Source of the DNA: Escherichia coli O127:H6 str. E2348/69
GTDB lineage: Bacteria > Pseudomonadota > Gammaproteobacteria > Enterobacterales > Enterobacteriaceae
Reading direction: 5' to 3' (one strand)
DNA length: 64,000 bases
Assembly (NCBI RefSeq): GCF_000026545.1
Contig: NC_011601.1
In this document: piece after piece, positions 1-64,000 of the stretch
Layout of the letters: every line of letters begins with the position of its first letter
How positions within the stretch are numbered: the first letter of the stretch is position 1
Position numbers and translations under genes: made by a program
Notes under the pieces: model-generated
Told to the model about the DNA's origin: nothing
Databases searched by the model: none
The model's input: only the letters and a program-made list of their open reading frames with translations

Positions 1-492
1 GTGACGGATTTACGCCTGATGTTGCTGGTGCAGGGCGATCAGCCACGTTATCGCTTAGTTGAACTGCACCGCAAACGCGTTGCCAACGGTGAGCGTAGCG
101 TGCTGGTGGGCTTACAGTCCTTTGCCGAAGGTCTTGATCTGAAAGGCGATCTACTCAGCCAGGTGCATATCCACAAGATCGCTTTTCCGCCCATCGACAG
201 TCCGGTGGTGATCACCGAAGGTGAATGGCTGAAAAGCCTCAACCGCTATCCGTTTGAGGTGCAAAGCCTGCCGAGCGCTTCGTTTAACCTAATTCAGCAG
301 GTTGGGCGACTGATTCGAAGCCACGGTTGCTGGGGGGAAGTGGTTATCTACGACAAACGCTTGCTGACCAAAAATTATGGCAAGCGACTACTGGATGCAT
401 TACCGGTATTTCCGATAGAGCAACCGGAAGTCCCTGAAGGTATAGTTAAAAAGAAAGAAAAAACGAAATCCCCACGCCGTCGGCGGCGTTAA
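1..492 (+). CDS. dinG: ATP-dependent DNA helicase DinG, C-terminal fragment (5' end outside window)
   Basis: ORF runs in from the window edge and ends ...KKKEKTKSPRRRRR; lies directly upstream of ybiB as in K-12. Confidence 0.8.
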   Translation: MTDLRLMLLVQGDQPRYRLVELHRKRVANGERSVLVGLQSFAEGLDLKGDLLSQVHIHKIAFPPIDSPVVITEGEWLKSLNRYPFEVQSLPSASFNLIQQVGRLIRSHGCWGEVVIYDKRLLTKNYGKRLLDALPVFPIEQPEVPEGIVKKKEKTKSPRRRRR

Positions 493-519
493 TGATGTGA
501 GTCAGGTAAGGAGTCGTAA

Positions 520-2708
<2,189 letters not shown>

Positions 2709-2742
2709 AAAAAGCCCGTCCAGTGGCGGACGGGCAAACAAG
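2709..2742 (+). terminator. rho-independent terminator after ybiC
   Basis: A-tract then GC hairpin gcccgtcc-agtggc-ggacgggc immediately after the stop codon. Confidence 0.55.
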
Positions 2743-2808
2743 GGTAACATAGGATCAATGAGGGTTAGAGCATATGCGTCTGTCGGCAAACAGACAGGGA
2801 AATACTTG

Positions 2809-2934
2809 TGCTGAACGTAGCGTAAACGCCTGATCCAGCCAACGGTTCGGATTTTGTAGGTCTGATAAGACGCGGTAGCGTCGCATCAGGCATCTGTTGC
2901 CGGATGCGGCGTAAACGCCTTATCCGTCCTACGA
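2809..2934. repeat. REP/BIME palindromic elements
   Basis: gccggatgcggcgtaaacgccttatccg and related imperfect palindromes typical of E. coli REP units, in the ybiC-ybiJ spacer. Confidence 0.7.
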
Positions 2935-2935
2935 A

Positions 2936-3196
2936 TTACTTATAAATTACCGCAGTACCGCTTAATTTATTGTTGTTGGTGGCAGAAGTGATGCTGTATC
3001 CACTGGCACCGGCCGCCGCGGCTTTCTCAGCCAGTTTCGCTTCCAGGGCATCGAGGGTGGATGCGCCATCGGCAGAAACCACGCCGATTTTATTCATGTA
3101 CTGTGCCTGGGATGCCGTTACCGGTTCCGCCGCGAACACACCAAATGACAGAGTTGAAAGAGCCATAGCAGCAACAACAGTATTGATAGTTTTCAT
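2936..3196 (-). CDS. ybiJ: DUF1471 periplasmic protein (secreted, signal peptide)
   Basis: 86 aa; N-terminal signal peptide; C-terminal ...GTAVIYK shared with the paralog mcbA. Confidence 0.9.
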   Translation of the reverse strand: MKTINTVVAAMALSTLSFGVFAAEPVTASQAQYMNKIGVVSADGASTLDALEAKLAEKAAAAGASGYSITSATNNNKLSGTAVIYK

Positions 3197-3460
3197 AATT
3201 AATCTCTCGCAGGTGATTTTTGTATAAGTGACGTTGTTTCGTCGATGTGATGAGTATCACGTTTTTTTACGAGAGATAAAATCGAAGAGAATTGACCGCC
3301 TTGTTCAAATAAATTGATTGATATCTAACATACTGATAAACCATTTATTTGTTGTACTTATGGACTTGTTTTATACCGCGTGGCAGTCACGGTAGCGTTA
3401 AAGGCACGGAATGCCACGCAAAATACAAATTATACTCGCTATACATCCCGCCAGTTGTAG

Positions 3461-3727
3461 TTAACGTAACTGGCTGTCTTTCGAACCTCTGCGATTATAT
3501 CCTGTATAAGCTGGTTTTTGTAAATCTTTCTCCTGCTGACAATGAATGCATAAGCGCACGCCAGGAATGGCTTCCCGACGGGCCTGCGGGATAGGGGCAC
3601 CGCACTCTTCACATTCATACAGGCTTTCGCCACGCGGAATTTCACCCCGAGCGCGGGCAATCGCATCTTCAATTGTACTGTTGATCTGTTCGTTGACGGC
3701 GTCATCATTAGCCCAACCGGATGCCAT
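3461..3727 (-). CDS. ybiI: DksA/TraR-family C4-type zinc-finger protein
   Basis: 88 aa; CxxC...CxxC motif (CEECGAPIP...LCIHCQ). Confidence 0.9.
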   Translation of the reverse strand: MASGWANDDAVNEQINSTIEDAIARARGEIPRGESLYECEECGAPIPQARREAIPGVRLCIHCQQEKDLQKPAYTGYNRRGSKDSQLR

Positions 3728-3800
3728 ATCGTCCTCCCCATATCAATGCTTGTACAGTTAAGTGTAGCTAATATAGGGACGAACTCGGGCAGTTCAAGCG

Positions 3801-4478
3801 TCAGATCTCCGACCATTCCCGCAGCAGATTATGATAAAGATTGAGCAGCGACAGGATCTCTTCACTTTCGCCGTAGTGGCTTTTCAGCGACTGAATATTG
3901 TTGTCCAGTTCAAACAGCATGGCGCGCTTTTTATCATCACGGATCATCGACTGGATCCACATAAATGATGCCACTCGCACGCCGCGGGTTACGGGTGTCA
4001 CGCAATGCAGGCTGCTGGAGGGATACAACACCAGATCGCCTGCCGGGAGTTTTACCCGATGTTGCCCGAAGGTGTCATTAACGACCAGTTCGCCGCCGTC
4101 GTAGCTTTCTGGATCGCTTAAAAACAGCGTGGCAGAAAGGTCAGTGCGCATCCAGCCGTTTTGTGGATGGCTGCGTACTGCGCCATCCACATGAAAACCA
4201 TAGGTTTCATTGTTCTGATAGCGATTAAACAGCGGCGTGGAAAGGGTACGCGGCAAGGCCGCGGCAAAGAACAAAGCATGTTGGTTAACCGCGTTCAGCA
4301 CCTCATTTTGCAGGGCGGCGTACAGGGCGCTGCGGGTGTCTACTTGTTGATTGTTCTTAACTTGCGCACCTTGTGCGCCGGTGGTGACGCGCCCATCCAC
4401 CCATTCGGCTTGTTCCAGTTGTTCGCGAAAACGGGCGACGTCCTGTGGCGATAACACGCCGGGAATGTGGTACATCAT
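3801..4478 (-). CDS. ybiX: PKHD-type Fe(II)/2-oxoglutarate-dependent hydroxylase
   Basis: Track ORF is 237 aa; start trimmed to the internal Met (MMYHIPGVL...) to give the expected 225 aa; lies downstream of fiu in the same orientation. Confidence 0.85.
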
Positions 4479-4519
4479 ACAAGTTCTCCAAAAAGTGGGG
4501 CCTGCGCCCCACATCTGAA

Positions 4520-6802
4520 TCAGAAATGCATATTGGCCGTGAGCAGGAAGGTTCTTGGCTCGCCCGGGTGATAACGGTAGCCGCTCTTGTTGATTGAGGC
4601 GACGTAATCGGTATCAAACAGGTTGTAGACGTTTAGCTGGAAGTCGAGATTGCGATTAACCCGATACCCCAGTTTGGCATCGGCGACCCAGTAACCTTCG
4701 GTAAACGCTGGCGTTCCCACCGCGCCGTCTGAACCTTTATGCATACTGCCGATATACCGTGCGCCCGCACCAACAGAAATATCATCGGTTGCCTGATACT
4801 GGCTCCATAAGGTGAAGGCGTGTTCCGGGGTATACGGCAGCGATGAGGAACCATCCTGGGCAACATCTTTGCCGTTTTTGATAGTTGCTTTTTGCTGGGT
4901 ATAGCCGCCAATCATCTGCCATGCGGGGGTGATATTCCCGGCCACGGATATCTCGTAACCTTCGACACGTTTCTTACCATATTGCGAATAAGTCCCGTCA
5001 TCATTTTGCTCAACTTCATTTTCAATATCAGTACGGAACAGCGCGGCGGTAAGTAGCAGGCGTTTATCCAGAACCTGCCATTTGGTGCCAATCTCGCTGG
5101 TGTTGGCTTTTTGCGGTTTAAAATCGGTGCGGTTGGCACTGTTACCGCTGCCAGACTGCGCAAGGGCGAAGTTGTTGCCGCCCGGCGGCTGCTGGGAAAC
5201 GGCATAGTTAATATAGACATTGCCGTTTTCCGTCAGGTGATACAGCGCCCCGGCTTTCCAGTTCACCAGATTGCCCGACTTGGCGGTGTCGACGGTGGTG
5301 ACCGGAGAACCTTTTGCCACGCTAGCAGGGCAGGTGATGGCACCGCGCCCGCTGCCGCCGCAGGCGGTGGCACTGTCATATTCAGTATGATAATTATCCA
5401 GACGGATCCCACCGTTCAGCTCAAAATCACGGGTGATTTGCAGCGTATCGAAGGCATAAATTGCGAAGGTATCCGTCTGACCATTGGCGTTTGCGCCGTT
5501 GCGCGTCAGGCCGCCGGGATGAATGCTGCTGTCAGGATGATAAATATTTACCGCCGGTAACGTCACCGGATTAACGCCATAGTTAGTCTGTGTTTCGCGG
5601 GTAAATTCCACGCCGGTACTGACATCATGACCGATAGCGCCGGTATAGAACGTCGAGGTCAGGTTGGTCTGGTTGGTGAGAATTTTGTTACTCACATCTT
5701 TGGTATTCGCCGTGCGTGACCACGTCCAGCTATTCACATCGCTGGTGGGCTGGGTAATATTCGACGCTCCACCCATAATCGCCGTCATCAGGTAATCCTG
5801 CTTTACGCGCGACCAACGCGTAGTGTTGCGAATGGTGGTGTTATCGTTGATGTCGTGCTCAAAACGCATGGTAGCGGTGTCGGTGGTCGAATCGTCGTAA
5901 TCGGAATCCGTGCCGTAAAAGTTATGAGTATCAACTTTTCCGGAATGATTCAGGGCCGCTGTTCCCGCAGATGGGGCAGAATAACCCGGTAAACCGATGG
6001 TCGGAATGCCGCCGTCTGGCGTGTTGTGCTGGGTGACATGCAGATAATTAAGATACAAACGATTCGCTGTACCAAGGCCAAAAGCGACAGAAGGGGCGAC
6101 GCCGTAACGCTCATTTTTGACTTTGTTGCGTCCGGCATCGTGCGTTTTTTCGCCCATTACATTCAGGCGCACCGCAGTGGTATCACCAATGACCTGATTG
6201 ACGTCCAGCGTGCCGCGGCGGAACCAGGCGCTGCCAATACTGGCGGAGGCGTCAATGCCGGAATCATTGCGCGGCTGTTTGCTGATCATATTGATCGAGC
6301 CTGTCGGTGCGCTGCGCCCGTAGTCGGTGCCGGACGGCCCTTTAATTACTTCGACCTGCTCGGTATTGAAGGTGTCGCGCGAGACGCTGCCGATATCGCG
6401 AATGCCATCGATATAAATACTGTTAGAGGTATCGGCACCGCGCATATAAATGGCGTCGCCAGTGGTGGAGTTACCGTTCTCACCCGCAAAAAACGCACCC
6501 ACGCCGGGGACGTTTTTGAGCGCGTCGGTAAGGTTGGTTGCACCCTGATCTTTAATCACTTGTTCAGAAATCACTGTCATCGTGCGGGTAGTATCCGCTA
6601 CCGGACGCGAGAATTTCGGATCGGCAGATTTTTGTGGCGCATAAAGCGAAGGCGTTGATGCTTCGACAACCAGCGTGTCATCCGCGTTAGCTTGCCCTTC
6701 GGCAGCGAGTGCCTGTGCCACAGGCGTAATACCAATACAAAGACCGGCAAAGAACGTGAGCGAATGAAATTGTCTGGCAGGGAAATTGCGATTGTTTTCC
6801 AT
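4520..6802 (-). CDS. fiu: TonB-dependent catecholate siderophore outer-membrane receptor
   Basis: 760 aa; signal peptide; C-terminal ...NMHF with terminal Phe typical of TonB-dependent barrels. Confidence 0.95.
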
Positions 6803-6906
6803 TTTGCAGGTGACTTTTTCTTATATGGTGAAATTTTCACTGTCACGAGAAAGCATCTCTGCGGATGCGATGCCACTGTTAATCCCGTGATAGCGTCTGT
6901 GCAAGT

Positions 6907-6931
6907 GATAATAATTTTGATAAGCATTATC
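6907..6931 (-). promoter_or_regulatory. Fur box in the fiu promoter
   Basis: GATAATAATTTTGATAAGCATTATC resembles the Fur consensus GATAATGATAATCATTATC; sits about 100 bp upstream of the fiu start. Confidence 0.6.
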
Positions 6932-7066
6932 ACTTGGCGCGATTTTCTATCACCCATTGCGCGAAAAAGAAATACATTTATTTACATTGCGTTCATATTT
7001 GATGTTTTTTGCTTACAAATTGGACGAAAACTGCATCCAGAGGCGAATGCAGTTACGTTGGTGGGG

Positions 7067-7327
7067 TTATTTGTAGATGATTGCAGTACCGAACATCTGG
7101 TCATTTCCGCCTGCGGAATTAATGACATAACCTTTCGCGCCTTGTTCGCGCGCTTTTTCTGCCAGTTTATCCTCCAGATCGCTTAGGTTTGATGCGCCAG
7201 TTGCCGAAACGGTACCGGCGGGCCGTAGCTGACCGCTGTCCAGGTTACTCATCGGTTGCGCGGCATAAGCCGTGAGAGAGATTCCGCTCAGGACGGTGGC
7301 AATCAGTAGTGTGAGGCACTTTTTCAT
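7067..7327 (-). CDS. mcbA: DUF1471 periplasmic protein, colanic-acid/biofilm regulator
   Basis: Start trimmed to MKKCLTLL... (86 aa); signal peptide; C-terminal ...GTAIIYK paralogous to ybiJ. Confidence 0.85.
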   Translation of the reverse strand: MKKCLTLLIATVLSGISLTAYAAQPMSNLDSGQLRPAGTVSATGASNLSDLEDKLAEKAREQGAKGYVINSAGGNDQMFGTAIIYK

Positions 7328-7602
7328 AATGACATCCTCATAAATACAACGGGTAGTGCCAGATAAGTGTAGGTCGCCTGCGCGATGAAAATGACGCAAA
7401 AAATTGACAGAGATGCGCTTATTTTTTGAACGATATATTTTTACAAAATAAGACAAATCAATGACATGCATGATGATGATTTTTATGGTGAATTGCCATA
7501 AACCATAGCCATGTGAAGGTTTTTAGAAATGATAAACGCAGCCAGATATTTACCCTGTCGCGTTATGCGGGTATCTTACGCCGCTGCTTAAAGGAGAATG
7601 CT

Positions 7603-8529
7603 ATGTCCGCCCAGAAACCGGGGTTGCATCCGCGCAACCGTCATCACAGCCGCTACGATCTCGCCACGCTTTGTCAGGTCAATCCTGAACTCAGGCAATT
7701 CCTCACGCTTACACCCGCCGGGGAGCAAAGCGTAGACTTTGCCAATCCGCTGGCGGTGAAAGCGCTCAATAAGGCGTTGCTGGCCCATTTTTACGCCGTA
7801 GCGAACTGGGATATCCCGGACGGTTTTCTCTGCCCACCAGTACCGGGCCGGGCGGATTATATTCATCACCTTGCCGATTTACTGGCCGAAGCAAGCGGAA
7901 CAATTCAAGCTAATGCCAGCATTCTGGATATCGGCGTTGGTGCGAACTGTATTTATCCGCTGATTGGCGTACATGAATATGGCTGGCGTTTTACCGGTAG
8001 TGAAACCAGCAGCCAGGCGTTAAGCAGTGCGCAGGCGATCATCAGTGCTAATCCGGGGCTTAACCGCGCCATTCGTCTGCGTCGGCAAAAAGAGAGTGGG
8101 GCGATTTTTAACGGCATCATCCATAAAAACGAGCAATACGACGCGACCTTGTGTAACCCGCCATTCCACGATTCCGCCACTGCGGCACGGGCAGGTAGTG
8201 AACGTAAACGCCGTAACCTGGGGCTGAACAAAGACGATGCACTGAACTTTGGTGGTCAGCAACAGGAGTTGTGGTGTGAAGGCGGTGAAGTCGCCTTTAT
8301 TAAAAAGATGATTGAAGAGAGCAAAGGCTTCGCGAAGCAGGTGATGTGGTTTACCTCGCTGGTATCTCGTGGTGAAAACTTACCGCCGTTGTATCGTGCT
8401 CTGACGGACGTAGGTGCGGTGAAGGTGGTAAAAAAAGAGATGGCCCAGGGGCAAAAGCAGAGCCGCTTTATAGCCTGGACCTTTATGAACGACGAGCAGC
8501 GCCGCCGTTTTGTCAATCGCCAGCGTTAA
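7603..8529 (+). CDS. rlmF: 23S rRNA m6A1618 methyltransferase
   Basis: Start trimmed to [10 protein letters not shown]... with AAGGAG RBS (308 aa); NPPF methyltransferase motif present. Confidence 0.9.
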
Positions 8530-10751
8530 AGCGTTGGCTCCCCCGGCGGCAACGGTTCAGCCGGGGCCGCGCCCGGAGCTGGCAGCACCTGATAAGTCTG
8601 TACCGGCGCGCGAACACCCGCCAGGTCGAAATGTTTTTTCACCTGGCTGTCGAGGGCAAAGCGGACCGTCCACTGTTTGAGTGGCAGCGTGGTGAACGAA
8701 ACACGCAGTGTAAACGCGGTATTGCTTAAGCCGACAATCCCGGCAAAGTTCGGTTCACCAATAACCAGCCCGCGAATTTCTTCGTTTTCCATCAATTCTG
8801 CTACCGCATCTTTCAGTGCCTGATTGGCTTTATCAGCATCTTCATGGCGATCAACATCGTAGTTTGCCACTACCGAACCAATACCGCGGACGAAGTTAGC
8901 AAAGGTGGTTATCGAAGACCACGGAATGATGTGATACGCCCCGGTATCCTGGCGCACGCCCACGGAGCGAATCGACATCCGTTCCACAGTGCCGGTCAAC
9001 GGCCCGATAGTCACCAAATCTCCAGTGTTCATGCCGTTTTCAAACTGAATAAATACTCCGGTAATAATATCTTTCACCAGCGTTTGCGAACCAAACGAGA
9101 TAGCCAGACCTAATGCCCCGGCACCTGCCAGCAATGGCGCGATATTGACGCCGATTTCCGACAACACAATCATGATGGTGATGGTACTGATAATCACCGC
9201 CAGCGCGTTACGGAACAGCGTCAGCAGGGTTCGCGTACGGGCGCTGGGTAGCGGGCGGCCATGAATATCCGAAGCCAGCCGGTTTTCTATCAAACTGGCG
9301 AGCACCGTCCAGCCAACCGCCGAGAAGAAAAGAATGAGTGCGATACGGATCAGGATATCTACGGTTTTCTGCCCCGCTCCGTTTTGCAGCCAGTTCCAGA
9401 AATCGAACAATCCCCATGCGCTCAACAGCAGCATTACCGCCACGCAGACTGTCAGAATACGCGCTGTTTTCAGTGCCGCCGAAAGCCATCCATTCAGCCG
9501 TTTTTGCAGCTCGGGATAGTTACGCTGAGTATGTGGCGAGAGAGTGATGGTTTTCGCCAGCCAGCGGGAAAACATACCGGAAACAAATGCTGCGATACCA
9601 ATAATCGCCAGGCTGCGCACCGTTGCACCCATCATAAATTTCAGGCTGTTGCCCGGATCGAACAACGAAAAGAAAAACAGCACGATAAAATAGGCGCTTG
9701 CCAGCCAGTGCCACACCAGCGCAAAGGCGCGGATAAACAGGCTGAAAAAGGCCAGCGAATGCTCCGCAAAGTTGAGCAAATGCTGGGTGATCTCTTTTTT
9801 ATTACGAAAAATCAGGTACAACGCCCAGACGGTCATGCACAGCATAATGATGACGTTTGCCAGCGCACCTATCTGTACATTCACCTGATTAGAGATAATC
9901 GGCACAGCCACAATCAGACCATAGCCAATCAGGCTGCTTAACCAGCTCAGGCGACGACTCCAGTAACGGGCGGTCTCGTCATGAATCGTGAACGGGCGCA
10001 GTTCAGCTACGTTTGGGCAAAAAATCAGGCGTAGTACGGCTTTGAAAAATTCAATCAGGGCAAAGGCGTTGAGAAACAAACTTTGTTGGAAAGCGATGGT
10101 GCGACTGCCCGCATTCAGGTTGTCGCTTAATACCTGGCCGACAAATAATGTCAGTGCCAGTAACAGCAGGTCGATAATAAACGCCCCGATGATCATCGCC
10201 GGAAGCTGCAACCAGTTACTGCGCTCACGATTTTTTTGCCGCGCCCACTGGCCCATTTTGCGATACAGCGGCAGTGCGCACAGACGAATCAGCCAGTAAA
10301 AACCAAACACTAATACCGCTAACATTGAAAAGTGGGTCAGCGCATTGCTGAAGGTTTGTGGATTAAACGGCTTATGCGGGGAGCCGGTGATATTGCGATA
10401 AAGTTGCCCGAAGCGGGCGGAAAGGGCTTCACCATAATGGCGGCTGACTTCGGTGACTTTTTGCAGCACGGTTTGCTCTTCAACCAGCGTCGGCGGCACG
10501 ATCTTCGGTACGGGTTCCGCAGGAGGCGTAGCGGCGACGGTGCGCAACTGGTCGATCAACTCTTTACGCGAGGTGTCATTATCCAGCACATCCGCCAGTG
10601 CGCCATAGGCCGCTTTTTTTTGTTCGATATCCGGTTCCGGGGCCGGTTCAGTCGTTGAGTCCGTTGTCGTTGTGGTTGTAACGCCGGGTATGGATACCGC
10701 GTGGGCAGGTGCGCCCAACAGGCAGAAGAGGATGAACAGGATCCACCGCAT
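8526..10751 (-). CDS. ybiO: MscS-family mechanosensitive channel
   Basis: Start trimmed to MRWILFILF... (741 aa); signal peptide, multiple TM helices, MscS-like C-terminal domain. Confidence 0.9.
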
Positions 10752-10867
10752 GACTCCTCCAGTGAGAAAACAGAGCAAAAAGATAAGTATAGATGCTGGA
10801 GGCTGGGCGATTTTAAATGAGAGGAATCTGGTGTGCCTCCCTTTCGGGGGAAAGGGAGGCAGAGAAG

Positions 10868-11590
10868 TTAAGAGACGTGCTGCAAAAATTCCTGCAAGCG
10901 CTGGCTCGGCGGGTTCTTGATCAACACCTGCGGATCGCCATCTTCTGCAATCCGGCCTTTGTCGATAAAGATCAGGCGCGAAGCTACTTTCTCGGCAAAA
11001 CCGATTTCGTGGGTCACGATCACCATCGTCATCCCTTCTTCAGCCAGATCCTGCATAACCTTCAGCACTTCATGGCGCAGTTCCGGGTCAAGAGCGGAAG
11101 TCGGTTCATCAAACAGCATCATTTTCGGCTTCACCGCCAGCGCGCGGGCAATCGCCACACGCTGCTGTTGACCACCAGAAAGTTCGGAAGGGTAGTGATG
11201 TGCACGCTCTGCCAGACCGACTTTCGCCAGCAGCTCACGCGCCAGTTTTTCCGCCTCTTCTTTATTCGCGCCACGCACGCGTAGCGGGCCAAACATGACG
11301 TTTTCCAGCGCCGTCAGATGCGGGAAGAGGTAAAACTGCTGGAACACCATACCCGCTTCCTGGCGAATCAGGCGCTCATCAACTTTCGGATCGTTAACCT
11401 TCAGGCCATCGACAATCAGATCGCCGGAGGTGATTTCTTCCAGTTTGTTGATGCAGCGCAGCAGGGTCGATTTACCGGAACCGGACGGCCCGATAATCAC
11501 CACGACTTCGCCCTGAGCAATGTTCAAATCGATATTGTGCAGCACCTGGGTTGGACCAAAATGCTTGGAGACGTTTTTAAATTCAATCAC
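10868..11590 (-). CDS. glnQ: glutamine ABC transporter ATP-binding protein
   Basis: 240 aa; Walker [13 protein letters not shown] signature LSGGQQQR, Walker [13 protein letters not shown]. Confidence 0.95.
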
Positions 11591-12246
11591 AGGATTTTCA
11601 TCCTTCTTTCCAGACGACGCAGAATAAAGCTCAGCACCAGGGTAATAATCAGATAGAACACCGCCACGGCGCTCCAGATCTCAAGGGCGCGGAAGTTACC
11701 GGCAATAATTTCTTGCCCCTGACGGGTCAGTTCCGCCACGCCGATAACAATAAACAGCGAAGTGTCTTTAATGCTGATGATCCACTGGTTACCCAGCGGC
11801 GGCAGCATACGACGCAGTGCCAGCGGTAAAATGACGTAGCGAATGGTTTCCCAACGTGAAAGACCGAGCGCCAGTCCTGCTTCACGAAAACCTTTGTGAA
11901 TAGACAGCACCGCACCACGCGTGATTTCCGCAATGTACGCGCCGGAGTTGATCATGATGGTGACCACCGCCGCAGTAAACGGGTCGATGCGTAAATCGTT
12001 AAACGCCATCGGCAGGGCGAAATAGATAAACATCACCTGGACGACGATAGGTGTGCCGCGGATCACTTCAATAAAGACCAGCGCGACGTGGTTGGCTATC
12101 CAACCACCGAAGGTGCGTGCAAAACCTGCCAACAATCCGATCACCAGACCGCCAGCCAGACCGAGGACCGAAATCCACAGGGTCATTTTGGCACCTTCAA
12201 TCAGAAGCGGAATGGCAGGCCAGATGGCACTCCAGTCAAACTGCAT
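11587..12246 (-). CDS. glnP: glutamine ABC transporter permease
   Basis: 219 aa polytopic membrane protein; overlaps glnQ start by 4 nt. Confidence 0.95.
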
Positions 12247-12387
12247 ATGTTGTTCCTGTTACCGTGGTGTAAATAATCAAATTCAGGGTAATTAATGGCC
12301 CCGGAGCGGGTTTGCGCCCTTCACCCTAATCCTCTCCCCGGCGGCGGGGAGAGGGAACTGCCAGTGCGCTTTACAGGCGCAGCGTTA

Positions 12388-13149
<762 letters not shown>

Positions 13150-13188
13150 CTATCCACGGGACGATCCCCTGCGTGACATTCACATATA

Positions 13189-13206
13189 TGAAAAAATCGT
13201 GCCAGT
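13189..13206 (-). promoter_or_regulatory. candidate sigma-54 promoter of glnH (glnHp2)
   Basis: Minus strand reads TGGCAC-N5-TTTCA, close to the sigma-54 -24/-12 consensus TGGCAC-N5-TTGCA, about 55 bp upstream of glnH. Confidence 0.5.
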
Positions 13207-13264
13207 TTTGCAACTCATTGATTTTTCGAGATGCGGCAAAAACGTGATGCACGATTTATAGGGC

Positions 13265-13325
13265 AATAGCCTGAAGATGCACCATTCTGGGGCGCCAAAC
13301 TGGTGCGCTAAAATTGTGCACTCAA
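13265..13325 (-). promoter_or_regulatory. candidate NtrC enhancer sites upstream of glnH
   Basis: TGCACC...GGCGCCA and TGGTGCGCTAAAATTGTGCAC palindromic elements resembling the NtrC consensus TGCACC-N5-GGTGCA. Confidence 0.4.
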
Positions 13326-13537
13326 CACAGTGATTATTTAGCGTAAAACCTGATGAAAAAACAATCTTTATGTAACGATTGTGTGATGATGTGGATACAA
13401 AAAATTTACTTAACCAGCTGGTGATAGCAGATGGATGCACTAAATAAGTGCGTTGAGGCGGGCTACAAAACAAAACGGCCTCCTGTCAGGAAGCCGCTTT
13501 TATCGTGTACTAAAGTTCTGCACCATCAGCGATGGAT

Positions 13538-14215
<678 letters not shown>

Positions 14216-14340
14216 TTATTTGCTCGCCAGGAATTTTCGGAATAAATATGCTTTTGCATAATTCGATATATAAAGACGATGTAGAGGAAAAGTAGCGAGA
14301 AAATCTGCATGGTTATGCATAACCATGCAGAAATGTAAAT

Positions 14341-15228
14341 TTAATTTATGTCTAATTCTTTTATTTTTCTCTCTTTGCGTACTGTCAGCGTAGAACCCAT
14401 TGAAGCGGCGATGATAGCGCCGAGCGCCAGCAGCTGTATGGGTGTCAGTGTTTCTCCGAGGAAAATCATCCCGGAAACGGCAGCCAGCGCAGGTTCCATG
14501 CTCATTAGCGTACCAAATGTGCGTGTTGGCAAACGGGTGAGGGCAATCATTTCCAGCGAATAAGGCAGAGCGGTCGAGAGAATAGCGACAGCCAGACCCA
14601 ATGGAATAACCGACCAGTGCCAGAGTGCTTCACCAGCCTGAAGCGCTCCAATTGGCACGAAAATTAACGCTGCAATCAACGAACCAATTGCCACCGTCGC
14701 AGGACCATGTTCCGCTCCAGCGCGTTGCCCACTTAAAATGTAAATAGCCCAACAAGCCCCGGCCCCCAGTGCCAGCGCACAGCCGGTTAAATCGACATGG
14801 GAAACGTCTTGCCCCAGCGGTAGCAGGAACCACAGACCAAGAACCGCCAGCACAACCCAGACGAAATCTACCGGGCGACGAGAAGAGAACAGTGCCACCG
14901 CCAGTGGTCCGGTGAACTCCAGCGCCACCGCAATACCCAGCGGTACCGTCTGAATAGAAAGATAAAAAAGATAATTCATTCCACCCAGCGAAACGCCGTA
15001 AAACAACAGCGGTAATCGTTGCTCTTTGGCAAAGCGCAGTCGCCATGGCTTAAAGAACGCGATGAGGATCAGCGTGCCTAATGCAAGACGCAGCGCAGTG
15101 ACCCCCGGTGCGCCCACCAGAGGAAAAAGTGACTTAGCTAACGAGGCTCCACCCTGAATAGACGCCATGGCAACGAGCAATATGACTATTGGTAACCAGA
15201 CCGGCATTTTACGTAATGAACCAGGCAT
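14341..15228 (-). CDS. rhtA: threonine/homoserine exporter (DMT family)
   Basis: Start trimmed to MPGSLRKMPVWL... (295 aa); 10-TM DMT-type protein. Confidence 0.9.
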   Translation of the reverse strand: MPGSLRKMPVWLPIVILLVAMASIQGGASLAKSLFPLVGAPGVTALRLALGTLILIAFFKPWRLRFAKEQRLPLLFYGVSLGGMNYLFYLSIQTVPLGIAVALEFTGPLAVALFSSRRPVDFVWVVLAVLGLWFLLPLGQDVSHVDLTGCALALGAGACWAIYILSGQRAGAEHGPATVAIGSLIAALIFVPIGALQAGEALWHWSVIPLGLAVAILSTALPYSLEMIALTRLPTRTFGTLMSMEPALAAVSGMIFLGETLTPIQLLALGAIIAASMGSTLTVRKERKIKELDIN

Positions 15229-15580
15229 CCTTTCTCCCACAAATATCTAAACCTAAGTAAAGCGTGGAGTGTACTGGATATACCCAATGCTGGTTGAGCA
15301 TTTGTTGAAAAAATTTTCCCCCGTTTTGACTAAAATGCGCCAGGATTGATGGAATCATTAGTCTGGTGATTAGGAATAATCTGGATGAATGACAGGGAAA
15401 ACATGCGTAATACTTACGCAGTTCTCTGAAAAAGTGATTTAAATTTAGATGGATAGCGGTGTATGGAAACGTTCTGTTACATGAAATGGCCCGTTAGACA
15501 TCATAAATCGCGAAGAGTTTCCCATTAATTTTTGATATATTTAAAACTTAGGACTTATTTGAATCACATTTGAGGTGGTT

Positions 15581-16096
15581 ATGAAAAAAATTGCATGTCT
15601 TTCAGCACTGGCCGCAGTTCTGGCTTTCACCGCAGGTACTTCCGTAGCTGCGACTTCTACTGTAACTGGCGGTTACGCACAGAGCGACGCTCAGGGCCAA
15701 ATGAACAAAATGGGCGGTTTCAACCTGAAATACCGCTATGAAGAAGACAACAGCCCGCTGGGTGTGATTGGTTCTTTCACTTACACCGAGAAAAGCCGTA
15801 CTGCAAGCTCTGGTGACTACAACAAAAACCAGTACTACGGCATCACTGCTGGTCCGGCTTACCGCATTAACGACTGGGCAAGCATCTACGGTGTAGTGGG
15901 GGTGGGTTATGGTAAATTCCAGACCACTGAATACCCGACCTACAAACACGACACCAGCGACTACGGTTTCTCCTACGGTGCTGGTCTGCAGTTCAACCCG
16001 ATGGAAAACGTTGCTCTGGACTTCTCTTACGAGCAGAGCCGTATTCGTAGCGTTGACGTAGGCACCTGGATTGCCGGTGTTGGTTACCGCTTCTAA
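15581..16096 (+). CDS. ompX: outer membrane protein X
   Basis: MKKIACLSALAAVLAFTAGTSVA signal peptide; 171 aa; C-terminal ...GVGYRF beta-barrel signature. Confidence 0.95.
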   Translation: MKKIACLSALAAVLAFTAGTSVAATSTVTGGYAQSDAQGQMNKMGGFNLKYRYEEDNSPLGVIGSFTYTEKSRTASSGDYNKNQYYGITAGPAYRINDWASIYGVVGVGYGKFQTTEYPTYKHDTSDYGFSYGAGLQFNPMENVALDFSYEQSRIRSVDVGTWIAGVGYRF

Positions 16097-16111
16097 TCAC
16101 TTCGGTGATAT

Positions 16112-16818
16112 AAAAAATCCGCCTCTCGGGGCGGATTTTTTTGTGCACAGAAAACCCCCAGCTAGGCTGGGGGTTCCGGAAAGCTTTCAGCTTTGAGCCA
16201 GTTATTAAAACCCCTTTTGATTTGTTAAAACACCTTGCGGTCTGGCAACTGCAAGTGTCAAACAAGAAATCAAAAGGGGGTCCCAATGGGGAACGAAAAG
16301 AGCTTAGCGCACACCCGATGGAACTGTAAATATCACATAGTATTTGCGCCAAAATACCGAAGACAGGTGTTCTACAGAGAGAAGCGTAGAGCAATAGGCT
16401 GTATTTTGAGAAAGCTGTGTGAGTGGAAAAGTGTACGGATTCTGGAAGCTGAATGCTGTGCAGATCATATCCATATGCTTGTGGAGATCCCGCCCAAAAT
16501 GAGCGTATCCGGCTTTATGGGATATCTGAAAGGGAAAAGCAGTCTGATGCTTTACGAGCAGTTTGGTGATTTGAAATTCAAGTACAGGAACAGGGAGTTC
16601 TGGTGCAGAGGGTATTACGTCGATACGGTGGGTAAGAACACGGCGAAGATACAGGATTACATAAAGCACCAGCTTGAAGAGGATAAAATGGGAGAGCAGT
16701 TATCGATTCCCTATCCGGGCAGCCCGTTTACGGGCCGTAAGTAACGAAGTTGGATGCAAATGTCAGATCGTGTGCGCCTGTTAGGGCGCGGCTGGTAAGA
16801 GAGCCTTATAGGCGCATT
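16112..16818 (+). mobile_element. IS200 insertion sequence (IS200/IS605 family); boundaries approximate
   Basis: Y1 transposase gene flanked by the two characteristic structures: an A-tract/GC-hairpin/T-tract at 16112-16146 plus palindrome acccccagc-tag-gctgggggt, and a stem (ccccttttgattt / aaatcaaaagggg) that overlaps the tnpA RBS. A ~707 bp element with tnpA at ~175-633 fits these coordinates. Confidence 0.8.
16286..16744 (+). CDS. tnpA: IS200 transposase TnpA (HuH Y1 transposase)
   Basis: 152 aa from MGNEKSLAHTRWNCKYHIVFAPKYRR...; HxH motif (DHIHML) and near-identity to recalled IS200 TnpA. Confidence 0.9.
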   Translation: MGNEKSLAHTRWNCKYHIVFAPKYRRQVFYREKRRAIGCILRKLCEWKSVRILEAECCADHIHMLVEIPPKMSVSGFMGYLKGKSSLMLYEQFGDLKFKYRNREFWCRGYYVDTVGKNTAKIQDYIKHQLEEDKMGEQLSIPYPGSPFTGRK

Positions 16819-16856
16819 TGAAAAACCTCCGGCTATGCCGGAGGATATTTATTGTT

Positions 16857-18440
16857 TTAAGGTTTCGGGTCGAAAATATCGGTTCCGAGATGGTTGTAAT
16901 CCACCTTCTGTAACTGGAAGTTGGTGATGTATATCGGCCCGGCTTTCTTCTCAGATATAAACGGGTATTTGATATTTATTTCCTTCGCTTTAATTCCCGT
17001 CCACTGCGAGAAAAAGCCTAAGAAGTCATTGGCCGAGCGGCGGGCTTTAATCACCCGATGCGCTTTATCGTCGCTGGAAATGACCATAAAAGGCACCTGG
17101 AAATTTTGCTGATACTTATCATCATGGGCAAGGTATTGCACGTCTTTGCCGCGCTCTTTAAAGGCCAGACCGTGGTCGGAAAAGTAAACCAGCGAGAAGC
17201 TGCTGCCGCTGTTGCGTAACTGATCGTACAGCTTGCGCAGTAAATTGTCTGTTTGCGTCATGGTATAGAGATAGCACGACGTTTCTTTCGATTGCACAAA
17301 GGTTTCGTATTTGCCTTGTGTCCGGTCGCAGGCCTGCGGATGCGAGCCCATCAGATGTAGAACAATCAGCTGCGGTTGCGAGTGCTCTTGCGCCAGCACT
17401 TGAGCGGTCATATCCAGTAACGCTTCGTCTTTCGTGTTTTTATCTGCTTCAAAATTACCTTCTTTCAGGAAGTACACTTCATCTGCTCGTTTGGCGATGC
17501 TGGCGATGGCGGTATCGTATTCGCCGATTTGACCCTGGTTGGAAAACCACCAGGTCTGGAAGCCCGCGCGATTTGCCAGGGTGACAAAGTTATCCTGAAA
17601 CTGTGGTTTGCCATCGACAACGCGATTGAGCGTTAAGCCAAGCGATTTCTGCGTGGAGCCACTGGCGGCAATGTAGTCAGCAAATATCAAACCGTTAACG
17701 CTGCTGGCAAACGGGGTATTGTCCCAGTGACCGCCAAAGGCACCGAGGGCATCGCGACGCGCGCTTTCTCCGATCACCACCACATAGGTCTGATACTTCG
17801 GCTTAACGGCAGTGACCGTCCAGGTATCTTTCATTCCGGAAAGTTTTGCCATCCGTTCTTGCTCTTCAATCACCTCGTTATTATTGACGATGACATCCTT
17901 AGCAAAACGAAATACCGGATAGCCAGTATCTTTCAGTTTAAATACGCCGCCCCAGGCCAGGTTTTGCACGGGAGCAACAAAAAATGTCGCCGCACTGAAT
18001 ACCAGGCACAGGCTGTCGAAGGTATTCCAGCGCGCTTTTTCACTCTCTTTTTTTCGCCTGATTGCTATTACGCCGAGCGCAAAAATAAATATGCCGACCA
18101 GGTAGCTGTACCACGGAAAAATCGTCAGGATTTCGGTCGACTCTTCCATATTGGTGGAGTGCAATGCCAGCAATGTATTGAAGTTAGGCGCGCCGTAGGC
18201 CTGAGCAAAAGGGAAATAACAAGCCGCCACCAGCGAACTGATACCGACCAGAACTTTTTGTACGCGAGGCAATGTTCGCCATAGCAAAAGCAAAATAGCC
18301 GTAAACGCAGCGGTGTAGAGCAAACTGAAGGGGTAACCTAAGCCGAGGTTAATTAATAGCGACTGTAAAAAGTAGAACGCAGTCCACGGGCTAAATACCC
18401 GGCTACGGGTAACAAGCGATTCTTTGAGGGTTAAATTCAT
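16857..18440 (-). CDS. opgE: phosphoethanolamine transferase for osmoregulated periplasmic glucans
   Basis: 527 aa; N-terminal TM helices plus sulfatase-like domain. Confidence 0.9.
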   Translation of the reverse strand: MNLTLKESLVTRSRVFSPWTAFYFLQSLLINLGLGYPFSLLYTAAFTAILLLLWRTLPRVQKVLVGISSLVAACYFPFAQAYGAPNFNTLLALHSTNMEESTEILTIFPWYSYLVGIFIFALGVIAIRRKKESEKARWNTFDSLCLVFSAATFFVAPVQNLAWGGVFKLKDTGYPVFRFAKDVIVNNNEVIEEQERMAKLSGMKDTWTVTAVKPKYQTYVVVIGESARRDALGAFGGHWDNTPFASSVNGLIFADYIAASGSTQKSLGLTLNRVVDGKPQFQDNFVTLANRAGFQTWWFSNQGQIGEYDTAIASIAKRADEVYFLKEGNFEADKNTKDEALLDMTAQVLAQEHSQPQLIVLHLMGSHPQACDRTQGKYETFVQSKETSCYLYTMTQTDNLLRKLYDQLRNSGSSFSLVYFSDHGLAFKERGKDVQYLAHDDKYQQNFQVPFMVISSDDKAHRVIKARRSANDFLGFFSQWTGIKAKEINIKYPFISEKKAGPIYITNFQLQKVDYNHLGTDIFDPKP

Positions 18441-18711
18441 ATGCCACTATCGTAACAAACGCCATGTGCTTACCCTGGCGTCAAGGGTCAATACCTGCAA
18501 GAGTGCGTGAAGAGGGGAAAGGGGTCCGCATCCGCGAGCCGCAATATACGCAGGGCTGCAAGAAGATAGAGCGAGCTGCTGTTCAGGTCAACTACCGACG
18601 AACAAATCTTTTGCGAAGGGGATTGCAAATCCGACAAAAAGTGGGGTTTTTCAGACCAAAACGCGTTGTGCCTGCATAAAAGCAGGAGTGAAGCGGCGTA
18701 CCGCGACGCCG

Positions 18712-18840
18712 CTATTTATCGGAAGGTTTATCCTGCTGCGGTTTGTTGTTGACCATATCGCACAACATAGAGAGCAGCATTAACCGTACTTTAAAGGGAG
18801 AATGACTAAACACGCGCATACACCTCTTGAACTCATTCAT
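18712..18840 (-). CDS. mntS: small protein MntS (manganese homeostasis)
   Basis: Hand-translated; 42 aa MNEFKRCMRVFSHSPFKVRLMLLSMLCDMVNNKPQQDKPSDK with AGGAGG RBS. Below the ORF-track size cutoff. Confidence 0.85.
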   Translation of the reverse strand: MNEFKRCMRVFSHSPFKVRLMLLSMLCDMVNNKPQQDKPSDK

Positions 18841-18898
18841 AAGACCTCCTGACTTGCTAATCCCATCGATCCTTGAGGGATGATTGCATTACATACAG

Positions 18899-18932
18899 AT
18901 ATAGCACAGGCTATATTATATAGCTATTGCTA
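18899..18932 (-). promoter_or_regulatory. candidate MntR operator in the mntS promoter
   Basis: Perfect inverted repeat ATATAGC-ACAG-GCTATAT followed by TAGC-TATT-GCTA, 60-90 bp upstream of mntS. Confidence 0.5.
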
Positions 18933-19025
18933 AAACGTTAATTTTTTGTACCTTCGCAACTCTGGTTTACAATGTGCGCACGAAATGAGAACGCTATGTA
19001 TGCGTCACCATAATGAGGAAGCACA

Positions 19026-19493
19026 ATGAGTCGTCGCGCAGGTACGCCAACAGCAAAAAAAGTGACGCAGTTAGTGAACGTGGAAGAGCACGTTGAAGGG
19101 TTCCGCCAGGTCAGAGAGGCGCATCGGCGCGAGCTTATTGATGATTACGTTGAGCTGATTTCTGACTTGATCAGGGAAGTGGGGGAAGCTCGTCAGGTAG
19201 ACATGGCTGCTCGTCTGGGGGTTTCGCAACCGACGGTGGCTAAAATGCTTAAGCGACTGGCAACCATGGGGCTGATTGAAATGATCCCCTGGCGTGGCGT
19301 GTTTTTAACGGCAGAAGGAGAGAAGCTGGCGCAGGAAAGCCGCGAGCGACATCAGATAGTCGAAAATTTCTTGTTGGTGTTGGGCGTCAGTCCGGAAATC
19401 GCCCGTCGCGACGCGGAAGGTATGGAGCACCATGTTAGTGAAGAGACGCTGGATGCCTTTCGTTTGTTTACCCAGAAACACGGTGCCAAATGA
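19026..19493 (+). CDS. mntR: manganese-responsive transcriptional regulator (DtxR family)
   Basis: 155 aa; HTH plus metal-binding domain. Confidence 0.95.
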
Positions 19494-20608
19494 GCCTGCC
19501 TTTTTTACGCACGCTGCAAGGCGATCGTTTTTTTCAGTTATTAATTCTTGTTGGCATCGGATTAAGTTTTTTCGTTCCCTTTGCACCGAAATCCTGGCCT
19601 GCTGCTATCGACTGGCACACCATCATCACCTTAAGCGGCCTGATGCTGCTGACCAAAGGTGTCGAGTTAAGCGGCTATTTTGATGTGCTGGGGCGAAAAA
19701 TGGTGCGCCGCTTTGCTACGGAGCGTCGGCTGGCGATGTTTATGGTACTGGCGGCGGCGCTGCTTTCTACCTTTCTGACCAACGATGTCGCGCTGTTTAT
19801 AGTTGTTCCGCTGACTATCACGCTAAAAAGACTGTGTGAGATCCCGGTTAATCGGCTGATTATTTTTGAGGCGCTGGCAGTCAACGCTGGTTCGCTACTG
19901 ACGCCAATTGGCAACCCGCAAAATATTCTTATCTGGGGACGTTCTGGTCTTTCGTTTGCCGGATTTATTGCCCAAATGGCACCGCTGGCTGGCGCAATGA
20001 TGCTGACACTCCTGCTGTTGTGCTGGTGTTGTTTCCCTGGAAAGGCGCTGCAATACCATACGGGGGTGCAAACGCCGGAGTGGAAACCGCGGCTGGTGTG
20101 GAGTTGTCTGGGGCTGTATATCGTCTTTCTGACGGCGCTGGAGTTAAAACAAGAGCTGTGGGGACTGGTGATTGTGGCGGCGGGCTTTGCGCTGCTGGCG
20201 CGTCGCGTGGTGCTCAGTGTGGACTGGACGCTGCTGCTGGTGTTTATGGCGATGTTTATCGACGTCCATTTACTAACCCAACTGCCAGCTTTGCAGGGGG
20301 TGTTAAGTAACGTGAGTCATTTATCCGACCCCGGATTATGGTTAACGGCGATTGGTTTATCGCAGGTGATCAGTAACGTGCCGAGTACCATTTTGCTGCT
20401 CAATTATGTGCCACCGTCTTTATTACTGGCATGGGCGGTAAACGTAGGTGGCTTTGGTTTATTACCCGGATCGCTGGCAAATTTGATTGCGTTACGGATG
20501 GCGAACGATCGCCGTATCTGGTGGCGTTTTCATCTTTATTCGATACCGATGCTGTTGTGGGCGGCGCTGGTGGGATATGTTTTGTTGGTTATGATCCCGG
20601 CGGGATAA
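19490..20608 (+). CDS. ybiR: putative anion transporter (ArsB/NhaD superfamily)
   Basis: 372 aa polytopic membrane protein; overlaps mntR stop. Confidence 0.9.
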
Positions 20609-20621
20609 GGTCTGTCAAATT

Positions 20622-20650
20622 AAAAAGGCGGATTATGAGTCCGCCTTAGC
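20622..20650. terminator. bidirectional rho-independent terminator (ybiR / ldtB)
   Basis: aaaaaggcgga-ttatgag-tccgcctt hairpin with A and T tracts between convergent genes. Confidence 0.6.
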
Positions 20651-20665
20651 TTTACGTTTTGAAGA

Positions 20666-21586
20666 TTAATTCAGACGAACCGGCATCCCGGAACGATTTT
20701 TGATCGCTTCATCCAGAACAACCTGGTCAACATCTGGCTGACCGGTCACTGTCTGCACGCTCTTCGTCAGGGTAATTGGCACAATTTCCTGACCTTCAAA
20801 CTGGGCTTCAGTGGTAGACAGCGGGTTATGGACTTCAATATAACGGCTGCCGTCTGGCTCGGTGGTCGCTTTTACCGGCTCATCAATAAACTGTACGCGG
20901 GTACCGACCGGTACTTTCTCGAACAGGAATTTGATGTCTTCGTTACGCAGACGCACACAACCATGACTTACACGCAGGCCGATACCGAAGTTGGCGTTGG
21001 TGCCATGGATAGCGTACAGGCGACCGATGTAGAGTGCATACAGCCCCATCGGGTTATCCGGACCAGCCGGAACGACCGCCGGAAGCGGTTCGCCCGCAGC
21101 GCGGTACTCTGCGTGCATTTTAGCGGTCGGCGTCCAGGTCGGGCCTGCTTTTTTACGCTCAACTTTGGTGGTCCAGTTGATAGGCGTGTCTTTGCCTAAC
21201 TGACCAATGCCGATCGGCAGCACGATAACGGTGTTGGTCCCTTTCGGATAGTAATACAGACGCATCTCTGCACTGTTAATGACGATGCCTTCATGAACGG
21301 TATCCGGCAGGATCAGCTGCTGCGGAATGTTCAGTACAGTACCGCCTTTCGGCAGGAAGGTATCCACACCCGGGTTCGCTTCCATCATATTGGAAAGTCC
21401 CATCTGGTACTCGGCGGCAAAATACTCCAGCGGCTGAGTGTTACCTTCAGGAATGGTGATCACCTGATTCTGACCAACCAGGCGACTCCCGTCGGTTGGC
21501 AGAGGATAAGTTACCGCAGAGGCGGTACTGCAAAAGCCGACAACAGCGAAGGCCGCTGCGAATAATGTTTTCAATTTCATATTCAT
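20666..21586 (-). CDS. ldtB: L,D-transpeptidase anchoring Lpp to peptidoglycan
   Basis: 306 aa; signal peptide; YkuD-type catalytic motif (SHGCVRL). Confidence 0.9.
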
Positions 21587-21804
21587 GTTAAGCGAGATTT
21601 TGTGCCTGGCAGGCCATTGGGTTGAGAATATTAGAGTATTGGGAGTGCATTATAAGTTCATTCCAGCTCACAGTGAAATCAGATGTGTACGAAATCACAT
21701 TTTTTGCCTTTGGCTTGAGTGTAGACCTTAAGCGAGGAGCAGGATCTTCTTTCAGACTTATGGCATAATGCGCGGTTTGTCATATCTCTTTTCAGGATAC
21801 GCCT

Positions 21805-23397
21805 GTGTTAGTTTCCAGTAACGTCACCATGCAGTTCGGCAGTAAGCCGTTGTTTGAAAACATTTCCGTCAAATTCGGCGGCGGCAACCGTTACGGCCTG
21901 ATTGGCGCGAACGGTAGTGGTAAATCCACCTTTATGAAGATCCTCGGCGGCGACTTAGAGCCGACGTTGGGTAACGTTTCCCTCGATCCCAACGAGCGCA
22001 TTGGTAAGCTGCGTCAGGATCAGTTTGCCTTTGAAGAGTTCACTGTGCTGGATACGGTGATCATGGGGCATAAAGAGTTGTGGGAAGTGAAGCAGGAACG
22101 TGACCGCATCTATGCTTTGCCGGAAATGAGTGAAGAAGACGGCTATAAAGTGGCCGATCTGGAAGTGAAATACGGCGAAATGGACGGTTACTCTGCGGAA
22201 GCTCGCGCTGGTGAACTGTTGCTTGGCGTGGGAATTCCAGTGGAACAGCACTACGGCCCGATGAGTGAAGTTGCTCCTGGCTGGAAGCTGCGTGTGCTGC
22301 TGGCGCAGGCGCTGTTTGCTGATCCGGACATTCTCCTGCTCGACGAACCGACCAACAACCTCGACATCGACACCATTCGCTGGCTGGAACAGGTGCTGAA
22401 CGAGCGTGACAGCACCATGATCATCATCTCGCACGACCGTCACTTCCTTAACATGGTTTGTACCCACATGGCGGATCTGGATTACGGCGAGCTGCGCGTT
22501 TATCCGGGCAACTACGATGAGTACATGACGGCGGCGACTCAGGCGCGTGAACGTCTGCTGGCTGATAACGCCAAGAAGAAAGCGCAGATTGCTGAGTTGC
22601 AATCTTTCGTTAGCCGCTTTAGCGCCAACGCCTCGAAATCTCGCCAGGCAACTTCGCGCGCGCGCCAGATTGATAAAATCAAACTGGAAGAGGTGAAAGC
22701 CTCCAGCCGTCAGAACCCGTTCATCCGTTTTGAACAGGATAAGAAACTGTTCCGTAACGCGCTGGAAGTGGAAGGTCTGACTAAAGGGTTTGATAACGGT
22801 CCGCTGTTTAAAAATCTCAACCTGCTGCTGGAAGTGGGTGAAAAACTGGCTGTACTGGGTACCAACGGCGTCGGTAAATCAACGCTGCTGAAAACGCTGG
22901 TGGGCGATCTGCAACCGGACAGCGGCACCGTAAAATGGTCTGAGAACGCGCGCATTGGTTACTACGCCCAGGACCATGAATATGAGTTCGAAAATGATCT
23001 GACCGTGTTCGAATGGATGAGCCAGTGGAAGCAGGAAGGCGATGACGAGCAGGCGGTACGCAGCATTCTCGGTCGTTTACTGTTCAGCCAGGACGACATC
23101 AAAAAGCCAGCGAAAGTGCTTTCCGGTGGGGAGAAAGGGCGGATGCTGTTTGGTAAGTTAATGATGCAGAAGCCGAACATTCTGATCATGGACGAACCGA
23201 CCAACCACCTGGATATGGAATCCATCGAGTCGCTGAACATGGCGCTGGAACTGTATCAGGGCACGCTGATCTTTGTTTCTCACGACCGTGAGTTTGTAAG
23301 CTCCCTGGCGACCCGTATTCTGGAAATCACCCCGGAACGCGTGATCGACTTTAGCGGTAATTACGAAGATTACCTGCGTAGTAAAGGGATCGAGTAA
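21805..23397 (+). CDS. ybiT: ABC-F family ATPase (two ABC cassettes, no TM domain)
   Basis: 530 aa; two Walker A motifs ([18 protein letters not shown]) and two signature motifs; GTG start. Confidence 0.9.
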
Positions 23398-23440
23398 GTT
23401 ATTATCAGTAGCCCTGATATGGTCAGGGCTACTGAAACTG

Positions 23441-23560
23441 ATGACAAACGCAAGATTGCCTGGTGCGCTACGCTTATCAGGCCTGGTAGTGTATCGCAAT
23501 ATATTGAATTTTCATGATTTTGTATGCCGAATAAGGCGGTTACGCCGTATCCGGCATAAT
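23441..23560. repeat. REP palindromic elements
   Basis: gcctggtgcgctacgcttatcaggcc and gccgaataaggcggttacgccgtatccggca REP-like units after ybiT. Confidence 0.6.
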
Positions 23561-23596
23561 GACATGCACTTTCTCAATAAACTGAATTGGCGATAA

Positions 23597-24412
23597 TCAA
23601 AGATTAAACGGCGGTTTATTTTCCAGCACCGCCTGAATCACATTCAGCGCGCCTTCATGATTATTATCATCGGTAGCGTAACGGGCGATTTGTTTAATGT
23701 TTTCCGCAGCATTGCTCATCGCAAAGGAATAACGCGCCATTTTCAGCATCTCCGCATCGTTACCGCTGTCGCCAATCGCTACCACATTTTGCGGTGACAG
23801 ATCCCAGCGTTTCAGTAACCGCGAAATACCGTTTGCTTTATGTAGACCGGGAATAATCAAGTCGATAAAGCCAAAACCACTGGTGACGGGTTTCATAATG
23901 CCATCCAGCGCTATGTGCAGTTTGTCGATCACTAACGGGATTTGTTCATCCGGCAGGTTGAGCGAAAACTTGAACAGTACGTCGTCAATCTCCTGATAAT
24001 CTTTTACAGGTTTCAGGCGATGGTAGTGTTTTGCCATCAGTGCGACGAATGCTTCGGGGGCATTTTCGCTGACATATGCACTTTGCAGACCGCAGGCGAC
24101 AAAATTGAGTTGCTTATCTTTTAGCAACTCGCCAATAACAATCCGCGATTCATGTCGGGTCAGTTCGCCGTGGAACAACTGCTTGCCATGTTCGTAAACC
24201 AGTGCGCCGTTTTCCGCGACAAAAGAGATCTCATCCTTTAGCTCAGGAAAGAACGAAATAAGCTGGTAATACTGATTACCGCTGGCGACAACGAACTCAA
24301 TGCCGCGCTTTTTCAGTTCCTGATATTGCGCCATAAAACGTGGTTGGTTGTACGTTTTGGCGTCGTTAAGAAAAGTACCGTCCATGTCTGTGACGATAAC
24401 TTTTACGCTCAT
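23597..24412 (-). CDS. ybiV: HAD-superfamily (Cof-type) sugar phosphatase
   Basis: 271 aa; DMDGT HAD motif I near N-terminus. Confidence 0.9.
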
Positions 24413-24556
24413 AGGTGTGCTCCTGGCTCGAAAATGAAACCGTAACAGTGTAATAACAATGTGACGCAGAGCACAAATTATATTTCGAATGAAAGTGAGA
24501 ACAGGATTGATGATGTGAATGATTTAGCCCGGCGATGTCTCCGCCGGGCTGAGGGA

Positions 24557-26989
24557 TTACAGCATGTGTTCGGTACGGGCGATGATATCGTCTTGTGCGT
24601 CTGGAGAGAGTGCGGTGAAGAAGGCTGAATAACCCGCTACGCGTACCACCAGATCGCGGTACTGATTCGGATGTTTTTTCGCTTCCAGCAGCGTTTCGCG
24701 GGAAACGATGTTGTACTGAATATGCCAGCCTTTATGCACCTCAAAGAAGGTACGTAGCAGGATCATCAGTTTCTGCTTGTCAGATTCGTTCTCCAGCGTT
24801 GCCGGATTCAGTTTCTGGTTGAGCAACACGCCGCCGAGAATCGCTGCCGTAGGCAGTTTACCCACCGAGCCAATGACCGCCGTTGGGCCGAGATGGTCAG
24901 TACCGGAGGCCGGACTAGCGCCTTCTGCCAGCGGGGTATGTGCTTTACGTCCGTCCGGCGTTGCCATAGTCTGCGCGCCAAACGGTACGTTAGCGGAGAT
25001 AGACGACGTACCCGCGTAATAGTTGCCGCCAACCGGACCACGACCGTAGCGTGGGTTATGGTACTGTTTCAGTTCGTCGATATAGGTCTGATAAGCGCGA
25101 GCCAGCAGCGTATCGACGGTATCATCGTCGTTGCCGTACTTCGGCGCACCGTTAATCAGCCGCTGACGCAGTTGCTCATGAGTCAGGCCATCGAAGTCAT
25201 CCGCCAGTGCGGCAGCCAGCTGTTGCTGACCAATCGCGCCCTGTTCAAATACCAGTTTCTTCACTGCCGCCAGGCTGTTGCCGAGGTTGGCAATGCCAAC
25301 CTGCAGGCCAGAAACCCAGTCATATTTCGCGCCGCCTTGCTTGATACTTTTCGCTCGCTCAATGCAGTCATCCACCAGCGCCGAGCAGAGAATATCGTGC
25401 ACGTTCTCTTCCAGCATGGTGTCGACGACATATTCGATTTCGATTGATTTACGGGTGTAGTAACGGATTTGCGTGTCCCACGCGTCCATCACTTCATCGA
25501 AGTTGTTGAAGTTACCCGCTGACAACGCTTTTTCTTGTGGCAGGAACACTTTGCCGCTGGTGGCATCACGACCGCCTTCCAGCGCCGCCAGCATCACGCG
25601 GGCGAAGTTGATAAAGCTCATCCCGGTGCAGCGATAGCCCCATTTGCCACCGACGGCGGTTTCGATACAGCCAATCGCCGCGTAGTCGTAAGCGTCCTGC
25701 GGTTCAATACCGAGTTTAATAAATTCCGGGATGACGATTTCGTCGTTGTTGAACGCGGGCATCCCGAAGCCGCAGCGAATCACCTGCACACAGGCGTCGA
25801 GGAAATCGTTGCTCAATCCCGCATGGTAACGCACGCTGAGGTTAGGCTGAGTCGAACGCAGGCGACCGCAGGATTCGAGGATCGCGTAAGAGAGTGGATT
25901 CACCGCGTCCATTGGTTGACCATCAACCAGATTTTGCCCGCCAATGGTGACGTTCTGATACAGCGGACTTCCCGCAGAGGCTTTTGAGTGTGAGCCGGAG
26001 CGGATTTTGTTCACTTCCAGCAATTTCAACCAGCAGCTATGCAACATCTCGATGGCGTGTTCGCGATCCAGTGTCTGGTTCAGTTCAACGTCACGGCGAT
26101 AGTACGGGTAGAGATACTGGTCCATACGACCAAACGATACCGAGTGTCCGTTGGATTCGATCTGCAAAATCAACTGGATGAAGTAGCACAGTTGCAGCGC
26201 CTGCCAGAAAGTCTGCGGCGGCTGGTGGGCGATAAGATCGCAGTTTTCTGCTATCGCCCGCAGTTCATCGCGACGGCTTTCGCGGGTTTCAGTCGCTGCC
26301 ATTTCACGCGCCAGGGCAGCGAAACGTTCAATATGTTCACTGACCGCCACCAGCACGATATCAATCGCTTTCAGGAACTGCTCGCCGTGCAGATCTTCCA
26401 GCACTGTCAGGTTAATACGCGAGCGGCGCTCCGCCACTTTCTCGCGCAGACCATCAAGCCCTTTTTCCAGCAACAGCGGGAAATTGACCGCCAGGTGCGC
26501 ATCGCCGGAGGTCATATTACCTTCCGCTTTAATGATACCGGTCGCCAGCAGGCCTTTTTGCTCATCGGTAAACATGCCATAGCAGCGATCCTGTACCGTC
26601 TGACCGCGCCACCATGGGCACACTTCATGCAGAACGCGTTTGTTCTCTTCGCTCACCGCAAAACCTGCACCCGGACGATCCGCCAGATCATCAATCTCTT
26701 TTTCGATCCAGGAGACGGTATATTCCGGGAAGATCGGCGCGGCGCGAACTTCGCTGGCCTGGTTGCCGATGATCAACTCATCGTGTTTGATCCAGATGGT
26801 GCGATTCGCCAGGTGATGGGCCAGCGCCAGCGCGCGACGTACCGGGATCGGCTTATCGAGATGTTGTTGATACATCTCGGTATAGTGCTGCGCGCGCTCG
26901 GTACAGACCGGCGGTTTCACAATATTCACCAGCGCATTTTTGTGCGCTTTAATGCGGTCGCTGAGCGTGTCCAGTTTCAGTGTGGTCAT
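24557..26989 (-). CDS. ybiW: glycyl-radical enzyme (pyruvate formate-lyase family)
   Basis: 810 aa; C-terminal glycyl-radical motif RVAGYSA. Confidence 0.9.
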   Translation of the reverse strand: MTTLKLDTLSDRIKAHKNALVNIVKPPVCTERAQHYTEMYQQHLDKPIPVRRALALAHHLANRTIWIKHDELIIGNQASEVRAAPIFPEYTVSWIEKEIDDLADRPGAGFAVSEENKRVLHEVCPWWRGQTVQDRCYGMFTDEQKGLLATGIIKAEGNMTSGDAHLAVNFPLLLEKGLDGLREKVAERRSRINLTVLEDLHGEQFLKAIDIVLVAVSEHIERFAALAREMAATETRESRRDELRAIAENCDLIAHQPPQTFWQALQLCYFIQLILQIESNGHSVSFGRMDQYLYPYYRRDVELNQTLDREHAIEMLHSCWLKLLEVNKIRSGSHSKASAGSPLYQNVTIGGQNLVDGQPMDAVNPLSYAILESCGRLRSTQPNLSVRYHAGLSNDFLDACVQVIRCGFGMPAFNNDEIVIPEFIKLGIEPQDAYDYAAIGCIETAVGGKWGYRCTGMSFINFARVMLAALEGGRDATSGKVFLPQEKALSAGNFNNFDEVMDAWDTQIRYYTRKSIEIEYVVDTMLEENVHDILCSALVDDCIERAKSIKQGGAKYDWVSGLQVGIANLGNSLAAVKKLVFEQGAIGQQQLAAALADDFDGLTHEQLRQRLINGAPKYGNDDDTVDTLLARAYQTYIDELKQYHNPRYGRGPVGGNYYAGTSSISANVPFGAQTMATPDGRKAHTPLAEGASPASGTDHLGPTAVIGSVGKLPTAAILGGVLLNQKLNPATLENESDKQKLMILLRTFFEVHKGWHIQYNIVSRETLLEAKKHPNQYRDLVVRVAGYSAFFTALSPDAQDDIIARTEHML

Positions 26990-26994
26990 GGTTG

Positions 26995-27894
26995 TTATCC
27001 TCGTAAGGTCGCGGTTAACCCTTTCTGGCAGGCATACTGCTGGGCAAAGTCGAGCAGTTCTGGCGCATCAAGCGGTTTTTCCGGCGCGTCATAGGGCAGA
27101 TTAAGTAAGTGATATTTGTTGATGCCCAGCGTGTGGTAGGGCAGGAAATGAATTTCGCCAACGTGCAGCTCGTCGGCGGCAAAATCGGTAATGGCTTTTA
27201 CAGAGGTTTCGTCGGCATTAAAGCCCTGAATCAACGGCACGCGGATGATGATTTTTTTCCCCGCCGCAGCGAGTTTTTTCAGGTTATCCAGCACTCTGGC
27301 GGCGTTACCGTCGGTCCACTGTTTAAACGGCGCGTCGGCAACATGTTTTAAATCGGCAAGAAACAGATCGATATAGGGCAGAGAAGGGGCGATATATTTC
27401 CACGGCACATGCAGACAGGTTTCTACCGCAGTATGAATGCCGGCCTCGTGGCTGGCTTGCAGTAGCCCCATCGCCATTTCCGGCTGCATAAACGGTTCAC
27501 CGCCAGAAAGCGTTAAGCCGCCGCCGCTGCGATCGTAAAACGGTTTATCACGCAGAACAGTCGCCATGATCTCCTCTACGCTTTTCACTTCACCACACAC
27601 GGTTAACGCCTGTGTCGGGCAGCAGTCGGTTAACGCCGTCAGATGCTCCGGGGTTAACTTTTCCCGATGAATAAGCAAACCATTCAGCGCGCGCTCAATC
27701 ACTTCCGGCGCGGTCTTAGCGCACAGCTCGCAGCCTTCCAGACACAGACGTGCGTCATACAGAAGATCCTGCGTGCGGGCGCGGCTTTCCGGGTTCTGAC
27801 ACCAGCGGCAGCCCAGTGAACAGCCTTTAAGAAAAACGACCGTGCGGATACCGGGGCCGTCATGGGTCGAGTAGCGCTGAATATTGAAAATCAT
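26995..27894 (-). CDS. ybiY: glycyl-radical enzyme activating protein (radical SAM)
   Basis: Start trimmed to [17 protein letters not shown]...; radical-SAM cysteine cluster; directly upstream of ybiW. Confidence 0.9.
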
Positions 27895-28024
27895 AGTTGC
27901 CTCTCTGTTTCGTTCAAACATTAAAATGCTTTCGAATGAAAGCTGGATTGATGTGCGTCAACTGTTCAGAGAGTTTTCCCGTGATAGTCTACATTCAGAC
28001 AAAAAGTACATTTTGAGGATGGTT

Positions 28025-28687
28025 ATGGAACTGTATCTGGATACTTCAGACGTTGTTGCGGTGACGGCGCTGTCACGTATTTTTCCGCTGGCGGGTGTGA
28101 CCACTAACCCAAGCATTATCGCAGCGGGTAAAAAACCGCTGGAGGTTGTGCTTCCGCAACTTCACGAGGCGATGGGCGGTCAGGGGCGTCTGTTTGCCCA
28201 GGTAATGGCTACCACTGCTGAAGGGATGGTTAATGACGCACGTAAATTGCGTTCTATTATTGCGGATATCGTGGTGAAAGTTCCGGTGACCGCCGAGGGG
28301 CTGGCAGCGATTAAGATGTTAAAAGCGGAAGGGATTCCGACGCTGGGAACCGCGGTATATGGCGCAGCACAAGGGCTACTGTCGGCGCTGGCAGGTGCGG
28401 AATATGTTGCGCCTTACGTTAATCGTATTGATGCTCAGGGCGGTAGCGGTATTCAGACTGTGACCGACTTACACCAGTTATTGAAAATGCATGCGCCGCG
28501 GGCGAAAGTGCTGGCAGCGAGTTTCAAAACCCCGCGTCAGGCGCTGGACTGCTTACTGGCAGGGTGTGAATCAATTACTCTGCCGCTGGATGTGGCACAA
28601 CAGATGATTAGCTATCCGGCGGTTGATGCCGCTGTGGCGAAGTTTGAACAGGACTGGCTGGGAGCGTTTGGCAGAACGTCGATTTAA
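28025..28687 (+). CDS. fsaA: fructose-6-phosphate aldolase 1
   Basis: Start trimmed to [10 protein letters not shown]... with GAGGA RBS (220 aa); transaldolase-like fold. Confidence 0.9.
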
Positions 28688-28762
28688 CCGGACGTTCTGC
28701 ATCCTCATAAATTGCTGATGACGTGGCGGAGTGCCGCGTCTTATCTGGCCTGGAGGTGGCAG

Positions 28763-29512
28763 TTACTGCCCGCACACCTCACACCCCGGATTGCGCATCA
28801 GTTTCATTTCGCGAAACTGACAGGTCATCGCATCGTACATCACGATTTTCCCGCTGGCTGGTTTGCCATAACCTGCCAGCAGTTTGATTGCTTCCATTGC
28901 CTGCAACGAACCAATTACGCCGATTAACGGTGCCATCACGCCTGCTTCTACGCAGGTTAACGCGTTCTCGCCAAACAAACGGCTAAGGCAGTGATAGCAC
29001 GGTTCGCCGTCCTGATAAGTGAAGACCGTGATTTGCCCTTCCATACGAATTGCCGCGCCGGAAACCAGCGGCACCTTCGCGGCAAAACAGCCTGCGTTCA
29101 GTTGATTACGTACTGCAACGTTATCCGTACAGTCGAGCACCAGATCGTGTTTTGCAATCATCGCAGCAAGTTCAGCGTCATCAAGCAGCGCATTGACTGG
29201 CGTAATCGCGATATGTGGGTTGATCCGCGTCAGGGCGTCACGGGCGGATTCCACCTTTGGTTGCCCGACCGTGGCATCACTGTGCAGCGTCTGGCGTTGC
29301 AGATTGGAGAGCGAAACCGTGTCGAAGTCGAGCAGAGTCAGGTTGCCGACACCGGCGCTTGCCAGATACTGCGAAGCTGCGCAGCCGAGTCCACCAAGGC
29401 CGACGACCAGCACGCGGGAATCTTTCAATGCTTCCTGACCGTCAAAATCAAAACCGCGCAGAATGATTTGCCGGTTGTAGCGCAGCATCTCCTGATCGCT
29501 GAGTTCCGCCAT
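28763..29512 (-). CDS. moeB: molybdopterin-synthase adenylyltransferase
   Basis: 249 aa; ThiF/MoeB nucleotide-binding GLGGLG motif and C-terminal CxxC. Confidence 0.95.
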   Translation of the reverse strand: MAELSDQEMLRYNRQIILRGFDFDGQEALKDSRVLVVGLGGLGCAASQYLASAGVGNLTLLDFDTVSLSNLQRQTLHSDATVGQPKVESARDALTRINPHIAITPVNALLDDAELAAMIAKHDLVLDCTDNVAVRNQLNAGCFAAKVPLVSGAAIRMEGQITVFTYQDGEPCYHCLSRLFGENALTCVEAGVMAPLIGVIGSLQAMEAIKLLAGYGKPASGKIVMYDAMTCQFREMKLMRNPGCEVCGQ

Positions 29513-30747
29513 TACAGGCCTCCGAACAACGCGTTAAACGGTTCTACTTCCACCCATTCGCCCACTTCCACATTGCCGCGATCGCGTTCCAGCACGATAA
29601 AGCAGTTGCCGAGGCTAAAGGAGCTAAATATATGTGAACCCTGATGTCCGGTGGTGGTGACTTCCAGTTCGCCATCGGTGTTGCGTTGCAGCACGCCGCG
29701 CTGGAAATCAAGGCGTCCTGGCGTTTTTTTCAGGCGGGACGCTGTGCGTACACGCTGGCGCGCGGGCAGGCCACTGGCGGTATTGCCGCTTAGTTTTGCC
29801 AGCAAAGGCTGTACCAGTTGATAGAAGGTCAGCGTCGCTGAAACCGGGTTGCCCGGCAGGCCGCAGAACCAACTATTAGCAAGTTTACCGAATGCGAACG
29901 GTTTACCCGGTTTAATCGCCAGTTTCCAGAAGGCAATCTCCCCCAGCTCTTCAAGAATCGTTTTGGTGTAATCCGCTTCACCCACTGAAACACCGCCGGA
30001 ACTGATCACCACATCCGCCTGGCTGTCGGCTTCAATAAATGCGGCGCGCAGGGCATGGGGATCGTCACGGATAATCCCTAAGTTGATTACCTCGCATCCC
30101 AACTGTTCTAACATCAGGTGTACGGCGAGACGGTTGGTATCGTAGATTTGGCCGTCGCCCAACGGCTGACCGGGCAACTGGAGTTCATCACCGGTAGAAA
30201 AAAGCGCTACACGCACTTTACGAATCACCGGAACTTCGGCAATCCCTAGCGAAGCAATCACTGGCAGTTCAGCGGTAGTCAGGCGAGTCCCCGCCGGGAA
30301 AACAACCGCACCTGCAGAGATATCTTCACCGCGACGGCGAATATTTTGCCCGCTACGCGCTTCAGCAGTAAAACGCACGCCATTGTCCGTTTGTTCAGTC
30401 TGCTCCTGCATCACCACCGCTTCGCAGCCTTCCGGCACCGGCGCACCGGTCATAATACGAATGCAGGTACCCGCAGGCCATTCACCATGGTACGGCTGAC
30501 CGGCAAAGGATTTACCGGCAACGGGCAGCGGTTGCCCGGAGGCAATATCGGCTAAACGCACCGCGTAGCCGTCCATAGCGGAGTTATCAAACCCCGGGAC
30601 ATCCAGTGGCGAAACGACATCACTCGCCAGAATACGACCAAAACACTGAACCAGTGGCAGCGTTTCCTGGGCGGTCAGTGGGGTAACGCGACAAAGCATC
30701 TCATTAAGCGCGGTGTCGAGCGACATCAATCCGGTGGTAAATTCCAT
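29512..30747 (-). CDS. moeA: molybdopterin molybdenumtransferase
   Basis: 411 aa; forms moeAB operon. Confidence 0.95.
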
Positions 30748-30950
30748 GAAAACACTCCTGCGGAGGCAAAATCGAATTTGCCTATTATGTCAGAAAAACG
30801 CCACAGACTGTATGCCACCTCGGGCGTAGCGCTGGCTCCTGCCTTTACATGCCATATCCATCTTTCTATATTCAAAAATTGAATGAGTCATTCATAAAAA
30901 TTCTGATATTTATAGCAAAAGTGGCGAGCCACCCTTAATGGACGAATACT

Positions 30951-31916
30951 ATGGGCAAAGCAGTCATTGCAATTCATGGTGGCGCAGGTGCAATTAGCCG
31001 CGCGCAGATGAGTCTGCAACAGGAATTACGCTACATCGAGGCGCTGTCTGCCATTGTTGAAACCGGGCAGAAAATGCTGGTAGCGGGCGAAAGTGCGCTG
31101 GATGTGGTGACGGAAGCGGTGCGTCTGCTGGAAGAGTGTCCACTGTTTAACGCCGGAATTGGCGCTGTCTTTACGCGTGATGAAACCCATGAACTGGACG
31201 CCTGTGTGATGGATGGTAACACCCTGAAAGCCGGTGCGGTGGCGGGCGTTAGTCATCTGCGTAATCCGGTTCTTGCCGCCCGACTGGTGATGGAGCAAAG
31301 CCCACATGTGATGATGATTGGCGAAGGGGCAGAAAATTTTGCGTTTGCTCATGGCATGGAGCGCGTCTCGCCGGAGATTTTCTCCACACCTTTGCGTTAT
31401 GAACAACTAATGGCAGCGCGCGAGGAAGGGGCAACAGTCCTCGACCATAGCGGTGCGCCACTGGATGAAAAACAGAAAATGGGCACCGTAGGGGCCGTGG
31501 CGTTGGATTTAGACGGCAATCTGGCGGCAGCCACGTCCACGGGCGGAATGACCAATAAATTACCCGGACGAGTTGGCGATAGTCCCTTAGTGGGGGCCGG
31601 ATGCTATGCCAATAACGCCAGTGTGGCGGTTTCCTGTACCGGCACGGGCGAAGTCTTCATCCGCGCGCTGGCGGCATATGATATCGCCGCGTTAATGGAT
31701 TACGGCGGATTAAGTCTCGCGGAAGCCTGCGAGCGGGTAGTAATGGAAAAACTCCCTGCGCTTGGCGGTAGCGGTGGCTTAATCGCTATCGACCATGAAG
31801 GGAATGTCGCGCTACCGTTTAACACCGAAGGAATGTATCGCGCCTGGGGCTACGCAGGCGATACGCCAACCACCGGTATCTACCGTGAAAAAGGGGACAC
31901 CGTTGCCACACAGTGA
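30951..31916 (+). CDS. iaaA: isoaspartyl peptidase / L-asparaginase (Ntn hydrolase)
   Basis: 321 aa; conserved GTVGAVALD autoprocessing site. Confidence 0.9.
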
Positions 31917-33774
31917 TGAACTTGATGCCGGTGATGTGCTGGCGGTTGAAAATCTGAATATTGCCTTTATGCAGGAGCAGCAGAAAATAGCTGCGGTCCG
32001 CAATCTCTCTTTTAGCCTGCAACGCGGTGAGACGCTGGCAATTGTTGGCGAATCCGGCTCCGGTAAGTCAGTGACTGCGCTGGCATTGATGCGCTTGTTG
32101 GAACAGGCGGGCGGTTTAGTGCAGTGCGATAAAATGCTGTTGCAGCGGCGCAGTCGCGAAGTAATTGAACTTAGCGAGCAGAGCGCTGCACAAATGCGCC
32201 ATGTGCGCGGTGCGGATATGGCGATGATATTTCAGGAGCCGATGACATCGCTGAACCCGGTATTTACTGTGGGTGAACAGATTGCCGAATCTATTCGTCT
32301 GCATCAGAACGCCAGTCGTGAAGAAGCGATGGTCGAGGCGAAGCGGATGCTGGATCAGGTACGCATTCCGGAGGCACAAACCATTCTTTCACGTTATCCG
32401 CATCAACTCTCTGGCGGGATGCGCCAGCGAGTGATGATTGCGATGGCGCTGTCATGCCGCCCGGCGGTGCTGATTGCCGATGAGCCAACCACCGCGCTGG
32501 ATGTCACTATTCAGGCGCAGATCCTGCAATTAATCAAAGTATTGCAAAAAGAGATGTCGATGGGCGTTATCTTTATCACGCACGATATGGGCGTGGTGGC
32601 AGAGATTGCCGATCGGGTTCTGGTGATGTATCAGGGCGAGGCGGTGGAAACGGGTAGCGTCGAACAGATTTTTCATGCACCGCAACATCCTTATACCCGT
32701 GCGCTGTTAGCTGCTGTTCCGCAACTTGGTGCGATGAAAGGGTTAGATTATCCCCGACGTTTCCCGTTGATATCGCTTGAACATCCAGCGAAACAGGAGC
32801 CACCCATCGAGCAGAAAACGGTGGTGGATGGCGAACCTGTTTTACGGGTGCGTAATCTGGTCACCCGTTTCCCTTTGCGCAGCGGTTTGTTGAATCGCGT
32901 AACGCGGGAAGTGCATGCCGTTGAGAAAGTCAGTTTTGATCTCTGGCCTGGTGAAACGCTATCGCTGGTGGGCGAGTCTGGCAGCGGTAAATCCACTACC
33001 GGGCGGGCGTTGCTGCGCCTGGTCGAATCGCAGGGCGGCGAAATTATCTTTAACGGTCAGCGAATCGATACCTTGTCATCCGGTAAACTTCAGGCATTGC
33101 GCCGCGATATTCAGTTTATTTTTCAGGACCCTTACGCTTCGCTGGACCCACGTCAGACCATCGGTGATTCGATTATCGAACCGCTGCGCGTACACGGTTT
33201 ATTGCCAGGTAAAGAAGCGGCTGCACGTGTTGCGTGGTTGCTGGAGCGCGTGGGCCTGTTACCTGAACATGCCTGGCGTTACCCGCATGAGTTTTCCGGC
33301 GGTCAGCGCCAGCGCATCTGCATTGCTCGCGCGTTGGCATTGAATCCAAAAGTGATCATTGCCGACGAAGCCGTCTCGGCGCTGGATGTTTCTATTCGCG
33401 GGCAGATTATCAACTTGTTGCTCGATCTCCAGCGTGATTTCGGCATTGCGTATCTGTTTATCTCCCACGATATGGCCGTGGTAGAGCGGATTAGTCATCG
33501 TGTGGCGGTGATGTATCTCGGGCAAATTGTTGAAATTGGTCCACGGCGCGCGGTCTTCGAAAACCCGCAGCATCCTTATACGCGTAAATTACTGGCGGCA
33601 GTTCCGGTCGCTGAACCGTCCCGACAACGACCGCAGCGTGTACTGCTGTCGGACGATCTTCCCAGCAATATTCATCTGCGTGGCGAAGAGGTTGCAGCCG
33701 TCTCGTTGCAATGCGTCGGGCCGGGGCATTACGTCGCACAACCACAATCAGAATACGCATTCATGCGTAGATAA
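31903..33774 (+). CDS. gsiA: glutathione ABC importer ATP-binding protein (duplicated ABC cassettes)
   Basis: Track ORF extends upstream into iaaA; trimmed to [10 protein letters not shown]... using a TTG start at 31903 (623 aa). Two Walker A motifs GESGSGKS. Confidence 0.85.
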
Positions 33775-33793
33775 CATTCAGGCGGAGAATAAA

Positions 33794-35332
33794 ATGGCAA
33801 GAGCTGTACACCGTAGTGGGTTAGTGGCGCTGGGCATTGCGACAGCGTTGATGGCATCTTGTGCATTCGCTGCCAAAGATGTGGTGGTGGCGGTAGGATC
33901 GAACTTCACCACGCTCGATCCATATGACGCGAATGACACGTTATCTCAGGCCGTAGCGAAATCGTTTTACCAGGGGCTGTTCGGTCTGGATAAAGAGATG
34001 AAACTGAAAAACGTGCTGGCGGAGAGTTATACCGTTTCCGATGACGGCCTTACTTACACCGTGAAACTGCGGGAAGGAATTAAATTCCAGGATGGAACCG
34101 ACTTCAACGCAGCGGCGGTAAAAGCGAATCTGGACCGGGCCAGCGATCCGGCGAATCATCTTAAACGCTACAACCTGTATAAGAATATTGCCAAAACGGA
34201 AGCGATCGATCCAACAACGGTAAAGATTACCCTCAAACAGCCGTTCTCAGCGTTTATTAATATTCTTGCCCATCCGGCGACCGCGATGATTTCGCCGGCA
34301 GCGCTGGAAAAATATGGCAAGGATATTGGTTTTCATCCGGTGGGAACCGGGCCGTATGAACTGGATACCTGGAATCAGACCGATTTTGTGAAGGTGAAAA
34401 AATTCGCGGGTTACTGGCAGCCAGGATTGCCCAAACTGGACAGCATAACCTGGCGTCCGGTTGCGGATAACAACACCCGCGCGGCAATGCTACAAACCGG
34501 TGAAGCGCAGTTTGCTTTCCCCATTCCTTACGAGCAGGCCGCATTGCTGGAGAAAAACAAAAATATCGAGTTGATGGCCAGTCCGTCAATTATGCAGCGT
34601 TATATCAGTATGAACGTGACGCAAAAGCCGTTCGATAACCCGAAGGTCCGTGAGGCGCTGAATTACGCCATTAACCGCCCGGCGCTGGTGAAAGTGGCCT
34701 TCGCGGGCTATGCAACGCCAGCTACTGGTGTGGTACCGCCGAGTATCGCCTATGCGCAAAGTTATAAACCGTGGCCTTACGATCCAGTGAAAGCGCGCGA
34801 ATTACTGAAAGAGGCGGGATATCCCAACGGTTTCAGTACCACGCTGTGGTCGTCACATAACCACAGCACCGCGCAGAAAGTGCTGCAATTTACCCAGCAG
34901 CAGTTAGCGCAGGTCGGGATTAAAGCCCAGGTGACTGCGATGGATGCCGGACAGCGGGCGGCAGAAGTCGAAGGTAAAGGGCAAAAAGAGAGCGGCGTGC
35001 GGATGTTCTACACTGGCTGGTCGGCTTCAACCGGCGAAGCTGACTGGGCACTATCGCCGCTGTTTGCCTCGCAAAACTGGCCACCAACGCTGTTTAATAC
35101 CGCGTTTTACAGCAATAAACAGGTGGATGACTTCCTGGCTCAGGCACTAAAAACTAATGATCCGGCGGAAAAGACCCGTTTATATAAGGCGGCGCAGGAT
35201 ATCATCTGGCAAGAGTCGCCGTGGATCCCGCTGGTGGTAGAAAAACTGGTGTCGGCACACAGTAAAAACCTGACCGGTTTTTGGATCATGCCAGACACCG
35301 GCTTCAGCTTTGAAGACGCAGATTTGCAATAA
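33794..35332 (+). CDS. gsiB: glutathione ABC importer periplasmic binding protein
   Basis: Start trimmed to [26 protein letters not shown] (512 aa) with GGAGAA RBS. Confidence 0.9.
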
Positions 35333-35349
35333 GCAACGCAGGGAGTGGA

Positions 35350-36270
35350 ATGCTTAATTACGTTATCAAACGCTTGCTGGGGTTGATTCCGACGCTGTTT
35401 ATCGTCTCGGTGCTGGTGTTTTTATTTGTCCATATGCTGCCCGGCGATCCGGCGCGATTGATTGCCGGGCTCGAAGCTGATGCGCAGGTTATAGAACTGG
35501 TGCGTCAGCAGCTGGGGTTGGATCAGCCGCTGTATCACCAGTTCTGGCACTATATCAGCAATGCTGTGCAGGGGGATTTTGGCCTGTCGATGGTGTCGCG
35601 TCGTCCGGTTGCTGATGAGATTGCCAGCCGCTTTATGCCAACGCTGTGGCTGACCATAACCAGTATGGTCTGGGCGGTGATATTTGGTATGGCGGCGGGA
35701 ATTATCGCCGCCGTCTGGCGTAACCGTTGGCCGGATCGATTGAGTATGACCATTGCGGTGTCGGGGATCTCGTTTCCGGCATTTGCTCTGGGGATGCTTT
35801 TAATTCAGGTATTCTCCGTTGAACTGGGCTGGCTGCCTACCGTGGGAGCAGACAGTTGGCAGCACTACATTTTACCCTCCCTGACGCTCGGCGCGGCAGT
35901 GGCCGCCGTGATGGCGCGCTTTACCCGCGCATCGTTTGTCGACGTTTTAAGCGAAGATTATATGCGTACCGCGAGGGCGAAAGGGGTGAGCGAAACCTGG
36001 GTTGTCCTCAAGCACGGGCTACGCAACGCGATGATCCCGGTAGTGACCATGATGGGCTTACAGTTTGGCTTTTTGCTCGGTGGTTCCATCGTGGTGGAGA
36101 AAGTTTTCAACTGGCCCGGACTTGGACGCTTACTCGTTGACTCCGTAGAAATGCGCGATTACCCGGTGATTCAGGCGGAAATTCTGCTTTTCTCGCTGGA
36201 ATTTATTCTTATCAACTTAGTGGTGGATGTGCTTTACGCCGCCATTAACCCGGCTATCAGGTACAAGTAA
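35350..36270 (+). CDS. gsiC: glutathione ABC importer permease
   Basis: 306 aa membrane protein with ABC permease signature. Confidence 0.9.
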
Positions 36271-36272
36271 GG

Positions 36273-37184
36273 ATGCGACTATTTAACTGGCGACGTCAGG
36301 CGGTGTTAAACGCCATGCCACTGGTCAAACCTGACCAGGTACGTACACCGTGGCATGAATTCTGGCGACGATTTCGCCGTCAGCATATGGCGATGACCGC
36401 CGCATTGTTCGTTATTTTATTGATTGTGGTGGCCATTTTTGCACGCTGGATTGCTCCCTATGACGCCGAAAATTATTTTGATTATGACAATCTGAATAAC
36501 GGACCTTCTTTGCAGCACTGGTTTGGCGTCGATTCACTGGGGCGTGACATTTTCAGCCGTGTCCTGGTTGGTGCGCAAATCTCGCTGGCGGCGGGCGTGT
36601 TTGCCGTGTTTATCGGTGCGGCGATCGGGACGTTGCTGGGCTTGTTGGCTGGATATTATGAAGGCTGGTGGGATCGGCTGATCATGCGCATTTGCGATGT
36701 GCTGTTTGCCTTCCCGGGTATTTTACTGGCGATCGCTGTTGTTGCGGTGTTGGGAAGCGGCATTGCTAACGTGATTATCGCAGTCGCCATTTTTTCCATC
36801 CCCGCGTTTGCCCGACTGGTGCGCGGCAACACGCTGGTGTTGAAACAGCAAACCTTTATTGAGTCAGCACGCAGTATTGGTGCCAGCGATATGACCATTT
36901 TATTGCGTCATATCCTGCCTGGGACCGTCTCTTCTATCGTGGTGTTTTTCACCATGCGCATTGGTACCTCGATTATCTCTGCCGCCAGCCTGTCATTTCT
37001 CGGCCTCGGTGCGCAGCCGCCGACACCAGAGTGGGGAGCAATGCTCAATGAGGCACGGGCGGATATGGTTATCGCGCCGCATGTCGCTGTTTTTCCGGCC
37101 CTGGCTATTTTTCTGACCGTACTGGCGTTCAATTTGTTGGGCGATGGTTTACGCGATGCGCTGGATCCGAAAATTAAAGGATAG
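36273..37184 (+). CDS. gsiD: glutathione ABC importer permease
   Basis: 303 aa membrane protein; last gene of gsiABCD. Confidence 0.9.
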
Positions 37185-37360
37185 TTACGTTTGAATATTG
37201 CTTGAAAGGGTAATCACCTCACAGGAAATTATTGCCCTAAGCAAGTGTTGTAACTTTCTGCTGATTTTGTAGAATCGGGTAATTTGGTTAAAAAGCCGCA
37301 GCAAGGGACTATTTTGCAGCGGCACAGCGTTCAGACAGTTATTTTGTTAAATGTATTAAC

Positions 37361-39709
37361 ATGCTGAGTTTATACGAAAAGATAAAGATAAGGCTGATAA
37401 TTTTATTTTTATTGGCAGCACTGTCATTTATTGGTCTTTTTTTCATCATTAACTATCAACTGGTATCGGAACGCGCGGTAAAACGTGCCGATAGCCGCTT
37501 TGAACTTATTCAGAAAAACGTTGGCTATTTCTTTAAAGATATTGAACGTTCGGCCCTGACATTAAAGGACTCACTATATTTATTAAAAAATACAGAGGAG
37601 ATTCAACGCGCCGTAATTCTGAAAATGGAAATGATGCCATTTTTAGACTCGGTGGGACTGGTACTTGATGATAATAAATATTATCTCTTTTCGCGGAGGG
37701 CGAATGATAAAATCGTTGTTTATCATCAGGAACAAGTAAATGGACCGCTTGTCGACGAGTCAGGGCGGGTTATTTTTGCCGATTTTAACCCATCGAAACG
37801 ACCGTGGTCGATGGCTTCAGATGACTCTAACAACAGCTGGAACCCGGCATACAATTGCTTTGATCGTCCGGGTAAAAAATGTATCTCTTTTACGCTACAC
37901 ATCAACGGCAAAGATCATGATTTGTTAGCAGTAGATAAAATTCATGTCGATTTAAACTGGCGATATCTGAACGAGTATCTTGATCAAATCAGCGCTAATG
38001 ATGAAGTTCTATTTTTAAAGCAAGGTCATGAGATCATTGCTAAGAATCAACTCGCTCGTGAAAAATTGATTATTTATAATAGCGAAGGTAATTATAATAT
38101 TATTGATTCTGTCGATACGGAATATATTGAAAAAACATCAGCGGTGCCAAACAACGCATTATTCGAAATCTATTTTTATTATCCTGGTGGTAATTTATTG
38201 AACGCATCAGATAAACTTTTTTATCTGCCGTTTGCTTTCATTATTATCGTATTGCTGGTGGTTTATTTAATGACCACTCGAGTTTTCCGTCGGCAATTTT
38301 CTGAAATGACCGAACTGGTTAATACGCTGGCGTTTTTGCCTGACTCTACGGATCAAATCGAGGCCCTGAAGATTCGTGAAGGCGATGCGAAAGAGATTAT
38401 CAGTATCAAAAATTCGATCGCGGAAATGAAAGATGCTGAAATTGAACGGGCAAATAAATTGCTCTCGCTGATCTCTTACGATCAGGAAAGCGGTTTTATT
38501 AAAAATATGGCGATTATTGAGTCCAACAATAATCAGTATCTGGCTGTGGGGATCATCAAACTGTGTGGTCTGGAAGCTGTGGAAGCGGTGTTTGGTGTTG
38601 ATGAACGCAATAAAATCGTCAGGAAATTGTGTCAGCGAATTGCCGAGAAATATGCGCAATGCTGCGATATCGTGACATTTAATGCCGATCTCTATTTACT
38701 CCTGTGCCGGGAAAATGTACAGACGTTTACCCGTAAGATAGCGACGGTAAACGATTTTGACAGCAGTTTTGGCTACTGCAATCTGCGCATCCATAAGTCT
38801 GCTATTTGTGAACCTTTGCAGGGGGAAAACGCCTGGAGTTACGCAGAAAAGCTGAAACTGGCGATTTCCAGTATCCGCAACCATATGTTCTCAGAGTTTA
38901 TTTTCTGTGATGATGCGAAACTCAACGAAATAGAAGAGAATATCTGGATTGCGCGTAATATTCGCCATGCAATGGAAATTGGCGAACTATTCCTGGTCTA
39001 TCAACCGATTGTTGATATTAACACCCGCACCATTTTGGGCGCGGAGGCGTTGTGCCGTTGGGTGTCTGCGGAGCGGGGGATTATTTCACCGCTGAAGTTC
39101 ATTACCATTGCTGAAGATATCGGGTTTATCAATGAGCTGGGCTATCAAATTATTAAAACCGCGATGGGTGAATTCAGACATTTTAGCGAGCGTGCGGTCC
39201 TGAAGGACGGTTTCTTACTGCATATTAATGTTTCGCCCTGGCAGTTAAACGAACCACACTTTCATGAGCGTTTTACTACCATCATGAAAGAAAATGGCCT
39301 GAAGGCGAACAGCCTTTGTGTTGAGATCACTGAAACCGTGATCGAGCGAATTAATGAACATTTCTATCTCAATATTGAACAACTGCGTAAACAAGGGGTA
39401 CGGGTATCGATTGATGACTTTGGCACCGGTTTGTCAAACCTGAAACGTTTTTATGAAATGAATCCAGACAGTATAAAGGTGGATTCGCAATTTACCGGCG
39501 ATATTTTCGGTACTGCGGGAAAAATTGTGCGCATTATTTTCGATCTGGCACGCTATAACCGGATCCCGGTGATTGCGGAAGGCGTAGAGAGCGAAGACGT
39601 TGCGCGTGAATTAATCAAATTAGGATGTGTTCAGGCTCAGGGGTATCTGTACCAGAAACCCATGCCATTCTCCGCCTGGGATAAAAGTGGAAAATTAGTA
39701 AAAGAGTAG
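37361..39709 (+). CDS. pdeI: c-di-GMP phosphodiesterase (EAL domain; periplasmic sensor, TM)
   Basis: 782 aa; N-terminal TM/periplasmic region and C-terminal EAL domain. Confidence 0.9.
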
Positions 39710-39716
39710 TTTACGT

Positions 39717-41045
39717 ATGTCCAGAATCAATAAATTCGTACTTACAGTCAGTCTGCTGATTTTTATCATGATTTCAGCAGTTGCCTGCGGGATCTACACT
39801 CAAATGGTAAAGGAACGGGTGTATGGCCTGAAACAGTCCGTTATTGATACTGCTTTTGCGGTGGCAAATATTGCTGAATATCGGCGTAGTGTGGCAATTG
39901 ATCTCATCAACACGCTAAATCCTACGGAGGAACAGCTGTTGGTTGGCTTACGCACAGCTTACGCCGACTCGGTTTCACCCTCTTATTTGTACGATGTCGG
40001 TCCTTATCTGATTTCCAGTGACGAATGTATTCAGGTAAAGGAGTTCGAGAAAAATTATTGTGCAGATATTATGCAGGTTGTTAAGTATCGACATGTCAAA
40101 AATACAGGGTTTATCTCTTTTGATGGTAAAACCTTCGTCTATTACCTCTATCCGGTAACTCACAATCGTAGTCTGATATTTTTGCTTGGTCTGGAACGTT
40201 TTTCTTTACTGTCAAAATCGCTGGCGATGGATAGCGAGAACCTGATGTTCTCCCTGTTCAAGAACGGTAAATCGGTGACCGGTGATGAATATAACGCTAA
40301 AAACGCCATCTTCACTGTTTCGGAAGCGATGGAGCACTTCGCCTATTTGCCGACCGGATTGTACGTATTTGCGTATAAAAAAGATGTTTATTTGCGGGTT
40401 TGTACGTTGATTATTTTCTTTGCCGCATTGGTGGCTGTGATATCGGGTGCCAGTTGCCTCTATCTGGTACGCAGAGTGATTAATCGTGGTATTGTGGAGA
40501 AAGAAGCCATTATTAATAACCATTTTGAACGCGTACTGGATGGCGGGCTTTTCTTTTCGGCTGCCGATGTCAAAAAACTCTACAGTATGTATAACTCGGC
40601 ATTCCTGGACGACCTGACCAAAGCAATGGGCAGAAAATCCTTTGACGAAGATTTAAAAGCGCTGCCGGAAAAAGGCGGTTATTTGTGCCTGTTTGACGTC
40701 GATAAATTCAAAAACATCAACGACACCTTCGGTCATTTGCTGGGCGATGAAGTGTTGATGAAAGTGGTGAAAATCCTTAAATCACAGATCCCGGTAGATA
40801 AAGGTAAAGTTTACCGCTTCGGAGGTGACGAATTTGCGGTGATTTATACTGGCGGCACGCTGGAAGAGTTGCTATCGATTCTAAAAGAAATCGTTCATTT
40901 CCAGGTGGGAAGCATTAATTTAAGCACCAGTATCGGTGTAGCGCATTCAAATGAATGTACTACCGTTGAACGCTTGAAAATGCTGGCGGATGAGCGGCTG
41001 TATAAGAGTAAGAAAAACGGCAGGGCGCAGATTAGCTGGCAGTAA
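39717..41045 (+). CDS. dgcI: diguanylate cyclase (GGDEF domain)
   Basis: 442 aa; active-site motif RFGGDEF present. Confidence 0.9.
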
Positions 41046-41056
41046 TCATTATTCGC

Positions 41057-41086
41057 AGGCCGGACAAATGATTTTGCCCGGCCTGA
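41057..41086. terminator. bidirectional terminator between dgcI and rimO
   Basis: caggccgg...ccggcctg inverted repeat between convergent genes. Confidence 0.5.
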
Positions 41087-41091
41087 ATTAA

Positions 41092-42417
41092 TTAAACCCG
41101 GCTACCCCACAAATCGTACTCATCGGCGTGCTCGACTTTCACTCGCAGGATATCACCCGGCTTAACGTTGGTTTCACCATTGAGATAAACCGCGCCGTCG
41201 ATTTCCGGTGCATCTGCCATGCTGCGACCAATCGCGCCTTCTTCGTCCACTTCGTCGATAATCACCAGAATTTCACGGCCCACTTTCTCTTGCAGGCGCT
41301 CGGCGGAAATTTGCTGCTGCAACTGCATGAAACGGTTCCAGCGTTCTTCTTTCACTTCTTCCGGAACCTGGTCAGGCAGGGCATTGGCGTCTGCACCTTC
41401 AACCGGGCTGTATTTAAAGCAGCCAACGCGATCCAGACGTGCTTCTTTCAGGAAGTCGAGTAGCATCTGGAAATCTTCTTCCGTCTCGCCAGGGAAGCCA
41501 ACAATAAAGGTTGAGCGTAGGGTCAGTTCCGGGCAGATTTCGCGCCACTGTTTGATGCGCGCCAGTTGGCGATCTACAGAACCCGGACGCTTCATCAGTT
41601 TGAGAATGCGCGGGCTGGCGTGCTGCAACGGAATGTCCAGATACGGCAGGATTTTGCCCTCTGCCATCAATGGGATGACGTCGTCCACATGCGGATAAGG
41701 GTAAACGTAGTGCAGACGTGTCCAGATCCCCAGTTTCGATAACTGTTCGCACAGGCTGACCATGCTGGTTTTTACCGGCTCGCCGTTGTGGAAGCCAGTA
41801 CGATGTTTAACATCGACGCCATACGCGGAAGTATCCTGCGAGATCACCAGAATTTCTTTAACGCCCGCATCAACCAGACGTTTCGCTTCACTTAACACTT
41901 CGCCAATCGGACGGCTCACCAGATCGCCGCGCATAGACGGAATAATGCAGAAGGTGCAGCGGTGATTACAGCCTTCAGAAATTTTCAGATAGGCATAATG
42001 ACGCGGCGTCAGTTTCACACCTTGTTCTGGCACCAGGCTCAGAAATGGGTTGTGTTTCGGTTTTGGTACGTAGTGATGAACGTGCTCCAGAACCTGCTCA
42101 TAGCTATGAGGCCCAGTGATTTCCAGCACTTTCGGGTGGACTTCGCGGATCTGATCTTCTTTTGCCCCCAGACAACCGGTCACAATTACCTTGCCGTTTT
42201 CATTCAACGCTTCACCAATGGCTTCCAGTGATTCTTGTACCGCGCTGTCAATAAAGCCGCAGGTGTTGACGATCACCATGTCCGCATCATCATAGCTCGG
42301 TACCACGTCATAACCTTCAGTGCGTAGTTCGGTGAGAATACGCTCTGAATCGACAAGGTTTTTCGGACAGCCAAGGGAAACAAAGCCGATTTTCGGCTGG
42401 GGAGTTACTTTGCTCAT
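41092..42417 (-). CDS. rimO: ribosomal protein S12 methylthiotransferase (radical SAM)
   Basis: 441 aa; CxxxCxxC radical-SAM motif (CNHRCTFC); MiaB-like architecture. Confidence 0.95.
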
Positions 42418-42629
42418 AGCTTAAAAAATATTCAGTTACAGGAAAGGTCAGGGCAGGGATTCTACAGAGTTCTGGATAAAATTTGTATCGCAATCTCATT
42501 CGCTGGCGGAGTTGAAGGAAATGTAAATTTTGTTAATTCGGCGTGAAGAATTGATCCTGGACAGCATTTTGCTCAAAAAACAGCCATACTATTTAGTTGC
42601 AACAAGGCTGGAAAGAGGAGGATCGAAGT

Positions 42630-43013
42630 ATGTTCGTTGACAGACAGCGAATCGATATGCTGAACCGGTTGATCGACGCACGCGTTGACCTCGCCGCATA
42701 CGTGCAACTGAGGAAGGCAAAAGGATACATGTCCGTCAGCGAAAGCAATCATCTACGAGATAACTTTTTTAAACTGAATCGCGAACTGCACGATAAATCG
42801 CTGCGGTTGAATCTTCATCTGGATCAGGAAGAGTGGAGTGCTCTTCATCATGCTGAAGAAGCATTAGCGACAGCCGCAGTATGTTTGATGAGTGGGCACC
42901 ATGATTGCCCGACTGTTATTACCGTCAACGCCGATAAGCTTGAAAATTGTCTGATGAGCTTAACGCTGAGCATCCAGAGCCTGCAGAAGCACGCCATGCT
43001 TGAGAAGGCCTGA
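42630..43013 (+). CDS. bssR: biofilm regulator BssR
   Basis: Start trimmed to MFVDRQRID... with AGGAGG RBS (127 aa). Confidence 0.9.
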   Translation: MFVDRQRIDMLNRLIDARVDLAAYVQLRKAKGYMSVSESNHLRDNFFKLNRELHDKSLRLNLHLDQEEWSALHHAEEALATAAVCLMSGHHDCPTVITVNADKLENCLMSLTLSIQSLQKHAMLEKA

Positions 43014-43123
43014 AAACTAAGGGGGAGAAAGCGTCTCCCCCTTCATGTTTAAGTTTTTGTAAAAATGAATTTGTTATCTCCTCCACTGACTACGCTTTAA
43101 GCCAGAGTCAATCCGGAGGCGTT

Positions 43124-44239
43124 ATGCATCGACAATCCTTTTTCCTTGTGCCCCTTTTTTGTCTTTCTTCCGCTCTCTGGGCAGCTCCTGCAACGGTAAA
43201 TGTCGAAGCACTGCAAGACAAACTCGACCATCCCTGGGCGCTGGCCTTTTTACCCGATAATCACGGTATGTTAATCACTCTGCGCGGCGGCGAGTTGCGT
43301 CACTGGCAAGCAGGAAAAGGATTATCTGCGCCGCTTTCCGGAGTGCCGGACGTTTGGGCGCACGGGCAGGGCGGCCTGCTGGACGTGGTTTTAGCGCCCG
43401 ATTTTGCTCAGTCGCGCCGCATCTGGTTAAGTTATTCCGAAGTTGGCGATGATGGCAAAGCCGGAACTGCTGTGGGTTATGGCCGCTTAAGTGATGATCT
43501 CTCAAAAGTGACCGACTTCCGCACCGTTTTTCGTCAGATGCCAAAACTGTCTACCGGCAACCATTTTGGCGGGCGGATGGTATTTGACGGTAAAGGTTAT
43601 CTTTTTATTGCTCTGGGCGAAAACAATCAGCGCCCGACGGCGCAGGATCTGGATAAATTACAGGGCAAACTGGTGCGTCTGACCGACCTGGGAGAAATCC
43701 CGGATGATAATCCTTTTATAAAGGAATCTGGTGTGCGCGCCGAGATCTGGTCTTATGGCATTCGTAATCCGCAAGGAATGGCGATGAATCCGTGGAGTAA
43801 TGCACTATGGCTGAATGAACATGGCCCGCGCGGTGGTGATGAAATTAATATTCCGCAAAAAGGCAAAAACTACGGCTGGCCGCTGGCAACCTGGGGAATC
43901 AACTATTCGGGCTTTAAGATACCGGAAGCGAAAGGGGAGATCGTCGCCGGGACCGAGCAACCTGTTTTTTACTGGAAAGATTCGCCCGCCGTGAGCGGCA
44001 TGGCCTTCTATAACAGCGACAAATTCCCCCAGTGGCAGCAAAAATTATTTATTGGCGCGCTGAAAGATAAAGATGTCATTGTGATGAGCGTCAACGGCGA
44101 CAAAGTGACAGAAGATGGCCGTATTTTAACGGACAGAGGGCAGCGAATTCGTGATGTTCGCACTGGACCCGACGGTTATTTATACGTTCTCACCGACGAG
44201 TCCAGTGGGGAATTACTTAAAGTTAGCCCACGCAATTAG
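43124..44239 (+). CDS. yliI: PQQ-dependent soluble aldose sugar dehydrogenase
   Basis: 371 aa; signal peptide; beta-propeller dehydrogenase. Confidence 0.9.
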
Positions 44240-44862
44240 CTAACGGGAATCATCACCACTTTGCGCACTGCGGGGCGTTCAGTGAGTTGCTGATACCAGC
44301 GTTGCAGATTTGGTCGCGGTGTCCAGGTCAGGCCAACGTTAAACAAATTGTAGATGAACGGTGCGATAGCGATATCGCCCACGCCAAACTCGTCGCCTGA
44401 GAACCATTTTACTTTTGCCAGTTCCGCATCGAGCAGGGCAAACAGGGCGTCGCACTCTTTGCAACTGGCATCAATGGCGGCCTGATCGCGCTCTTCCGGT
44501 GGTGTTCTGACTAATCCCATCAGGATCCCGCGATGAGCATTACTGAGCGTCTGGTTTGCCCAGTCCATCCATTTTTCTGCTTCCGCACGACGTGCCGGTG
44601 AGTCGATCCACAGGCGTTTTTGCCCGTACTGTGCCGCCAGATAGCGGACAATGGCGTTTGATTCCCAAAGAATGAGAGCACTTTCGTCGTCACGCAACAA
44701 CGGCACCAGCCCGTTAGGGTTCATCGCCAGAAAATCAGCATCGTGATTTATCCCAAACTCACGGCCCGCGAGAATTTGCTCATAAGGTAGTTCCAGTTCT
44801 TCGAGCGTCAGCAATACTTTTTTTACGTTGGTTGAATTATTCCGACCCCACAGCGTAATCAT
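44236..44862 (-). CDS. gstB: glutathione S-transferase
   Basis: Start trimmed to [10 protein letters not shown]... (208 aa). Confidence 0.9.
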
Positions 44863-45108
44863 ACTCACCCCTTTTCCGACAGGCAGCCACAGGCTGAACA
44901 GGACTCCGATGGTGAAGTAAAGTTAACTTTTAAGCAACAGCTGGCAAAAAAATGACACCAGAAGCAGCGAAGCGGCAGGATATTGCATAAACTTTAAAAA
45001 CTTTACCAACTTACGGTTTCTTTAAGTTTGTGTGTGCGTTATTAATCACCGAACTTATCATACGGCGATATAACGTATTTTTTTTGAATGGATACTCGGG
45101 TGGCATTT

Positions 45109-46311
45109 ATGACGCAATACTCCTCTCTCCTTCGTGGTCTTGCAGCGGGTTCTGCATTTTTATTCCTTTTTGCCCCAACGGCATTCGCGGCGGAACAAAC
45201 CGTTGAAGCGCCGAGCGTGGATGCGCGTGCATGGATTTTAATGGATTACGCCAGCGGTAAAGTGCTGGCAGAAGGCAATGCGGATGAGAAACTGGATCCC
45301 GCGAGCCTGACTAAAATTATGACCAGCTATGTGGTTGGGCAGGCGCTTAAGGCCGATAAGATTAAACTCACCGATATGGTGACGGTCGGTAAAGATGCCT
45401 GGGCGACGGGAAATCCGGCACTGCGTGGTTCATCGGTAATGTTCCTCAAACCGGGCGATCAGGTTTCGGTGGCAGACTTGAACAAAGGTGTGATTATCCA
45501 GTCCGGTAATGACGCCTGTATTGCGCTGGCTGATTACGTTGCCGGGAGCCAGGAGTCATTTATTGGTTTGATGAATGGTTATGCCAAAAAACTGGGTCTG
45601 ACCAACACTACCTTCCAGACGGTGCACGGCCTGGATGCGCCGGGGCAGTTCAGTACCGCGCGCGATATGGCATTGCTGGGTAAAGCATTGATCCACGATG
45701 TGCCGGAAGAGTACGCCATTCATAAAGAGAAAGAGTTCACCTTCAACAAAATTCGTCAGCCTAACCGTAATCGTCTGCTGTGGAGCAGCAATCTGAATGT
45801 TGATGGCATGAAGACAGGAACCACGGCAGGCGCGGGATATAATCTGGTTGCTTCGGCTACCCAGGGCGATATGCGTTTAATCTCCGTAGTGCTGGGGGCG
45901 AAAACTGACCGTATCCGTTTTAATGAGTCTGAGAAATTATTGACCTGGGGTTTCCGCTTCTTTGAAACCGTGACGCCAATTAAACCTGATGCCACATTTG
46001 TGACTCAGCGCGTCTGGTTTGGTGATAAGAGCGAAGTGAATCTCGGGGCAGGCGAAGCGGGCTCAGTGACCATACCGCGTGGGCAGCTGAAAAACCTGAA
46101 GGCGAGTTATACGTTAACGGAACCGCAGCTTACCGCACCGCTGAAAAAAGGTCAGGTTGTCGGCACCATTGATTTCCAGCTTAACGGTAAATCCATTGAG
46201 CAGCGTCCGCTGATCGTGATGGAAAATGTGGAAGAGGGCGGATTCTTTGGTCGGATGTGGGATTTCGTGATGATGAAATTCCATCAGTGGTTCGGCAGCT
46301 GGTTCTCTTAA
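45109..46311 (+). CDS. dacC: D-alanyl-D-alanine carboxypeptidase (PBP6)
   Basis: Start trimmed to [10 protein letters not shown]... (400 aa); SxxK (ASLTK), SGN and KTG motifs. Confidence 0.95.
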
Positions 46312-46357
46312 TCTTCTGATAACCGGATGGCGCGAAACGTCATCCGGTTATACGTCA

Positions 46358-47116
46358 TTAATACATCAACTTAATACGCTGCGTCTGCGCGTACTTCACA
46401 TACTCATCTTCCGGGCAACAATCGCTCACAACAATATCAAAGCGTTTCAGGTCACCCATGCGCGCCGGACGCACCTTGCCAAATTTACTGTGGTCGACAA
46501 CCAGCACATGCTTTTGCGCCATCGACATGGCCCAGTGTTTTACCGGCAACTCTTCAAGATTAAAGCAGGTAGCGCCTTTACTGACATGCACGCCCGCAGC
46601 GGAATAAAAAGCGATATCCGGGCAAAAATTATTCAGCGTTTGCTGAAAATCGATGGGTTTGAAAATGGCGTTGCTGGCGTGAAATTCACCACCGCAAAGA
46701 AACGCGCGGCAATGGGGTTTCTCTTTCAGCGCCAGAAAAGTATTTAGCGAATAACAAACGGCGGTAAAAGGGATTTCATTATCAATTGCTTCAATAATCC
46801 ACGGCGTGGTGGTGCCACAGTCAAAAAAGAGGGTCTGATCGGGTTCTATCAGCGTCGCAGCCAGTTTTGCCGCCCGGCGTTTTTCTTCCACCAGGCGGGA
46901 TTTTTGATCGCTTAACAGGTAATGGCTGGCGCTGCGTGGTTCCAGAACAATATAGCCGCCGAGCAAAACGACGGGCGCACTGTGGTTGTTCAGATCGCGA
47001 CGAATCGTCATCTCCGAAACCCCAAGCAGGGCGGCGGCGTCTTTAAGATGTAACTTATCACTGCGTTTTAATTCTTGCAGCAGCTGCCCGATACGCTCTT
47101 CGCGACGTGTTTCCAT
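46358..47116 (-). CDS. deoR: deoxyribose operon repressor
   Basis: 252 aa DeoR-family HTH regulator. Confidence 0.95.
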   Translation of the reverse strand: METRREERIGQLLQELKRSDKLHLKDAAALLGVSEMTIRRDLNNHSAPVVLLGGYIVLEPRSASHYLLSDQKSRLVEEKRRAAKLAATLIEPDQTLFFDCGTTTPWIIEAIDNEIPFTAVCYSLNTFLALKEKPHCRAFLCGGEFHASNAIFKPIDFQQTLNNFCPDIAFYSAAGVHVSKGATCFNLEELPVKHWAMSMAQKHVLVVDHSKFGKVRPARMGDLKRFDIVVSDCCPEDEYVKYAQTQRIKLMY

Positions 47117-47173
47117 AATCCCTCTGAATAGTTATTGAAGCGAGCCGCTCAATACTACACTTTTTAGCAGAGA

Positions 47174-47770
47174 TCAGTCACGCACCCAGCCTTTGCGGAT
47201 CGGTAATGCAAAACAGAAGCGATACCACGATTGCAGACGTTGATAGAGTTTATGCCCCATCGCTTGCCAGATAATCTGGGCGCTAAGGCAGCCAATCATA
47301 CCTGCCAGCAATCCACCGAGCATATCCAGCGGCCAGTGGACGCCAAGATAAACGCGCGACCAGGCAATGACGACGGCCAGCACCATTAAAAGTGAGCCGG
47401 ACCACAGGCGATGCCAGCATAAAAATGCCAGTGCAAAGGTGAAAATCACCGTACCGTGATCGCTCGGGAATGAGTCATCCGCCGCATGATGCAGGAAGTT
47501 ATAGCCGATATTTTCGACAAAGGGTCGGTCGTGCGGAAAAAGATGTCCCATCGTCCAGGACACAAACAGGCTGACCGCCAGCGCGATAGCGATTTTTATC
47601 ACCAGTTGCCGTTGTGCTGTAAGCCCCCACAACCAAAGTACTGCGGCCAGCAACGGCACCACGGTAATCAAATCTTTAGCAATAAAAATCGCCAACGAGA
47701 TCATCCACGGCGCAGAGTCTGGCGTTGCGTTAATAAGAGAGAATAGAGAGAGATTCAAATTTTCCAGCAT
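47174..47770 (-). CDS. ybjG: undecaprenyl-pyrophosphate phosphatase (PAP2 family)
   Basis: Start trimmed to MLENLNLSLF... (198 aa); PAP2 membrane phosphatase. Confidence 0.9.
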   Translation of the reverse strand: MLENLNLSLFSLINATPDSAPWMISLAIFIAKDLITVVPLLAAVLWLWGLTAQRQLVIKIAIALAVSLFVSWTMGHLFPHDRPFVENIGYNFLHHAADDSFPSDHGTVIFTFALAFLCWHRLWSGSLLMVLAVVIAWSRVYLGVHWPLDMLGGLLAGMIGCLSAQIIWQAMGHKLYQRLQSWYRFCFALPIRKGWVRD

Positions 47771-48054
47771 AACTTCCCGACACAAAGTGATTAAAAGGGA
47801 GCCAATACAGGCAAGTCGTTGAGAATAAAGTGCAGGTTAAACTGGGTAAAGCGGCATCGTCTTATTTCCCTCAAGCGGCCTGTTTACGGTAGGTGATTGT
47901 AACGGGCAAAGGTTAAATAAAACTTAAAGAAAGCGTAGCTATACTCGCAATAATGTAAGAATGTGCTTAACAGTGGTTTCAGCTACAAAATTTGCTTTCT
48001 CGTTAGCTGCGCTTTTATTAAACTTTGCGCGATTATTATTGGCGAAGAAATTGC

Positions 48055-49287
48055 ATGCAAAATAAATTAGCTTCCGGTGCCAGGCTTGGACGTCAGGCGT
48101 TACTTTTCCCTCTCTGTCTGGTGCTTTACGAATTTTCAACCTATATCGGCAACGATATGATTCAACCCGGTATGTTGGCCGTGGTGGAACAATATCAGGC
48201 GGGCATTGATTGGGTTCCTACTTCGATGACCGCGTATCTGGCGGGCGGGATGTTTTTACAATGGCTCCTGGGGCCGTTGTCGGATCGTATTGGCCGCCGT
48301 CCGGTGATGTTGGCGGGAGTGGTGTGGTTTATTGTCACCTGTCTGGCAATATTACTGGCGCAAAACATTGAACAATTCACCCTGTTGCGCTTCTTGCAGG
48401 GCATAAGCCTCTGTTTCATTGGCGCTGTGGGATACGCCGCAATTCAGGAATCCTTCGAAGAGGCGGTTTGTATCAAGATCACCGCGCTGATGGCGAACGT
48501 GGCGCTGATTGCTCCGCTACTTGGTCCGCTGGTGGGCGCGGCGTGGATCCATGTGCTGCCCTGGGAGGGGATGTTTGTTTTGTTTGCCGCATTGGCAGCG
48601 ATCTCCTTTTTCGGTCTGCAACGAGCCATGCCTGAAACCGCCACGCGTATAGGCGAGAAACTGTCGCTGAAAGAACTCGGTCGTGACTATAAGCTGGTGC
48701 TGAAGAACGGCCGCTTTGTGGCGGGGGCGCTGGCGCTGGGATTCGTTAGCCTGCCGTTGCTGGCGTGGATCGCCCAGTCGCCGATTATCATCATTACCGG
48801 TGAGCAGTTGAGCAGCTATGAATATGGTTTGCTGCAAGTGCCTATTTTCGGGGCGTTAATTGCGGGTAACTTGCTGTTAGCGCGTCTGACCTCGCGCCGC
48901 ACCGTACGTTCGCTGATTATTATGGGCGGCTGGCCGATTATGATTGGTCTGTTGGTCGCTGCTGCGGCAACGGTTATCTCATCGCACGCGTATTTATGGA
49001 TGACCGCCGGGTTAAGTATTTATGCTTTCGGCATTGGTCTGGCGAATGCGGGACTGGTGCGATTAACCCTGTTTGCCAGCGATATGAGTAAAGGTACGGT
49101 TTCTGCGGCGATGGGAATGCTGCAAATGCTGATCTTTACCGTCGGTATTGAAATCAGCAAACATGCCTGGCTGAACGGGGGCAACGGACTGTTTAATCTC
49201 TTCAACCTTGTCAACGGCATTTTGTGGCTGTCGCTGATGGTTATCTTTTTAAAAGATAAACAGATGGGAAATTCGCACGAAGGGTAA
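48055..49287 (+). CDS. mdfA: multidrug efflux MFS transporter
   Basis: Start trimmed to [14 protein letters not shown]... (410 aa); 12-TM MFS. Confidence 0.95.
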
Positions 49288-49293
49288 AAAAAT

Positions 49294-49322
49294 GCCTGAT
49301 TGCTTTGTGCGATCAGGCATTC
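49294..49322. terminator. bidirectional terminator between mdfA and ybjH
   Basis: atgcctgat-tgctttgtgcg-atcaggcat hairpin flanked by A and T runs. Confidence 0.6.
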
Positions 49323-49327
49323 TCGAA

Positions 49328-49612
49328 TTAATGGTGATGGTCGTCAATCTGGTGTTCGATAACCATCCCTTCACTTACGCTGGCAAGATGGCGAACATAA
49401 GGATGCGGGCGGTAAGCCGGAGCTGGCGCAGGAGCCACATAGACGGTTTGCGGCACAGTCGCGACGCTGACCGCTTGTGGAACGCTGACTGAATCAGGAA
49501 CCACAACCACTTTGTATCCACTCGGCACATCGACGGTGACACTTTGCGCCATCGCCACACCAGTAAAGCCCATTAAAAGCGCGCCCAACAGTAGACAATT
49601 TTTCATAATCAT
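49328..49612 (-). CDS. ybjH: small secreted protein of unknown function
   Basis: 94 aa with signal peptide. Confidence 0.85.
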   Translation of the reverse strand: MIMKNCLLLGALLMGFTGVAMAQSVTVDVPSGYKVVVVPDSVSVPQAVSVATVPQTVYVAPAPAPAYRPHPYVRHLASVSEGMVIEHQIDDHHH

Positions 49613-49697
49613 TTTGCCTGAAATAATGCAGTGGGTTAATTTCCGCGAATTATGCAGCCTTCATTCAGGCATTGTGTTGCCGGGCGTGCTGCCGTTT

Positions 49698-50513
49698 TTA
49701 TTGCTTAAATGGCACTTCGTGTTTAAGAACTTTATCGATCACATCCAGTACGCCTTCACGGTTATTGGAGCCTGCCCGGTATTTAGCCGCTGCGACGACC
49801 GCGCTGCCGGCATTTTCCATTGCAAAACTAAAGCCTGCTTGACGCAGCATCTCAATATCGTTACCACCATCGCCAAAGACCACCACTTCGCTGTCGTCTA
49901 TTCCCCATAATTTCTGCAGTTGGCGAAGGCCATTGGCTTTATGTACACCGGGGATAATCAGATCGATGCTGCCGTTGCCGGTATGGACCGGTACCATGAT
50001 ATCGCCGATGGCCTCATGTAATGCTTTTTGCACTTGTGGGATCAGTTCGTCAGAGAGATTAAGGCCAAATTTAAAGAAGATATCTTCTAAGTTGTCAAAG
50101 TTATCGACGTATTCCAGACGGTGATAATACATTTCCGCCACCGTTTTCATGGCATCGTCATATTTTTTGAGGGTATAGGCGCTATTTTTTCCGCAGGCAA
50201 TAATTTCCACTTCCGGGCGCGTCAGCAAATGTTCCACGACAGTAGTAAACGCATCCTTCGACAGCTCGCCATTAAAAACATCTTTGCCTTCGCTCACTAC
50301 CCAGCCGCCGTTTTCAGCCACAAAGGCAATTTCATTAGCAATTTCAGGAAAGAAAGAGATCAACTGATAATATTGATTCCCGCTGGCGACCACAAAGCGA
50401 ATGCCTTGTGCTTTCATTTGCTGATACTGAGCCATAAACCGCTCACGGTTATAGGTTTTTTGATCGCTTAAGAAAGTACCATCCATGTCTACCGCAATTA
50501 ATTTAATGCTCAT
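49698..50513 (-). CDS. ybjI: HAD-superfamily (Cof-type) phosphatase
   Basis: 271 aa from [15 protein letters not shown]...; paralogous to ybiV; overlaps ybjJ stop. Confidence 0.9.
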   Translation of the reverse strand: MSIKLIAVDMDGTFLSDQKTYNRERFMAQYQQMKAQGIRFVVASGNQYYQLISFFPEIANEIAFVAENGGWVVSEGKDVFNGELSKDAFTTVVEHLLTRPEVEIIACGKNSAYTLKKYDDAMKTVAEMYYHRLEYVDNFDNLEDIFFKFGLNLSDELIPQVQKALHEAIGDIMVPVHTGNGSIDLIIPGVHKANGLRQLQKLWGIDDSEVVVFGDGGNDIEMLRQAGFSFAMENAGSAVVAAAKYRAGSNNREGVLDVIDKVLKHEVPFKQ

Positions 50514-51721
50514 CAACTATTCTCCATCGCCGTCTGCGTTTTGGTATCGGGTTTGGCGACGGCTTTCGCGACAATAGCCGCGAGAATAACCAGCGCCAGT
50601 ACAACCATCATTGCACTACGTAATCCATAATGTTCGCCGAGATAGCCCAGCAGCGGCGGCCCGACGAGGAAAGCCAGATAACCGGTCGTAGCTACCACGC
50701 TGACGCGGGTTGGTGCATCGGGGCCGGTATCGCTGGCGGCAGAAATAGTCAGCGGGAAGCCCAACGAGGCACCCAGTCCCCAAAGTACAACAGACACCCC
50801 AGCGACCCAGGCGCTATCGACAAAAATAATCAGCCCAATACCCAACGCCCCCATTAGTGCACTGGCCCGAACCACGGCAACGCGACTGTAACGGTCAATG
50901 AACCAACCGCCGGTAAAGCGTCCAACGGTCATCCCCAGGGTAAAACCGGCATAAATCAGCGAGCCGGAAGTAGGGCTAAAACCGTGACCGTCAACCATTA
51001 ATAAGGGTAACCAGTCGTTGGCAGAACCTTCGGCAAAGGCCATCGCCAGCACCACAACACCAATCAGCAGCAACTGGATATCGCGATAAAAAGGTACGCC
51101 TTTTTCACCATGCTGGGTGCCATCGGCAGCATTTTTGCCCGTACCGTCAGGGATTGCCTGAATGGCGATATAAATAGGTGCGATGCCTACCAGCGCCGCC
51201 AATAAAATATGCACCGTTGCCGGAACGCCAAAGGCCGTAAGTGCCATCCCGACACCTGCGCCTGCCAGAGTGCCCAGGCTATAAAAACCGTGCATCATCG
51301 GTAAAACCGTCTTATTCATTTCTCTCTCAACGGTGGCACCTTCAACGTTTATCGCCACTTCCGCAGAACCAAAACTAGCCCCAAAGACGCCGAGACCAAC
51401 GGCAAAGAGCAAGGGCGATGTCAGCCAGAGTGCCAGACTTAATATCATCATCCCAATCAATGCGCAGGACATCGTCACAAGGATGACATTACGCGTCCCA
51501 AAGCGTTTCACTAACCACGCCGAGCAGAGAATACCGCTCATTGAACCGATCGACAGACCAAAGAGGACTCCGCCCATTTCAGCGATCGAAACAGAAAGAA
51601 TATCGCGGATAGCAGGCGTACGGGTTGCCCAGGACGCCATTAACAGGCCCGGCAAAAAGAAGAACATAAACAGCGCCCAGGTTCGGCGTTTCAATGCATT
51701 ACGTGAAGAATTTACGGTCAT
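50513..51721 (-). CDS. ybjJ: MFS transporter
   Basis: 402 aa polytopic membrane protein. Confidence 0.9.
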
Positions 51722-51804
51722 AGATCACGTCAAAATAAGAAGAGGGAAGACAACATTAGCAAGGTTGTGTACATTTGTACACAATTGCAGAGAGAGGAAA
51801 TGAC

Positions 51805-52341
51805 ATGCGTCGCGCTAACGATCCGCAACGGCGAGAAAAAATTATCCAGGCCACGCTGGAGGCGGTGAAACTTTACGGAATACATGCTGTTACACACCGC
51901 AAAATTGCTACCCTTGCCGGGGTGCCGTTGGGATCGATGACCTACTATTTTTCAGGCATTGATGAGTTGTTGCTGGAGGCGTTCAGCCGTTTTACTGAGA
52001 TCATGTCCCGGCAATATCAGGCATTTTTTAGCGATGTTAGTGATGCTCCAGGCGCATGCCAGGCTATCACCGATATGATCTACAGCTCACAGGTCGCAAC
52101 GCCGGATAATATGGAGCTGATGTACCAGCTCTACGCGCTGGCTAGCCGAAAACCGCTATTAAAAACGGTAATGCAAAACTGGATGCAGCGCAGTCAACAA
52201 ACGCTCGAACAATGGTTTGAACCCGGAACCGCCCGCGCGCTTGATGCGTTTATTGAGGGGATGACGCTGCATTTTGTCACCGACCGTAAGCCGCTATCAC
52301 GCGAGGAGATTTTGAGGATGGTTGAGAGGATTGCTGGGTAG
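51805..52341 (+). CDS. rcdA: TetR-family transcriptional regulator RcdA
   Basis: Start trimmed to [10 protein letters not shown]... (178 aa); N-terminal TetR HTH. Confidence 0.9.
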
Positions 52342-52445
52342 TAGATAAATTTCAGGCAACAAAAAACCCATTTATGTAAACGGGTTAATGAAAACAATAA
52401 CTTAGAGTAAAAACAATAAGTTGGGTTGGTGGTCAGTGGTGGTTA

Positions 52446-53498
52446 TTACGGGGTAATGCCAACCGCTGCCGCCACTTTGTCGCCACTTGGCAGCGTTGCC
52501 AGAGGATTGAAACGGAGCGCCGTTTCCAGATGATCCGGTGCCAGATGTGCGTAACGCATAGTCATTTTTATATCGTGGTGTCCGAGAATTTTTTGTAAAG
52601 CCAGAATGTTTCCACCCGACATCATGAAGTGCGCCGCAAACGTATGGCGCAGAACGTGTGTGGGTTGACCGCGAGGGAGCACGATAGACGTTTTTTCCAT
52701 CACGGATAAAAATTGAAAATAGCAGTCTGTGAAGAAATTGAACCCATCAAGCGCCATGATCTCTTCGTAAAGCTCTTTACTGATAGGGATGCTTCTGTTT
52801 TTCTTCCCCTTCGCTCTTACAAAGGTAATTCGGTATTTGGTCACCTGTGAGCGGGTAAGATTTACGTCTTCTCGCCAGCGTGCGCCTGTGCTTAAGCATA
52901 TCTTAACTACCAGTGCCAGAATTGGGTCCTGACGTTTGCAATCAGCTAGTAATTCAACAATCTGCTCATGGGTAAGCCATGCCATCTCTTTTTCTGCGAT
53001 GGTGAATTTTCGCATGTTCTCCAGTGGGTTCGGATACGACCATTCGCCCAGGCGGGATAGTTCGCTAAAAACACTACTTAGATAGCTTTGCTCCAGGTTA
53101 ATGGTGACCGGGCTTGCTCCTTTCTTCCATTTCTCACTGAAGTAGATCTCACCTGTCAGGCGTTTATCTCGATAGTGGGCAAACATTTTAGAGGTTAGAT
53201 CAGTTGCAAGGGGATTGCCCAGAGCGTCAACCATCAGCAGCAATTTGTCATAGACATGCTGCCCAGCAGTCAGAGATTTACCATGTAGTTTGAACCATAG
53301 CTCAACCACGTCTTTCAGTGTTCGACGATCCACTGATTCACCCAGCCAGGGCTTTGCTTCGGTTTCTTCCATCGTGTGACGCTCAAAAGCCAGTGCTTCG
53401 CCTTTGGTGGCGAATTGTTTACGCACACGACGCCCACTACGTCCGGCGGGGTAACATTCGCAAAGCCATTTTCCTGTGGTGAGTTTTCGTACTGCCAT
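52446..53498 (-). CDS. int: phage integrase (tyrosine recombinase, P2/186 type)
   Basis: 350 aa; N-terminus MAVRKLTTGKWLCECYPAGRSGRRVRKQFATKGEALAFE and catalytic-domain motifs (LSTGARW, LRHTFAAHFMMSGGNILALQKILGH, MRYAHLAP) match recalled 186 Int. Confidence 0.9.
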   Translation of the reverse strand: MAVRKLTTGKWLCECYPAGRSGRRVRKQFATKGEALAFERHTMEETEAKPWLGESVDRRTLKDVVELWFKLHGKSLTAGQHVYDKLLLMVDALGNPLATDLTSKMFAHYRDKRLTGEIYFSEKWKKGASPVTINLEQSYLSSVFSELSRLGEWSYPNPLENMRKFTIAEKEMAWLTHEQIVELLADCKRQDPILALVVKICLSTGARWREDVNLTRSQVTKYRITFVRAKGKKNRSIPISKELYEEIMALDGFNFFTDCYFQFLSVMEKTSIVLPRGQPTHVLRHTFAAHFMMSGGNILALQKILGHHDIKMTMRYAHLAPDHLETALRFNPLATLPSGDKVAAAVGITP

Positions 53499-53584
53499 AA
53501 TAAAGCCCTCATATCAGAGGGCTAAATTTAACTGTATGTTTGACCAGTGGTCAATGTATGGTTTAGTTTATTCAAACAATGCTT

Positions 53585-55102
53585 TTAATCAAATGATGTG
53601 GCCAGTTCAATTAATTCAATGTAATTATGTAAGGCATAAAAAGATGTATTCAGACCATTCTCTATAAGGGCTCCTTGCAAATACTTTATAGCTGTATCAC
53701 CATCAATAGGGCCTTGTTGAGATATAATCATTAGTGAATTTTGCCCATTGTTTTTTATACTTGATTTAAGCATGTTTATATTATTAATAAAATACAATGC
53801 AACATCTAAGTAATTTATTAATGTTAAATTTATTTTGGGCTCAATCTGTGAGATGAATAATCTACTGCTCGCCGTTCTATAGATATAATTGACACCTATT
53901 CTTTGCTGATTTGTATCAAGATTTAATTCAAGGATGGCTTGAGAAACACCTTTTAAATTGGAGCTTTGCTTTATCGAATCAGTGAAACGTTGTGCTGCAT
54001 TTCTTCGACCAATTAGTCCATCTATAATTTGACGTTCCTTATCATATATAATCATTAGCGAAATTATAAAAATATAATCTACTTTCTTTTTGACTAAATC
54101 AGATTTAAGAATGTCTATTAACCTTTCAGTATTTCGGATTGAGTCTCTTAGATTTAACCCAAATGCTTCAAATACGTTGGAAATATTTATTGAAAAGTCT
54201 TCTAATGTTGCTGTTAGTGGGTGTGTTTTTGATGTGATATTTTCAAAATCGGTACCAATATAATCACCAACAACACCATTAATTAAATCTTTAAGCTCAG
54301 GTTGTTTTAAAGTAAATCTTCTATGAAAAAAACGGCCTAAATAGTCATTTGCGGAAAAATCATTACCGTAAACATTCTTGATTGAATGTTGTAATTGATC
54401 TGTGTCAGTAGCAATAATAAAGACAAAATTTTTAATATCGAATATATGTTTAACAATCTCTAAAAGAGAAATTGCATAATCTGGCCTGCATCTGTCTAAT
54501 TCATCTATAAAGATAAATATAGGACATGAAAAACTATTTTCATATGCCAACCTAGACCATAACGTTAGTTCTTTTTTTAATACCTTAATGCTCTTCAGTT
54601 TTTCCTGGTGTTCCTTCAGCATTATTAATGAGGCTTCTTTGGCTATATCACCTACGTTATCTACTCCTGCATAAGTCTTGATTAGGCCAGATATGATTTC
54701 AGGTAGAACACCTTTTGTAAAGCGTCCGATAGCATGGCCGCTTTGTATCAATCGAGCATCAAGTTTTCCTGCATATGTTTGCAATTGTTGTGACAAAGAA
54801 GAAAAAAGGGTTAAAAATGCATCATCAGAAAAGTCTTGCTTCCAGGCATCAATGTAAACGCATGGGTGTGCATCTTTTATTGAGTTATAAAATCTCTTTA
54901 TGAAAAAACTTTTACCAGCTCCCCATTCTGCATTAAGGTTGATTACCGTGTTGTTCTTTTGCCCCTTTTCCTTAAGATAAAAATATAGATATTCTGCATA
55001 GTGTCTCCGATTAAGTTTGTCTTTGGAAAGAATTTCCTCTTCGTCGTCTAATATAAAGGTAGTTTCTTCATCCCAGTTCCAATTACAATCACCACATTTC
55101 AC
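53585..55102 (-). CDS. KAP-family P-loop NTPase (prophage cargo; candidate anti-phage protein)
   Basis: 505 aa; GTG start with GGAGA RBS; Walker A AEWGAGKS (res 58-65) and Walker B IFIFIDELDRC typical of KAP NTPases; long Asn/Ile/Lys-rich C-terminal region; AT-rich. Confidence 0.7.
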   Translation of the reverse strand: MKCGDCNWNWDEETTFILDDEEEILSKDKLNRRHYAEYLYFYLKEKGQKNNTVINLNAEWGAGKSFFIKRFYNSIKDAHPCVYIDAWKQDFSDDAFLTLFSSLSQQLQTYAGKLDARLIQSGHAIGRFTKGVLPEIISGLIKTYAGVDNVGDIAKEASLIMLKEHQEKLKSIKVLKKELTLWSRLAYENSFSCPIFIFIDELDRCRPDYAISLLEIVKHIFDIKNFVFIIATDTDQLQHSIKNVYGNDFSANDYLGRFFHRRFTLKQPELKDLINGVVGDYIGTDFENITSKTHPLTATLEDFSINISNVFEAFGLNLRDSIRNTERLIDILKSDLVKKKVDYIFIISLMIIYDKERQIIDGLIGRRNAAQRFTDSIKQSSNLKGVSQAILELNLDTNQQRIGVNYIYRTASSRLFISQIEPKINLTLINYLDVALYFINNINMLKSSIKNNGQNSLMIISQQGPIDGDTAIKYLQGALIENGLNTSFYALHNYIELIELATSFD

Positions 55103-55127
55103 TATGAAGTCTCCATGAAAAATTTAC

Positions 55128-56051
55128 TTAATGTAAACAACTTATAATAACTTTTGCAATAAACTCAATGTCTGTAAGCGAACATTCAAAAGAGTGATTT
55201 TGGGATGAAATATAAACTCGTCCTTTAGGTAGTCGAGTTATCATTCTAAATGAATTCTCTCCATCAATATTTACTAGCCACTTACCATCATGTACATCTT
55301 TAAAACCCATTTCACATATTAATTCAGAGTCTTCGGTAGATACTACGAATGCATTTTTTAAATTGGAAGGTAGAAAGCATGGGTCAAATAAATATGAGCC
55401 ATCATTTATTAACTTGCCATTGATTAATACTTTTTTCACTAATGTTAAAGTATCTTTATTTTTTGCGTTTTTCATTTCTCCTGTACCAAATGAAATCCAT
55501 TCAATAGAATGGCCCGTTTCTATTGCACACTGCAAAACCCAGTCTGCAGGAAAAATGTCACGCATGTATCGTGTGGCTAATGTGCTTTTTGAAATACCTA
55601 GGTGATCAGCTAATGCTTGGCGCGTTTTGTAACCGTAAGCCTCGACAATTCGTTCTATTGTTGCCTTACCCCCTCGGTTAAAATTCATGAGTTTTTCATT
55701 ATCGAACTTTATAGTGGGAATGTATACTTCATTGCAAAGGCCATTAACGGCATGTTTTTCAGAATATTGCTCTGATGAAGGAGCAGTATCTGAACCAAGA
55801 ACTAACCATTCAATTGATGCTCCTGTTTCTATGGAACATATAACAACCCAATCTGCAGGAAAGGTATTACGTGCATATCTGTTGGCCATAGTACTTTGGG
55901 AAATACCTAGATGATTACATAATGCCTGTCGTGACTTGAAGCCATAGGCTAGGAGTATACGCTCAATAACTTTTTGCCCTCCACGATTCTGCATAACTAT
56001 TGCTTTCAGATCGTTTTTGATATGGCTAAATTTTAATTTTTGAGTTGACAT
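55128..56051 (-). CDS. CI-like repressor paralog with tandemly duplicated N-terminal DNA-binding domain
   Basis: 307 aa; residues ~20-85 and ~120-190 are two copies of the domain (IERxxxAYGxKxRQALxxHLGISxSTxAxRYxRxxFPAxWVxxCxxETGxSxxWL) found once in the adjacent CI; C-terminal domain is paralogous to the CI C-terminus. Start could alternatively be the Met at residue 20. Confidence 0.75.
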   Translation of the reverse strand: MSTQKLKFSHIKNDLKAIVMQNRGGQKVIERILLAYGFKSRQALCNHLGISQSTMANRYARNTFPADWVVICSIETGASIEWLVLGSDTAPSSEQYSEKHAVNGLCNEVYIPTIKFDNEKLMNFNRGGKATIERIVEAYGYKTRQALADHLGISKSTLATRYMRDIFPADWVLQCAIETGHSIEWISFGTGEMKNAKNKDTLTLVKKVLINGKLINDGSYLFDPCFLPSNLKNAFVVSTEDSELICEMGFKDVHDGKWLVNIDGENSFRMITRLPKGRVYISSQNHSFECSLTDIEFIAKVIISCLH

Positions 56052-56101
56052 ATTTTTTACACCACAACAAATGCTTTACCAAGCATAAAAACATTCCTAT
56101 A

Positions 56102-56677
56102 TTACTCAAAGTACTTAACTGTTATGCTTATAATTTTTCCAATAATTTCGATTTCTTCTTTTTTACATTCGAAAGCCCTATTTCCACCTTCAACTAAGAT
56201 TCTTCCACCAGGTAAACGAGTGATATCGCGGATTGTTACTTCGGCATCAATACTTATTACCCATTTGCCGTCACGAATATCGTTAAACTCTTTATCGCAA
56301 ATAAAAACGGAATTGTTATCGGTGATTACAAACGGATTTTTGAGCGTAGATGGTAGAAATTCTTTATCGAAAATATAAAAACCATCTTCCTGCAAGGTTC
56401 CATCAGATAATACATATTTAACGACTTCCATAGTATTTGTATTACCTGAAGTTTGCTTTGAACCATGTCCGGTCGTGAGCCAGTTAAGCGAGGCGCCCGT
56501 TTCAAGTGCGCACTGGATTACCCATTCAGCAGGGAATGAGTCACGCATATAGCGTGTGGCGAGAGTACTTTTAGAGATTCCTAAGTGATCGCACAACGCC
56601 TGTCGAGTCTTGAAGCCATATGCTTCTACCATGCGCTCTATAGCGCCTCGTCCGCCTTTCTCCAAACTCATGGTCAC
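56102..56677 (-). CDS. cI: prophage immunity repressor CI (186 type)
   Basis: 191 aa; divergent from the apl/cII operon; N-terminal domain resembles recalled 186 CI (...AYGF...CALETGA..W..TG); start may be the ATG at 56671 instead. Confidence 0.75.
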   Translation of the reverse strand: MTMSLEKGGRGAIERMVEAYGFKTRQALCDHLGISKSTLATRYMRDSFPAEWVIQCALETGASLNWLTTGHGSKQTSGNTNTMEVVKYVLSDGTLQEDGFYIFDKEFLPSTLKNPFVITDNNSVFICDKEFNDIRDGKWVISIDAEVTIRDITRLPGGRILVEGGNRAFECKKEEIEIIGKIISITVKYFE

Positions 56678-56796
56678 TCCAAGTGAACTTTTGTCTTGAC
56701 GATTTCATTATGCGATCGCATGTTTATGGTGTTCACAAAATGCAAACGATCCGTATTCGTCCTGATTAATCAACATTAAACGAGGAATGTTGCATC
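56678..56796. promoter_or_regulatory. prophage immunity switch region (early lytic promoter and candidate CI operators)
   Basis: Divergent intergenic region with TTGACG -35-like hexamer (56696-56701), perfect 12-bp palindrome ATGCGATCGCAT (56710-56721), and flanking inverted repeat GTGAAC...GTTCAC (56683-56688 / 56731-56736). Confidence 0.45.
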
Positions 56797-57018
56797 ATGA
56801 AACCTAACATTTCAATCACTCTTACCACGCCTCATGTGACTATTGAACGTTATAGCGAGCTGACAGGGCTATCCATCGATACTATCAATGACATGTTGGC
56901 TGATGGACGTCTTATCCGTCACCGTCTGCGGAAAGATAAAAAACGCGAAAAAGTGATGATCAACATAGCAGCCATGACCGTTGATGCGCTTTCAGAATGC
57001 AATCTAAACCTTAATTAG
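56797..57018 (+). CDS. Apl/Cox-like HTH excisionase-regulator
   Basis: 73 aa; first gene of the rightward operon with GAGGAA RBS; position matches 186 apl / P2 cox. Confidence 0.55.
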
Positions 57019-57050
57019 TTCGATTCTGAAATACATCAGAGGCATTGACC

Positions 57051-57560
57051 ATGTTTGATTACCAAGTTTCCAAACACCCGCATTTTGATGAAGCCTGTAG
57101 AGCTTTTGCACTTCGTCACAATATGGCGAAGCTGGCAGAACGTGCAGGAATGAATGTCCAGACTCTGCGAAACAAACTCAACCCAGATCAACCGCATCAG
57201 CTCAATGCGCCAGAAATCTGGCTGCTTACCGATCTGACTGAAGATTCAACGCTGGTAGATGGCTTTCTGGCACAGATTCACTGCCTGCCATGTGTACCGA
57301 TTAATGAGGTGGCAAAAGAGAAACTGCCGCATTACGTCATGAGTGCAACTGCAGAGATAGGGCGTGTCGCGGCAGGTGCGGTTTCTGGCGATGTAAAAAC
57401 CAGTGCAGGCCGTCGTGATGCGATCAGCAGCATTAACTCTGTTACACGACTGATGGCGCTGGCTGCTGTTTCATTGCAGGCCCGTTTACAGGCTAATCCT
57501 GCGATGGCGAGTGCAGTTGATACCGTGACTGGCCTCGGTGCTTCATTCGGTTTGCTGTGA
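57051..57560 (+). CDS. cII: CII-like lysogeny establishment regulator (186 type)
   Basis: Start trimmed to [45 protein letters not shown]...; closely matches recalled 186 CII over its full length. Confidence 0.85.
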
Positions 57561-57567
57561 GGTGCTT

Positions 57568-57768
57568 ATGCTGACGAAAGAACCATCATTTGCATCGCTG
57601 CTGGTAAAACAAAGTCCGGCAATGCACTACGGTCACGGCTGGATCATGGGTGAGGATGGTAAACGCTGGCATCCGTGCCGTTCACAAGATGAATTGCTGG
57701 CAGAACTATCAACGAAAAAACGGGGGAACCAATGGCTATTGAAGGCGCTGCGGCGACTGTTCCATTAA
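57568..57768 (+). CDS. hypothetical phage early protein
   Basis: 66 aa from MLTKEPSF...; sits where 186 carries fil; no recognisable motif. Confidence 0.4.
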   Translation: MLTKEPSFASLLVKQSPAMHYGHGWIMGEDGKRWHPCRSQDELLAELSTKKRGNQWLLKALRRLFH

Positions 57769-58073
57769 GCCCCGGTGAACGCCTGAATGGACTTAATCAT
57801 ATTGCGGAATTAAGAGCGAAAGTTTTTGGCCTGAATATTGAGTCAGAGCTTGAGCGGTTTATTAAAGATATGCGTGATCCACGGGATATCAATAATGAAC
57901 AAAATAAACGGGCACTGGCTGCCATATTCTTTATGGCAAAAATTCCAGCTGAACGTCATAGCATCAGCATTAATGAGCTGACCACTGACGAAAAGCGGGA
58001 GCTGATTAAAGCAATGAATCATTTTCGTGCAGTGGTGAGCTTATTTCCCAGACGGCTAACCATGCCGAATTAA
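57732..58073 (+). CDS. hypothetical phage early protein
   Basis: 113 aa ORF in the early operon; start uncertain (overlaps previous gene by 37 nt). Confidence 0.4.
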   Translation: MAIEGAAATVPLSPGERLNGLNHIAELRAKVFGLNIESELERFIKDMRDPRDINNEQNKRALAAIFFMAKIPAERHSISINELTTDEKRELIKAMNHFRAVVSLFPRRLTMPN

Positions 58074-58140
58074 CCAACTAATGAAATTCATGGCGTAAAC
58101 CCGCCAGGCATCCCTTTATCTAAATTCAGGAGAATTGATT

Positions 58141-58374
58141 ATGCGTAATATTGAAACCCTCACGACTAAAACCGGACCGGATGATGCAGGGCTTAATATT
58201 TTACTGACAGAGGCTCGTCTGGAAGAACGCCGGGCAAGGGCTGAAGCAATGGCAGCTCGCCTTGATAGCCTGGCGTGTCATATCACATCCCGCCAGCTAA
58301 ACCACGTCGAAGCGGCAGAACTGCTGCGTGTGACTGCTGAAGCAATCCAGAACGAAGCGCAGGAGATCCACTGA
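58141..58374 (+). CDS. hypothetical phage early protein
   Basis: 77 aa from MRNIETLTTK...; CAGGAGAA RBS 6 nt upstream; stop overlaps next start (TGATG). Confidence 0.5.
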   Translation: MRNIETLTTKTGPDDAGLNILLTEARLEERRARAEAMAARLDSLACHITSRQLNHVEAAELLRVTAEAIQNEAQEIH

Positions 58375-58601
58375 TGGCTGATGCAATGGATCTCGTACAG
58401 CAGCGCGTTGAAGAAGAACGCCAGCGTCATATCCGTGCTGCCCGCGCCAAAACGCCGGGCGTATCCCGCGTGCTTTGCATTGAGTGTGAAGCACCAATTC
58501 CGCCAGCACGACGTCGCGCCATTCCGGGTGTGCAGCTTTGCATTACCTGTCAGGAAATCGCAGAGCTGAAAGGCAAACATTACAACGGAGGTGCTGTATG
58601 A
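58374..58601 (+). CDS. phage TraR/DksA-family C4 zinc-finger protein
   Basis: 75 aa; CIECEAPIPPARRRAIPGVQLCITCQ is paralogous to chromosomal YbiI (CEECGAPIPQARREAIPGVRLCIHCQ). Confidence 0.75.
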   Translation: MADAMDLVQQRVEEERQRHIRAARAKTPGVSRVLCIECEAPIPPARRRAIPGVQLCITCQEIAELKGKHYNGGAV

Positions 58602-59455
58602 GCACCATCCTGAAATGGGCGGGTAATAAAACCGCCATTATGCCAGAACTGAAAAAATACCTTCCTGCTGGCCCGCGACTGGTTGAACCTTTCGCGGGTT
58701 CTTGTGCTGTGATGATAGAGACGGATTACCCCAGCTATCTTGTTGCGGATATTAATCCTGATTTAATCAACCTCTATAAAAAGGTTGCTGCTGATTGCGA
58801 GGCGTTTATATCTCGTGCCAGAGCTTTATTTGAGGAAGCAAACAGGGAGGTGGCTTATTACAACATAAGGCAGGAGTTTAATTACTCCACTGAAATTACT
58901 GATTTCATGAAAGCGGTATATTTCCTGTATCTCAATCGTCATGGTTACCGTGGGTTATGTCGCTATAACAAGAGCGGGCATTTCAACATTCCCTACGGGA
59001 ATTATAAAAATCCGTATTTCCCTGAAAAAGAAATTCGCAAATTTGCAGAAAAAGCCCAGCGAGCAACGTTTATCTGCGCCAGCTTTGATGAAACGCTGGC
59101 GATGTTGAAGGCGGGGGATGTGGTGTATTGCGATCCGCCTTATGACGGTACGTTTTCCGGCTATCACACTGATGGCTTCACTGAGGATGACCAGTATCAC
59201 CTGGCATCCGTTCTTGAACATCGATCATCTGAAGGTCATCCGGTCATTGTTTCTAACAGTGACACATCCCTGATTCGTTCGCTGTATCGCAATTTCACTC
59301 ACCACTACATCAAGGCAAAACGCAGCATCGGCGTGTCGGCTGGCGAGAGTAAATCTGCAACAGAAATCATTGCTGTTTCCGGGGCGCGCTGCTGGGTGGG
59401 ATTTGATCCTTCGCGTGGCGTGGATAGTTCTGCTGTGTACGAGGTGCGTGTATGA
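58598..59455 (+). CDS. dam: phage DNA adenine methyltransferase (Dam-like)
   Basis: 285 aa from [12 protein letters not shown]... with GGAGG RBS; FAGSCAV SAM-binding motif and DPPY catalytic motif. Confidence 0.85.
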
Positions 59456-61866
59456 GTCATGATGATATGAGCAACTCTAGCGGCTTTAACGAGGCCGCTG
59501 CAGCATTTTCATGGAACGGCCCGAAAAAGGCCATTAACCCTTATCTGGATCCGGCGGAAGTTGCGCCGGAGTCTGCACTTTCAAACATGATCACTCTGTA
59601 CGCTGCCGATAACGAGCAGGAACAGCTGCGCCGCGATGCACTGAGTGAGCAGGTCTGGGAGCGTTATTTCTTTAATGAATCCCGTGATCCTGTCCAGCGC
59701 GAAATGGAGCAGGATAATCTCATTAGTCGGGCAAAGCTGGCGCATGATCAGCAGCGTTTTAACCCGGACATGGTCATTCTGGCGGACGTCAGCGCCCAGC
59801 CCACCCACATCAGCAAGCCGCTGATGCAACGTATCGAATACTTCAGCAGCCTGGGCAGGCCAAAGGCTTATTCCCGCTATTTGCGTGAGACGATTAAGTC
59901 ATGTCTGGAGCGACTGGAGTATGTACGCGACAGTCAGCTATCCGCTTCTTTCCGTTTTATGGCAAGCCATCAAGGGCTTGAGGGCCTGCTGATCCTGCCT
60001 GAAATGAGTCAGGATCAGGTAAAACGCCTGTCCACCTTGGTAGCAGCGCATATGAGCATGTGTCTTGAGGCCGCTTGTGGTGATTTGTATGCCTCCGATG
60101 ACGTTAAGCCAGAAGAAATCCGCAAGACATGGGAAAAGGTGGCAGCGGAAACCCTGCGTCTGGATGTTATCCCGCCTGCGTTTGAGAAACTCCGTCGGAA
60201 AAGAAACCGCCGCAAACCCGTGCCCTATGAACTCATACCGGGTTCGCTGGCACGTATGCTTTGCGCCGACTGGTGGTATCGAAAATTGTGGAAGATACGT
60301 TGCGAATGGCGGGAAGAGCAGTTGCGTGCTGTCTGCCTGGTCAGCAAAAAAGCATCTCCCTATGTCAGCTATGAAGCAGTGACGCATAAACGTGAGCAGC
60401 GCCGCAAGTCGCTGGAGTTTTTCCGTTCTCATGAACTGGTGAACGAAGACGGCGACACGCTGGATATGGAAGACGTGGTAAACGCCAGCAGCAGCAACCC
60501 GGCGCACCGCCGCAATGAGATGATGGCCTGTGTTAAAGGTCTGGAGCTTATCGCGGAAATGCGTGGTGACTGCGCCGTTTTCTACACCATTACCTGTCCG
60601 TCACGTTTCCATTCTACGCTCAATAACGGCAGACCAAACCCAACCTGGACAAATGCGACGGTAAGACAAAGCAGCGATTATCTGGTCGGCATGTTTGCTG
60701 CATTTCGTAAGGCTATGCACAAAGCCGGGTTGCGCTGGTATGGCGTGCGGGTGGCTGAGCCGCACCATGACGGTACTGTGCACTGGCATCTCATGTGTTT
60801 CATGCGCAAAAAAGACCGCCGCGCCATTACTGCATTGTTGCGTAAGTTTGCCATCCGTGAAGACCGCGAGGAACTGGGCAATAACACGGGTCCACGCTTT
60901 AAGTCTGAGCTGATAAACCCGCGCAAAGGAACGCCGACAAGCTACATCGCGAAATACATCAGTAAGAACATTGACGGACGTGGTCTGGCTGGCGAGATCA
61001 GCAAGGAAACGGGTAAATCCCTGCGTGATAACGCCGAATACGTTAATGCCTGGGCGTCTCTGCATCGTGTTCAGCAGTTCCGCTTCTTTGGTATTCCGGG
61101 GCGTCAGGCGTACCGTGAACTTCGCTTGCTGGCTGGTCAGGCGGCAAGGCAACAGGGTGACAAAAAAGCAGGTGCGCCGGTACTGGATGACCCGCGCCTT
61201 GATGCCATCCTGGCTGCCGCTGATGCTGGCTGTTTTGCCACCTACATCATGAAGCAGGGCGGCGTACTGGTTCCCCGCAAATATCACCTTATCAGAACAG
61301 CTTATGAAATTAACGAAGAGCCGACCGCTTATGGCGATCACGGTATTCGTATTTATGGCATCTGGTCACCCATTGTACAGGGCAAGATCTGCACTCATGC
61401 AATGAAATGGAAAATGGTTCGTAAGGTCGTTGACGTTCAGGAGGCGGCAGCCGACCAGGGCGCTTGCGCCCCTTGGACTCGTGGCAATAACTGTCCCCTT
61501 GCTGAAAATTTGAACCGACAGGAGAAAGATAAATCAGCTGATGGGGACCCCAGAACGGACATTACCCGCATGGATGACAAGGAGTTACACGATTACCTGC
61601 ACAGTATGAACAAAAAGGAGCGCCGGGAACTGGCTGCAAGGTTACGTCTGGTGAAACCGAAACGGCGTAGAGACTACAAACAGCGAATTACAGACCATCA
61701 ACGACAGCAGCTCGTCTATGAACTGAAATCCAGAGGATTTGATGGCAGCGAGAAAGAGGTCGATTTACTCCTTCGCGGCGGCAGTATTCCGTCAGGAGCT
61801 GGCCTGCGTATCTTCTATCGGAACCAGCGTTTGCAGGAAGATGATAAGTGGCGGAACCTGTATTAA
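59452..61866 (+). CDS. A: phage replication initiation protein A (HuH rolling-circle endonuclease)
   Basis: 804 aa; HuH motif (VHWHLMCF) followed later by tyrosine-containing region ([10 protein letters not shown]); positional equivalent of P2/186 gene A. Confidence 0.8.
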
Positions 61867-61959
61867 TTACGCTGGTTAACAATTCGTGCTCTTAATAATA
61901 CCAGGCATATCAGGCTGATAAGCGTAAAAAAAACGTTTTACATCAGTAAGATTATTATA

Positions 61960-61979
61960 TACTGTAAATATAAACAGTG
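61960..61979 (+). promoter_or_regulatory. LexA (SOS) box
   Basis: TACTGTAAATATAAACAGTG fits CTGT-N8-ACAG, 40 bp upstream of the 62021 ORF. Confidence 0.75.
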
Positions 61980-62020
61980 GTTATACATACAGCATTGTGT
62001 GTGGTGTCATAGGAGGAAAG

Positions 62021-62209
62021 ATGCAGGACTATTTTTTGGAGTCTTTGAAGCTCCAGCGCATTGATTTTTTTCTTAAGCTTGTAGCGGCTAGTGAGTGTAG
62101 TGATGAAGAGAAGGGGCTGGCTCTGCAGTGGGTTTCTGAATTGACTGATGAACTTATGGCAAAAATCAGAAGCCACGAATACAACCGCTCAATGGATGTC
62201 ATCAGCTGA
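62021..62209 (+). CDS. SOS-controlled small protein (positional equivalent of the 186 Tum antirepressor; function unverified)
   Basis: 62 aa from MQDYFLESLK... with AGGAGG RBS; directly downstream of the LexA box. Confidence 0.5.
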   Translation: MQDYFLESLKLQRIDFFLKLVAASECSDEEKGLALQWVSELTDELMAKIRSHEYNRSMDVIS

Positions 62210-62219
62210 GGTGACTTTT

Positions 62220-62453
62220 ATGCGCATTGAAATAATGATCGATAAAGAGCAGAAGATTAGCCAGTCTACCCTGGACGCCCTTGAATCCGAGCTTTACCGC
62301 AATCTGCGCCCCCTGTATCCCAAAACGGTAATTCGCATTCGCAAAGGTAGCTCTAACGGTGTGGAACTAACCGGACTGCAACTGGATGAAGAAAGAAAAC
62401 AAGTGATGAAAATTATGCAGAAGGTGTGGGAGGACGACAGCTGGCTGCATTAA
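62220..62453 (+). CDS. DinI-family protein
   Basis: 77 aa MRIEIMIDKEQ...IMQKVWEDDSWLH resembles DinI; GAGGTG RBS. Confidence 0.75.
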   Translation: MRIEIMIDKEQKISQSTLDALESELYRNLRPLYPKTVIRIRKGSSNGVELTGLQLDEERKQVMKIMQKVWEDDSWLH

Positions 62454-62645
62454 GAAACGTTGCCCCCAGGAGGATTCATTCTGATGGGGGCTAGTTTGGG
62501 CAATGAGTGAAATAAGGCGTAAGGTGGGCGGTTATTTTGATAAGTGATCGTCCGCTTTGTGTCAGAAGCAGAAGTGGGAGTGTCTGAGACTCTCTAAAAG
62601 TTGATGATTCACTTACAAAACCATTTTCCTGATGAATGCTTACAC

Positions 62646-64000: not shown

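Follow-up and report, generated by a model that had tools for sequence, protein, structure and literature searches.

A 27-bp element at 6906-6932, upstream of fiu in Escherichia coli O127:H6 str. E2348/69, was identified with high confidence as the Fur operator of the fiu promoter, which silences fiu and ybiX/ybiI when iron is sufficient. This operator is already known. The identical sequence is present in another E. coli strain and the box itself holds nothing new.

The analyzed stretch of DNA, referred to as the window, comprises 64,000 nucleotides and corresponds to bases 800001-864000 of the record, so that window coordinates equal those of NZ_LT827011.1 minus 800000. The gene identities were taken from the RefSeq annotation of NZ_LT827011.1, a record which is 100% identical to the window. 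An earlier sequence-only reading of this DNA had named fiu and, downstream on the same strand, ybiX, and both the names and the orientation match the RefSeq annotation. The positions of the genes and of the elements discussed are given in Table 1.

Table 1. Genes, operator elements and predicted signals in the fiu region of the window.
Feature	Position	Strand	Description	Basis
ybiI	3461-3727	-	C4 zinc-finger protein; probably distal member of the transcription unit	Annotation
ybiX	3801-4478	-	PKHD-type (Fe2+/2-oxoglutarate) hydroxylase; second gene, co-regulated	Annotation
GC-rich stem-loop	4495-4512	-	GUGGGGC-GCAG-GCCCCAC plus UUUUU; lies between the fiu stop and the ybiX ATG	Terminator scan
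fiu	4520-6802	-	Outer-membrane receptor for catecholate siderophores (760 aa); heads the regulated unit	ORF list and RefSeq
Fur operator, 27 bp	6906-6932	-	TGATAATGCTTATCAAAATTATTATCA; encloses the 25-bp box 6907-6931	
Downstream 7-1-7 inverted repeat	6906-6920	-	TCAAAAT-T-ATTATCA, 12/14	Read from the sequence
Upstream 7-1-7 inverted repeat	6918-6932	-	TGATAAT-G-CTTATCA, 13/14 to TGATAATnATTATCA	Read from the sequence
MG1655 Fur ChIP-exo peak P24, transferred	6918-6942		Published peak interval	PMC10164565; K-12 to E2348/69 alignment without indels
Predicted −10 hexamer	6926-6931	-	GATAAT; coincides with the first Fur-box hexamer	Consensus scan
Predicted −35 hexamer	6948-6953	-	GTGATA; 16-bp spacer to the −10	Consensus scan
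Conserved upstream block	6968-6993	-	cAATGTAAATAAATGTATTTcTTTTT; outside the Fur box; candidate ArcA/other operator or UP-like element	
mcbA intrinsic terminator	7027-7054	-	Stem AACUGCAUUC...GGAUGCAGUU; 10-bp stem, 6-nt loop, then U tract	
mcbA	7067-7327	-	Gene upstream of fiu	RefSeq

Sequence and architecture of the Fur box

The Fur box (6907-6931) is located inside the 264-bp intergenic region between mcbA and fiu (40% GC), 105-129 bp upstream of the fiu ATG (6802). Its sequence is GATAATAATTTTGATAAGCATTATC on the + strand, which reads GATAATGCTTATCAAAATTATTATC in the orientation of fiu. For the evaluation of the motif, all 19-mers of the window were scored against the 19-bp Fur consensus GATAATGATAATCATTATC. 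The top 19-mer of the box, found at 6913-6931, agrees with the consensus in 15 of 19 positions. Overlapping registers with 14 of 19 matching positions were identified at 6907-6925 and, on the opposite strand, at 6913-6931. When up to three mismatches to the consensus were allowed, no site was found in the whole 64-kb window. The site had been described earlier as near-consensus; it is a genuine Fur-box match, while this wording is slightly generous for a sequence with four mismatches.

The two 7-1-7 units of the operator are offset by 12 bp and have the bases TCA in common. The outer arms (TGATAAT and ATTATCA) complement each other perfectly, which gives the element dyad symmetry. Alternatively, the operator can be read as four contiguous hexamers (GATAAT, GCTTAT, CAAAAT and TATTAT), consistent with a Fur box of at least three NATWAT hexamers. 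Both views, the hexamer array and the overlapping 7-1-7 units, are reportedly found among the Fur-box models of Escolar et al., of Baichoo and Helmann, and of Lavrrar and McIntosh.

Like the classical 19-bp Fur box, the fiu site is an array of GATAAT-like hexamers that ends in a perfect ATTATC, contains two inverted-repeat units and lies over the (predicted) core promoter of an iron-uptake gene. It differs from the classical box in its match of only 15/19 and in the 12-bp offset of the 7-1-7 units, resulting in a 27-bp operator, whereas an offset of 6 bp is implied by the consensus.

Conservation, published Fur binding and chance expectation

The mcbA-fiu intergenic regions of E2348/69 and K-12 MG1655 were found to be ~95% identical, without indels. 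No difference between the two strains was found within the 35 bp around the box, and substitutions occur close by on either side. Compared to the K-12 fiu-ybiX Fur site (PMC10164565, PMC4676285), E2348/69 has the same locus, the same box sequence and the same gene order. The difference is one of strain alone, with ~5% of the 264 intergenic positions differing, all of them outside the box. Of 5426 complete E. coli genomes, 5421 contained a 31-bp core (6904-6934), which was identical in 4670 and had one difference in 747 and two in 4; no match was obtained in the remaining 5. In contrast to this core, the whole intergenic region ranges between 94% and 100% identity across E. coli.

For the comparison across genera, a scan with the Fiu protein was carried out using one genome per species. 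It resulted in 44 loci, and the 39 with a full-length match were used. These represent nine genera, namely Escherichia, Citrobacter, Klebsiella, Raoultella, Leclercia, Silvania, Pseudocitrobacter, Enterobacter and Pantoea. In 38 of the 39 loci, a search of the 350 bp upstream of the gene placed the best Fur-like 19-mer 95-117 bp ahead of the fiu start codon. In an alignment of 21 sequences (A2), the mean identity of the box columns was 0.87, compared to 0.62 in the rest of the upstream region. The distal ATTATCA arm (6912-6906) was invariant in all 21 sequences, which come from nine genera. In loci of the Pantoea/E. ludwigii type (L025, L026, L027 and L040), the operator is exactly 6 bp, i.e., one hexamer, shorter. 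This shortened operator of 21 bp has the form TGATAAC-N7-GTTATCA with perfect outer arms and lies ~108-129 bp before the fiu ATG.

Binding of Fur to this region has been published for two K-12 strains. Gao et al. (2023; PMC10164565, supplementary file 3) reported the MG1655 ChIP-exo peak P24 at 840869-840893, assigned to fiu-ybiX with repression as the mode of regulation, and, for W3110, a peak at 842081-842093 that they linked to fiu, ybiX and ybiI. The peaks were transferred to the window using the fiu ATG as anchor (841531 in NC_000913.3 and 841953 in NC_007779.1). The MG1655 peak table uses older coordinates, and an offset of 778 was deduced from the positions of the fiu ATG and from the matching peak boundaries of MG1655 and W3110. 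The transferred MG1655 interval (Table 1) encloses the complete upstream 7-1-7 unit. The W3110 peak has a length of 13 bp and was transferred to 6930-6942, where it overlaps the box by only 3 bp. Both intervals reach ~10 bp upstream of the box and are shifted ~10-20 bp upstream of the box center.

The published expression data agree with repression by Fur. In Δfur mutants of MG1655 and W3110, the log2 fold changes were 5.5 and 10.0 for fiu, 5.2 and 7.1 for ybiX, and 3.0 and 5.3 for ybiI, respectively (PMC10164565). The upstream gene mcbA had a value of 0.4 in MG1655 and is not Fur-responsive (PMC10164565). Over nine E. coli strains the log2 fold change of fiu in Δfur ranged between 5.2 and 10.0 (PMC10164565), and the Fur core regulon common to the nine strains includes fiu. 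The fiu-ybiX locus was also listed as a known Fur target by Beauchene et al. (2015; PMC4676285), who found a fiu promoter-lacZ fusion to be repressed by Fur, more strongly under aerobic conditions. The fiu-lacZ fusion of strain H1780 serves as a standard reporter of Fur function (PMC3050691). These binding and expression data come from K-12 and other strains, none of them being E2348/69. The proposal of the sequence-only reading that fiu and the linked hydroxylase gene are repressed by Fur and iron is borne out by the derepression of fiu and ybiX in Δfur and by the ChIP-exo peaks on the site in K-12. The assay by which it was to be refuted, a fiu promoter fusion under Fur, had already been published, with the fusion repressed by Fur (PMC4676285, PMC3050691).

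The promoters of fepA and cirA, which encode other catecholate receptors, belong to the same regulon and to the same Fur-1 iModulon as fiu, and the derepression of cirA in Δfur is similar in size to that of fiu. In contrast to fepA and cirA, fiu is also followed by the hydroxylase gene ybiX, which lies behind a conserved hairpin.

The position of the ChIP-exo intervals could indicate that Fur binds mainly at an upstream site (~6933-6955) with the conserved GTGATAGAAAATC block, and that the box is conserved as part of the core promoter, i.e., the −10 and the discriminator. Both intervals end only at 6942, and that of W3110 is situated almost entirely upstream of the box. In addition, block B (AATGAGTGATAGAAA) is conserved and GATAAT serves also as the −10 hexamer. 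However, all 19-mers starting in 6920-6962 score below 11 against the Fur consensus, compared to 13-15 for several registers of the box. Conservation extends over all 27 bp and thereby to the distal ATTATCA arm, well beyond the needs of a −10, and a complete unit with 13/14 matches falls within the MG1655 interval. This explanation is considered very unlikely, and the operator at 6906-6932 is preferred as the site of Fur binding.

The second alternative is a chance Fur-like match in AT-rich intergenic DNA without a regulatory role, with fiu being controlled by iron indirectly. The score of just 15/19 and the base composition of the region (40% GC) would allow for it. In the 64-kb window, three sites with at least 15/19 were observed, whereas 0.17 were expected from dinucleotide shuffles. 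The remaining two, at 37667-37685 and 38389-38407, are both located within the coding sequence of pdeI (41% GC), and these are probably chance matches that are likely non-functional. Since two equally good matches occur in AT-rich coding sequence, the consensus score by itself is not specific. For the fiu site, on the other hand, a score of 15/19 was reached in only 0.34% of the shuffles of the 264-bp intergenic region (P ~0.003), and in 0.08% (P = 0.0008) when a second, overlapping register of at least 14/19 at a distance of 6 bp was required. No other site with at least 14/19 occurs in the 6447 bp that make up the 44 intergenic regions of the window. Together with the conservation of position and sequence over nine genera and the ChIP-exo peaks at the box in two K-12 strains, this effectively refutes a chance origin.

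It was also noted that both additional 15/19 matches fall in one gene, pdeI. A weaker match to the Fur consensus (12/19), the palindromic AATAAGAACAATTCTTATT, was observed in the region upstream of dps (14042-14340). Binding of Fur at the dps promoter was reported by Beauchene et al. (PMC4676285).

Predicted promoter and neighboring elements

On the fiu strand, the GTGATA/GATAAT pair (Table 1) was the sole sigma-70-like site within the scanned region 6700-7150. The predicted transcription start lies near 6919 and thereby inside the box. In the window and 38 loci (39 sequences in total), the −35- and −10-like hexamers are 15-18 bp apart although the spacer contains indels, and such a constant spacing across genera is consistent with a promoter. 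Degenerate forms of the −10 occur in some loci of Citrobacter (AGCAAT) and Pantoea (GATAAC). Two alternative −10 hexamers within the box, TATTAT (6913-6908) and CAAAAT, were rejected, since no −35-like hexamer was found 16-18 bp upstream of them.

Fur most likely represses fiu by blocking the −10 and the start region. In the literature searched, neither a mapped transcription start of fiu nor a Fur footprint for the E. coli fiu promoter was found and, as the −10 is degenerate in some genera, we infer this mode of repression from the overlap of the elements. The promoter hexamers, the start site and the number of Fur dimers bound are given here as predictions. Under iron sufficiency, Fe2+-loaded Fur dimers would occupy the two 7-1-7 repeats of the 27-bp element. 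This element overlaps the predicted −10 as well as the predicted start, so that RNA polymerase would be excluded and fiu would be silent. Under iron limitation, Fur without metal would leave the DNA and the unit would be transcribed.

In alignment A2, conservation upstream of fiu peaks in the 19-26-bp block AATGTAAATAAATGTATTT, which ranks above the Fur box with a mean identity of 0.89 over 6968-6986. The upstream block at 6968-6993 contains the direct repeats TGTAA and TGTAT at a distance of 10 bp. The ArcA consensus consists of TGTTA repeats 11 bp apart. Published ArcA ChIP-chip/ChIP-seq data contain peak centers at 840921 and 840928 (old coordinates), to which the authors assigned no ArcA motif. 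After transfer, these centers correspond to ~6970-6977 of the window and are located within the conserved upstream block. Binding of ArcA at the fiu promoter was also noted by Beauchene et al. (2015; PMC4676285).

That the box itself is the operator of another regulator of AT-rich DNA (ArcA, H-NS, Zur or Mur-like), with a secondary dependence on Fur, has a negligible probability: ArcA peaks do occur in the fiu promoter region and Fur repression differs between aerobic and anaerobic conditions (PMC4676285), but the ArcA peak centers lie ~50 bp upstream over a different conserved block, fiu expression was unchanged in ΔarcA (5.65 vs 5.96) in the published ArcA data set, and the GATAAT/ATTATC array is a Fur signature to which the Fur ChIP-exo and Δfur data point directly. 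The box is accordingly regarded as a Fur operator.

On its upstream side, the regulatory region is adjoined by the predicted terminator of mcbA. The 47-nt 3′ flank of mcbA (7020-7066), which contains the stem, folds with −15.4 kcal/mol (z = −4.5 compared to shuffled sequences). This terminator was not reported by a simple terminator scan. It bounds the regulatory region and shields the promoter of fiu against transcription from further upstream.

Published data name CRP as a regulator of fiu. Two candidates for a CRP site, GGTGATAGAAAATCGC and the palindrome GTGAAAATTTCAC in the 5′-UTR, were inspected by eye and rejected, as the TGTGA-N6-TCACA spacing is absent from both and the palindrome occurs in Escherichia only. 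This palindrome is perfect (GTGAAA-A-TTTCAC) and is located on the - strand at 6823-6835 in the 5′ leader of fiu, ~20-35 nt ahead of the start codon.

When the whole window was scanned with Rfam, neither the leader of fiu nor the intergenic regions matched an RNA family. At a distance from fiu, the 5′ part of an IS200C copy that lies just after ompX (16153-16744, tnpA 16286-16744) matched the STnc490 sRNA (16153-16276, 146 bits). Two further observations concern the gene content of the window. The gene ybiU is absent in E2348/69, where ybiT is followed directly by ybiV across an apparently REP-like gap of 199 bp (23398-23596); in K-12, Fur ChIP-exo and ArcA ChIP peaks have been reported at ybiT-ybiU and ybiU. 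A P2-like prophage extends from next to rcdA over 52446-64000 and carries genes for an integrase, a KAP NTPase, CI-type repressors, CII, Fil, a Dam methylase and a replication endonuclease.

The fiu-ybiX-ybiI unit

The genes fiu, ybiX and ybiI are located on the same strand, with gaps of 41 bp between fiu and ybiX and 73 bp between ybiX and ybiI. Directly downstream of fiu, ybiX was found in all 39 loci, and ybiI followed next in 34 of the 39. Neither gene has a Fur site of its own upstream, the best matches being 7/19 in the 41-bp gap and 10/19 upstream of ybiI. For W3110, the transcription unit is listed as fiu, ybiX, ybiI (PMC10164565). The common strand, the short gaps, the gene order, the joint derepression and the lack of an internal Fur site all agree with a transcription unit, for which a single RNA is predicted. 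Since ybiX and ybiI are without a Fur site of their own, they would be silenced together with fiu, and their Fur dependence is best explained by read-through from the fiu promoter.

Downstream of ybiI, the gene ybiJ (2936-3460) shows a modest derepression in Δfur, with log2 fold changes of 1.2 in MG1655 and 3.1 in W3110 (PMC10164565). The 264-bp gap upstream of ybiJ contains no good match to the Fur consensus (best 12/19). A naRNA4/REP-type element was detected near ybiJ (Rfam match 2859-2929).

The stem-loop between fiu and ybiX (Table 1) is conserved. An equivalent hairpin with compensatory changes in the stem was found in 14 of the 16 other loci that were folded. The exceptions are L015, in which the fold of the gap is a longer and different structure, and L006 (Escherichia sp. 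MOD1-EC7003), in which the stem is split by an insertion of ~170 nt. In Δfur, the RNA level of ybiX is ~5-fold below that of fiu (PMC10164565), which suggests a leaky terminator or a stabilizing 3′ hairpin. The hairpin is probably one of the two, either terminating transcription incompletely or stabilizing the 3′ end of the transcript. With such a hairpin after fiu, just a part of the transcripts would proceed into ybiX. A more tentative and rather doubtful idea is that the conserved upstream block acts as an atypical ArcA or other oxygen-responsive operator, and/or that the hairpin is an attenuator which tunes the ratio of receptor to hydroxylase.

The results are mainly confirmatory, as this regulation was already established and its operator in an EPEC strain brings no new insight. 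The base-level footprint of the operator across genera, the loss of one hexamer, the upstream block and the intergenic hairpin are of possible use for a dissection of the promoter. Fiu is an entry route for catecholate siderophores, microcins and siderophore-conjugated antibiotics such as cefiderocol. Because these antibiotics are imported by Fiu, the control of the fiu promoter by Fur and iron affects drug susceptibility.

Follow-up and report, generated by a model that had tools for sequence, protein, structure and literature searches.

The glnHPQ operon of Escherichia coli begins with the gene for a periplasmic binding protein, followed by those for a permease and an ATPase, and a GC-rich inverted repeat has been described in the spacer between the first two. 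What this repeat is, and whether it sets the expression of glnH apart from that of glnPQ, are the questions raised by the locus. A preliminary description in E. coli O127:H6 strain E2348/69 proposed an intra-operon attenuator or mRNA-stabilising hairpin, by which the binding-protein gene would be expressed above the other two. The analysis covers a 64,000-nt stretch of this genome (NC_011601.1; the window), in which the operon lies on the minus strand. Gene names are those given by RefSeq to the orthologous loci of K-12 and six further strains. The features of the operon and its spacer are:

12388 to 13134, minus strand: glnH, the periplasmic glutamine-binding protein gene, first of glnHPQ (open reading frame and annotation of orthologous RefSeq loci).
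11587 to 12246, minus strand: glnP, the permease gene (open reading frame and orthologous RefSeq loci).
10868 to 11590, minus strand: glnQ, the ATPase gene (open reading frame and orthologous RefSeq loci).
12247 to 12387, minus strand: the glnH-glnP intercistronic spacer, 141 nt (sequence and open reading frames).
12345 to 12354, minus strand: 5′ arm of the hairpin in the mRNA, CCUCUCCCCG (inverted-repeat search and folding).
12341 to 12344, minus strand: loop of the hairpin, CCGC in the mRNA (alignment).
12331 to 12340, minus strand: 3′ arm of the hairpin in the mRNA, CGGGGAGAGG (inverted-repeat search and folding).
12365 to 12381, minus strand: a small 5-bp hairpin (UGCGC..GCGCA) directly past the glnH stop codon (folding and alignment).

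The inverted repeat is present as described. On the plus strand, 12331-12354 reads CCTCTCCCCGGCGGCGGGGAGAGG, with two fully complementary, GC-rich arms of 10 nt (12331-12340 and 12345-12354) around a 4-nt loop; a search for this pattern gave one match in the 64-kb window and none in 100 dinucleotide-preserving shuffles. As RNA of the coding (minus) strand, a 34-nt segment folds into a perfect 10-bp stem at −21.2 kcal/mol (z = −3.85; equalled by 0 of 200 shuffles), beginning 33 nt past the glnH stop codon. The entire 141-nt spacer folds at −49.9 kcal/mol (z = −2.38). This spacer has a 100% match at 812247-812387 of LT827011.1, and is slightly longer than the 138 nt found in K-12 and most other E. 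coli.

Little else was recognized in the region. An Rfam scan of 11000-13600 (E ≤ 10) gave no family match inside the spacer, and no minus-strand match to a sigma-70 promoter internal to the operon, from which glnP might be transcribed, was found in the region. An open reading frame running across the repeat on the plus strand (12295-12798) is antisense to glnH and was taken as spurious for that reason. The small hairpin at 12365-12381 is present in phylogroup B2 strains; three G-to-A differences destroy the K-12 version, and because of this disruption it is probably without function. Its plus-strand form has a T-rich run behind it and was picked out as a terminator-like site for antisense transcription.

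The main hairpin is a copy of a known interspersed repeat, BoxC, and not a structure specific to this locus. BoxC is the element later named PIT and TMECO (PMC4666352). The E. coli family has 22 members in the supplementary FASTA file of Petrillo et al. (2008; PMC2267715), and the K-12 glnH-glnP spacer is identical to one of them, eco:8_BoxC (TGCGCCCCTCACCCTAATCCTCTCCCCATAGGGGAGAGGGAACTGCCAGTG). When this member was set aside, an nhmmer profile of the 21 others still matched the E2348/69 spacer (E = 1.2e-7, 27.7 bits), and this was its only significant match in the 64 kb. Two features can be added from the comparison:

12317 to 12362, plus strand: copy of the BoxC/PIT-type repeat, profile envelope 12313-12366 (nhmmer profile).
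12317 to 12326, minus strand: third G-rich tract of the BoxC unit, GGGUGAAGGG in the mRNA, the would-be third strand of a triplex (sequence and alignment).

The catalogue (C-rich) form of the repeat is thus on the plus strand, and the mRNA carries its complement. Dispersal is also as expected for an interspersed repeat: a 76-nt core of the K-12 spacer is found at 77,941 places in 5425 E. coli genomes, with a median of 15 per genome, while the full spacer as query has a median of one place per genome. The BoxC/PIT/TMECO layout is a C-arm, a loop, a G-arm, TTA (or CCG) and a second G-tract, and the consensus element folds as an intrastrand DNA triplex in vitro (PMC4666352). The glnH-glnP copy shares the sequence family, the multi-copy dispersal, the wholly extragenic site, the G+C-rich palindromic core and the arm, loop and tract layout. 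It differs from other members in that its stem is perfect, where a mid-stem mismatch is common, and from the consensus in being degenerate, its G-arm ending in GGA rather than GGG. The strict TMECO consensus (CCCTCNCCC-N3-6-GGGNGAGGG-N3-GGGNGAGGG; Holder et al., 2015), applied as a regular expression, has no match in either the E2348/69 or the K-12 spacer, owing to this GGA ending and, in B2 strains, also to the third tract (GGGTGAAGGG). It is matched, intact, by the orthologous copy of L005, a neighbouring Escherichia lineage. The K-12 copy is missing from the 23-member Table 1 of PMC4666352.

A REP element might be suspected here by analogy with the malEFG and hisJQMP operons. The E. coli spacer contains no GCCCGG..CCGGGC inverted pair, nor does it align with the REP-like hairpins found at this position in E. 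albertii, Citrobacter and Salmonella; a REP/BIME identity is not supported.

Does RNA end at this hairpin? The preliminary description had named 3′-end mapping as one of two checks, and would have been refuted in part by a lack of ends at the hairpin; against this, published Term-seq data for K-12 (Adams et al., 2021, PMC7815308, supplementary file 1) contain a curated, dominant 3′ end, 847200(-), in all three growth conditions. Its context, ...CCCTCTCCCCTATGGGGAGAGGATTA|GGGTGAGGGG, puts it 4 nt past the stem. The corresponding position in the window is:

12327, minus strand: position homologous to the K-12 3′ end 847200(-), ..GGGGAGAGGAUUA|GGG.. (alignment with K-12).

An RNA 3′ end would be expected there in E2348/69 by homology, the measurement having been made in K-12, whose loop differs. 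The Term-seq scores of the K-12 end are 30331.8 and 130459, compared with 89018 and 681605 for the neighbouring dps terminator; the source paper left it unclassified (“orphan”), and Term-seq does not separate termination from processing. It is not the only BoxC copy with such an end: at least three others have curated 3′ ends 3-11 nt behind the hairpin, at 3781065(+), 4231270(-) and 632098(+), where chance would produce approximately 0.2 by a rough estimate based on 882-1175 ends per condition. Including glnH-glnP, a text search gives 4 of about 22 copies. That a boundary-forming hairpin lies downstream of glnH is well supported, by this end and by the comparison of species given below. To this extent the preliminary description holds up, although of its two options the attenuator is the weaker, as explained next.

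Partial transcription termination would mean that polymerase stops at or after the BoxC hairpin in some rounds, so that fewer transcripts reach glnP and glnQ. A 3′ end close behind a strong hairpin is what this leads one to expect, and no curated K-12 end is listed after glnQ, that is, between 838167(-) and 847200(-) (PMC7815308). In addition, many other genera have at this place a hairpin followed by a U-run, like a true intrinsic terminator, suggesting attenuation as the ancestral function of the spacer. One argument against it in E. coli is the hairpin tail, AUUAGGGUG, which contains only two U; the G+C-rich stem-loop of a canonical intrinsic terminator is present, but the missing U-run rules that candidate out, and a terminator scan of the minus strand did not place the hairpin among its terminator-like sites. 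The end lies 4 nt behind the stem, compared with the usual 7-9 nt. According to the summary of reporter work in PMC4666352, PIT elements act neither as terminators nor as promoters and do not affect RNA polymerase. The operon was retained in the set of Dar and Sorek (2018; PMC5927463) after pairs separated by terminator motifs or strong Rho termination had been removed, and supplementary file 2 of PMC7815308 contains no Rho-termination region for glnH or glnP. Attenuation by the E. coli hairpin is therefore considered unlikely. The missing U-run, the reported inactivity of PIT elements as terminators and the 4-nt distance favour instead the reading towards which we lean, namely that the hairpin is a barrier to 3′-to-5′ exonucleases which keeps a stable glnH-only message.

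Of 80 loci from GTDB species representatives, 79 yielded the glnH-glnP spacer, and all 79 spacers contain a strong hairpin. Among the 76 spacers no longer than 170 nt, the best hairpin (up to 40 nt) has a median of −18.7 kcal/mol, compared with −10.2 in dinucleotide shuffles, and −14 kcal/mol is reached by 97% of spacers and 15% of shuffles; the species being related, these are not independent samples. Upstream of a conserved 3′ block the spacers cannot be aligned across species, and their hairpins are of at least three kinds unrelated to one another. A GGGGCG..CGCCCC stem with a U-run, probably the ancestral form, is seen in Kosakonia, Buttiauxella, Cedecea, Leclercia, Serratia and others. 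REP-like GCCCGG..CCGGGC hairpins occupy the slot in Citrobacter, the Enterobacter cloacae complex, Salmonella, E. albertii, E. whittamii and one lineage labelled E. coli; and long composite hairpins are found in Klebsiella and Raoultella. BoxC is found only in E. coli proper and the clade of the neighbouring lineage mentioned above. The terminator-like hairpins of other enterobacteria resemble the E. coli one in position (approximately 20-40 nt past the glnH stop, upstream of a conserved CCACGGUAACAGGAA) and in stability, but possess the U-run that the BoxC hairpin lacks. Retention of a hairpin through complete turnover of its sequence argues that it is the hairpin itself that matters in this spacer.

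Within the genus, REP-like hairpins replace BoxC in E. albertii, E. whittamii and the E. coli-labelled SCPM-O-B-8794 (L002:1407-1500, L003 and L004), the last of which has a GlnP 100% identical to that of the window. The edges of the spacer are conserved in these lineages, implying that a middle cassette has been exchanged within Escherichia. Unusually long spacers occur in Intestinirhabdus alba (466 nt; L031:1035-1500) and Serratia sp. H1w (232 nt; L079), with extra structured inserts.

Variation within E. coli was followed in an alignment of eight strains taken down the identity ranking, together with the copy from the neighbouring clade and a rearranged locus from strain 23CRST013, which has lost most of the C-arm. 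Both stem arms are invariant in every aligned copy that has both. The loop is TAT in K-12, TCT in most strains, GCC in those of phylogroup B2 type, and GCCGCC in E2348/69. This last duplication (12341-12346) is restricted, in comparison with other B2 strains, to the E2348/69 lineage, and converts a 9-bp stem with a triloop (−18.3 kcal/mol) into the 10-bp stem with a tetraloop (−21.2 kcal/mol); spacers at least 99% identical to that of E2348/69 were found in 17 of 5420 genomes. The third G-tract also varies, from GGGTGAGGGG to GGGTGAAGGG in B2 strains, by a G-to-A change, with a 1-nt deletion in an O145 strain. With the stems invariant while the loop and third tract drift, the hairpin is retained in E. 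coli as its triplex-forming potential decays.

These comparisons bear on a second possibility, that BoxC is here a neutral, selfish repeat in a tolerant spacer, with no selected role, the 3′ end being a by-product of a stable hairpin and having no effect on fitness or stoichiometry. BoxC copies are scattered over dozens of loci with no pattern of function or position, and two studies devoted to the element detected no function (PMC4666352); with copies at so many unpatterned sites, the presence of one at glnH-glnP could reflect insertion preference rather than selection. The degeneracy of this copy with respect to the strict consensus could be understood in the same way, as could the lack of any differential decay flagged for glnHPQ (PMC5927463; see below). 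Harder to reconcile with neutrality are the strong hairpin in every related species examined, whatever its sequence, and the pattern of change in E. coli, where stems are constant, loop and third tract are not, and the E2348/69 variant is more stable still. Nearly all of the 5426 E. coli genomes have also kept the copy. A purely neutral repeat thus seems improbable, about as much so as attenuation.

The experimentally validated regulatory site of this spacer was, like the BoxC identity, absent from the preliminary description. It is the target of the sRNA GlnZ, which represses glnP and pairs immediately before the ribosome-binding site of that gene. The target could be placed in the window by directly locating the complement of the published seed; folding of GlnZ/spacer duplexes was discarded, since it gave only meaningless long duplexes involving the G+C hairpin. 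The features are:

12258 to 12267, minus strand: CCACGGUAAC, complementary to the GlnZ seed (GUUGCCGUGG), the published glnP-repressing target (K-12 GlnZ sequence and literature).
12254 to 12257, minus strand: the glnP Shine-Dalgarno sequence, AGGA (sequence and conservation).

The published C-18G target mutation in glnP corresponds to position 12264 of the window. Both elements are contained in the last 30 nt of the spacer (CACCACGGTAACAGGAAC), a block which is conserved in most related species and invariant among the aligned Escherichia, Citrobacter and Salmonella spacers. GlnZ acts in the spacer that holds the hairpin and produces discoordinate expression of glnH and glnPQ, but the two are separate elements: the GlnZ site is approximately 60 nt downstream, and the hairpin is outside the published pairing site. 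In Salmonella, a pulse of GlnZ reduces glnP and glnQ by more than 4-fold; glnH is absent from the list of genes so affected, suggesting that a boundary to decay exists in the glnH-glnP spacer.

An exonuclease barrier would supply such a boundary. In the mechanism proposed, the BoxC core of the glnHPQ mRNA would fold into a very stable G+C hairpin of 9-10 bp. Decay would start downstream of it, by endonuclease cleavage in an A+U-rich stretch, or alternatively by GlnZ/Hfq-dependent silencing of glnP at the site 60 nt away; Rho termination in untranslated glnP might be a further starting point. Degradation from 3′ to 5′ would then halt at the hairpin, leaving a stable glnH message with 3′ ends piled up 4 nt behind it, and the binding protein could be produced independently of the permease and ATPase and in larger amounts than these. 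Elsewhere among enterobacteria, the unrelated terminator-like (with U-run) and REP-like hairpins might do an equivalent job in the spacer, and in E. coli a BoxC copy would have taken over the slot. The hairpin and its membership of BoxC are shown, as are the 3′ end in K-12, the turnover of hairpins between species and the GlnZ site; the barrier mechanism, and with it any effect on GlnH:GlnPQ stoichiometry, is what we infer.

There is precedent for such a mechanism. Decay limited by a protective hairpin is established for malE-malF and has been found in other ABC-transporter operons, the binding-protein gene always being the one stabilized (Dar and Sorek, 2018, PMC5927463). The REP/BIME hairpins of malE-malF are like the one described here in being stable, in following a binding-protein gene and in having RNA 3′ ends at their base, and in both cases the binding protein is expected to outnumber the membrane components; moreover, REP-like hairpins fill this very slot in some of the relatives listed above. 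The sequence families are unrelated, and the glnHPQ operon is not on the list of Dar and Sorek: glnQ-glnP-glnH is among the 390 operons analysed (their S2), but absent from the table of differentially decaying pairs (S3; PMC5927463). This absence counts against the barrier reading.

It is plausible, though somewhat less probable than the barrier at this one locus, that BoxC elements are in general RNA-level hairpins that define and protect 3′ ends, and that the E. coli copy was co-opted to replace an ancestral terminator-like or REP-like insulator, letting glnH mRNA survive when GlnZ or another trigger causes the destruction of glnPQ.

Neither the BoxC element nor the principle of a hairpin as mRNA boundary is new, and a barrier here would extend the known REP/malEFG principle without adding a mechanism. 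Mildly new are the connection of a BoxC copy with a measured RNA 3′ end, and the swapping of three hairpin families in one operon slot. Beyond annotation, the assignment of the hairpin to a catalogued repeat family has little importance in itself. Should the barrier role prove true, it would be the first RNA-level function for BoxC, and would explain how GlnZ can shut down glnPQ without loss of glnH.

A DNA-level role, in which C-arm, G-arm and third G-tract form an intrastrand triplex that disturbs replication or recombination and makes the locus unstable, is very improbable: the consensus does form a triplex in vitro, loci carrying the element are more variable among E. coli strains (PMC4666352) and the 23CRST013 rearrangement has its breakpoint inside the C-arm of this copy, but the copy fails the strict consensus, mismatched base triads number 1 of 10 in K-12 and 2 of 10 in E2348/69 as read from the sequence, stable triplexes are unsupported by in vivo footprinting (PMC4666352), and the locus is intact in 5401 of 5426 genomes.

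In strain 23CRST013 (NZ_AP045773.1, L088:200-320, corresponding to approximately 12345-12360), unrelated DNA replaces the glnH side of the spacer and adjoins a frameshifted DUF4942 gene; the same record has a second partial match elsewhere. The breakpoint fits either the reported instability of BoxC/TMECO loci or an insertion into the repeat.

Some other structures and RNA ends near the operon may be mentioned. Weak, sub-threshold Rfam matches to ctRNA_p42d, STnc70 and isrD at 13465-13555 (minus strand) all fall on the dps terminator hairpin, which corresponds to the strong K-12 Term-seq end at 848340. The operon itself closes with a further hairpin:

10835 to 10860, minus strand: hairpin at the operon end past glnQ, GCCUCCCUUU-CCCCCG-AAAGGGAGGC, without a U-run (sequence).

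This one has no curated K-12 Term-seq 3′ end, unlike the spacer hairpin with its strong one. At the other end of the operon, the K-12 3′ end 848057 (approximately 13187 of the window, minus strand) falls 53 nt before the start codon of glnH, inside or beside a sigma-54-like motif, TGGCAC-N5-TTTCA, and could be a premature end in the glnH leader.

Follow-up and report, generated by a model that had tools for sequence, protein, structure and literature searches.

The IS200/IS605 family is the origin of the TnpB and IscB tools, and by the rule of the family the target lies outside the left end of an element and the right-end cleavage site inside it. Transposition in the family proceeds by way of a circular intermediate of single-stranded DNA. 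In Salmonella enterica IS200, which has a reported length of 707 bp, Ellis et al. (2015, PMC4513863) describe a terminator hairpin at nt 12–34, a stem-loop at nt 69–138 that sequesters the Shine–Dalgarno (SD) sequence, and STnc490/art200, antisense to the tnpA 5′UTR and with 5′ ends at nt 153/154. In IS608 from Helicobacter pylori, guide tetranucleotides pair with the sites of cleavage and with the target (PMC5934647), and the family preferentially has the active (top) strand on the lagging-strand template (PMC5027513).

The window analysed here is a stretch of 64,000 nt from Escherichia coli O127:H6 strain E2348/69. Positions 16143–16853 (+ strand) constitute an intact IS200C (IS200 group, IS200/IS605 family), inserted without target-site duplication immediately after the T-tract that closes the native bidirectional ompX/opgE terminator, with tnpA co-oriented with ompX, a reading to which we assign a probability of about 0.9. 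Like Salmonella IS200, the element has tnpA alone, a left-end terminator hairpin, an SD-sequestering stem-loop in the 5′UTR and a full-length match to the Rfam family built on IS200, but it is the 711-bp E. coli variant IS200C rather than the 707-bp element, and its art200 and 5′UTR-derived sRNA are putative. It shares with IS1541 of Yersinia pestis an identical right end (GAAAAACCTCCGGCTATGCCGGAGGATATTTATT), an identical left-end hairpin and a position directly after a hairpin and T-tract, though IS1541 differs in its leader (GTGCCCAG, against GTGCACAG in IS200C), its high copy number and its head-to-tail dimers. The Y1 HUH transposase (2a6m, 2vhg and 2xm3 matched at 1e-16 to 1e-18), the subterminal hairpins, the lack of a duplication, insertion 3′ of a short target adjoining the left end and the lagging-strand template preference are as in IS608 and ISDra2; unlike these, IS200C is without tnpB and its target is T-rich (TTTNTT), not TTAC or TTGAT.

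In a sequence search, positions 15950–17000 were 100% identical to E. coli E2348/69 NZ_CP059840.2, in which the RefSeq gene order is ompX, IS200C tnpA and convergent opgE, and tnpA is labelled "IS200/IS605-like element IS200C family transposase" (WP_000526113.1). The ompX coding sequence lies at 15581–16096 (+) according to the RefSeq annotation of this identical stretch and carries the Pfam domains OMP_b-brl and Ail_Lom. The phosphoethanolamine transferase gene opgE lies at 16857–18440 (−) in the ORF list and in RefSeq, with a Pfam Sulfatase domain; it is convergent with ompX, and its stop codon (16857–16859) is 3 nt off the right end of the IS. In the identical sequence of E2348/69, RefSeq also places a small protein of 21 codons, YliM, at about 15463–15528 (+), in the interval from rhtA to ompX. 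Elsewhere in the window, the GC content over 48000–60000 is 0.43–0.45 versus 0.50–0.54 in the rest, and this low-GC segment may have been acquired horizontally. The placing of an IS200-type element between ompX and convergent opgE by the sequence-only reading was thus borne out by both RefSeq and the Y1_Tnp match. The insertion is real but ordinary, a known, RefSeq-annotated and intact IS200C in a much-studied strain, and a literature search found no paper on IS200 at ompX.

The limits of the element were set by comparing filled with empty sites, using anchored string comparison, as a MAFFT alignment of filled against empty sites put the large gap in the wrong place. In K-12 MC4100 the empty spacer reads ...AAAAAATCCGCCTCTCGGGGCGGA-TTTTT-G-TTTTT-AAGGTTTCGGG, with the junction form GGCGGA-T5-G-T5-AAGG. 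The empty site of strain 21310, whose flanks are closer to those of the window than K-12's are, reads GGCGGA-T7-GTTTTAAGG, that is, GGCGGA-TTTTTTT-GTTTT-AAGG. The window reads GGCGGA-TTTTTTT-(GTGCACAG ... GGAGGATATTTATT)-GTTTT-AAGG, and removal of the 711 bp at 16143–16853 leaves exactly the empty site of strain 21310, free of any duplication; removal of the IS from the other junction types, found in other filled strains, leaves the K-12 empty site. The prediction that K-12 lacks the element here held: comparison with its ompX–opgE spacer showed an empty site devoid of IS sequence, and MC4100 and BL21 each carried the empty spacer only, in one place. With TT at the end of the left flank and GT at the start of the right flank, the boundaries are ambiguous by ±2 nt; among these options, 16143–16853 is favoured by the family rule and by the tandem copies of Y. 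pestis.

Comparison with other copies gave the same termini. The similarity between the window and five to six other IS200C copies is confined to (TT)GTGCACAG ... TATTTATT or ...GGAGGATATTTATT, and the sequences diverge directly outside it. Five of the comparison copies (L004–L008) occupy unrelated loci, four of them downstream of dgcZ, mdh, cutC and pqqU and one beside an IS4 fragment. Over the whole element, identity to RefSeq-annotated IS200C copies in other E. coli was 99.0–99.6%. In E. coli DETEC-P836 (L004), the IS200C downstream of dgcZ adjoins mgtT, which RefSeq marks as incomplete with its C-terminus missing; this insertion may have truncated the small gene.

The limits of 16112–16818 previously proposed from the letters of the window were accordingly wrong at both ends, the left lying 31 nt too far out and the right 35 nt short, so that the right-end hairpin (16826–16844) and the tail (16845–16853) were omitted. 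Under that proposal, the hairpin at 16112–16146 would be the left end of the IS, replacing or supplementing the ompX terminator. The hairpin does directly adjoin the IS and looks like a terminator, and a terminator hairpin close to the left end is known from IS200 (PMC4513863). However, IS-free K-12 and strain 21310 also have this hairpin, A and T tracts included, the other IS200C copies have nothing in common to the left of (TT)GTGCAC and all share the hairpin and tail at 16826–16853, and the published IS200 terminator at nt 12–34 corresponds to 16153–16175, not to 16112–16146. Already refuted by the empty-site comparison, the reading of the IS as 16112–16818 retains virtually no credence.

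The hairpin is instead the native bidirectional intrinsic terminator of ompX and opgE, which occupies 16112–16142 outside the IS, as indicated by the empty sites of MC4100 and 21310 and by folding. This settles a point on which the sequence-only reading had not decided. It comprises an A6 tract (16112–16117), a stem with a 6-bp GC core (16118–16123 paired with 16130–16135) and a T7 tract (16136–16142), folds at −20.2 kcal/mol (z = −4.0) and was present in every IS-free genome inspected, including K-12 MC4100 and 21310. A consensus terminator scan did not list the ompX terminator at 16112–16142, probably because the A and T tracts pair and absorb the T tail, and direct folding was used instead. 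Sub-threshold Rfam matches over 16054–16223 (STnc370, RNAI, leader families, P9 and ncS025) were rejected as generic hairpin-plus-T-run similarity to this terminator and the left-end hairpin of the IS.

The element itself begins with a leader, GTGCACAGAA (16143–16152, +), which leads into an A-run directly 5′ of the hairpin, at the position of the IS608 G_L guide. The end of the leader, GAAAAC, is conserved in related elements, and by analogy with IS608 (PMC5934647) the leader may serve as a guide sequence. The left-end hairpin, AACCCCCAGC-TAG-GCTGGGGGTT (16153–16175, +), is the predicted TnpA binding site and corresponds to the terminator at nt 12–34 of IS200 (PMC4513863); it folds at −19 kcal/mol and forms the first helix of a match to Rfam RF01405 (STnc490). 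This match, to the RNA element of the IS200 left end and tnpA 5′UTR (16153–16276, +), is full length (model positions 1–124) and scores 146.4 bits (gathering score 56; E = 2e-31). A long stem-loop at 16211–16279 (+), positioned like nt 69–138 of IS200 (PMC4513863), folds at −37.2 kcal/mol (z = −5.6) and buries the SD sequence. The antisense sRNA art200 is expected by homology at about 16205–16295 on the minus strand; with the tnpA start of the present element at about nt 145 in Salmonella IS200 numbering, the art200 5′ end at nt 153/154 falls on codon 3. The RF01405 "STnc490" match is on the tnpA-sense strand, and the Rfam model thus seems to represent the sense-strand 5′UTR structure and not the sRNA after which it is named.

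The tnpA gene (16286–16744, +) encodes a Y1 HUH transposase of 152 aa (WP_000526113.1), with a Pfam Y1_Tnp match at E = 1.7e-37 over profile positions 2–121 of 121. It aligns to the solved IS200-family transposases 2ec2, 2f4f, 2a6m/2vhg (IS608) and 2xm3 (ISDra2), and its H61-I62-H63 and Y125 are in register with DHIHLF and KKYIEEQ of 2ec2. At 459 nt, tnpA is the sole ORF with a family match in the 711-bp element, which cannot accommodate a TnpB of about 400 aa. The right end (16820–16853, +) consists of GAAAAA (16820–16825), the hairpin CCTCCGGC-TAT-GCCGGAGG (16826–16844) and the tail ATATTTATT (16845–16853), and its sequence is common to all other copies up to ...TATTTATT. The right-end hairpin matches the terminator scan on both strands, folding at −15.5 kcal/mol on the minus and −17 kcal/mol on the plus strand, and has the same shape as the left-end hairpin, from which it is two compensatory stem changes apart. 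Both hairpins are preceded by GAAAA(A), where IS608 has its guide tetranucleotides. No terminal inverted repeats were found, the first 30 nt matching the reverse complement of the last 30 nt at 8/30 positions. The claim of a complete IS200-type element was upheld by the Y1_Tnp and RF01405 matches and by termini identical to those of other copies. The sequence-only reading was also right that two characteristic subterminal hairpins are present, but the left one is at 16153–16175 and the right one, at 16826–16844, lies beyond the limit that it gave.

These limits bear on the 3′ ends of both neighbouring genes. Since the stem and all seven T's are the same as in the empty site of 21310, the ompX 3′ end should stay put, and ompX termination is predicted from sequence to be unchanged; the alteration of the ompX 3′ end previously suggested is thus unlikely. 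Any read-through from ompX would next meet the left-end hairpin, and tnpA is predicted to be doubly shielded, by the ompX terminator and by that hairpin. The neighbour with a changed 3′ context is predicted to be opgE, not ompX. In the empty site opgE ends about 8 nt before the shared terminator, from which the insertion would cut it off; on the opgE strand, the stop codon is now followed 12 nt later by CCTCCGGCATAGCCGGAGG-TTTTTC, a hairpin and T5 tract flagged as terminator-like by the scan. The right-end hairpin with T5 is probably a replacement opgE terminator, about 12 nt past the stop codon, and opgE read-through past it is predicted to yield RNA antisense to tnpA.

In a junction query, 79 of 5426 complete E. 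coli genomes had an IS so oriented at the ompX terminator, of which only three O127:H6 assemblies matched the E2348/69 junction at 100%. Inspection of seven of the 79 filled sites, the window and six other genomes, gave the following junction types: T7|IS|GTTTT in E2348/69; T5GTT|IS|TTT in four strains, which restores the K-12 allele; T6GTT|IS|TTT in L130, whose divergent IS has about 25 substitutions; and T7GTT|IS|TT. Because two junctions differ in the side of the IS on which GTT lies and one IS is divergent, the terminator tail appears to have been struck at least three to four times independently. Were all 79 filled sites instead descended from one ancient insertion, with junction differences produced by slippage of the T-tract, there would be no hotspot; homopolymer tract lengths do vary (T5, T6 and T7 were seen), and all copies in filled sites are co-oriented. 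Slippage, however, cannot move GTT from one side of the IS to the other, as between E2348/69 and L133; the IS variant of L130 differs from the others not only by its substitutions but also in its flank background; and the hosts are diverse, each filled form fitting T5GT5 or T7GT4, whichever is the empty-site allele of the background concerned. A single ancient insertion is therefore very improbable, and we retain recurrent insertion into the same tail.

A constructed junction for the opposite orientation matched 0 genomes, although the orientation bias at the ompX locus represents three to four independent events only. GC skew of the plus strand is positive in 12 of 15 intervals of 8 kb and slightly negative in three, with a cumulative value reaching +0.56. 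Taken together with the family preference (PMC5027513), this positive skew, the only indicator of strand used, suggests that the top strand of the IS is on the lagging-strand template.

The target was examined more widely by scanning for the left-end hairpin in one genome per species, which yielded 120 loci (L009–L128) spanning Enterobacterales (including IS1541 of Y. pestis), Vibrio, Oxalobacter, Sutterella, Desulfovibrionaceae, Bacillota, Saccharibacteria and others. The 94 unique left flanks among them were drawn by one hairpin sequence, and several come from multi-copy genomes; they represent distinct sites that are phylogenetically non-independent. A perfect-stem hairpin with a T tail adjoined the element in 63 of the 94 flanks, compared with a background of 0.25% at all positions and 4.6% at T-rich positions. 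The 31 flanks missed by the perfect-stem detector have imperfect stems or long loops, and folding free energies were therefore compared. Within the last 40 nt, 92.6% of the flanks fold at −8 kcal/mol or below and 97.9% at −6 kcal/mol or below (n = 94), against 5.6% and 7.2%, respectively, of T-rich ...TT controls from the same loci (Mann–Whitney p = 7e-52). Flank positions −6 to −1 read TTTNTT, with T at −1 in 91 and at −2 in 90 of the 94, and the right end of the element closes with TTTATT, which matches TTTNTT.

Several observations were made in the same set of loci. The 17-nt left-end hairpin is exactly conserved in Pseudomonadota, Bacillota, Desulfobacterota, Saccharibacteria and Elusimicrobiota (L009–L128), and its frequent position at the ends of contigs points to numerous collapsed copies in each genome. 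In Y. pestis NCTC5923 (L114, L115 and L117), IS1541 forms head-to-tail dimers in which a left end stands directly after ...GGAGGATATTTATT of another copy; such dimers would be expected if the right-end tail can act as a target. In Clostridia and Ruminococcus metagenome-assembled genomes (L028, L029 and L094–L102), other elements of the IS200 group carry the same hairpin, CCCCAGCTAGGCTGGGG(G), at their right end; either ATGCTTATT or ATATTTATT comes after it, and the flanks beyond vary. In Dickeya undicola (L088), at about 700–716 on the minus strand, a solo left-end hairpin is embedded in a longer perfect palindrome, TTTTTTGTCTATAGAAAAC-CCCCAGCTAGGCTGGGGG-TTTTCTATAGACAAAAAAA, which resembles either a bidirectional terminator or a miniature element derived from IS200.

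Considering these results, we propose the following scenario for target choice. From what is known of the family, the target would be a terminator hairpin with a TTTNTT tail, resembling the element's own right end (hairpin and ATATTTATT); reading this target would probably fall to the A-run that precedes the left-end hairpin, by analogy with the guide sequence of IS608. The most economical reading, on analogy plus statistics, is that an intrinsic terminator in single-stranded DNA may be taken for a right end and captured as a target. That IS200-group transposases actively pick intrinsic terminators in this way, a GC-rich hairpin with TTTNTT in single-stranded DNA mimicking the right end and being read by the A-run, is a tentative proposal, which we hold at less than even odds. 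The target of the IS200 group is almost always preceded by a hairpin, and for IS608 no such requirement has been described. Homing just after intrinsic terminators or attC hairpins, at the T-rich motif TTGT/T, is also ascribed to bacterial group IIC introns (PMC7923331); these consist of a ribozyme and a reverse transcriptase, and are unrelated in element and mechanism, so that the likeness is one of target choice only.

The main competing explanation is a loose T-rich target, with the position behind terminators reflecting post-insertion selection, that is, the survival of harmless and shielded insertions. Insertions just past a terminator would be neutral and tnpA protected from read-through; a 2025–26 preprint found terminator-like sequences most enriched upstream of IS200/IS605 elements and read them as limiting transposase expression; and the target of IS608 is read as a tetranucleotide only. 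Against this explanation, a stable upstream hairpin occurs at about 5–7% of T-rich ...TT sites in the same loci versus 93–98% of IS flanks, cleavage is at the fixed register TTTNTT|, every sampled left flank of Y. pestis IS1541 adjoins a hairpin or the right end of another copy, and at least three to four independent insertions fell inside a single tail of 11 nt at ompX. An account by selection only would also be weakened by the fact that Y. pestis copes with numerous disruptive IS insertions. We thus consider selection acting on loosely targeted insertions unlikely and keep active choice of terminators as our working proposal. IS1541 is reported to lie beside hairpins that look like terminators. 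Neither the right-end-mimicry mechanism nor the fixed TTTNTT register turned up in the searchable literature, though older IS1541 papers or reviews may cover part of them, and the literature search found no biochemical evidence on the IS200 transposase.

The main value of the present analysis at this locus is a correction: the native ompX terminator is intact, the IS is 711 bp long at 16143–16853, and it is opgE whose 3′ context is changed. The locus also illustrates how elements of the IS200 type insert just behind terminators and with a single orientation, which would explain why they are so quiet and well tolerated, and how they can be confused or merged with host terminators in annotation. 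The pattern of a terminator hotspot with right-end mimicry is a modest addition, and the literature may describe it only in part. If terminators are indeed actively chosen, then wherever a gene is replicated co-directionally, as ompX is, its terminator would be a hotspot that is hit repeatedly and in a specific orientation, in bacteria of different phyla, and every insertion would give the convergent neighbour a new inward-facing terminator. If the hairpin with TTTNTT reflects active targeting, the least-studied of the classic members of the family would furthermore have a target code that is simple and open to testing.

Follow-up and report, generated by a model that had tools for sequence, protein, structure and literature searches.

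Control of mntS by MntR and the action of its product on MntP have reportedly been studied since 2011, when Waters et al. are said to have mapped MntR sites and the mntS start site; the MntR box, with its core ATAGC-N4-GCTAT, was reportedly defined by Patzer and Hantke in 2001. According to published data, Mn-bound MntR represses mntS (Martin et al. 2015, PMC4361602), and manganese lowers a PmntS-egfp reporter only in the presence of mntR, the response being restored on complementation (PMC9806134). RegulonDB curates MntR as a repressor of mntS (table in PMC4207228), and published work uses mntS qPCR as a calibrated measure of MntR occupancy. The K-12 protein binds and inhibits MntP and confers Mn sensitivity when overexpressed, and MntS is recognisable only in closely related enterobacteria (PMC4361602; bioRxiv 10.1101/2023.06.02.543501). 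A text search of the literature did not find the operator sequences themselves in print, and here the promoters of mntH, mntP and dps served to derive the core anew.

Here we describe the corresponding locus in a 64-kb stretch of DNA from Escherichia coli O127:H6 E2348/69 (hereafter the window). It almost certainly represents E. coli mntS (rybA), comprising an MntR-repressed promoter and an mRNA for the 42-aa protein MntS, the inhibitor of MntP.

Coding sequence and conservation of mntS

The coding features are as follows:
18712..18840, minus strand: mntS coding sequence, 42 aa plus a TAG stop codon (ORF listing, ATG start)
18850..18845, minus strand: Shine-Dalgarno sequence AGGAGG, 4 nt upstream of the mntS ATG

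The initial annotation had placed an intact 42-aa MntS ORF with a strong ribosome-binding site on the minus strand, and both elements were recovered. The ORF translates to MNEFKRCMRVFSHSPFKVRLMLLSMLCDMVNNKPQQDKPSDK, identical to K-12 MntS, and the protein matches the MntS equivalog model of NCBIfam, NF033226 (small_MntS), over residues 1-39 with 96 bits against a cut-off of 36 bits (E=6e-28); the Pfam search showed that no Pfam model exists for it. On the minus strand the sequence with AGGAGG reads cAGGAGGTcttATG, and the stretch from 18940 to 18838 reads ...TTAACGTTTTAGCAATAGCTATATAATATAGCCTGTGCTATATCTGTATGTAATGC...CAGGAGGTCTTATG. GGAG lies at most 16 nt from the mntS start in all 78 related sequences, and the Shine-Dalgarno sequence (CCTCCT on the plus strand) forms one of the blocks conserved at 90% or more among 73 distinct intergenic sequences.

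The gene had also been called missed, which holds for the first-stage ORF track, where the 42-aa mntS is unlisted because of a 60-aa length threshold, and does not hold for RefSeq, which annotates mntS at exactly these coordinates in the source genome (818712..818840 in record NZ_LT827011.1, whose coordinates equal those of the window plus 800,000 wherever checked). The accompanying remark that genes below 60 aa are invisible is accurate within its scope, the track. Another annotated gene falls under the same threshold:
15463-15528, plus strand: yliM, 21 aa, upstream of ompX
A real 42-aa gene and its operators can be recognised by reading raw sequence, and a 60-aa ORF threshold hides genuine genes.

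An MntR-anchored scan with one genome per species yielded 80 Enterobacteriaceae loci, with genera including Escherichia, Citrobacter, Salmonella, Enterobacter, Klebsiella, Raoultella, Kluyvera, Kosakonia, Leclercia and Franconibacter. In 77 of the 80 mntR loci an MntS-like ORF stands in divergent orientation to mntR, usually at a distance of 180-191 bp; the three exceptions comprise two loci without upstream DNA and one that is broken inside the operator named box B below. The orthologues have 41-44 codons and start with ATG in 78/78 cases. Among 67 distinct MntS proteins, M1 N2 E3, R6 C7, V10 F11, H13 S14 P15 F16 (HSPF), V18 R19 L20 and L22 are invariant, and the window protein carries every one of these residues, HSPF included. 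Codon differences of a single nucleotide among 75 distinct orthologous coding sequences are strongly biased in the mntS frame (18,850 synonymous to 6,621 nonsynonymous), against 4,733:22,609 and 425:26,587 in the two control frames, and variable positions are found at 27 of 30 third codon positions and 8 of 30 second positions. The synonymous bias is confined to the annotated frame, which indicates that mntS is a translated reading frame under clear purifying selection.

Within the species, a 431-bp query spanning mntS found matches in 5,421 of the 5,426 complete E. coli genomes, ATCC 11775 among them at 100%, and all 15 listed records annotate mntS there. The target gene mntP was found in 5,422 of the 5,426 genomes. 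In around 30 of the 5,421 matching genomes, no single place accounts for as much as 80% of the query.

Operator boxes, promoter and transcript of mntS

The regulatory features upstream of mntS, and the site at dps used for comparison, are as follows:
18899..18916: MntR box B, perfect 7+7 inverted repeat ATATAGC-CTGT-GCTATAT, spanning -9 to +9, counted from the annotated 5' end of RybA
18918..18935: MntR box A, imperfect palindrome TTTTAGC-AATA-GCTATAT, at -28 to -11 relative to the RybA 5' end
18920..18915 and 18918..18913, minus strand: TATAAT and the overlapping TAATAT, predicted -10 region of the mntS/rybA promoter
18941..18936, minus strand: TTAACG, candidate -35 element, 17 bp from TAATAT and 15 bp from TATAAT
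18568..18907, minus strand: rybA/mntS transcript, 340 nt, transferred by alignment from the K-12 annotation
13538..14041, minus strand: dps, annotated
14091..14104 (18-mer 14089-14106): core site with the plus-strand sequence GTATAGCACCAGCTATGT, lying 50-63 bp before the dps start codon

The perfect ATATAGC-N4-GCTATAT palindrome noted in the initial annotation is box B, whose 18-mer occurs exactly once in the 64 kb, with 0.00 occurrences expected (none in 100 dinucleotide-preserving shuffles). The second half-site pair of that reading corresponds to box A, although the interval given there, 18712-18932, clips the outer 3 nt of the box and leaves the candidate -35 (18936..18941) outside. Box A differs from the box B 18-mer at two positions and from the 14-bp core at one, and taken alone it is within chance, with four matches at up to three mismatches in the 64-kb window against 2.0 expected. 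The two boxes lie 19 bp apart centre-to-centre, and this spacing and both boxes are kept in 76 of 78 sequences, where presence was counted as a core within one mismatch at the fixed 19-bp spacing. Across Enterobacteriaceae the boxes are the most conserved part of the mntS-mntR intergenic region, with a mean column conservation of 0.989 for box B and 0.887 for box A against about 0.79-0.80 for the flanks (73 distinct sequences). A disrupted ORF or non-conserved palindromes had been named as evidence to the contrary; instead, the ORF is intact in 77 loci and the boxes persist as counted above.

The exact core ATAGC-N4-GCTAT occurs twice in the window against 0.07 expected, in box B and upstream of dps. 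In K-12, one exact site stands just upstream of mntH, and two cores stand 365-420 bp upstream of the mntP ATG, one exact and one with a TTAGC half-site, a variant common to box A and this mntP site; the chance expectation for the core is 0.06-0.09 per 3.5-kb locus (K-12 mntH and mntP). The dps site overlaps a TATACT -10-like hexamer at 14093..14088, and since dps has been published as MntR-repressed (PMC4207228), the core at 14091-14104 is probably its operator. Shared core and conservation together support the prediction that boxes A and B are MntR operators, in keeping with the MntR repression suggested initially and with published repression by Mn-MntR (PMC4361602, PMC9806134, PMC4207228).

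Two deviating genomes deserve mention. In E. coli strain mip270_22 (NZ_CM132655.1) the match to the 431-bp query is split from query position 107 (about window position 18924) into two places in the record, which implies an interruption inside box A. In Citrobacter sp. R56, box A and half of box B are still present, followed by unrelated AT-rich DNA; homology stopping in the middle of box B suggests that mntS was lost or displaced at that site.

The transcript start was located through the K-12 ncRNA rybA (852725..853064), whose 99% identical, collinear alignment puts the RybA 5' end at window position 18907, a position that rests on the annotation of that end. The TATAAT/TAATAT hexamers lie 6-8 nt upstream of it, and the boxes, spanning -28 to +9, flank or overlap TATAAT. 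The consensus promoter scan did not call the mntS/rybA promoter, because of its weak -35; the candidate -35 itself (CGTTAA on the plus strand) is one of the blocks conserved at 90% or more. The hexamers TATATC and TGTAAT downstream of box B were judged by eye to be weaker -10 candidates than TATAAT/TAATAT, because they are mismatched at the most conserved hexamer positions. In Leclercia adecarboxylata, a GC-rich insertion of about 250 bp parts the TTAACG block from the boxes, which stay with mntS, suggesting that the candidate -35 may be non-essential. Fur was considered as a regulator of mntS and set aside, the Fur regulon paper containing no evidence for such control.

In the proposed scheme, a sigma-70 promoter with its -10 at 18913-18920 would give rise, from near 18907, to an mRNA of about 205-400 nt whose sole conserved ORF is the 42-aa MntS. 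A pair of MntR dimers would mask the promoter from about -28 to +9, taking in the spacer, the -10 element and the start site. With sufficient cytoplasmic Mn(II), Mn-loaded MntR would occupy both operators and block RNA polymerase; under Mn scarcity, MntR would leave the DNA and MntS would be made, which would then bind and inhibit the MntP exporter so that the cell retains manganese. The exact -10 and -35 elements and the repression by steric occlusion at mntS are, in this scheme, predictions from sequence.

Downstream, folding revealed a hairpin at the end of the coding sequence:
18713..18692, minus strand: 8-bp GC-rich hairpin, AGCGGCGU-loop-ACGCCGCU, beginning in the stop codon
This hairpin lacks a trailing U-run, and the terminator scan called no intrinsic terminator; the structure is possibly a 3'-end or stability element. 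A hairpin without a U-run agrees with the heterogeneous 3' ends reported for RybA, since the Northern data cited in PMC4361602 describe seven species of 205 to about 400 nt, which share their 5' end and all contain the ORF.

The annotation in K-12 of a 340-nt ncRNA, rybA, around the ORF raises the question of whether the locus mainly specifies a regulatory RNA, with the ORF secondary or incidental, or, in a weaker form, a dual-function RNA with other genes among its targets. PMC11878033 cites 2012 work reporting that aroF and aroL are repressed in a TyrR-dependent manner under peroxide stress, and Martin et al. leave room for an sRNA role in other contexts (PMC4361602). However, the reading frame is clearly under purifying selection, and this coding signature contradicts the RNA-only form, while the UTRs are less conserved and lack conserved structure: Alifold on 70 distinct 5' UTRs returned only four weak pairs, and no Rfam family reached its threshold for RybA, the best match, PinT, being at chance level (18.5 bits against 60, E=0.3). 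In addition, the Mn toxicity caused by mntS overexpression, studied with mutant mntS alleles, acts through the protein and not through untranslated RNA or Hfq, which is not needed (PMC4361602). We consider this rival reading highly improbable, although an additional role at the RNA level, such as the aroF and aroL effect, is conceivable; RybA RNA exists, as annotation and Northern data indicate, but it behaves as an mRNA. It is hardly credible, too, that the palindromes arose by chance in an AT-rich promoter or serve a regulator other than MntR. The region is indeed AT-rich and box A by itself is statistically ordinary, but the perfect 18-mer appeared in none of the 100 shuffles, the other published MntR targets mntH, mntP and dps carry the identical core in their promoters, and the boxes hold the most conserved intergenic columns of the 73 distinct sequences. 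Moreover, the Mn response of the PmntS reporter is lost in an mntR mutant and regained on complementation (PMC9806134). No observation contradicts MntR-controlled expression of an mRNA for MntS, which stays the preferred reading.

The divergent mntR gene and the extension of box B

On the other side of the boxes lie the following features:
19026..19493, plus strand: mntR, DtxR-family Mn sensor, 155 codons (ORF listing, annotated)
19015-19021, plus strand: Shine-Dalgarno sequence of mntR
18888..18898: invariant 11-bp extension of box B, CTGTATGTAAT on the minus strand and ATTACATACAG on the plus strand
18888..18917, plus strand: promoter candidate ATTACA-18-TATATT from the consensus scan, 9/12 matches, overlapping both boxes
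18985-19014, plus strand: other promoter candidate from the consensus scan, ATGAGA-18-CATAAT

The window MntR matches the NCBIfam MntR equivalog NF008273 with 269 bits against a cut-off of 153 bits, as well as the Pfam domains Fe_dep_repress and Fe_dep_repr_C. Around box B, the run conserved at 90% or more spans 18888..18914 (73 distinct sequences) and so takes in 11 invariant bp beside the box that the mntS-repression model leaves unaccounted for. A conserved RNA structure in the 5' UTR as the cause of this invariant block was rejected on the Alifold result. The -35-like hexamer of the plus-strand candidate falls on the extension, and it is conceivable that the same two boxes, in addition to controlling mntS, also control a divergent mntR promoter (-35 ATTACA at 18888-18893, -10 TATATT at 18912-18917), by which MntR would repress its own gene. 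Such autorepression would account for the 11 conserved bp past box B; the candidate scores 9/12 in the promoter scan with both hexamers assigned to the invariant 18888-18914 block, and its rival at 18985-19014 would start RNA downstream of the mntR Shine-Dalgarno sequence. The proposal rests on a consensus match, however, and the table in PMC10003395 gives Dps as the only MntR-controlled regulator, while self-regulators there list themselves; Mn-dependent mntR expression was not found reported in the literature searched, and the conserved block might instead be early transcribed mntS sequence or reflect extended MntR contacts. We therefore regard mntR autorepression through these boxes as rather unlikely. 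The same low probability is given to the broader suggestion that the 11 bp and the invariant TATATT at the box junction mark a divergent mntR promoter or, alternatively, the site of a second regulator, for example for the peroxide induction of RybA. If autorepression were true, a single operator pair would allow MntR to repress both mntS and its own gene, forming an autoregulatory loop of which the literature searched gave no record.

Genomic surroundings and comparison with known systems

Several features elsewhere in the window set the surroundings of the locus:
2859-2929, minus strand: Rfam naRNA4 (nucleoid-associated noncoding RNA 4, CssrE), 72.7 bits against a gathering score of 59.5
about 16145-16842: IS200C copy between the convergent genes ompX and opgE
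16286..16744, plus strand: tnpA of IS200C, Y1_Tnp, 129 bits
about 52372-64000: P2-like prophage beside rcdA, absent from ATCC 11775
about 53585-55102 (record 853585..855102): KAP-family P-loop NTPase gene between the prophage integrase and CI genes

Within IS200C, just upstream of tnpA, an Rfam match to STnc490 was found at 16153-16276; STnc490 is presumably linked with IS200. Neither ATCC 11775 nor K-12 has the insertion, which was found at this site in only 78 of 5,426 complete E. coli genomes; by BLAST, the window is 98-99% identical to ATCC 11775 and carries an insertion of about 700 bp. The P2-like prophage encodes an integrase, two CI-type repressors, CII, Fil, a Dam methylase and a replication endonuclease, and the placement of the KAP NTPase gene is typical for an accessory or defence gene.

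The mntS gene and its MntR control are already known and are part of standard annotation, and the analysis adds little to their biology; it does provide a cross-species description of the operator pair, with its 19-bp spacing, near-invariant box B and conserved 11-bp extension. Compared with K-12 mntS (b4705) and rybA (b4416), the locus encodes the same protein and has a promoter, both boxes and a ribosome-binding site that agree base for base, in the shared gene order opgE-mntS-mntR-ybiR. The comparison with annotated K-12 mntS, which had been put forward as a check, gave 99% identity over about 500 bp, the ORF differing by a single synonymous change (CAG vs CAA), the 5' UTR by one base and the 3' region by a few. 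Unlike K-12, E2348/69 has IS200C inserted between ompX and opgE, at a distance of about 1.9 kb, which leaves the mntS locus untouched.

The operators at mntH, mntP and dps have in common with those of mntS the inverted-repeat core ATAGC-N4-GCTAT. The two sites of mntS lie side by side, 19 bp centre-to-centre, over the core promoter, whereas those of mntP are 40 bp apart and 365-420 bp upstream of the ATG, where the published role of MntR is activation. According to PMC11275975 and PMC4361602, both the Bacillus subtilis and the enterobacterial MntR repress uptake-side genes and activate exporters; the window MntR matches the B. subtilis-type MntR equivalog only partially, with 87 bits, below its cut-off of 138 bits, and exceeds the cut-off of the enterobacterial one. 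On the protein side, the signal peptides of the MntR-linked SitA subclade, the proposed ancestor of MntS, resemble MntS in their length of 40-45 aa, their PF motif and their linkage to mntR (Wright et al., bioRxiv 10.1101/2023.06.02.543501), whereas MntS, unlike them, stands alone, without an AXA cleavage motif or a periplasmic binding domain (bioRxiv 10.1101/2023.06.02.543501).

Follow-up and report, generated by a model that had tools for sequence, protein, structure and literature searches.

The anaerobic lyase of E. coli that acts on 1,5-anhydroglucitol-6-phosphate (AG6P), together with its activase, is very probably the product of the ybiY-ybiW gene pair in Escherichia coli O127:H6 str. 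E2348/69. The reaction is known to us for the K-12 enzyme, from a secondary citation and the names of PDB entries, and the E2348/69 allele would, judging from its sequence, catalyze the same one. ybiW (24557-26989, minus strand) is an intact open reading frame for an 810-residue glycyl-radical enzyme (GRE), and ybiY (26995-27894, minus strand) encodes its 299-residue radical-SAM activase. The initial annotation had recognized such a pair beside fsaA, and open reading frames, Pfam and NCBIfam all agree with it. The function of ybiY-ybiW has been known since 2024; thus, the 64,000-nucleotide stretch analyzed here (the window) adds no new enzyme. What the present analysis contributes is a modest, testable model of regulation, drawn from a footprint of 80 loci.

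Substrate and genomic context of YbiW

A 2025 review (PMC12441222) cites Ma et al. (J Am Chem Soc 2024;146:26187, doi 10.1021/jacs.4c07718) for the findings that YbiW cleaves AG6P to 1-deoxyfructose-6-phosphate by means of a glycyl radical and that it supports growth on 1,5-anhydroglucitol. Crystal structures are deposited in PDB for YbiW (8ID7 and 8YJN) and for PflD (8YJO). In published expression data, the YbiW protein was raised in Shigella within the anaerobic gut. The initial annotation had described the pair as an orphan whose substrate was unresolved, which is out of date in view of the AG6P lyase activity reported in that review. This description is understandable, since annotation lags behind the 2024 result: the RefSeq name is still "glycyl radical protein", NCBIfam offers a subfamily model only, and ybiYW counts as unannotated even in a preprint from 2026. 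Caution is advisable wherever such sources, including even preprints of 2026, treat these genes as unannotated.

The gene divergent from ybiY, fsaA (28025-28687, plus strand), codes for the 220-residue fructose-6-phosphate aldolase 1. FsaA scored 449.3 bits against NF009296 (cutoff 306) and 278.6 bits against TIGR00875 (cutoff 246), and the Schiff-base lysine of class I fructose-6-phosphate aldolases, K85, is present in the segment IVVKVPV. 1-Deoxyfructose-6-phosphate is a plausible substrate of this aldolase. The suggestion, made earlier from the proximity of fsaA, of an anaerobic sugar-derived substrate is borne out by AG6P, with a product plausible for FsaA.

Linkage was analyzed in a sample of 80 Enterobacterales loci, which also served for the promoter footprint. 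ybiY lies directly upstream of ybiW in every one of them (80/80), and fsaA divergently adjoins ybiY in 61. About one quarter of related loci, including those of Klebsiella and Raoultella, have no adjacent fsaA; therefore, the link to the aldolase is not universal. ybiV (23597-24412, minus strand), coding for a 271-residue sugar phosphatase of the HAD-IIB (Cof-type) class, is found downstream of ybiW in 58 of the 80 loci. A further gene, ybiU (DUF1479/Gig2-like), is a usual member of the cluster and occurs in 56.

These data also bear on whether the pair might be a genuine orphan after all, i.e., whether YbiW cleaves AG6P only incidentally and has another anaerobic metabolite as its physiological substrate. 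The names for ybiYW in RefSeq and NCBIfam are still generic, the published pathway assigns no role to the neighbors ybiV and ybiU, and fsaA is not adjacent in Klebsiella-type loci, all of which would suit that view. We nevertheless consider it very unlikely, given that an independent review (PMC12441222) names a substrate, a product and a growth phenotype, that dedicated structures of YbiW and PflD are in PDB, and that the product suits the divergent aldolase at more than three quarters of the loci (61/80).

Through this pathway, with AG6P as the substrate, gut Enterobacteria can ferment 1,5-anhydroglucitol, a polyol that is abundant in the diet and in blood and serves as a clinical marker of glycaemia. 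The discovery of the pathway also explained what FsaA and two of the glycyl-radical enzymes of E. coli do, which had long been puzzling. The toxic metabolite in G6PC3/GSD-Ib neutropenia is AG6P itself (PMC12441222).

Integrity of the cluster in E2348/69

A region of 5.6 kb, which matches the RefSeq genes ybiV, ybiW, ybiY, fsa and moeB of E2348/69 with 100% identity, is missing from just one of 5426 complete E. coli genomes (5425 have it). YbiW and its K-12 counterpart (b0823) are identical at 802 of 810 positions, with no gaps, and YbiY and K-12 YbiY (b0824) at 296 of 299; none of the eight and three substitutions, respectively, falls in a catalytic motif. FsaA is 98% identical to K-12 FsaA (215/220, five substitutions). 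Gene order, motifs and the divergent fsaA are likewise the same in the two strains, and the identity, the structure match and the equal chromosomal context establish YbiW as the ortholog of the characterized K-12 enzyme.

The two strains differ in ybiU, which is kept in K-12 and deleted in E2348/69. Their alignment has a gap of approximately 1.46 kb at the ybiU site, where E2348/69 carries 199 bp of REP-like sequence between ybiT and ybiV (23398-23596). ybiU DNA was detected in 4249 of the 5426 E. coli genomes and is absent from about 22% of complete genomes; E. albertii and E. whittamii lack it as well and keep the other cluster genes. On these comparisons, ybiU appears to be a conserved yet dispensable member of the cluster.

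The clean loss of ybiU in E2348/69, as in that fraction of complete E. coli genomes, could be taken as a sign that the cluster is being dismantled and that the locus is decaying or non-functional in this lineage. This is extremely unlikely: ybiW, ybiY, fsaA and ybiV are full length, with no internal stops and with their motifs intact; the few substitutions relative to K-12 and the near-universal retention of the region speak against decay, as does the persistence of the remaining cluster in E. albertii and E. whittamii; and the promoter elements described below (FNR box, palindrome and -10 hexamer) are intact in E2348/69.

At its longest, the ybiY open reading frame spans 26995-27921 (minus strand), and the annotated start at 27894 gives the protein of 299 residues. 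The latter is the better start, because it is preceded by a Shine-Dalgarno sequence (GAGAGG, 6 nt upstream), whereas the ATG at 27921, which would yield a 308-residue product, has none and lies within the predicted -10 hexamer. Only 5 nt separate the ybiY stop from the ATG of ybiW, whose Shine-Dalgarno sequence (ACGAGGA) is located within the 3' end of ybiY. An Rfam scan of positions 21000-31000 matched no RNA element; thus, no riboswitch or small RNA appears to be involved.

Family assignment and proposed radical chemistry

YbiW contains the PFL-like domain (PF02901, E 5.9e-209) and the Gly_radical domain (PF01228, E 2.3e-32), and scored 1400.6 bits against TIGR01774, the NCBIfam model of the PFL2/glycerol dehydratase subfamily (cutoff 678). 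Its full length matches PDB entries 8id7 and 8yjn, named "Probable dehydratase YbiW", and its nearest solved relative other than YbiW itself is the B12-independent glycerol dehydratase (1r8w, E 1.7e-164). The radical site is G786 in RVAGY; the RVxG motif and the C-terminal glycine-radical domain are both present. The catalytic, thiyl-forming C441 is located in AAIGCIETAVGG, conserved with K-12, and the general base E443 follows two residues later, so that GCIE forms the Cys-x-Glu loop of GRE 1,2-eliminases. YbiY has Radical_SAM and Fer4_12 domains in Pfam, scored 368 bits against TIGR02494 (cutoff 174), and carries the N-terminal CX3CX2C motif of GRE activases (C25/C29/C32). Ferredoxin-like, Cys-rich inserts that hold auxiliary clusters are typical of activases of the eliminase class; the insert of YbiY has six Cys residues (C51, C55, C58, C91, C92 and C100), versus eight in two canonical CX2CX2CX3C motifs, and these residues are putative ligands of an auxiliary Fe-S cluster.

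A close functional parallel is PflD/PflC, the 1,5-anhydromannitol-6-phosphate lyase (PDB 8YJO), which, according to PMC12441222, opens the ring of the C2 epimer by a reaction like that of YbiW and with an identical product. PflD falls in the GRE eliminase clade with YbiW (E 1.6e-145) and is its paralog; YbiW scored 579.9 bits against the PflD equivalog NF007437, below the cutoff of 1109, which argues against orthology. The ybiYW locus has no PTS genes, whereas pflDC is part of the frw PTS cluster, with fsaB and gldA as neighbors.

Glycerol dehydratase (1R8W), the choline TMA-lyase CutC, propanediol dehydratase, hydroxyproline dehydratase and isethionate sulfite-lyase resemble YbiW in having a Gly radical and a Cys-x-Glu loop and in a 1,2-elimination that proceeds from an alpha-hydroxy radical. 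Activases of the glycerol dehydratase group have a Cys-rich insert. YbiW reached the cutoff of none of the equivalog models for these five enzymes. They differ from YbiW in the leaving group, which is water, an amine or sulfite in the glycerol dehydratase group and, in YbiW, the ether oxygen within the ring of a sugar phosphate; the ring therefore opens, and the net outcome is an isomerizing ring opening.

PflB/PflA resembles YbiW/YbiY in the GRE fold, a ten-stranded barrel, in having a glycine-radical domain at the C-terminus and in being activated by a radical-SAM enzyme, and the names "putative pyruvate formate lyase" and "formate C-acetyltransferase" persist in K-12 RefSeq and several PDB entries, but the older view that YbiW is a third pyruvate (or 2-ketoacid) formate-lyase is effectively refuted, as YbiW scored 161.7 bits against the PFL equivalog TIGR01255 (cutoff 994), its match to pyruvate formate-lyase structures is far weaker (E 1.4e-43, PflB, residues 254-806 only), and, in this distant sequence, a single Cys in the eliminase-class GCIE loop stands in place of the adjacent Cys-Cys pair that PflB uses for C-C cleavage, YbiW having no CC dipeptide at all.

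For YbiW as the AG6P lyase, the individual radical steps may be proposed by analogy with GRE eliminases. The [4Fe-4S] cluster bound by the CX3CX2C motif of YbiY would reductively cleave S-adenosylmethionine to a 5'-deoxyadenosyl radical, which would take a hydrogen from Gly786 of YbiW and leave a glycyl radical. During turnover, the Gly786 radical would generate a thiyl radical on Cys441, which would take the hydrogen from C2 of AG6P. Glu443 would serve as the base, and the C2 ketyl radical would expel the neighboring C1-O5 ring oxygen; return of the hydrogen from Cys441 would then release 1-deoxyfructose-6-phosphate. FsaA, through Schiff-base Lys85, would then produce glyceraldehyde-3-phosphate, which would enter glycolysis, and hydroxyacetone. 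FsaA reportedly does split 1-deoxyfructose-6-phosphate into these two products, and GldA is said to reduce hydroxyacetone to 1,2-propanediol; our literature search yielded no useful citable source for FsaA acting on this compound.

Candidate regulatory sites at the ybiY/fsaA, ybiV and ybiU promoters

The ybiY-fsaA intergenic region contains a box, TTGATgtgcGTCAA (27948-27961), with one mismatch to the FNR consensus TTGAT-N4-ATCAA. Between this box and the predicted -10 hexamer of the ybiY promoter (TTTAAT, 27920-27925, minus strand) lies a 14-bp palindrome, CTTTCATTCGAAAG (27929-27942, minus strand). The position of the hexamer places the predicted ybiY transcription start at approximately 27913, with a leader of about 19 nt. 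The hexamer recurs at an equal offset from the palindrome in 61 of 77 loci. A generic scan for sigma-70 promoters and terminators gave no more matches than shuffled sequence and missed this conserved -10 element.

Eight FNR-like matches with one mismatch occur in the window, versus 3.4 expected, so a single such match is unremarkable alone. Across the Enterobacterales loci, the box has the consensus TTGAY-N4-RTCAA: the 5' half reads TTGAC or TTGAT in 69 of 77 loci, and the 3' half reads ATCAA or GTCAA in 73. These 77 loci have 37 different spacers, and the distance of the box from the palindrome is fixed, with a shift in one or two loci. Measured from the ybiY start that the -10 hexamer predicts, the box is centered 41.5 bp upstream, a spacing that holds across genera. 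CRP was considered as the binding protein and dropped, because the conserved half-site is TTGA and not GTGA. On the basis of these features, the box may be a class II FNR activator site.

The palindrome, allowing up to two mismatches, was found upstream of ybiY in 75 of the 80 loci and upstream of ybiV in 50 of 58, and in the 80-locus comparison it recurs upstream of ybiY/fsaA, ybiV and ybiU. None was detected within three mismatches upstream of the control genes ybiW, moeB and yciT. In E2348/69, the second copy, CTTTCATTCGAAAT (24482-24495, minus strand), is located upstream of ybiV and abuts a TATAAT hexamer, and these elements are followed by a CRP-like sequence, TGTGC-N6-TCACA, at 24460-24475.

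Published data point to both an anaerobic activator and a repressor. Anaerobic activation of ybiYp has been reported (bioRxiv 10.1101/2025.05.13.653802), and motif scanning by the Reg-Seq authors gave no activator candidate for this promoter. We found no paper linking ybiY to FNR in our literature search, and a second Reg-Seq-type preprint does not mention FNR. With regard to repression, ChIP-exo of YciT, a DeoR-family protein, gave a palindromic motif and peaks at ybiY, fsaA and ybiV (PMC8464067); in published work, YciT was also pulled down on a ybiYp bait, and deletion of yciT led to up-regulation. A yciT homolog (58-78% identical) is located directly downstream of ybiW in 11 loci, which belong to more distant genera. 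The palindrome CTTTCATTCGAAAG is probably the operator of YciT at ybiYp/fsaAp. We infer that a class II FNR-type promoter, on in anaerobiosis, would drive ybiY, and that YciT would block this promoter by binding the palindrome that separates the FNR box from the -10 hexamer.

Joining these observations, we tentatively propose a wider scheme, whose chances as a whole we put a little short of even. The anaerobic activator of ybiYp seen by Reg-Seq would be FNR, acting at the class II site (27948-27961) that the promoters of the divergent genes ybiY and fsaA would have in common. YciT would be a pathway-specific repressor that senses a sugar phosphate (AG6P or 1-deoxyfructose-6-phosphate as the effector) and acts on CTTTCATTCGAAAG at three promoters (ybiY/fsaA, ybiV and ybiU), placing YbiV and the variably present YbiU in the regulon. 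This FNR and YciT picture was not found stated in the literature searched; if true, it may settle how the anhydroglucitol pathway is regulated. In the same scheme, the Yersinia operon would have been swapped to the sugar-phosphate-stress regulator SgrR, and such control would fit AG6P as a toxic analog of glucose-6-phosphate.

Identity and layout of the ybiY-ybiW pair

The 810-residue YbiW protein contains a pyruvate formate-lyase (PFL)-like domain (E 5.9e-209) and a Gly_radical domain (E 2.3e-32), and passed TIGR01774, the PFL2/glycerol-dehydratase subfamily model (1400.6 bits, cutoff 678). The 299-residue YbiY carries Radical_SAM and Fer4_12 domains and passed TIGR02494, the model of glycyl-radical enzyme (GRE) activases (368 bits, cutoff 174). 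Judged by sequence, these family assignments are unambiguous. Catalytic residues of YbiW (G786 in VRVAGYS, and C441 and E443 in IGCIE) are present, as are C25, C29 and C32 of YbiY, which has six more Cys residues within an insert, and the catalytic K85 of the aldolase FsaA. Identity to the K-12 proteins extends to 802/810 residues in YbiW, 296/299 in YbiY and 215/220 in FsaA.

A PDB search with YbiW returned two dedicated entries (8id7 and 8yjn, 'Probable dehydratase YbiW') and the PflD structure 8yjo. The next structural relative was B12-independent glycerol dehydratase (1r8w, E 1.7e-164), and propanediol dehydratase, choline TMA-lyase and hydroxyproline dehydratase were further near relatives, whereas PFL was much remoter (E 1.4e-43, with partial coverage). 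YbiW has no Cys-Cys pair in its sequence and scored 161.7 bits against the PFL equivalog (cutoff 994); it also failed the PflD equivalog model (579.9 bits, cutoff 1109). Together, the eliminase-class relatives, the missing Cys-Cys pair and the failed equivalogs argue that YbiW is a GRE of the 1,2-eliminase class and not a PFL. NCBIfam release 20 holds only subfamily models for YbiW and YbiY and no equivalog, which is why RefSeq names both proteins generically. The K-12 annotation still reads 'putative pyruvate formate lyase', and a 2026 preprint, appearing two years later than the biochemical work, described ybiYW as lacking a functional annotation.

Between window positions 23400 and 29000, the sequence matches the E. 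coli O127:H6 E2348/69 chromosome at 100% identity (window coordinate = NZ_LT827011.1 coordinate minus 800,000); this region was found in 5425/5426 complete E. coli genomes. In the RefSeq annotation and the ORF list, ybiV (23597-24412), ybiW (24557-26989) and ybiY (26995-27894) lie on the minus strand and fsaA (annotated as fsa, 28025-28687) on the plus strand; moeB and moeA come next in the RefSeq gene order. The stop codon of ybiY and the ATG of ybiW are 5 nt apart, with the Shine-Dalgarno sequence of ybiW situated inside ybiY, an arrangement in which the two genes are probably translationally coupled. The ybiY start at 27894 is preceded by a GAGAGG Shine-Dalgarno sequence. An older annotation placed it at 27921 (308-residue ORF), a position that lacks a Shine-Dalgarno sequence and whose ATG falls within a predicted -10 hexamer. 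The 299-residue form starting at 27894 is the credible product. The initial annotation, which called a GRE and its radical-SAM activase beside fsaA, agrees with the domains, models and K-12 identity, and its placement of the pair, including the ybiY start, matches the ORFs, RefSeq and the GAGAGG sequence exactly.

Published substrate and proposed mechanism

The part of a 2025 review that summarizes Ma et al. (JACS 2024) states that a PTS imports and phosphorylates 1,5-anhydroglucitol and 1,5-anhydromannitol, that YbiW cleaves 1,5-anhydroglucitol-6-phosphate (AG6P) to 1-deoxyfructose-6-phosphate, and that PflD carries out the same cleavage with 1,5-anhydromannitol-6-phosphate as substrate (PMC12441222). 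According to the same summary, the reaction requires a glycyl radical, and the pathway supports growth of E. coli and many gut bacteria on 1,5-anhydroglucitol under strict anaerobiosis. With substrate and product thus reported, the 'orphan' label given to the pair in the initial annotation is obsolete, and the suspicion, raised by the neighboring fsaA, of an anaerobic sugar-derived substrate was right (PMC12441222). The ybiW-ybiY pair is real and correctly located and named, but published biochemical and structural work already accounts for it.

A radical scheme for YbiW may be drawn by combining the published reaction with the mechanism established for GRE eliminases. YbiY would cleave S-adenosylmethionine reductively, and the 5'-deoxyadenosyl radical would take hydrogen from G786 of YbiW; the glycyl radical would in turn give rise to a thiyl radical at C441, which would take the C2 hydrogen of AG6P. 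With the 2-OH deprotonated by E443, the vicinal C1-O5 ring oxygen would be expelled from the ketyl radical, and this ring opening would leave an alpha-keto C1 radical. Return of hydrogen from C441 would then yield the 1-methyl ketone, 1-deoxyfructose-6-phosphate. The net reaction is an isomerizing ether cleavage, so that the PDB term 'dehydratase' serves as a family label only.

FsaA or FsaB reportedly splits 1-deoxyfructose-6-phosphate into glyceraldehyde-3-phosphate and hydroxyacetone, and GldA is said to reduce the latter to 1,2-propanediol. The aldolase step is consistent with FSA's well-established preference for hydroxyacetone as the aldol donor.

Gene neighborhoods in Enterobacterales

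One protein-seeded scan of one-genome-per-species contigs identified at least 588 stretches with relatives, and the best 80 of these (85-99% identity), ranging from Escherichia to Serratia, Yersinia and Brenneria, formed the comparison set. Among these best 80 of at least 588 loci, ybiY was directly upstream of ybiW in every case, fsaA was adjacent and divergent in 61 (some loci scored without fsaA being incomplete stretches), and ybiV and ybiU were downstream in 58 and 56, respectively. In Klebsiella, Raoultella, and some Kosakonia and Phytobacter loci (L027, L030-L032, L037-L040, L060, L069 and L070), moeB adjoins ybiY with no fsaA between them; these genomes must encode the aldolase of the following step at another site.

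A homologue of the DeoR-family repressor YciT, 58-78% identical to the E. coli protein, flanks ybiW in 11 of the best 80 loci, mostly directly downstream (at about 9450-10300 in most of L055, L059, L065, L068, L072, L073, L075-L078 and L081). These loci belong to the more distant genera Serratia, Buttiauxella, Brenneria, Rouxiella, Affinibrenneria, Mangrovibacter and Franconibacter, and ybiV is absent from them. This physical linkage supports YciT as a dedicated regulator of the pathway. In Yersinia, ybiY-ybiW is flanked by sgrR and a setA-like MFS gene (L079, L080 and L082; 4313-11131), as was noted in 2009 (PMC2760817). Such a layout would make sense if AG6P were a sugar-phosphate stressor, and suggests that a glucose-6-phosphate analogue is removed under SgrR control.

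Compared with K-12, the window cleanly lacks ybiU (DUF1479/Gig2-like, K-12 b0821), elsewhere a conserved member of the cluster, in the interval from ybiT to ybiV (23398-23596). DNA of ybiU occurs in 4249/5426 complete E. coli genomes, and about 22% therefore lack it; a further set of E. coli has a diverged form of the gene (82% identity at the protein level in the comparison locus L004). A perfect 13-bp inverted repeat after ybiT, probably the ybiT terminator, and the REP-like GCCTGGTGCGCTACGCTTATCAGGCCT that fills the short ybiT-ybiV spacer lie at 23405-23435 and about 23460-23490.

Probable YciT operator and candidate FNR site

The exact 13-mer CTTTCATTCGAAA has two copies in the 64-kb window, upstream of ybiY (27930-27942) and ybiV (24483-24495), and K-12 has a third, upstream of ybiU. 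The corresponding 14-bp palindrome, CTTTCATTCGAAAG, is located at 27929-27942 between ybiY and fsaA, at 24482-24495 near ybiV and, in K-12 (L002), at about 7095-7110 near ybiU. With at most two mismatches, it was detected upstream of ybiY in 75/80, ybiV in 50/58 and ybiU in 55/56 loci drawn from the best 80 of at least 588; upstream of the control genes ybiW, moeB and yciT, no copy within three mismatches occurred in this set. YciT ChIP-exo, from which a palindromic motif was given, placed peaks at ybiY, fsaA and ybiV, genes whose expression was altered by deletion of yciT (PMC8464067), and a ybiYp bait pulled YciT down in a Reg-Seq study (bioRxiv 10.1101/2025.05.13.653802). The ChIP-exo and pull-down data implicate YciT in binding CTTTCATTCGAAAG, which is probably its operator.

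Nearly all loci with the operator also have a second box, which begins exactly 20 bp upstream of the palindrome and whose pattern, TTGAY-N4-RTCAA, agrees with the FNR consensus. Across 77 loci, the 5' half-site is conserved in 69 and the 3' half-site in 73, and 37 variants of the four central bases occur; the window copy, TTGATgtgcGTCAA (27948-27961), departs from the consensus at one position. Past the palindrome, 61/77 loci share a conserved TTTAAT (window 27925-27920). If TTTAAT is the -10 element, transcription would start at about 27913 and the box would be centered at -41.5, the class II FNR geometry. Reg-Seq found ybiYp active only anaerobically, with an 'unknown activator' (bioRxiv 10.1101/2025.05.13.653802), for which the FNR-like box is a candidate site. 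Both MPRA preprints, including this one, suspect that their own predicted ybiY start is misplaced; moved about 20 bp downstream, the activator signal would fall on the FNR-like box and the YciT and RNAP signals on the palindrome and -10 element. Our literature search found no paper tying ybiY to FNR; this reading, which we infer, goes beyond the original finding, and the FNR assignment is putative. Both the box and the palindrome are absent from the sgrR-linked promoter of the Yersinia loci, which supports their being swappable regulatory modules.

Other elements were observed nearby. The palindrome near ybiV and a TATAAT hexamer are closely followed downstream by a CRP-like TGTGC-N6-TCACA sequence (24460-24475); similar sequences are visible in other genera. 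Directly after the ybiW stop codon, a GC-rich hairpin without a T-run, AGCCCGGCG-N7-CGCCGGGCT (about 24526-24550), may serve as a weak terminator or mRNA-stabilizing element between ybiYW and ybiV. Over-expression of a 161-bp internal ybiY fragment in either orientation caused E. coli filamentation, which full-length ybiY did not, an effect regarded by its authors as non-physiological (PMC6206680).

Follow-up and report, generated by a model that had tools for sequence, protein, structure and literature searches.

A P2/186-family prophage beside rcdA in Escherichia coli E2348/69 very probably has its attachment site at the 3′ end of the small RNA gene rybB

Positions 52346–53498 of the 64-kb stretch of E. 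coli DNA analysed here (the window) very probably comprise the left junction (attL) and the integrase gene of a ~34.1-kb prophage of the P2/186 family, whose bacterial attachment site (attB) overlaps the 3′ end of the small RNA (sRNA) gene rybB. The prophage applies to an sRNA gene the tRNA-type strategy of using the 3′ end of an RNA gene, and the absence of a tRNA at the junction is no anomaly because the target is the rybB 3′ end. An earlier note on this DNA had described a prophage directly 3′ of rcdA with no tRNA at the junction; the features that it listed (rcdA, int, a hairpin and the tRNA-free junction) are all present, and the observation is confirmed. Its interpretation stands as to the prophage junction, the interval given for attL, the lack of a tRNA and the 186-like integrase, but it missed the rybB 3′ end as the target, and the site is not plain intergenic DNA. 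The breakpoints, the repeat that marks them, an intact RybB at attR, a matching attP and the location of exchange to one side of the core were all read directly from the occupied, empty and phage sites compared below.

The overall layout of the junction is as follows. The interval 51775–53600 is 100% identical to the chromosome record NZ_CP059840.2 (enteropathogenic E. coli E2348/69), with the window plus strand corresponding to the minus strand of the record, and the full element was read from 44 kb of that record (L001), which overlaps the window by 12,226 bases with 0 mismatches. The host gene flanking attL, rcdA (ybjK), occupies 51805–52341 on the plus strand according to the RefSeq annotation and the sequence, with its TAG stop at 52339–52341, and int lies at 52446–53498 on the minus strand. 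The last base of the int stop codon falls 105 bp past the rcdA stop, leaving a spacer of 104 bp; the distance of 105 bp and the placement of a prophage junction 3′ of rcdA are thus borne out by the sequence and by the comparison of occupied and empty sites. By the annotation of L001, a complete P2-type gene set runs from int, adjoining rcdA, through ogr, adjoining ybjL. The prophage extends past position 64000, and attR lies ~34.1 kb away, outside the window and beside ybjL.

Strain SF-166 (L002) served as the empty-site reference, in which rcdA is followed by 174 bp and then by the convergent ybjL. Extending identity inward from both sides between the occupied and the empty site defines a 26-bp direct repeat, TAAATTTCAGGCAACAAAAAACCCAT, which is single-copy in the SF-166 empty site and present at both attL and attR in E2348/69. 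Breakpoint mapping against SF-166 and a four-way alignment of attP, attL, attR and attB place the attL core at 52346–52371, within the interval of about 52342–52460 to which attL had been assigned. The cognate attR repeat, which the earlier note proposed to seek at the far end of the prophage, was found by breakpoint mapping at L001 8204–8229, equivalent to window positions 86488–86513 and outside the window. The joined form of the phage is represented by a contig of Klebsiella phage KP12, in which int directly adjoins ogr and the intervening DNA consists of the phage side of attR, the core and the phage side of attL. The KP12 attP core is 25/26 identical to the repeat, and its junction matches the attP reconstructed on the Campbell model, KP12 being a 'partial sequence' contig from a phage preparation and not a proven packaged genome. 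A second candidate, vB_EcoM-813R9, was rejected as an independent attP, as its record is a prophage extraction that still holds rcdA, ybjJ and other host genes. Across species-representative genomes of Escherichia, Citrobacter and Enterobacter, the 26-mer and its known variants occur in 16 stretches, which sit in attB, attL, attR and attP-like contexts.

The site is occupied in ~1,100 of 5,420 complete E. coli genomes, or about one in five: 1090 of 5422 genomes have rcdA next to int, and 1104 of 5418 have the attR junction. Taken alone, this high frequency (~20%) might suggest that the genes are native to the position and that the empty sites are deletions. Such an origin is exceedingly improbable. 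In ~80% of the complete genomes, K-12 included, there is a precise empty site with a single copy of the core, rcdA being followed at once by rybB and then ybjL; at the occupied sites, direct repeats enclose a full set of P2-type genes; and phages of Citrobacter and Enterobacter with diverged arms use the identical att core. The comparison with the rcdA–ybjL junction of K-12 that had been proposed for this purpose finds the genes to be non-native and rybB to lie in between, with the exact breakpoint taken from SF-166.

In K-12 MG1655, rybB (b4417) is annotated between rcdA and ybjL on the minus strand (887979–888057). With the Rfam model of RybB (RF00110; gathering score 40), the empty sites of both K-12 and SF-166 score 105.3 bits, and an intact RybB with the same score of 105.3 bits is found at attR in E2348/69 (L001 8139–8217), in BL21(DE3) and in the Ec67 lysogen. 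In every site with a match, the 3′ end of the RybB model falls on the final 14 nt of the core, which read AACAAAAAACCCAT on the plus strand and AUGGGUUUUUUGUU in the RNA and consist of 5 nt (AUGGG) from the 3′ side of the terminator stem together with the U-tract. The overlap between core and gene is therefore 14 nt by the Rfam model, and 11 nt by the K-12 annotation. At attB, the loop of the rybB terminator exceeds the limit of the terminator scan, which therefore missed it, and the RybB covariance model and the fold were used there. At attL, Rfam gave no RybB match in 52000–54000 at E ≤ 10, and all that is left of rybB is a 14-nt stub of its 3′ end (52358–52371, minus strand), as delimited by the end of the Rfam model and by the distribution of variants in lysogens. 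The gene is invisible in the window because its intact copy sits at attR, ~34 kb away and past position 64000, and the site looks anonymous in most genomes probably because RefSeq/PGAP records leave rybB unannotated, as do those of E2348/69, SF-166, BL21 and FHI_NMBU_11.

No tRNA or tmRNA gene was detected by ARAGORN across the whole 64-kb window (0 genes), no tRNA-like match was returned by the Rfam scan of 52000–54000 at E ≤ 10, and Rfam found no tRNA at attR or attB, where RybB alone was matched. The earlier note had likewise seen no tRNA at the junction. The weak Rfam matches near the junction (two CRISPR-DR families, a Trp leader and anti-hemB) were ascribed to chance or generic terminator similarity, and a RyhB match on the int-leader hairpin, at 26 bits against a gathering score of 55, was dismissed on the same grounds. 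It could be argued from coliphage 186, the closest classical relative, that a tRNA or tmRNA fragment degraded beyond detection lies at the junction, for 186 is annotated as integrating into the 3′ end of a tRNA-Ile gene, ileY, in line with the tRNA-gene target given in the earlier note. The scans of the window, the empty site and attR, in which RybB is the only match at the latter two, leave this idea with a probability close to nil. The preferred target remains the 3′ end of rybB.

Natural variation in the core bounds the position of strand exchange. The attB variant of K-12 and B, TAAGTTTTAGATAACAAAAAACCCAT, differs from the phage core at 4 of the first 12 positions and has the 14-mer in common with it. 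In BL21, the host variants are found at attL and the phage variants at attR; the Ec67 lysogen FHI_NMBU_11 likewise carries a host-type core at attL and a phage-type core at attR, and attL of the vB_EcoM-813R9 host also retains the host variants. Host-type cores at attL combined with phage-type cores at attR place strand exchange beyond position 12 on the right, within the 14 rybB nucleotides, with this bound set by natural variants from three lysogens. The exact overlap within the 14-mer would be 6–8 bp. Consistent with two types of attB, the survey of genomes shows empty sites whose breaks fall at either of two positions separated by 12 bp. Integration tolerates differences between phage and host in the upstream 12 nt. 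Placing the crossover within the rybB 14-mer adds a minor refinement that was not seen in PMC3032704, PMC7826664, PMC6868368 or PMC12803456. These results also bear on whether the target might include no RNA gene and be ordinary intergenic DNA or the rcdA terminator, as the earlier note implies and the window itself would suggest, since it displays just rcdA and a short spacer beside int, with no RNA gene detected there. That reading is very unlikely, given that the empty site holds rybB, that the repeat overlaps the gene by either measure, and that the crossover maps inside this overlap, the adjoining 12 nt being the part that tolerates differences.

The 12 nt beyond the rybB transcript (TAAATTTCAGGC, plus strand) are identical in attP and in empty sites of Escherichia, Citrobacter and Enterobacter. 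The flanks on the other side of the 12 nt are unrelated among these genera, and K-12 and B differ at 4/12. One could imagine that the phage lineage has repeatedly imprinted or homogenised the host DNA beside rybB, or else that a shared terminator module (the int-operon hairpin with the RybB 3′ arm and U-tract, an Hfq-binding-type 3′ end) links the prophage transcript to Hfq/RybB regulation at the RNA level; we regard this as an improbable proposal.

Entry at the rybB 3′ end was very probably a site-specific event of the Campbell type, in which attP recombined with a chromosomal attB overlapping the end of the gene. In this scheme, attP holds a copy of the last 14 nt of rybB plus, in E2348/69, 12 further downstream nt, and integration rebuilds a complete, unchanged rybB at attR beside ybjL. 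What is left at attL, beside rcdA, is the 14-nt stub alone, joined to a phage hairpin that is the probable terminator of the int transcript or operon. This terminator-like hairpin, AACCCGUUUA-CA-UAAAUGGGUU followed by UUUUUUGUU, lies downstream of int at 52357–52386 on the minus strand (terminator scan; fold of −9 kcal/mol). Its 3′ arm and U-tract derive from the core and its 5′ arm from phage DNA, and it is only modestly stable (z = −1.7).

The flanking phage arms contain further repeats that a recombination complex may use. In the P′ arm, between the core and int, a repeat search found two direct repeats of AAAACAATAA(C/G)TT placed 19 bp apart (52391–52422), which are kept in the KP12 attP and in other lysogens and are candidate sites for an accessory protein (IHF or Apl/Cox). 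The search also found a tandem pair in the P′ arm, TGCCGCCACTT and TGTCGCCACTT, inside the 3′ end of int (52467–52488) and 96 bp from the core. A second tandem pair, TGCCGCCAYTT/TGTCGCCAY, is located in the P arm at L001 8272–8291, 43 bp from the core, a distance kept in Enterobacter phages though the intervening sequence has diverged. The motif resembles the annotated 186 consensus, YAYCGCCAYTY, and both pairs are candidate arm-type binding sites for Int. The intasome may accordingly be pictured as one of the 186 type, in which tandem CGCCAY arm-type sites on both arms would act together with an IHF-like site and an Apl/Cox-like excisionase.

The integrase is a tyrosine recombinase of 350 aa that matches phrog_1 over its full length (1e-71). 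Its identity is 55% with 186 Int, ~48% with HP2 Int and ~38% with P2 Int, so that the description of it as 186-like holds, 186 being the closest among the classical phages. As to the catalytic residues of tyrosine recombinases (R, K, H-x-x-R, H/W, Y), the comparison with 186 Int was made at the level of motifs, of which TGARWRE, HVLRHTFA and GHHDIKMTMRYAH align between the two proteins. Identity rises to ~99% with the integrases of the retron-bearing relatives, at 331/336 residues for BL21 (Ec86 prophage) and 346/350 for an Ec67 carrier. The 90%-identity cluster of the protein counts 4,523 members, which come from E. coli, Klebsiella, Salmonella and Citrobacter, and the UniProt names of the form 'retron EC67 ORF' are absent from its member names.

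The hairpin reported just upstream of the int start, GCCCTC-TGATAT-GAGGGC, is present on the minus strand at 53505–53522. It extends to a 7-bp stem at 53504–53523, 5 nt upstream of the int ATG, and in the RNA reads AGCCCUC-UGAUAU-GAGGGCU, followed by UUUAUU and the int AUG (fold, terminator scan). The 76-nt int leader folds at −23.8 kcal/mol, with z = −5.4 relative to shuffles. The 3′ arm of the hairpin holds GAGG, a likely Shine–Dalgarno sequence 8 nt before the AUG, and a U-rich run follows the stem. About 65 nt upstream of int are common to E2348/69, KP12 and 813R9, though the next gene upstream differs, and the BL21 variant (stem GCUCUC/GAGGGC, with a different loop) retains the pairing. 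The leader hairpin may thus serve as a terminator insulating int from the cI/cargo transcript, may sequester the Shine–Dalgarno sequence, or may do both. A palindrome upstream of this hairpin, TTGACCAGTGGTCAA (53540–53554), was considered as an operator and set aside, as it is not kept as a palindrome in KP12, 813R9 or BL21.

Beyond the leader, the interval between int and cI (53585–56051) varies between sibling prophages. In E2348/69 this cargo consists of two minus-strand genes, for a KAP P-loop NTPase (53585–55102; PADLOC PDC-S20, 5e-78) and for a 307-aa CI-like protein with duplicated HTH regions (55128–56051; phrog_4 in three matched stretches). Next to it lie the cI repressor gene of the lysogeny switch (56102–56671, minus strand; phrog_4) and, on the plus strand, a gene for an Apl/Cox-like excisionase-repressor (56797–57018; phrog_575, 'Cox-like excisionase and repressor', 1.4e-30). 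The early region occupies 57051–64000 on the plus strand and, according to the L001 annotation and the translations, comprises cII, fil, DUF5347, DUF2732, traR-like, dam, replication gene A, dinI/tum-like and DUF8087 genes. A 186-type switch is therefore present, with CI and the Cox-like excisionase recognised by PHROG and CII, Fil and the DinI-like protein by annotation. The annotated P2-type virion genes are those for portal Q, terminase P/M, scaffold O, capsid N, sheath FI, tube FII, tape measure T, D and ogr, and a megablast search against Peduoviridae phages gave 92–95% identity. The hotspot between gpA and the portal gene carries a ShosA-like gene and a ShosT-like ORF in this copy.

By annotation, the element has a frameshift in the tape-measure gene, a truncated S gene and, beside an invertase, an inverted V–H block. 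This damage makes virion production unlikely, and the element may be a fixed, defective resident. Its att sites could then be fossils of an immobilised remnant kept for its cargo, which is of defence type (the PDC-S20 KAP NTPase and the ShosTA-like pair). We give this possibility a little less than an even chance, since no damage is seen in int, cI or the cox/apl-like gene, nor in the two 26-bp cores or any of the four arm-type sites, and excision may still take place even without virions. The distinction concerns the present activity of the element and not its arrival, for which recombination at the rybB 3′ end remains our account.

The phenomenon is already known and common, and rybB is a documented site for P2-like prophages. 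In Table 2 of Archer et al. 2011 (PMC3032704), the P2-like prophages Rybb*W, Rybb*B and Rybb*Cr of E. coli W, B and Crooks, respectively, are assigned to the site 'rybB ncRNA', with Rybb*B said to carry Ec86; the same table gives 'cyaR RNA' as the site for P2/Wphi-type prophages. The published Ec67 element, as Hsu et al. 1990 is cited in PMC7826664, measures 34 kb and is flanked by 26-bp direct repeats, to which the ~34-kb E2348/69 element with its 26-bp repeats is alike on the terms of that citation. PMC7826664 also reports a similar prophage in K. pneumoniae. Dodd and Egan 1996, as cited in PMC6868368, have Ec67 and Ec86 sharing their position in a 186-related prophage, and a myovirus prophage, NC-MV, has been placed between ybjL and rcdA in strain NC101 (PMC12803456).

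A query of ~400 nt of Retron-Eco2/Ec67, taken from the supplement of PMC12956279 (eLife), gave 100% matches in 14 genomes. E2348/69 is absent among the 12 listed of these 14, and no RT gene is annotated anywhere in its element (L001 annotation). In the one Ec67 genome inspected, FHI_NMBU_11, the retron lies in a prophage between ybjL and rcdA that has the 14-mer at both ends. The earlier note had placed a retron-Ec67 phage, phiR67, in the 19-minute region of K-12, and rightly so: the Ec67 prophage lies between the same two genes, and rybB, at 887,979 of 4,641,652 bp, maps to 19.1 min. The comparison with phiR67/retron-Ec67 that it suggested accordingly returns the same site and the nearly identical integrase described above. 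BL21(DE3) has a degraded prophage at the rybB site, with a retron between the DUF8087 gene and the portal gene that is annotated as a St85-family RT plus effector and corresponds to Ec86.

The E2348/69 element is a retron-less sibling of these prophages. Like Ec67/phiR67 and Ec86 (Rybb*B), it has the rcdA/rybB–ybjL site, the att core and Int in common with them, as well as identical accessions for many proteins (ogr and the DinI-like, DUF8087 and TraR-like proteins). The differences lie at two positions: the gpA–portal hotspot holds Ec67 or Ec86 in the siblings and the ShosA-like and ShosT-like ORFs in E2348/69, and the cI–int interval holds a 63-aa ORF in the siblings in place of the PDC-S20 NTPase and the 307-aa CI-like protein.

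Coliphage 186 (Eganvirus) resembles the E2348/69 prophage in its lysogeny and early layout (int, cI, apl/cox, cII, fil, dinI/tum-like and replication gene A), in its P2-type structural genes, in its integrase and in the CGCCAY arm motif. A lysogenic-operon terminator is predicted beside its attP, comparable to the hairpin at attL of E2348/69, and its annotation has three arm-type sites left of attP and two on the other side. The two differ in attB, which for 186 is the ileY 3′ end with 36 bp of identity and for the E2348/69 prophage the rybB 3′ end, and also in that cI and int overlap in 186, whereas extra cargo separates them here.

The P2/Wphi-type prophages belong to the P2 family as well and insert at the locus of another Hfq-dependent sRNA gene, cyaR (PMC3032704), and this use of cyaR makes sRNA genes an established target class for the family. 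They differ from the E2348/69 prophage in integrase lineage (~38% to P2 Int), in target gene and in immunity, which is of the C/Cox type in contrast to the 186-type CI/Apl/CII. Among integrases that act at the 3′ ends of tRNA and tmRNA genes, that of P4 uses leuX, that of phiR73 selC and that of Fels-2 ssrA. In these systems, as at rybB, attP carries a second copy of the 3′ end of the RNA gene, which is small, conserved and structured and is regenerated on one side of the prophage; at rybB, however, what is duplicated is just 5 stem nt and the U-tract, which make up the distal half of an intrinsic terminator, and not part of the body of a tRNA.

The E2348/69 prophage belongs to a published genome, and the Ec67 and Ec86 retron prophages have been known at the 19-minute locus since the 1990s. 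What the present analysis clarifies is the annotation: a P2/186-type integrase beside rcdA without a tRNA is explained by an sRNA-gene target whose intact copy stands at the far junction. For the delimitation of such prophages and for integrase engineering, it is useful that the crossover falls within the last 14 nt of rybB and that the candidate arm-type sites are conserved across genera.

The attB site exists in two forms. One, as at the empty site of strain SF-166 (L002 3572–3597), matches the phage core over all 26 bp, and the other, found in K-12 (L006 3965–3990) and in B, carries four changes within the 12 nt that lie beyond rybB. The comparison, which also took in loci L009, L011, L013, L017 and L024, further revealed the phage-identical 12 nt at apparently empty sites in Enterobacter, Citrobacter and Escherichia whittamii, where the other flank is unrelated. 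The presence of these nucleotides at empty sites may reflect either a host constraint or homogenisation driven by the phages.

The same core is found in Citrobacter. In the complete chromosome of Citrobacter sp. R56 (L010 12196–12221), it is flanked on one side by sequence resembling the P arm (…CACCATTTTGTCGCCAGG…) and on the other by sequence resembling the P' arm (TTATGTCAATGGGTT…), forming an attP-type junction, which may be the joint of two tandem prophages. Another phage lineage in Citrobacter also uses the core (L016 1982–2007 and L021 8558–8583), with long runs of the hexamer GTTGGT adjoining it at the position taken in the E. coli phages by the CGCCAY pair of candidate Int arm-type sites. 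These runs may be an arm or accessory site of another type. The P' arm of the E2348/69 element contains a related GTTGGTGG motif, at about 52421–52445 of the window.

The int leader of about 65 nt (window 53499–53565, minus strand) is kept across relatives whose upstream cargo differs. It contains a promoter-like match, TTGACC-18-TAAATT, and a hairpin whose 3' arm includes the likely Shine-Dalgarno sequence. Int expression may therefore be regulated on its own, apart from the cI transcript. The interval between cI and int holds a two-gene cargo in E2348/69 (window 53585–56051, minus strand), namely a 505-aa KAP P-loop NTPase that matches PDC-S20, a candidate defence family of PADLOC, at 5e-78 and, less strongly, PifA and QatA, and a 307-aa protein that has the architecture of a CI repressor and a duplicated N-terminal HTH region. 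The content of this interval differs strongly among sibling prophages: the Klebsiella phage contig KP12 and Escherichia phage vB_EcoM-813R9 encode an SMC-like ATPase here, and BL21 and the Ec67 lysogen have a 63-aa ORF. In P2-like phages, the equivalent position is published as the minor 'integrase-primase' defence hotspot.

A second variable position, the gpA-portal hotspot (window 63510–64000 and onward; L001 29668–31207 in the longer E2348/69 record), is occupied by retron Ec86 or Ec67 in sibling prophages. In E2348/69, the gene annotated there as 'DprA' matches ShosA (2.8e-70), and its start is overlapped by a 191-aa ORF that has no RefSeq annotation and matches ShosT (3.7e-14). The two probably constitute a Shosta-type defence pair. 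Just upstream of them, at window 63253–63525, is a phage ORF of 90 aa that is conserved.

Beyond the window, the E2348/69 prophage appears damaged (L001 10180–21348): its tape-measure gene is frameshifted, its S (virion morphogenesis) gene is truncated, and its V-W-J-I-H block of baseplate and tail-fibre genes is inverted relative to its neighbours, with a DNA invertase gene adjoining. A far bigger inversion, of about 21 kb from cII to H, is present in the Ec67 lysogen FHI_NMBU_11 (L008).

The sRNA gene at the insertion site is annotated in the curated K-12 record, whereas the PGAP-annotated RefSeq records of E2348/69, SF-166, BL21 and FHI_NMBU_11 (L001, L002, L007 and L008) lack a rybB annotation, although all four genomes contain a RybB with the full score. 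Automated descriptions of prophage sites will therefore tend to name the rybB site 'between rcdA and ybjL'.

What the first reader, a model, noticed from the sequence alone, without database searches (positions are those of the whole stretch)
53585..56677. Lysogeny-operon cargo: cI - duplicated-HTH CI paralog - KAP NTPase - int, arranged like lambda cI-rexAB
Between the canonical repressor and the integrase, where 186-type phages as I recall them have no cargo, sit two AT-rich co-oriented genes: a CI paralog with two DNA-binding domains, and 25 bp downstream a KAP P-loop NTPase. All four genes are on the minus strand with short spacers, so the cargo would be transcribed with the repressor in the lysogen, as for abortive-infection modules such as lambda RexAB. 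I consider this the best candidate in the window for an undescribed two-gene anti-phage or superinfection-exclusion system.
Basis: partly seen in the sequence, partly recalled or inferred. Interest (0 to 1): 0.85.

Follow-up and report, generated by a model that had tools for sequence, protein, structure and literature searches.

The report
Prophage defence gene plus captured second repressor
A 186-like prophage of E. coli E2348/69 carries, between its repressor and integrase genes, a likely single-gene anti-phage NTPase and a spare repressor picked up from a rival phage; the two are neighbours by recombination, not partners in a new two-gene system.

Summary
On the minus strand lie cI, a CI with two HTH domains, a KAP P-loop NTPase and int, with spacers of 50, 25 and 86 nt. 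The two middle genes are AT-rich (32-36% GC).

The interpretation as an undescribed two-gene system does not hold.
- Orthologues of the NTPase (51-79% identity) sit in the same cI-int slot of Klebsiella, Enterobacter, Yersinia and other prophages, after an ordinary single-HTH cI. None has the tandem CI.
- 77 of 80 distant relatives have no CI within 10 kb.
- The NTPase matches PADLOC's single-gene candidate PDC-S20 (E 5e-78), which is predicted but untested.
- The tandem-HTH CI belongs to a large family. In Klebsiella phage 4LV2017 and in E. coli and Salmonella prophages it is the sole repressor beside apl/cII, followed by other cargo such as PD-T4-2 and PDC-M11.
- Breakpoints show a 2.5 kb cassette (53561-56060) replacing a ydcA-like gene. 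The double-CI layout occurs in only 16 of 5,426 E. coli genomes, all at least 99.6% identical over the two cI genes.

Best reading: the cI-int slot is a defence hotspot. It holds a stand-alone NTPase expressed in the lysogen, plus a stranded repressor that may add immunity to a second phage group. This is a new member of a known kind, of moderate interest.

The parts
52352..52371 (.). attL of the prophage, placed by homology
   Evidence: Window 52353 aligns to position 9 of Klebsiella phage 4LV2017, whose attL is annotated at 8-27. It lies just downstream of host rcdA. A terminator-like hairpin at 52386-52365 (-) follows int.
52446..53498 (-). Tyrosine integrase, the last gene of the lysogenic operon
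   Evidence: PHROG 1 integrase, E 1e-71. 92-98% identical to int of 4LV2017, L085 and L088.
53499..53560 (-). Conserved element upstream of int. It contains the palindrome TTGACCACTGGTCAA and a hairpin AGCCCUC-N6-GAGGGCU followed by a U-rich run and the int ATG. It marks the right edge of the cargo slot.
   Evidence: Conserved in L003, L002 and L085 whatever the cargo. Predicted RNA fold -23.5 kcal/mol, z -3.9. Flagged as terminator-like.
53585..55102 (-). KAP-family P-loop NTPase of 505 aa, of the PADLOC PDC-S20 type. It has a GTG start with GGAG 9 nt upstream. It has no transmembrane helices and carries a family-specific C-terminal domain (about 292-505).
55128..56051 (-). Tandem-HTH CI repressor of 307 aa, with NTD1 1-95, linker, NTD2 122-200 and CTD 201-307. 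It is a mosaic. NTD1 is 80-86% identical to the tandem CIs of 4LV2017, L102 and L104. The CTD is 59-70% identical to the single cI genes that precede KAP orthologues.
53561..56060 (-). The 2.5 kb cassette (tandem cI + KAP) that replaces the ydcA-like cargo of the common E. coli relative
   Evidence: blastn breakpoints against L003: homology covers 52000-53560 and 56061-58000 only.
56057..56086 (-). Nine-codon remnant (MLGKAFVVV*) of the displaced ydcA-like gene. It marks the left junction, 5 nt before the tandem cI ATG.
   Evidence: Sequence comparison with L003, whose YdcA begins MLGKVFFVV.
56102..56671 (-). Resident canonical cI, single HTH, 90% identical to the cI of the common ydcA-carrying prophage
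56672..56796 (.). Switch region (pR/pL and operators) belonging to the canonical cI immunity type
   Evidence: About 94% identical to L003 and unrelated to the 85-bp switch of the tandem-CI phages. Position by analogy with 186.
56797..57560 (+). apl-like and cII genes, the start of the early lytic operon
   Evidence: Same order as in 186.

Best explanation
The cI-int interval of 186-like prophages that insert next to rcdA is a cargo (defence) hotspot. It lies inside the lysogenic operon, upstream of a conserved hairpin that precedes int.

In the E2348/69 allele the slot holds a 2.5 kb recombinant cassette with two functionally independent genes.

1. A soluble KAP-family P-loop NTPase of the PDC-S20 type. 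It most likely acts alone as a lysogen-expressed anti-phage protein. By analogy with PifA and other sensor NTPases, its fast-evolving C-terminal domain would recognise a phage component. NTP-dependent assembly of its RdrA/ORC-like ATPase core would then halt the infected cell.

2. A complete tandem-HTH CI. This is the stranded immunity repressor of another 186-like lineage, carried along because the CI C-terminal domain and the NTPase gene are adjacent and move as one block. Its two recognition helices are 11/12 and 12/12 identical to those of the 4LV2017, L102 and L104 repressors. It therefore probably still binds that group's operators and adds immunity against phages that compete for the same attachment site.

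Shown here: gene content, domain architecture, breakpoints, lack of co-occurrence, and variability of the hotspot.

Inferred: co-transcription from pL, anti-phage activity of the NTPase, its mode of action, and DNA binding by the second repressor.
For: Independence of the two genes:
- KAP orthologues follow a single-HTH cI directly (20-28 nt spacer) and precede int in Klebsiella (79% identity), Enterobacter (62%), L095 (73%) and L097 (70%).
- Yersinia has cI, an unrelated 327-aa protein, KAP, then int.
- In Pectobacterium the gene lies outside any prophage.
- Only 3 of 80 distant relatives have a CI nearby, and that CI is single-HTH or only weakly CI-like.

The tandem CI as a genuine repressor:
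- It is the sole CI beside apl/cII in 4LV2017 and in L102, L103 and L104.
- tblastn finds it with a single full-length (98%) match in 20 deposited Klebsiella phage genomes.
- The protein search returned dozens of clusters of 290-330 aa.

Recombinant origin:
- Breakpoints and the ydcA remnant.
- Domain-wise mosaic.
- The layout is found in 16 of 5,426 genomes, all at least 99.6% identical over the two cI genes; the full 3.4 kb is at least 99.2% identical in the same 16.

Defence hotspot:
- The same slot carries PD-T4-2 A+B, PDC-M11 A+B, YdcA or unknown genes in relatives.
- The hotspot is published for K139-like Vibrio phages, and the interval 'between integrase and primase' is listed as a defence hotspot in P2.

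NTPase as a defence gene:
- PDC-S20, E 5e-78; PifA NTPase module, E 9e-17.
- The best structural matches are the RADAR RdrA rings and BrxC.
- KAP-domain proteins have been shown to defend in other work (EF_KAP; Reve).

Operon:
- In 186, pL transcribes cI-int-orf69 up to a terminator.
- No strong terminator lies between cI and KAP, and the promoter count is no more than chance.
- KAP has a good GGAG ribosome-binding site.

Recognition helices.
Against: - No member of PDC-S20 has been tested, so anti-phage activity is prediction only.
- The C-terminal domain has no structural or sequence relative outside the family. Neither the effector nor the trigger can be named.
- The cassette boundaries enclose exactly the two genes. 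That is what a co-adapted unit would also look like.
- The tandem CI's C-terminal domain differs from those of the phages it would repress (34-41% identity). Its native leader and ribosome-binding site were lost at the junction. Expression and cooperative operator binding are therefore uncertain.
- Its NTD2 helix equals that of the resident cI, so it might act on the resident switch instead.
- I could not define operators.
Confidence: 0.6

Rival explanations
1. The tandem-HTH protein and the KAP NTPase form one two-component anti-phage or exclusion system, with a DNA-binding sensor or regulator and an NTPase effector, co-transcribed with cI like lambda rexAB.
For: - The genes are adjacent, co-oriented and 25 nt apart, both AT-rich, and inherited as one 2.5 kb cassette with exact edges.
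- The CI C-terminal domain lineage is consistently linked to KAP.
Against: - No co-occurrence outside one near-clonal allele.
- In the other prophages with close orthologues the gene before KAP is the phage's only, ordinary cI (Yersinia has one unrelated gene between them). The linkage is therefore positional: the cI 3' end and its neighbour move together.
- The tandem CI is the primary repressor elsewhere, with unrelated cargo.
- PADLOC models the NTPase family as a single-gene candidate.
Confidence: 0.07
2. The NTPase is a stand-alone defence gene, but the tandem CI is a functionless hitch-hiker. Alternatively it only perturbs the resident switch through its shared NTD2 helix, and gives no extra immunity.
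For: - It lost its own leader and operators at the junction.
- The event is recent and near-clonal, so selection has had little time to remove it.
- L097 shows that cI fragments do get stranded in this slot.
Against: - The ORF is intact in all 16 genomes and annotated as a full CDS.
- All three domains score strongly in Pfam.
- The recognition helices are conserved.
- It lies in a transcribed operon, and a 5-nt gap after the upstream mini-ORF allows reinitiation.
Confidence: 0.22
3. The NTPase is not an anti-phage gene. It serves the prophage or host in another way, for example lysogen fitness, control of induction, or exclusion of plasmids or satellites.
For: - No experimental data exist for the family.
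- No recognisable effector domain.
- The slot also holds non-defence-looking cargo such as the small secreted YdcA-like protein.
Against: - The family was first flagged because members are embedded in BREX, DISARM or RM loci.
- The slot holds validated or candidate defence systems in sister prophages.
- The closest folds are defence ATPases.
- KAP-domain proteins defend in several experiments.
Confidence: 0.11

Closest known systems
PADLOC PDC-S20 (single-gene 'phage defence candidate', found by guilt-by-embedding; Payne et al. preprint 10.1101/2024.01.29.577857)
   Same: - The best HMM (PDLC04959) matches residues 20-389 at E 5e-78, and three further PDC-S20 models also match.
- It is modelled as a single gene, which agrees with the stand-alone contexts found here.
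   Different: - The last 115 or so residues fall outside the HMM match.
- The candidate family is untested.
- Here the gene sits in a prophage lysogenic operon, not embedded in a BREX, DISARM or RM locus.
PifA of the F plasmid (KAP-family NTPase; T7 exclusion by membrane depolarisation and nucleotide leakage)
   Same: - KAP P-loop module (PADLOC PifA HMM, E 9e-17, over residues 26-274).
- Lacks transmembrane helices, like PifA.
- Carried by a mobile element and expressed constitutively.
   Different: - Only 262 of 720 profile positions align.
- tblastn against 72,556 plasmid records lists no Escherichia or F-type pifA match at E <= 1e-5.
- The C-terminal region is unrelated. This is an analogue, not an orthologue.
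Other KAP-domain defence proteins: Reve (P4 hotspot, 2026 preprint), EF_KAP (Enterococcus), and QatA of the Qat system
   Same: - P-loop of KAP type.
- Reve and EF_KAP defend as single genes, and EF_KAP needs its Walker B motif.
   Different: - Reve aligns only over about 50-90 residues around the P-loop (blastp E 8e-4; profile 14 bits).
- EF_KAP has transmembrane helices.
- The QatA NCBIfam score is 43 bits against a cut-off of 600, and no qatBCD genes are present.
cI-int defence hotspot of P2-related prophages (Rousset et al. [quoted passage not shown]
   Same: - Variable cargo between the repressor and the integrase, flanked by conserved phage genes.
- Confirmed here for the enterobacterial 186-like lineage at rcdA, with PD-T4-2, PDC-M11, KAP and YdcA as alternatives.
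- Vibrio maritimus L053 carries a KAP relative in that very slot.
   Different: The E2348/69 allele also contains a whole second repressor gene, which those papers do not describe in the passages I read.
Phage 186 CI and the tandem-HTH CI of Klebsiella phage 4LV2017 (Elveevirus)
   Same: - Both window repressors have the 186 CI domains (PF07022 and PF16452).
- The 307-aa protein is 62% identical over its full length to the 4LV2017 CI.
   Different: - 186 CI has one HTH domain.
- In 4LV2017 the tandem CI is the only repressor and abuts the switch.
- In the window it lies downstream of another cI and lacks its own switch.
Lambda rexAB (abortive-infection genes co-transcribed with cI)
   Same: Exclusion cargo placed in the repressor's operon, so that it is made in the lysogen. 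This is inferred from the 186 operon map and from my own knowledge of lambda.
   Different: - No sequence or domain relation.
- RexA and RexB need each other, whereas the two genes here do not co-occur.

Membership tests
KAP family P-loop NTPase (Pfam PF07693) | Significant match to the family HMM | tested here: met
   E 1.2e-45, residues 32-293, model positions 1-248 of 293.
KAP family P-loop NTPase (Pfam PF07693) | Walker A GxxGxGK[ST] and Walker B hhhhDE motifs conserved | tested here: met
   AEWGAGKS (K64) and FIFIDELD (D200/E201) are invariant in 66 homologues.
KAP family P-loop NTPase (Pfam PF07693) | Transmembrane helices. These are typical of many KAP proteins but absent in PifA. | tested here: not met
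   The highest 19-residue Kyte-Doolittle mean is 1.43, and that segment is a beta-strand/helix of the ATPase core. PifA also lacks them, so this does not exclude membership.
PADLOC PDC-S20 | Match to the PDC-S20 HMMs | tested here: met
   Four PDC-S20 models match, the best at E 5.1e-78 covering profile positions 11-382 of 464. PADLOC's own coverage thresholds were not available.
PADLOC PDC-S20 | Works as a single gene with no obligate partner | tested here: met
   No conserved neighbour other than cI and int across Klebsiella, Enterobacter, Yersinia, Pectobacterium and 80 distant loci.
PADLOC PDC-S20 | Anti-phage activity | not testable with these tools
   The candidates are stated to be untested.
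PifA (F-plasmid T7 exclusion protein) | Full-length orthology to PifA | tested here: not met
   The HMM match is limited to the NTPase module (profile positions 15-262 of 720). The tblastn summary and the listed rows show no Escherichia or F-type pifA hit among 72,556 plasmid records.
QatA (Qat system) | NCBIfam equivalog score at or above the cut-off, and qatBCD neighbours | tested here: not met
   43.4 bits against a cut-off of 600. The neighbours are cI and int.
Two-gene defence system (tandem CI + KAP) | The two genes co-occur in independent lineages | tested here: not met
   They co-occur only in 16 E. coli genomes that are at least 99.6% identical over the two cI genes. They are absent together in all other KAP contexts and in all the tandem-CI contexts examined.
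186-type CI immunity repressor (the 307-aa protein) | N-terminal Phage_CI_repr HTH domain plus Phage_CI_C oligomerisation domain | tested here: met
   Two PF07022 domains (E 1e-25 and 3e-27) and one PF16452 domain (E 2e-25).
186-type CI immunity repressor (the 307-aa protein) | Located divergently beside its own pR/pL switch and apl | tested here: not met
   In the window it lies 724 bp from apl, behind another cI, and homology to the 4LV2017 locus ends 8 bp before its ATG. The feature is met by its relatives in L002, L102 and L104.
186-type CI immunity repressor (the 307-aa protein) | Binds operators and represses a lytic promoter | not testable with these tools
   Only the identity of the recognition helices with the 4LV2017/L102/L104 repressors could be shown. 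The repeat search gave no clear operators.
Prophage defence hotspot (cI-int) | Conserved flanks with variable, often defence-related, content between them | tested here: met
   Alternative cargo in the slot: YdcA, a 349-aa unknown, KAP, KAP plus further genes including PDC-M11A, PDC-M11 A+B, and PD-T4-2 A+B. The right edge is a conserved element upstream of int.

The most novel reading that the evidence does not exclude
In this one lineage the two genes may have become a working pair after all, as a layered exclusion cassette. The captured tandem-HTH repressor would silence incoming 4LV2017-type phages that compete for the same attB. When those phages titrate or inactivate it (through an antirepressor or Apl), it would license or release the NTPase. 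That would make a repressor-guarded KAP abortive-infection switch.

A weaker version is that the tandem ('single-chain dimer') CI is an undescribed variant of the 186 genetic switch, and a prophage can acquire a whole second repressor to extend its immunity.
Probability: 0.07. Interest if true: 0.75.

Novelty: new member of a known kind. Interest (0 to 1): 0.35.

Why it matters
- It gives a concrete, cheap test case for an untested PADLOC candidate family (PDC-S20), in a well-studied pathogen strain with a native promoter context. A positive result would add a soluble KAP NTPase with a private C-terminal domain to the validated defence repertoire.
- It extends the published cI-int hotspot from Vibrio K139-like phages to the large enterobacterial 186-like group that inserts at rcdA.
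- The intact second repressor is a tidy natural example of how recombination within cI moves cargo between heteroimmune phages. It may also widen a lysogen's immunity.
- None of this overturns current views.

Tried and rejected
- **Operators.** I looked for repeats in 55900-57700 and compared switch regions. GTGAAC-like motifs recur, but no defensible operator set emerged, so binding targets of the tandem CI remain inferred.
- **Reve.** I recovered the Reve sequence from the supplement of the 2026 preprint. It shares only the P-loop with the window protein, so I rejected 'this is Reve'.
- **PifA and QatA membership.** Both rejected.
- **Solved structures.** A sequence search with the family profile gave no hit.
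- **RNA features.** Rfam and tRNA scans of 50-58 kb found nothing.
- **Promoter scan.** No better than chance (16 found against 15.9 expected), so it neither supports nor excludes internal promoters.
- **Parental arrangement.** I found no prophage with the predicted parent layout of a tandem CI as sole repressor followed by KAP. The nearest other tandem CIs are at most 62% identical.
- **Genome-collection scan.** Close orthologue contexts came from exact-protein look-ups instead.
Full report
**Source and observation**

The window is E. coli O127:H6 E2348/69 (NZ_LT827011.1 800001-864000). A 186-like prophage begins just after host rcdA. Its attL falls at about 52352-52371, placed by homology to the annotated attL of Klebsiella phage 4LV2017.

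On the minus strand lie four genes:
- int, 52446-53498
- a 505-aa KAP NTPase, 53585-55102
- a 307-aa CI, 55128-56051
- the canonical cI, 56102-56671

apl-like, cII and fil run the other way. Pfam confirms KAP_NTPase (E 1.2e-45), and two Phage_CI_repr domains plus one Phage_CI_C domain in the 307-aa protein. The cargo is AT-rich: KAP 31.9% and tandem CI 35.5% GC, against 48-53% for neighbouring phage and host genes. The Walker A lysine is K64. Phage 186 itself has cI abutting int.

**Is the pair a system?**

I asked where each gene occurs elsewhere.

The NTPase has close orthologues throughout Enterobacterales. Exact-protein look-ups gave these layouts:
- cI (186-188 aa, single HTH), KAP, int in Klebsiella (79% identity), Enterobacter (62%) and an unnamed Logan assembly with the same host flank (73%).
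- The same start in a JGI metagenome contig (70%), where more cargo and a 50-aa CI C-terminal fragment follow.
- cI, an unrelated 327-aa protein, KAP, int in Yersinia (51%).
- A non-prophage island in Pectobacterium (48%).

Of 80 distant relatives fetched with 10 kb flanks, only Hafnia, Lelliottia and a Vibrio have a CI or int nearby, and that CI is single-HTH or only weakly CI-like. Several further KAP clusters share their longest-contig length with 186-197-aa cI clusters (27402, 11797, 42836, 3111, 4512, 114093, 2546, 2597). None shares it with a tandem CI. This is a rough indicator only.

The tandem-HTH CI, for its part, belongs to a large family of 290-330-aa proteins. It is the only repressor, directly beside apl/cII, in these cases:
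- Klebsiella phage 4LV2017.
- E. coli prophages L102 and L103.
- Salmonella prophage L104.
- tblastn also finds it with a single full-length (98%) match in 20 deposited Klebsiella phage genomes.

Downstream of it these phages carry other cargo: a 349-aa unknown, PDC-M11 A+B, or PD-T4-2 A+B.

The double-CI layout exists in only 16 of 5,426 complete E. coli genomes, all at least 99.6% identical over the two cI genes. The full 3.4 kb is at least 99.2% identical in the same 16 genomes.

**How the arrangement arose**

Compared with the common E. coli prophage at the same site (L003: cI, ydcA-like, int), homology covers window 52000-53560 and 56061-58000. Positions 53561-56060 replace the ydcA-like gene. 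Nine codons of that gene (MLGKAFVVV*) survive at 56057-56086, 5 nt before the tandem cI start.

Compared with Klebsiella L085, homology runs unbroken from int through KAP into the CI C-terminal domain and NTD2 (52487-55646). Compared with 4LV2017 it covers NTD1, the linker and NTD2 (55484-56059). Domain by domain:
- NTD1 is 80-86% identical to other tandem CIs.
- The C-terminal domain is 59-70% identical to the single cI genes that precede KAP orthologues.
- The C-terminal domain is only 34-41% identical to other tandem CIs and 49% to the resident cI.

The 307-aa gene is therefore a mosaic whose 3' half travels with KAP. The apparent linkage of a CI to KAP is positional. The stacked cargo and stranded CI fragment in L097 show the same process.

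**The slot**

The right edge of the slot is a conserved 60-nt element before int, present whatever the cargo. It holds a palindrome and a stable hairpin (-23.5 kcal/mol, z -3.9). The 3' arm of the hairpin is the int Shine-Dalgarno sequence, and a U-run follows it.

In 186, the pL transcript covers cI, int and orf69 up to a terminator. In the window the only other terminator-like sites on that strand are a weak one inside the tandem cI and one after int. KAP has a GGAG ribosome-binding site. Expression of the cargo in the lysogen is thus a reasonable inference, not a demonstration.

A cI-int hotspot was reported for K139-like Vibrio prophages (PMC9122126). [quoted passage not shown]

**What the NTPase is**

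PADLOC assigns it to PDC-S20 (E 5e-78), with weaker matches to the NTPase modules of PifA and QatA. PDC-S20 is one of 145 untested candidates found by guilt-by-embedding.

It is not PifA, QatA or Reve:
- The PifA HMM match covers only 262 of 720 profile positions, and tblastn lists no Escherichia or F-type pifA match among 72,556 plasmid records.
- The QatA score is 43 bits against a cut-off of 600.
- Reve, a validated KAP-domain gene from P4 hotspots, has only the P-loop in common.

The protein has no transmembrane segment. An AlphaFold model (pLDDT 82) most resembles the ring-forming RADAR ATPase RdrA, then BrxC, ORC/Cdc6 and RuvB.

The mechanism I commit to, by analogy, is this. A phage product is sensed by the variable C-terminal domain. 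NTP-dependent assembly follows, and then arrest or death of the infected cell. PifA, the characterised soluble KAP protein, does this by membrane depolarisation and nucleotide leakage. EF_KAP needs its Walker B motif. The effector step is unknown.

**What the second repressor may do**

Phages 4LV2017, L102 and L104 have nearly the same 85-bp cI-apl switch and the same recognition helices (NTD1 SQSTMANRYARD, NTD2 SKSTLATRYMRD). The window protein has SQSTMANRYARN and SKSTLATRYMRD. These phages use integrases 92-98% identical to the resident one and the same insertion site.

An intact copy of their repressor in the lysogenic operon would plausibly make the lysogen immune to them. I give that about even odds. 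Three points count against it:
- The gene lost its own leader.
- Its C-terminal domain differs from theirs.
- Its NTD2 helix equals that of the resident cI, so cross-talk with the resident switch is possible.

I found no paper describing the tandem-HTH CI architecture in the searchable library.

**Verdict**

The sequence facts are right. The proposed undescribed two-gene system is not supported. What is there is a defence-hotspot allele: a stand-alone candidate defence NTPase that is catalogued but untested, with a recombination-stranded repressor next to it. It is a new member of a known kind. Interest is 0.35, mainly as a ready test of PDC-S20 and of captured immunity.

Noticed in passing
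window 53499-53560 (minus strand): A conserved element lies immediately upstream of int. It contains the palindrome TTGACCACTGGTCAA and a hairpin AGCCCUC-N6-GAGGGCU whose 3' arm is the int Shine-Dalgarno sequence, followed by a U-run and the ATG. It is conserved in relatives with different cargo and is predicted to be stable (z -3.9). It may terminate or translationally attenuate the lysogenic transcript before int.
   Followed up: partly
window 55128-56051; L002 2903-3844; L102 and L104 5001-5951: CI repressors with two tandem 186-type HTH domains ('single-chain dimer') are common and act as the sole repressor in many enterobacterial 186-like phages. Their cI-apl switch is unusually short, about 85 bp. 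I found no description of this architecture in the literature library.
   Followed up: partly
window 56057-56086 (minus strand): A nine-codon remnant (MLGKAFVVV*) of a ydcA-like small secreted-protein gene marks the recombination junction. The intact 63-aa gene fills the slot in the many E. coli genomes listed with this cI/int type.
   Followed up: yes
L097 5001-10527 (JGI metagenome 3300003848): Stacked cargo lies between cI and int: KAP, an 88-aa ORF, a 50-aa CI C-terminal fragment, an 8xMP protein, PDC-M11A and a 125-aa protein. The stranded cI fragment suggests that cargo is swapped by recombination inside cI.
   Followed up: partly
L104 5953-7723 (Salmonella) and L102 7125-8547 (E. coli): Sister prophages carry PD-T4-2 A+B (GmrSD_N + HEPN) or PDC-M11 A+B in the same cI-int slot. 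L102 has an additional 384-aa protein with no Pfam or PADLOC match.
   Followed up: partly
L092 4986-5969 (Yersinia enterocolitica): A 327-aa protein with no Pfam or PADLOC match lies between cI and the KAP orthologue. It could be a lineage-specific partner or separate cargo.
   Followed up: no
L085 7878-9100 (Klebsiella) and L088 8822-10916 (Enterobacter): Extra genes lie beyond int, towards the host TetR-family gene that occupies the rcdA position: a SocA_Panacea-domain protein plus a 249-aa ORF in L085, and an ars operon in L088. Whether they are phage cargo between int and the att site or host genes was not checked. A 2026 preprint mentions the int-att interval as a minor hotspot.
   Followed up: no
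window 58598-59455: A DNA adenine methylase (Dam-like) gene lies in the early operon, just before the replication gene A. It is ordinary for this phage group.
   Followed up: no
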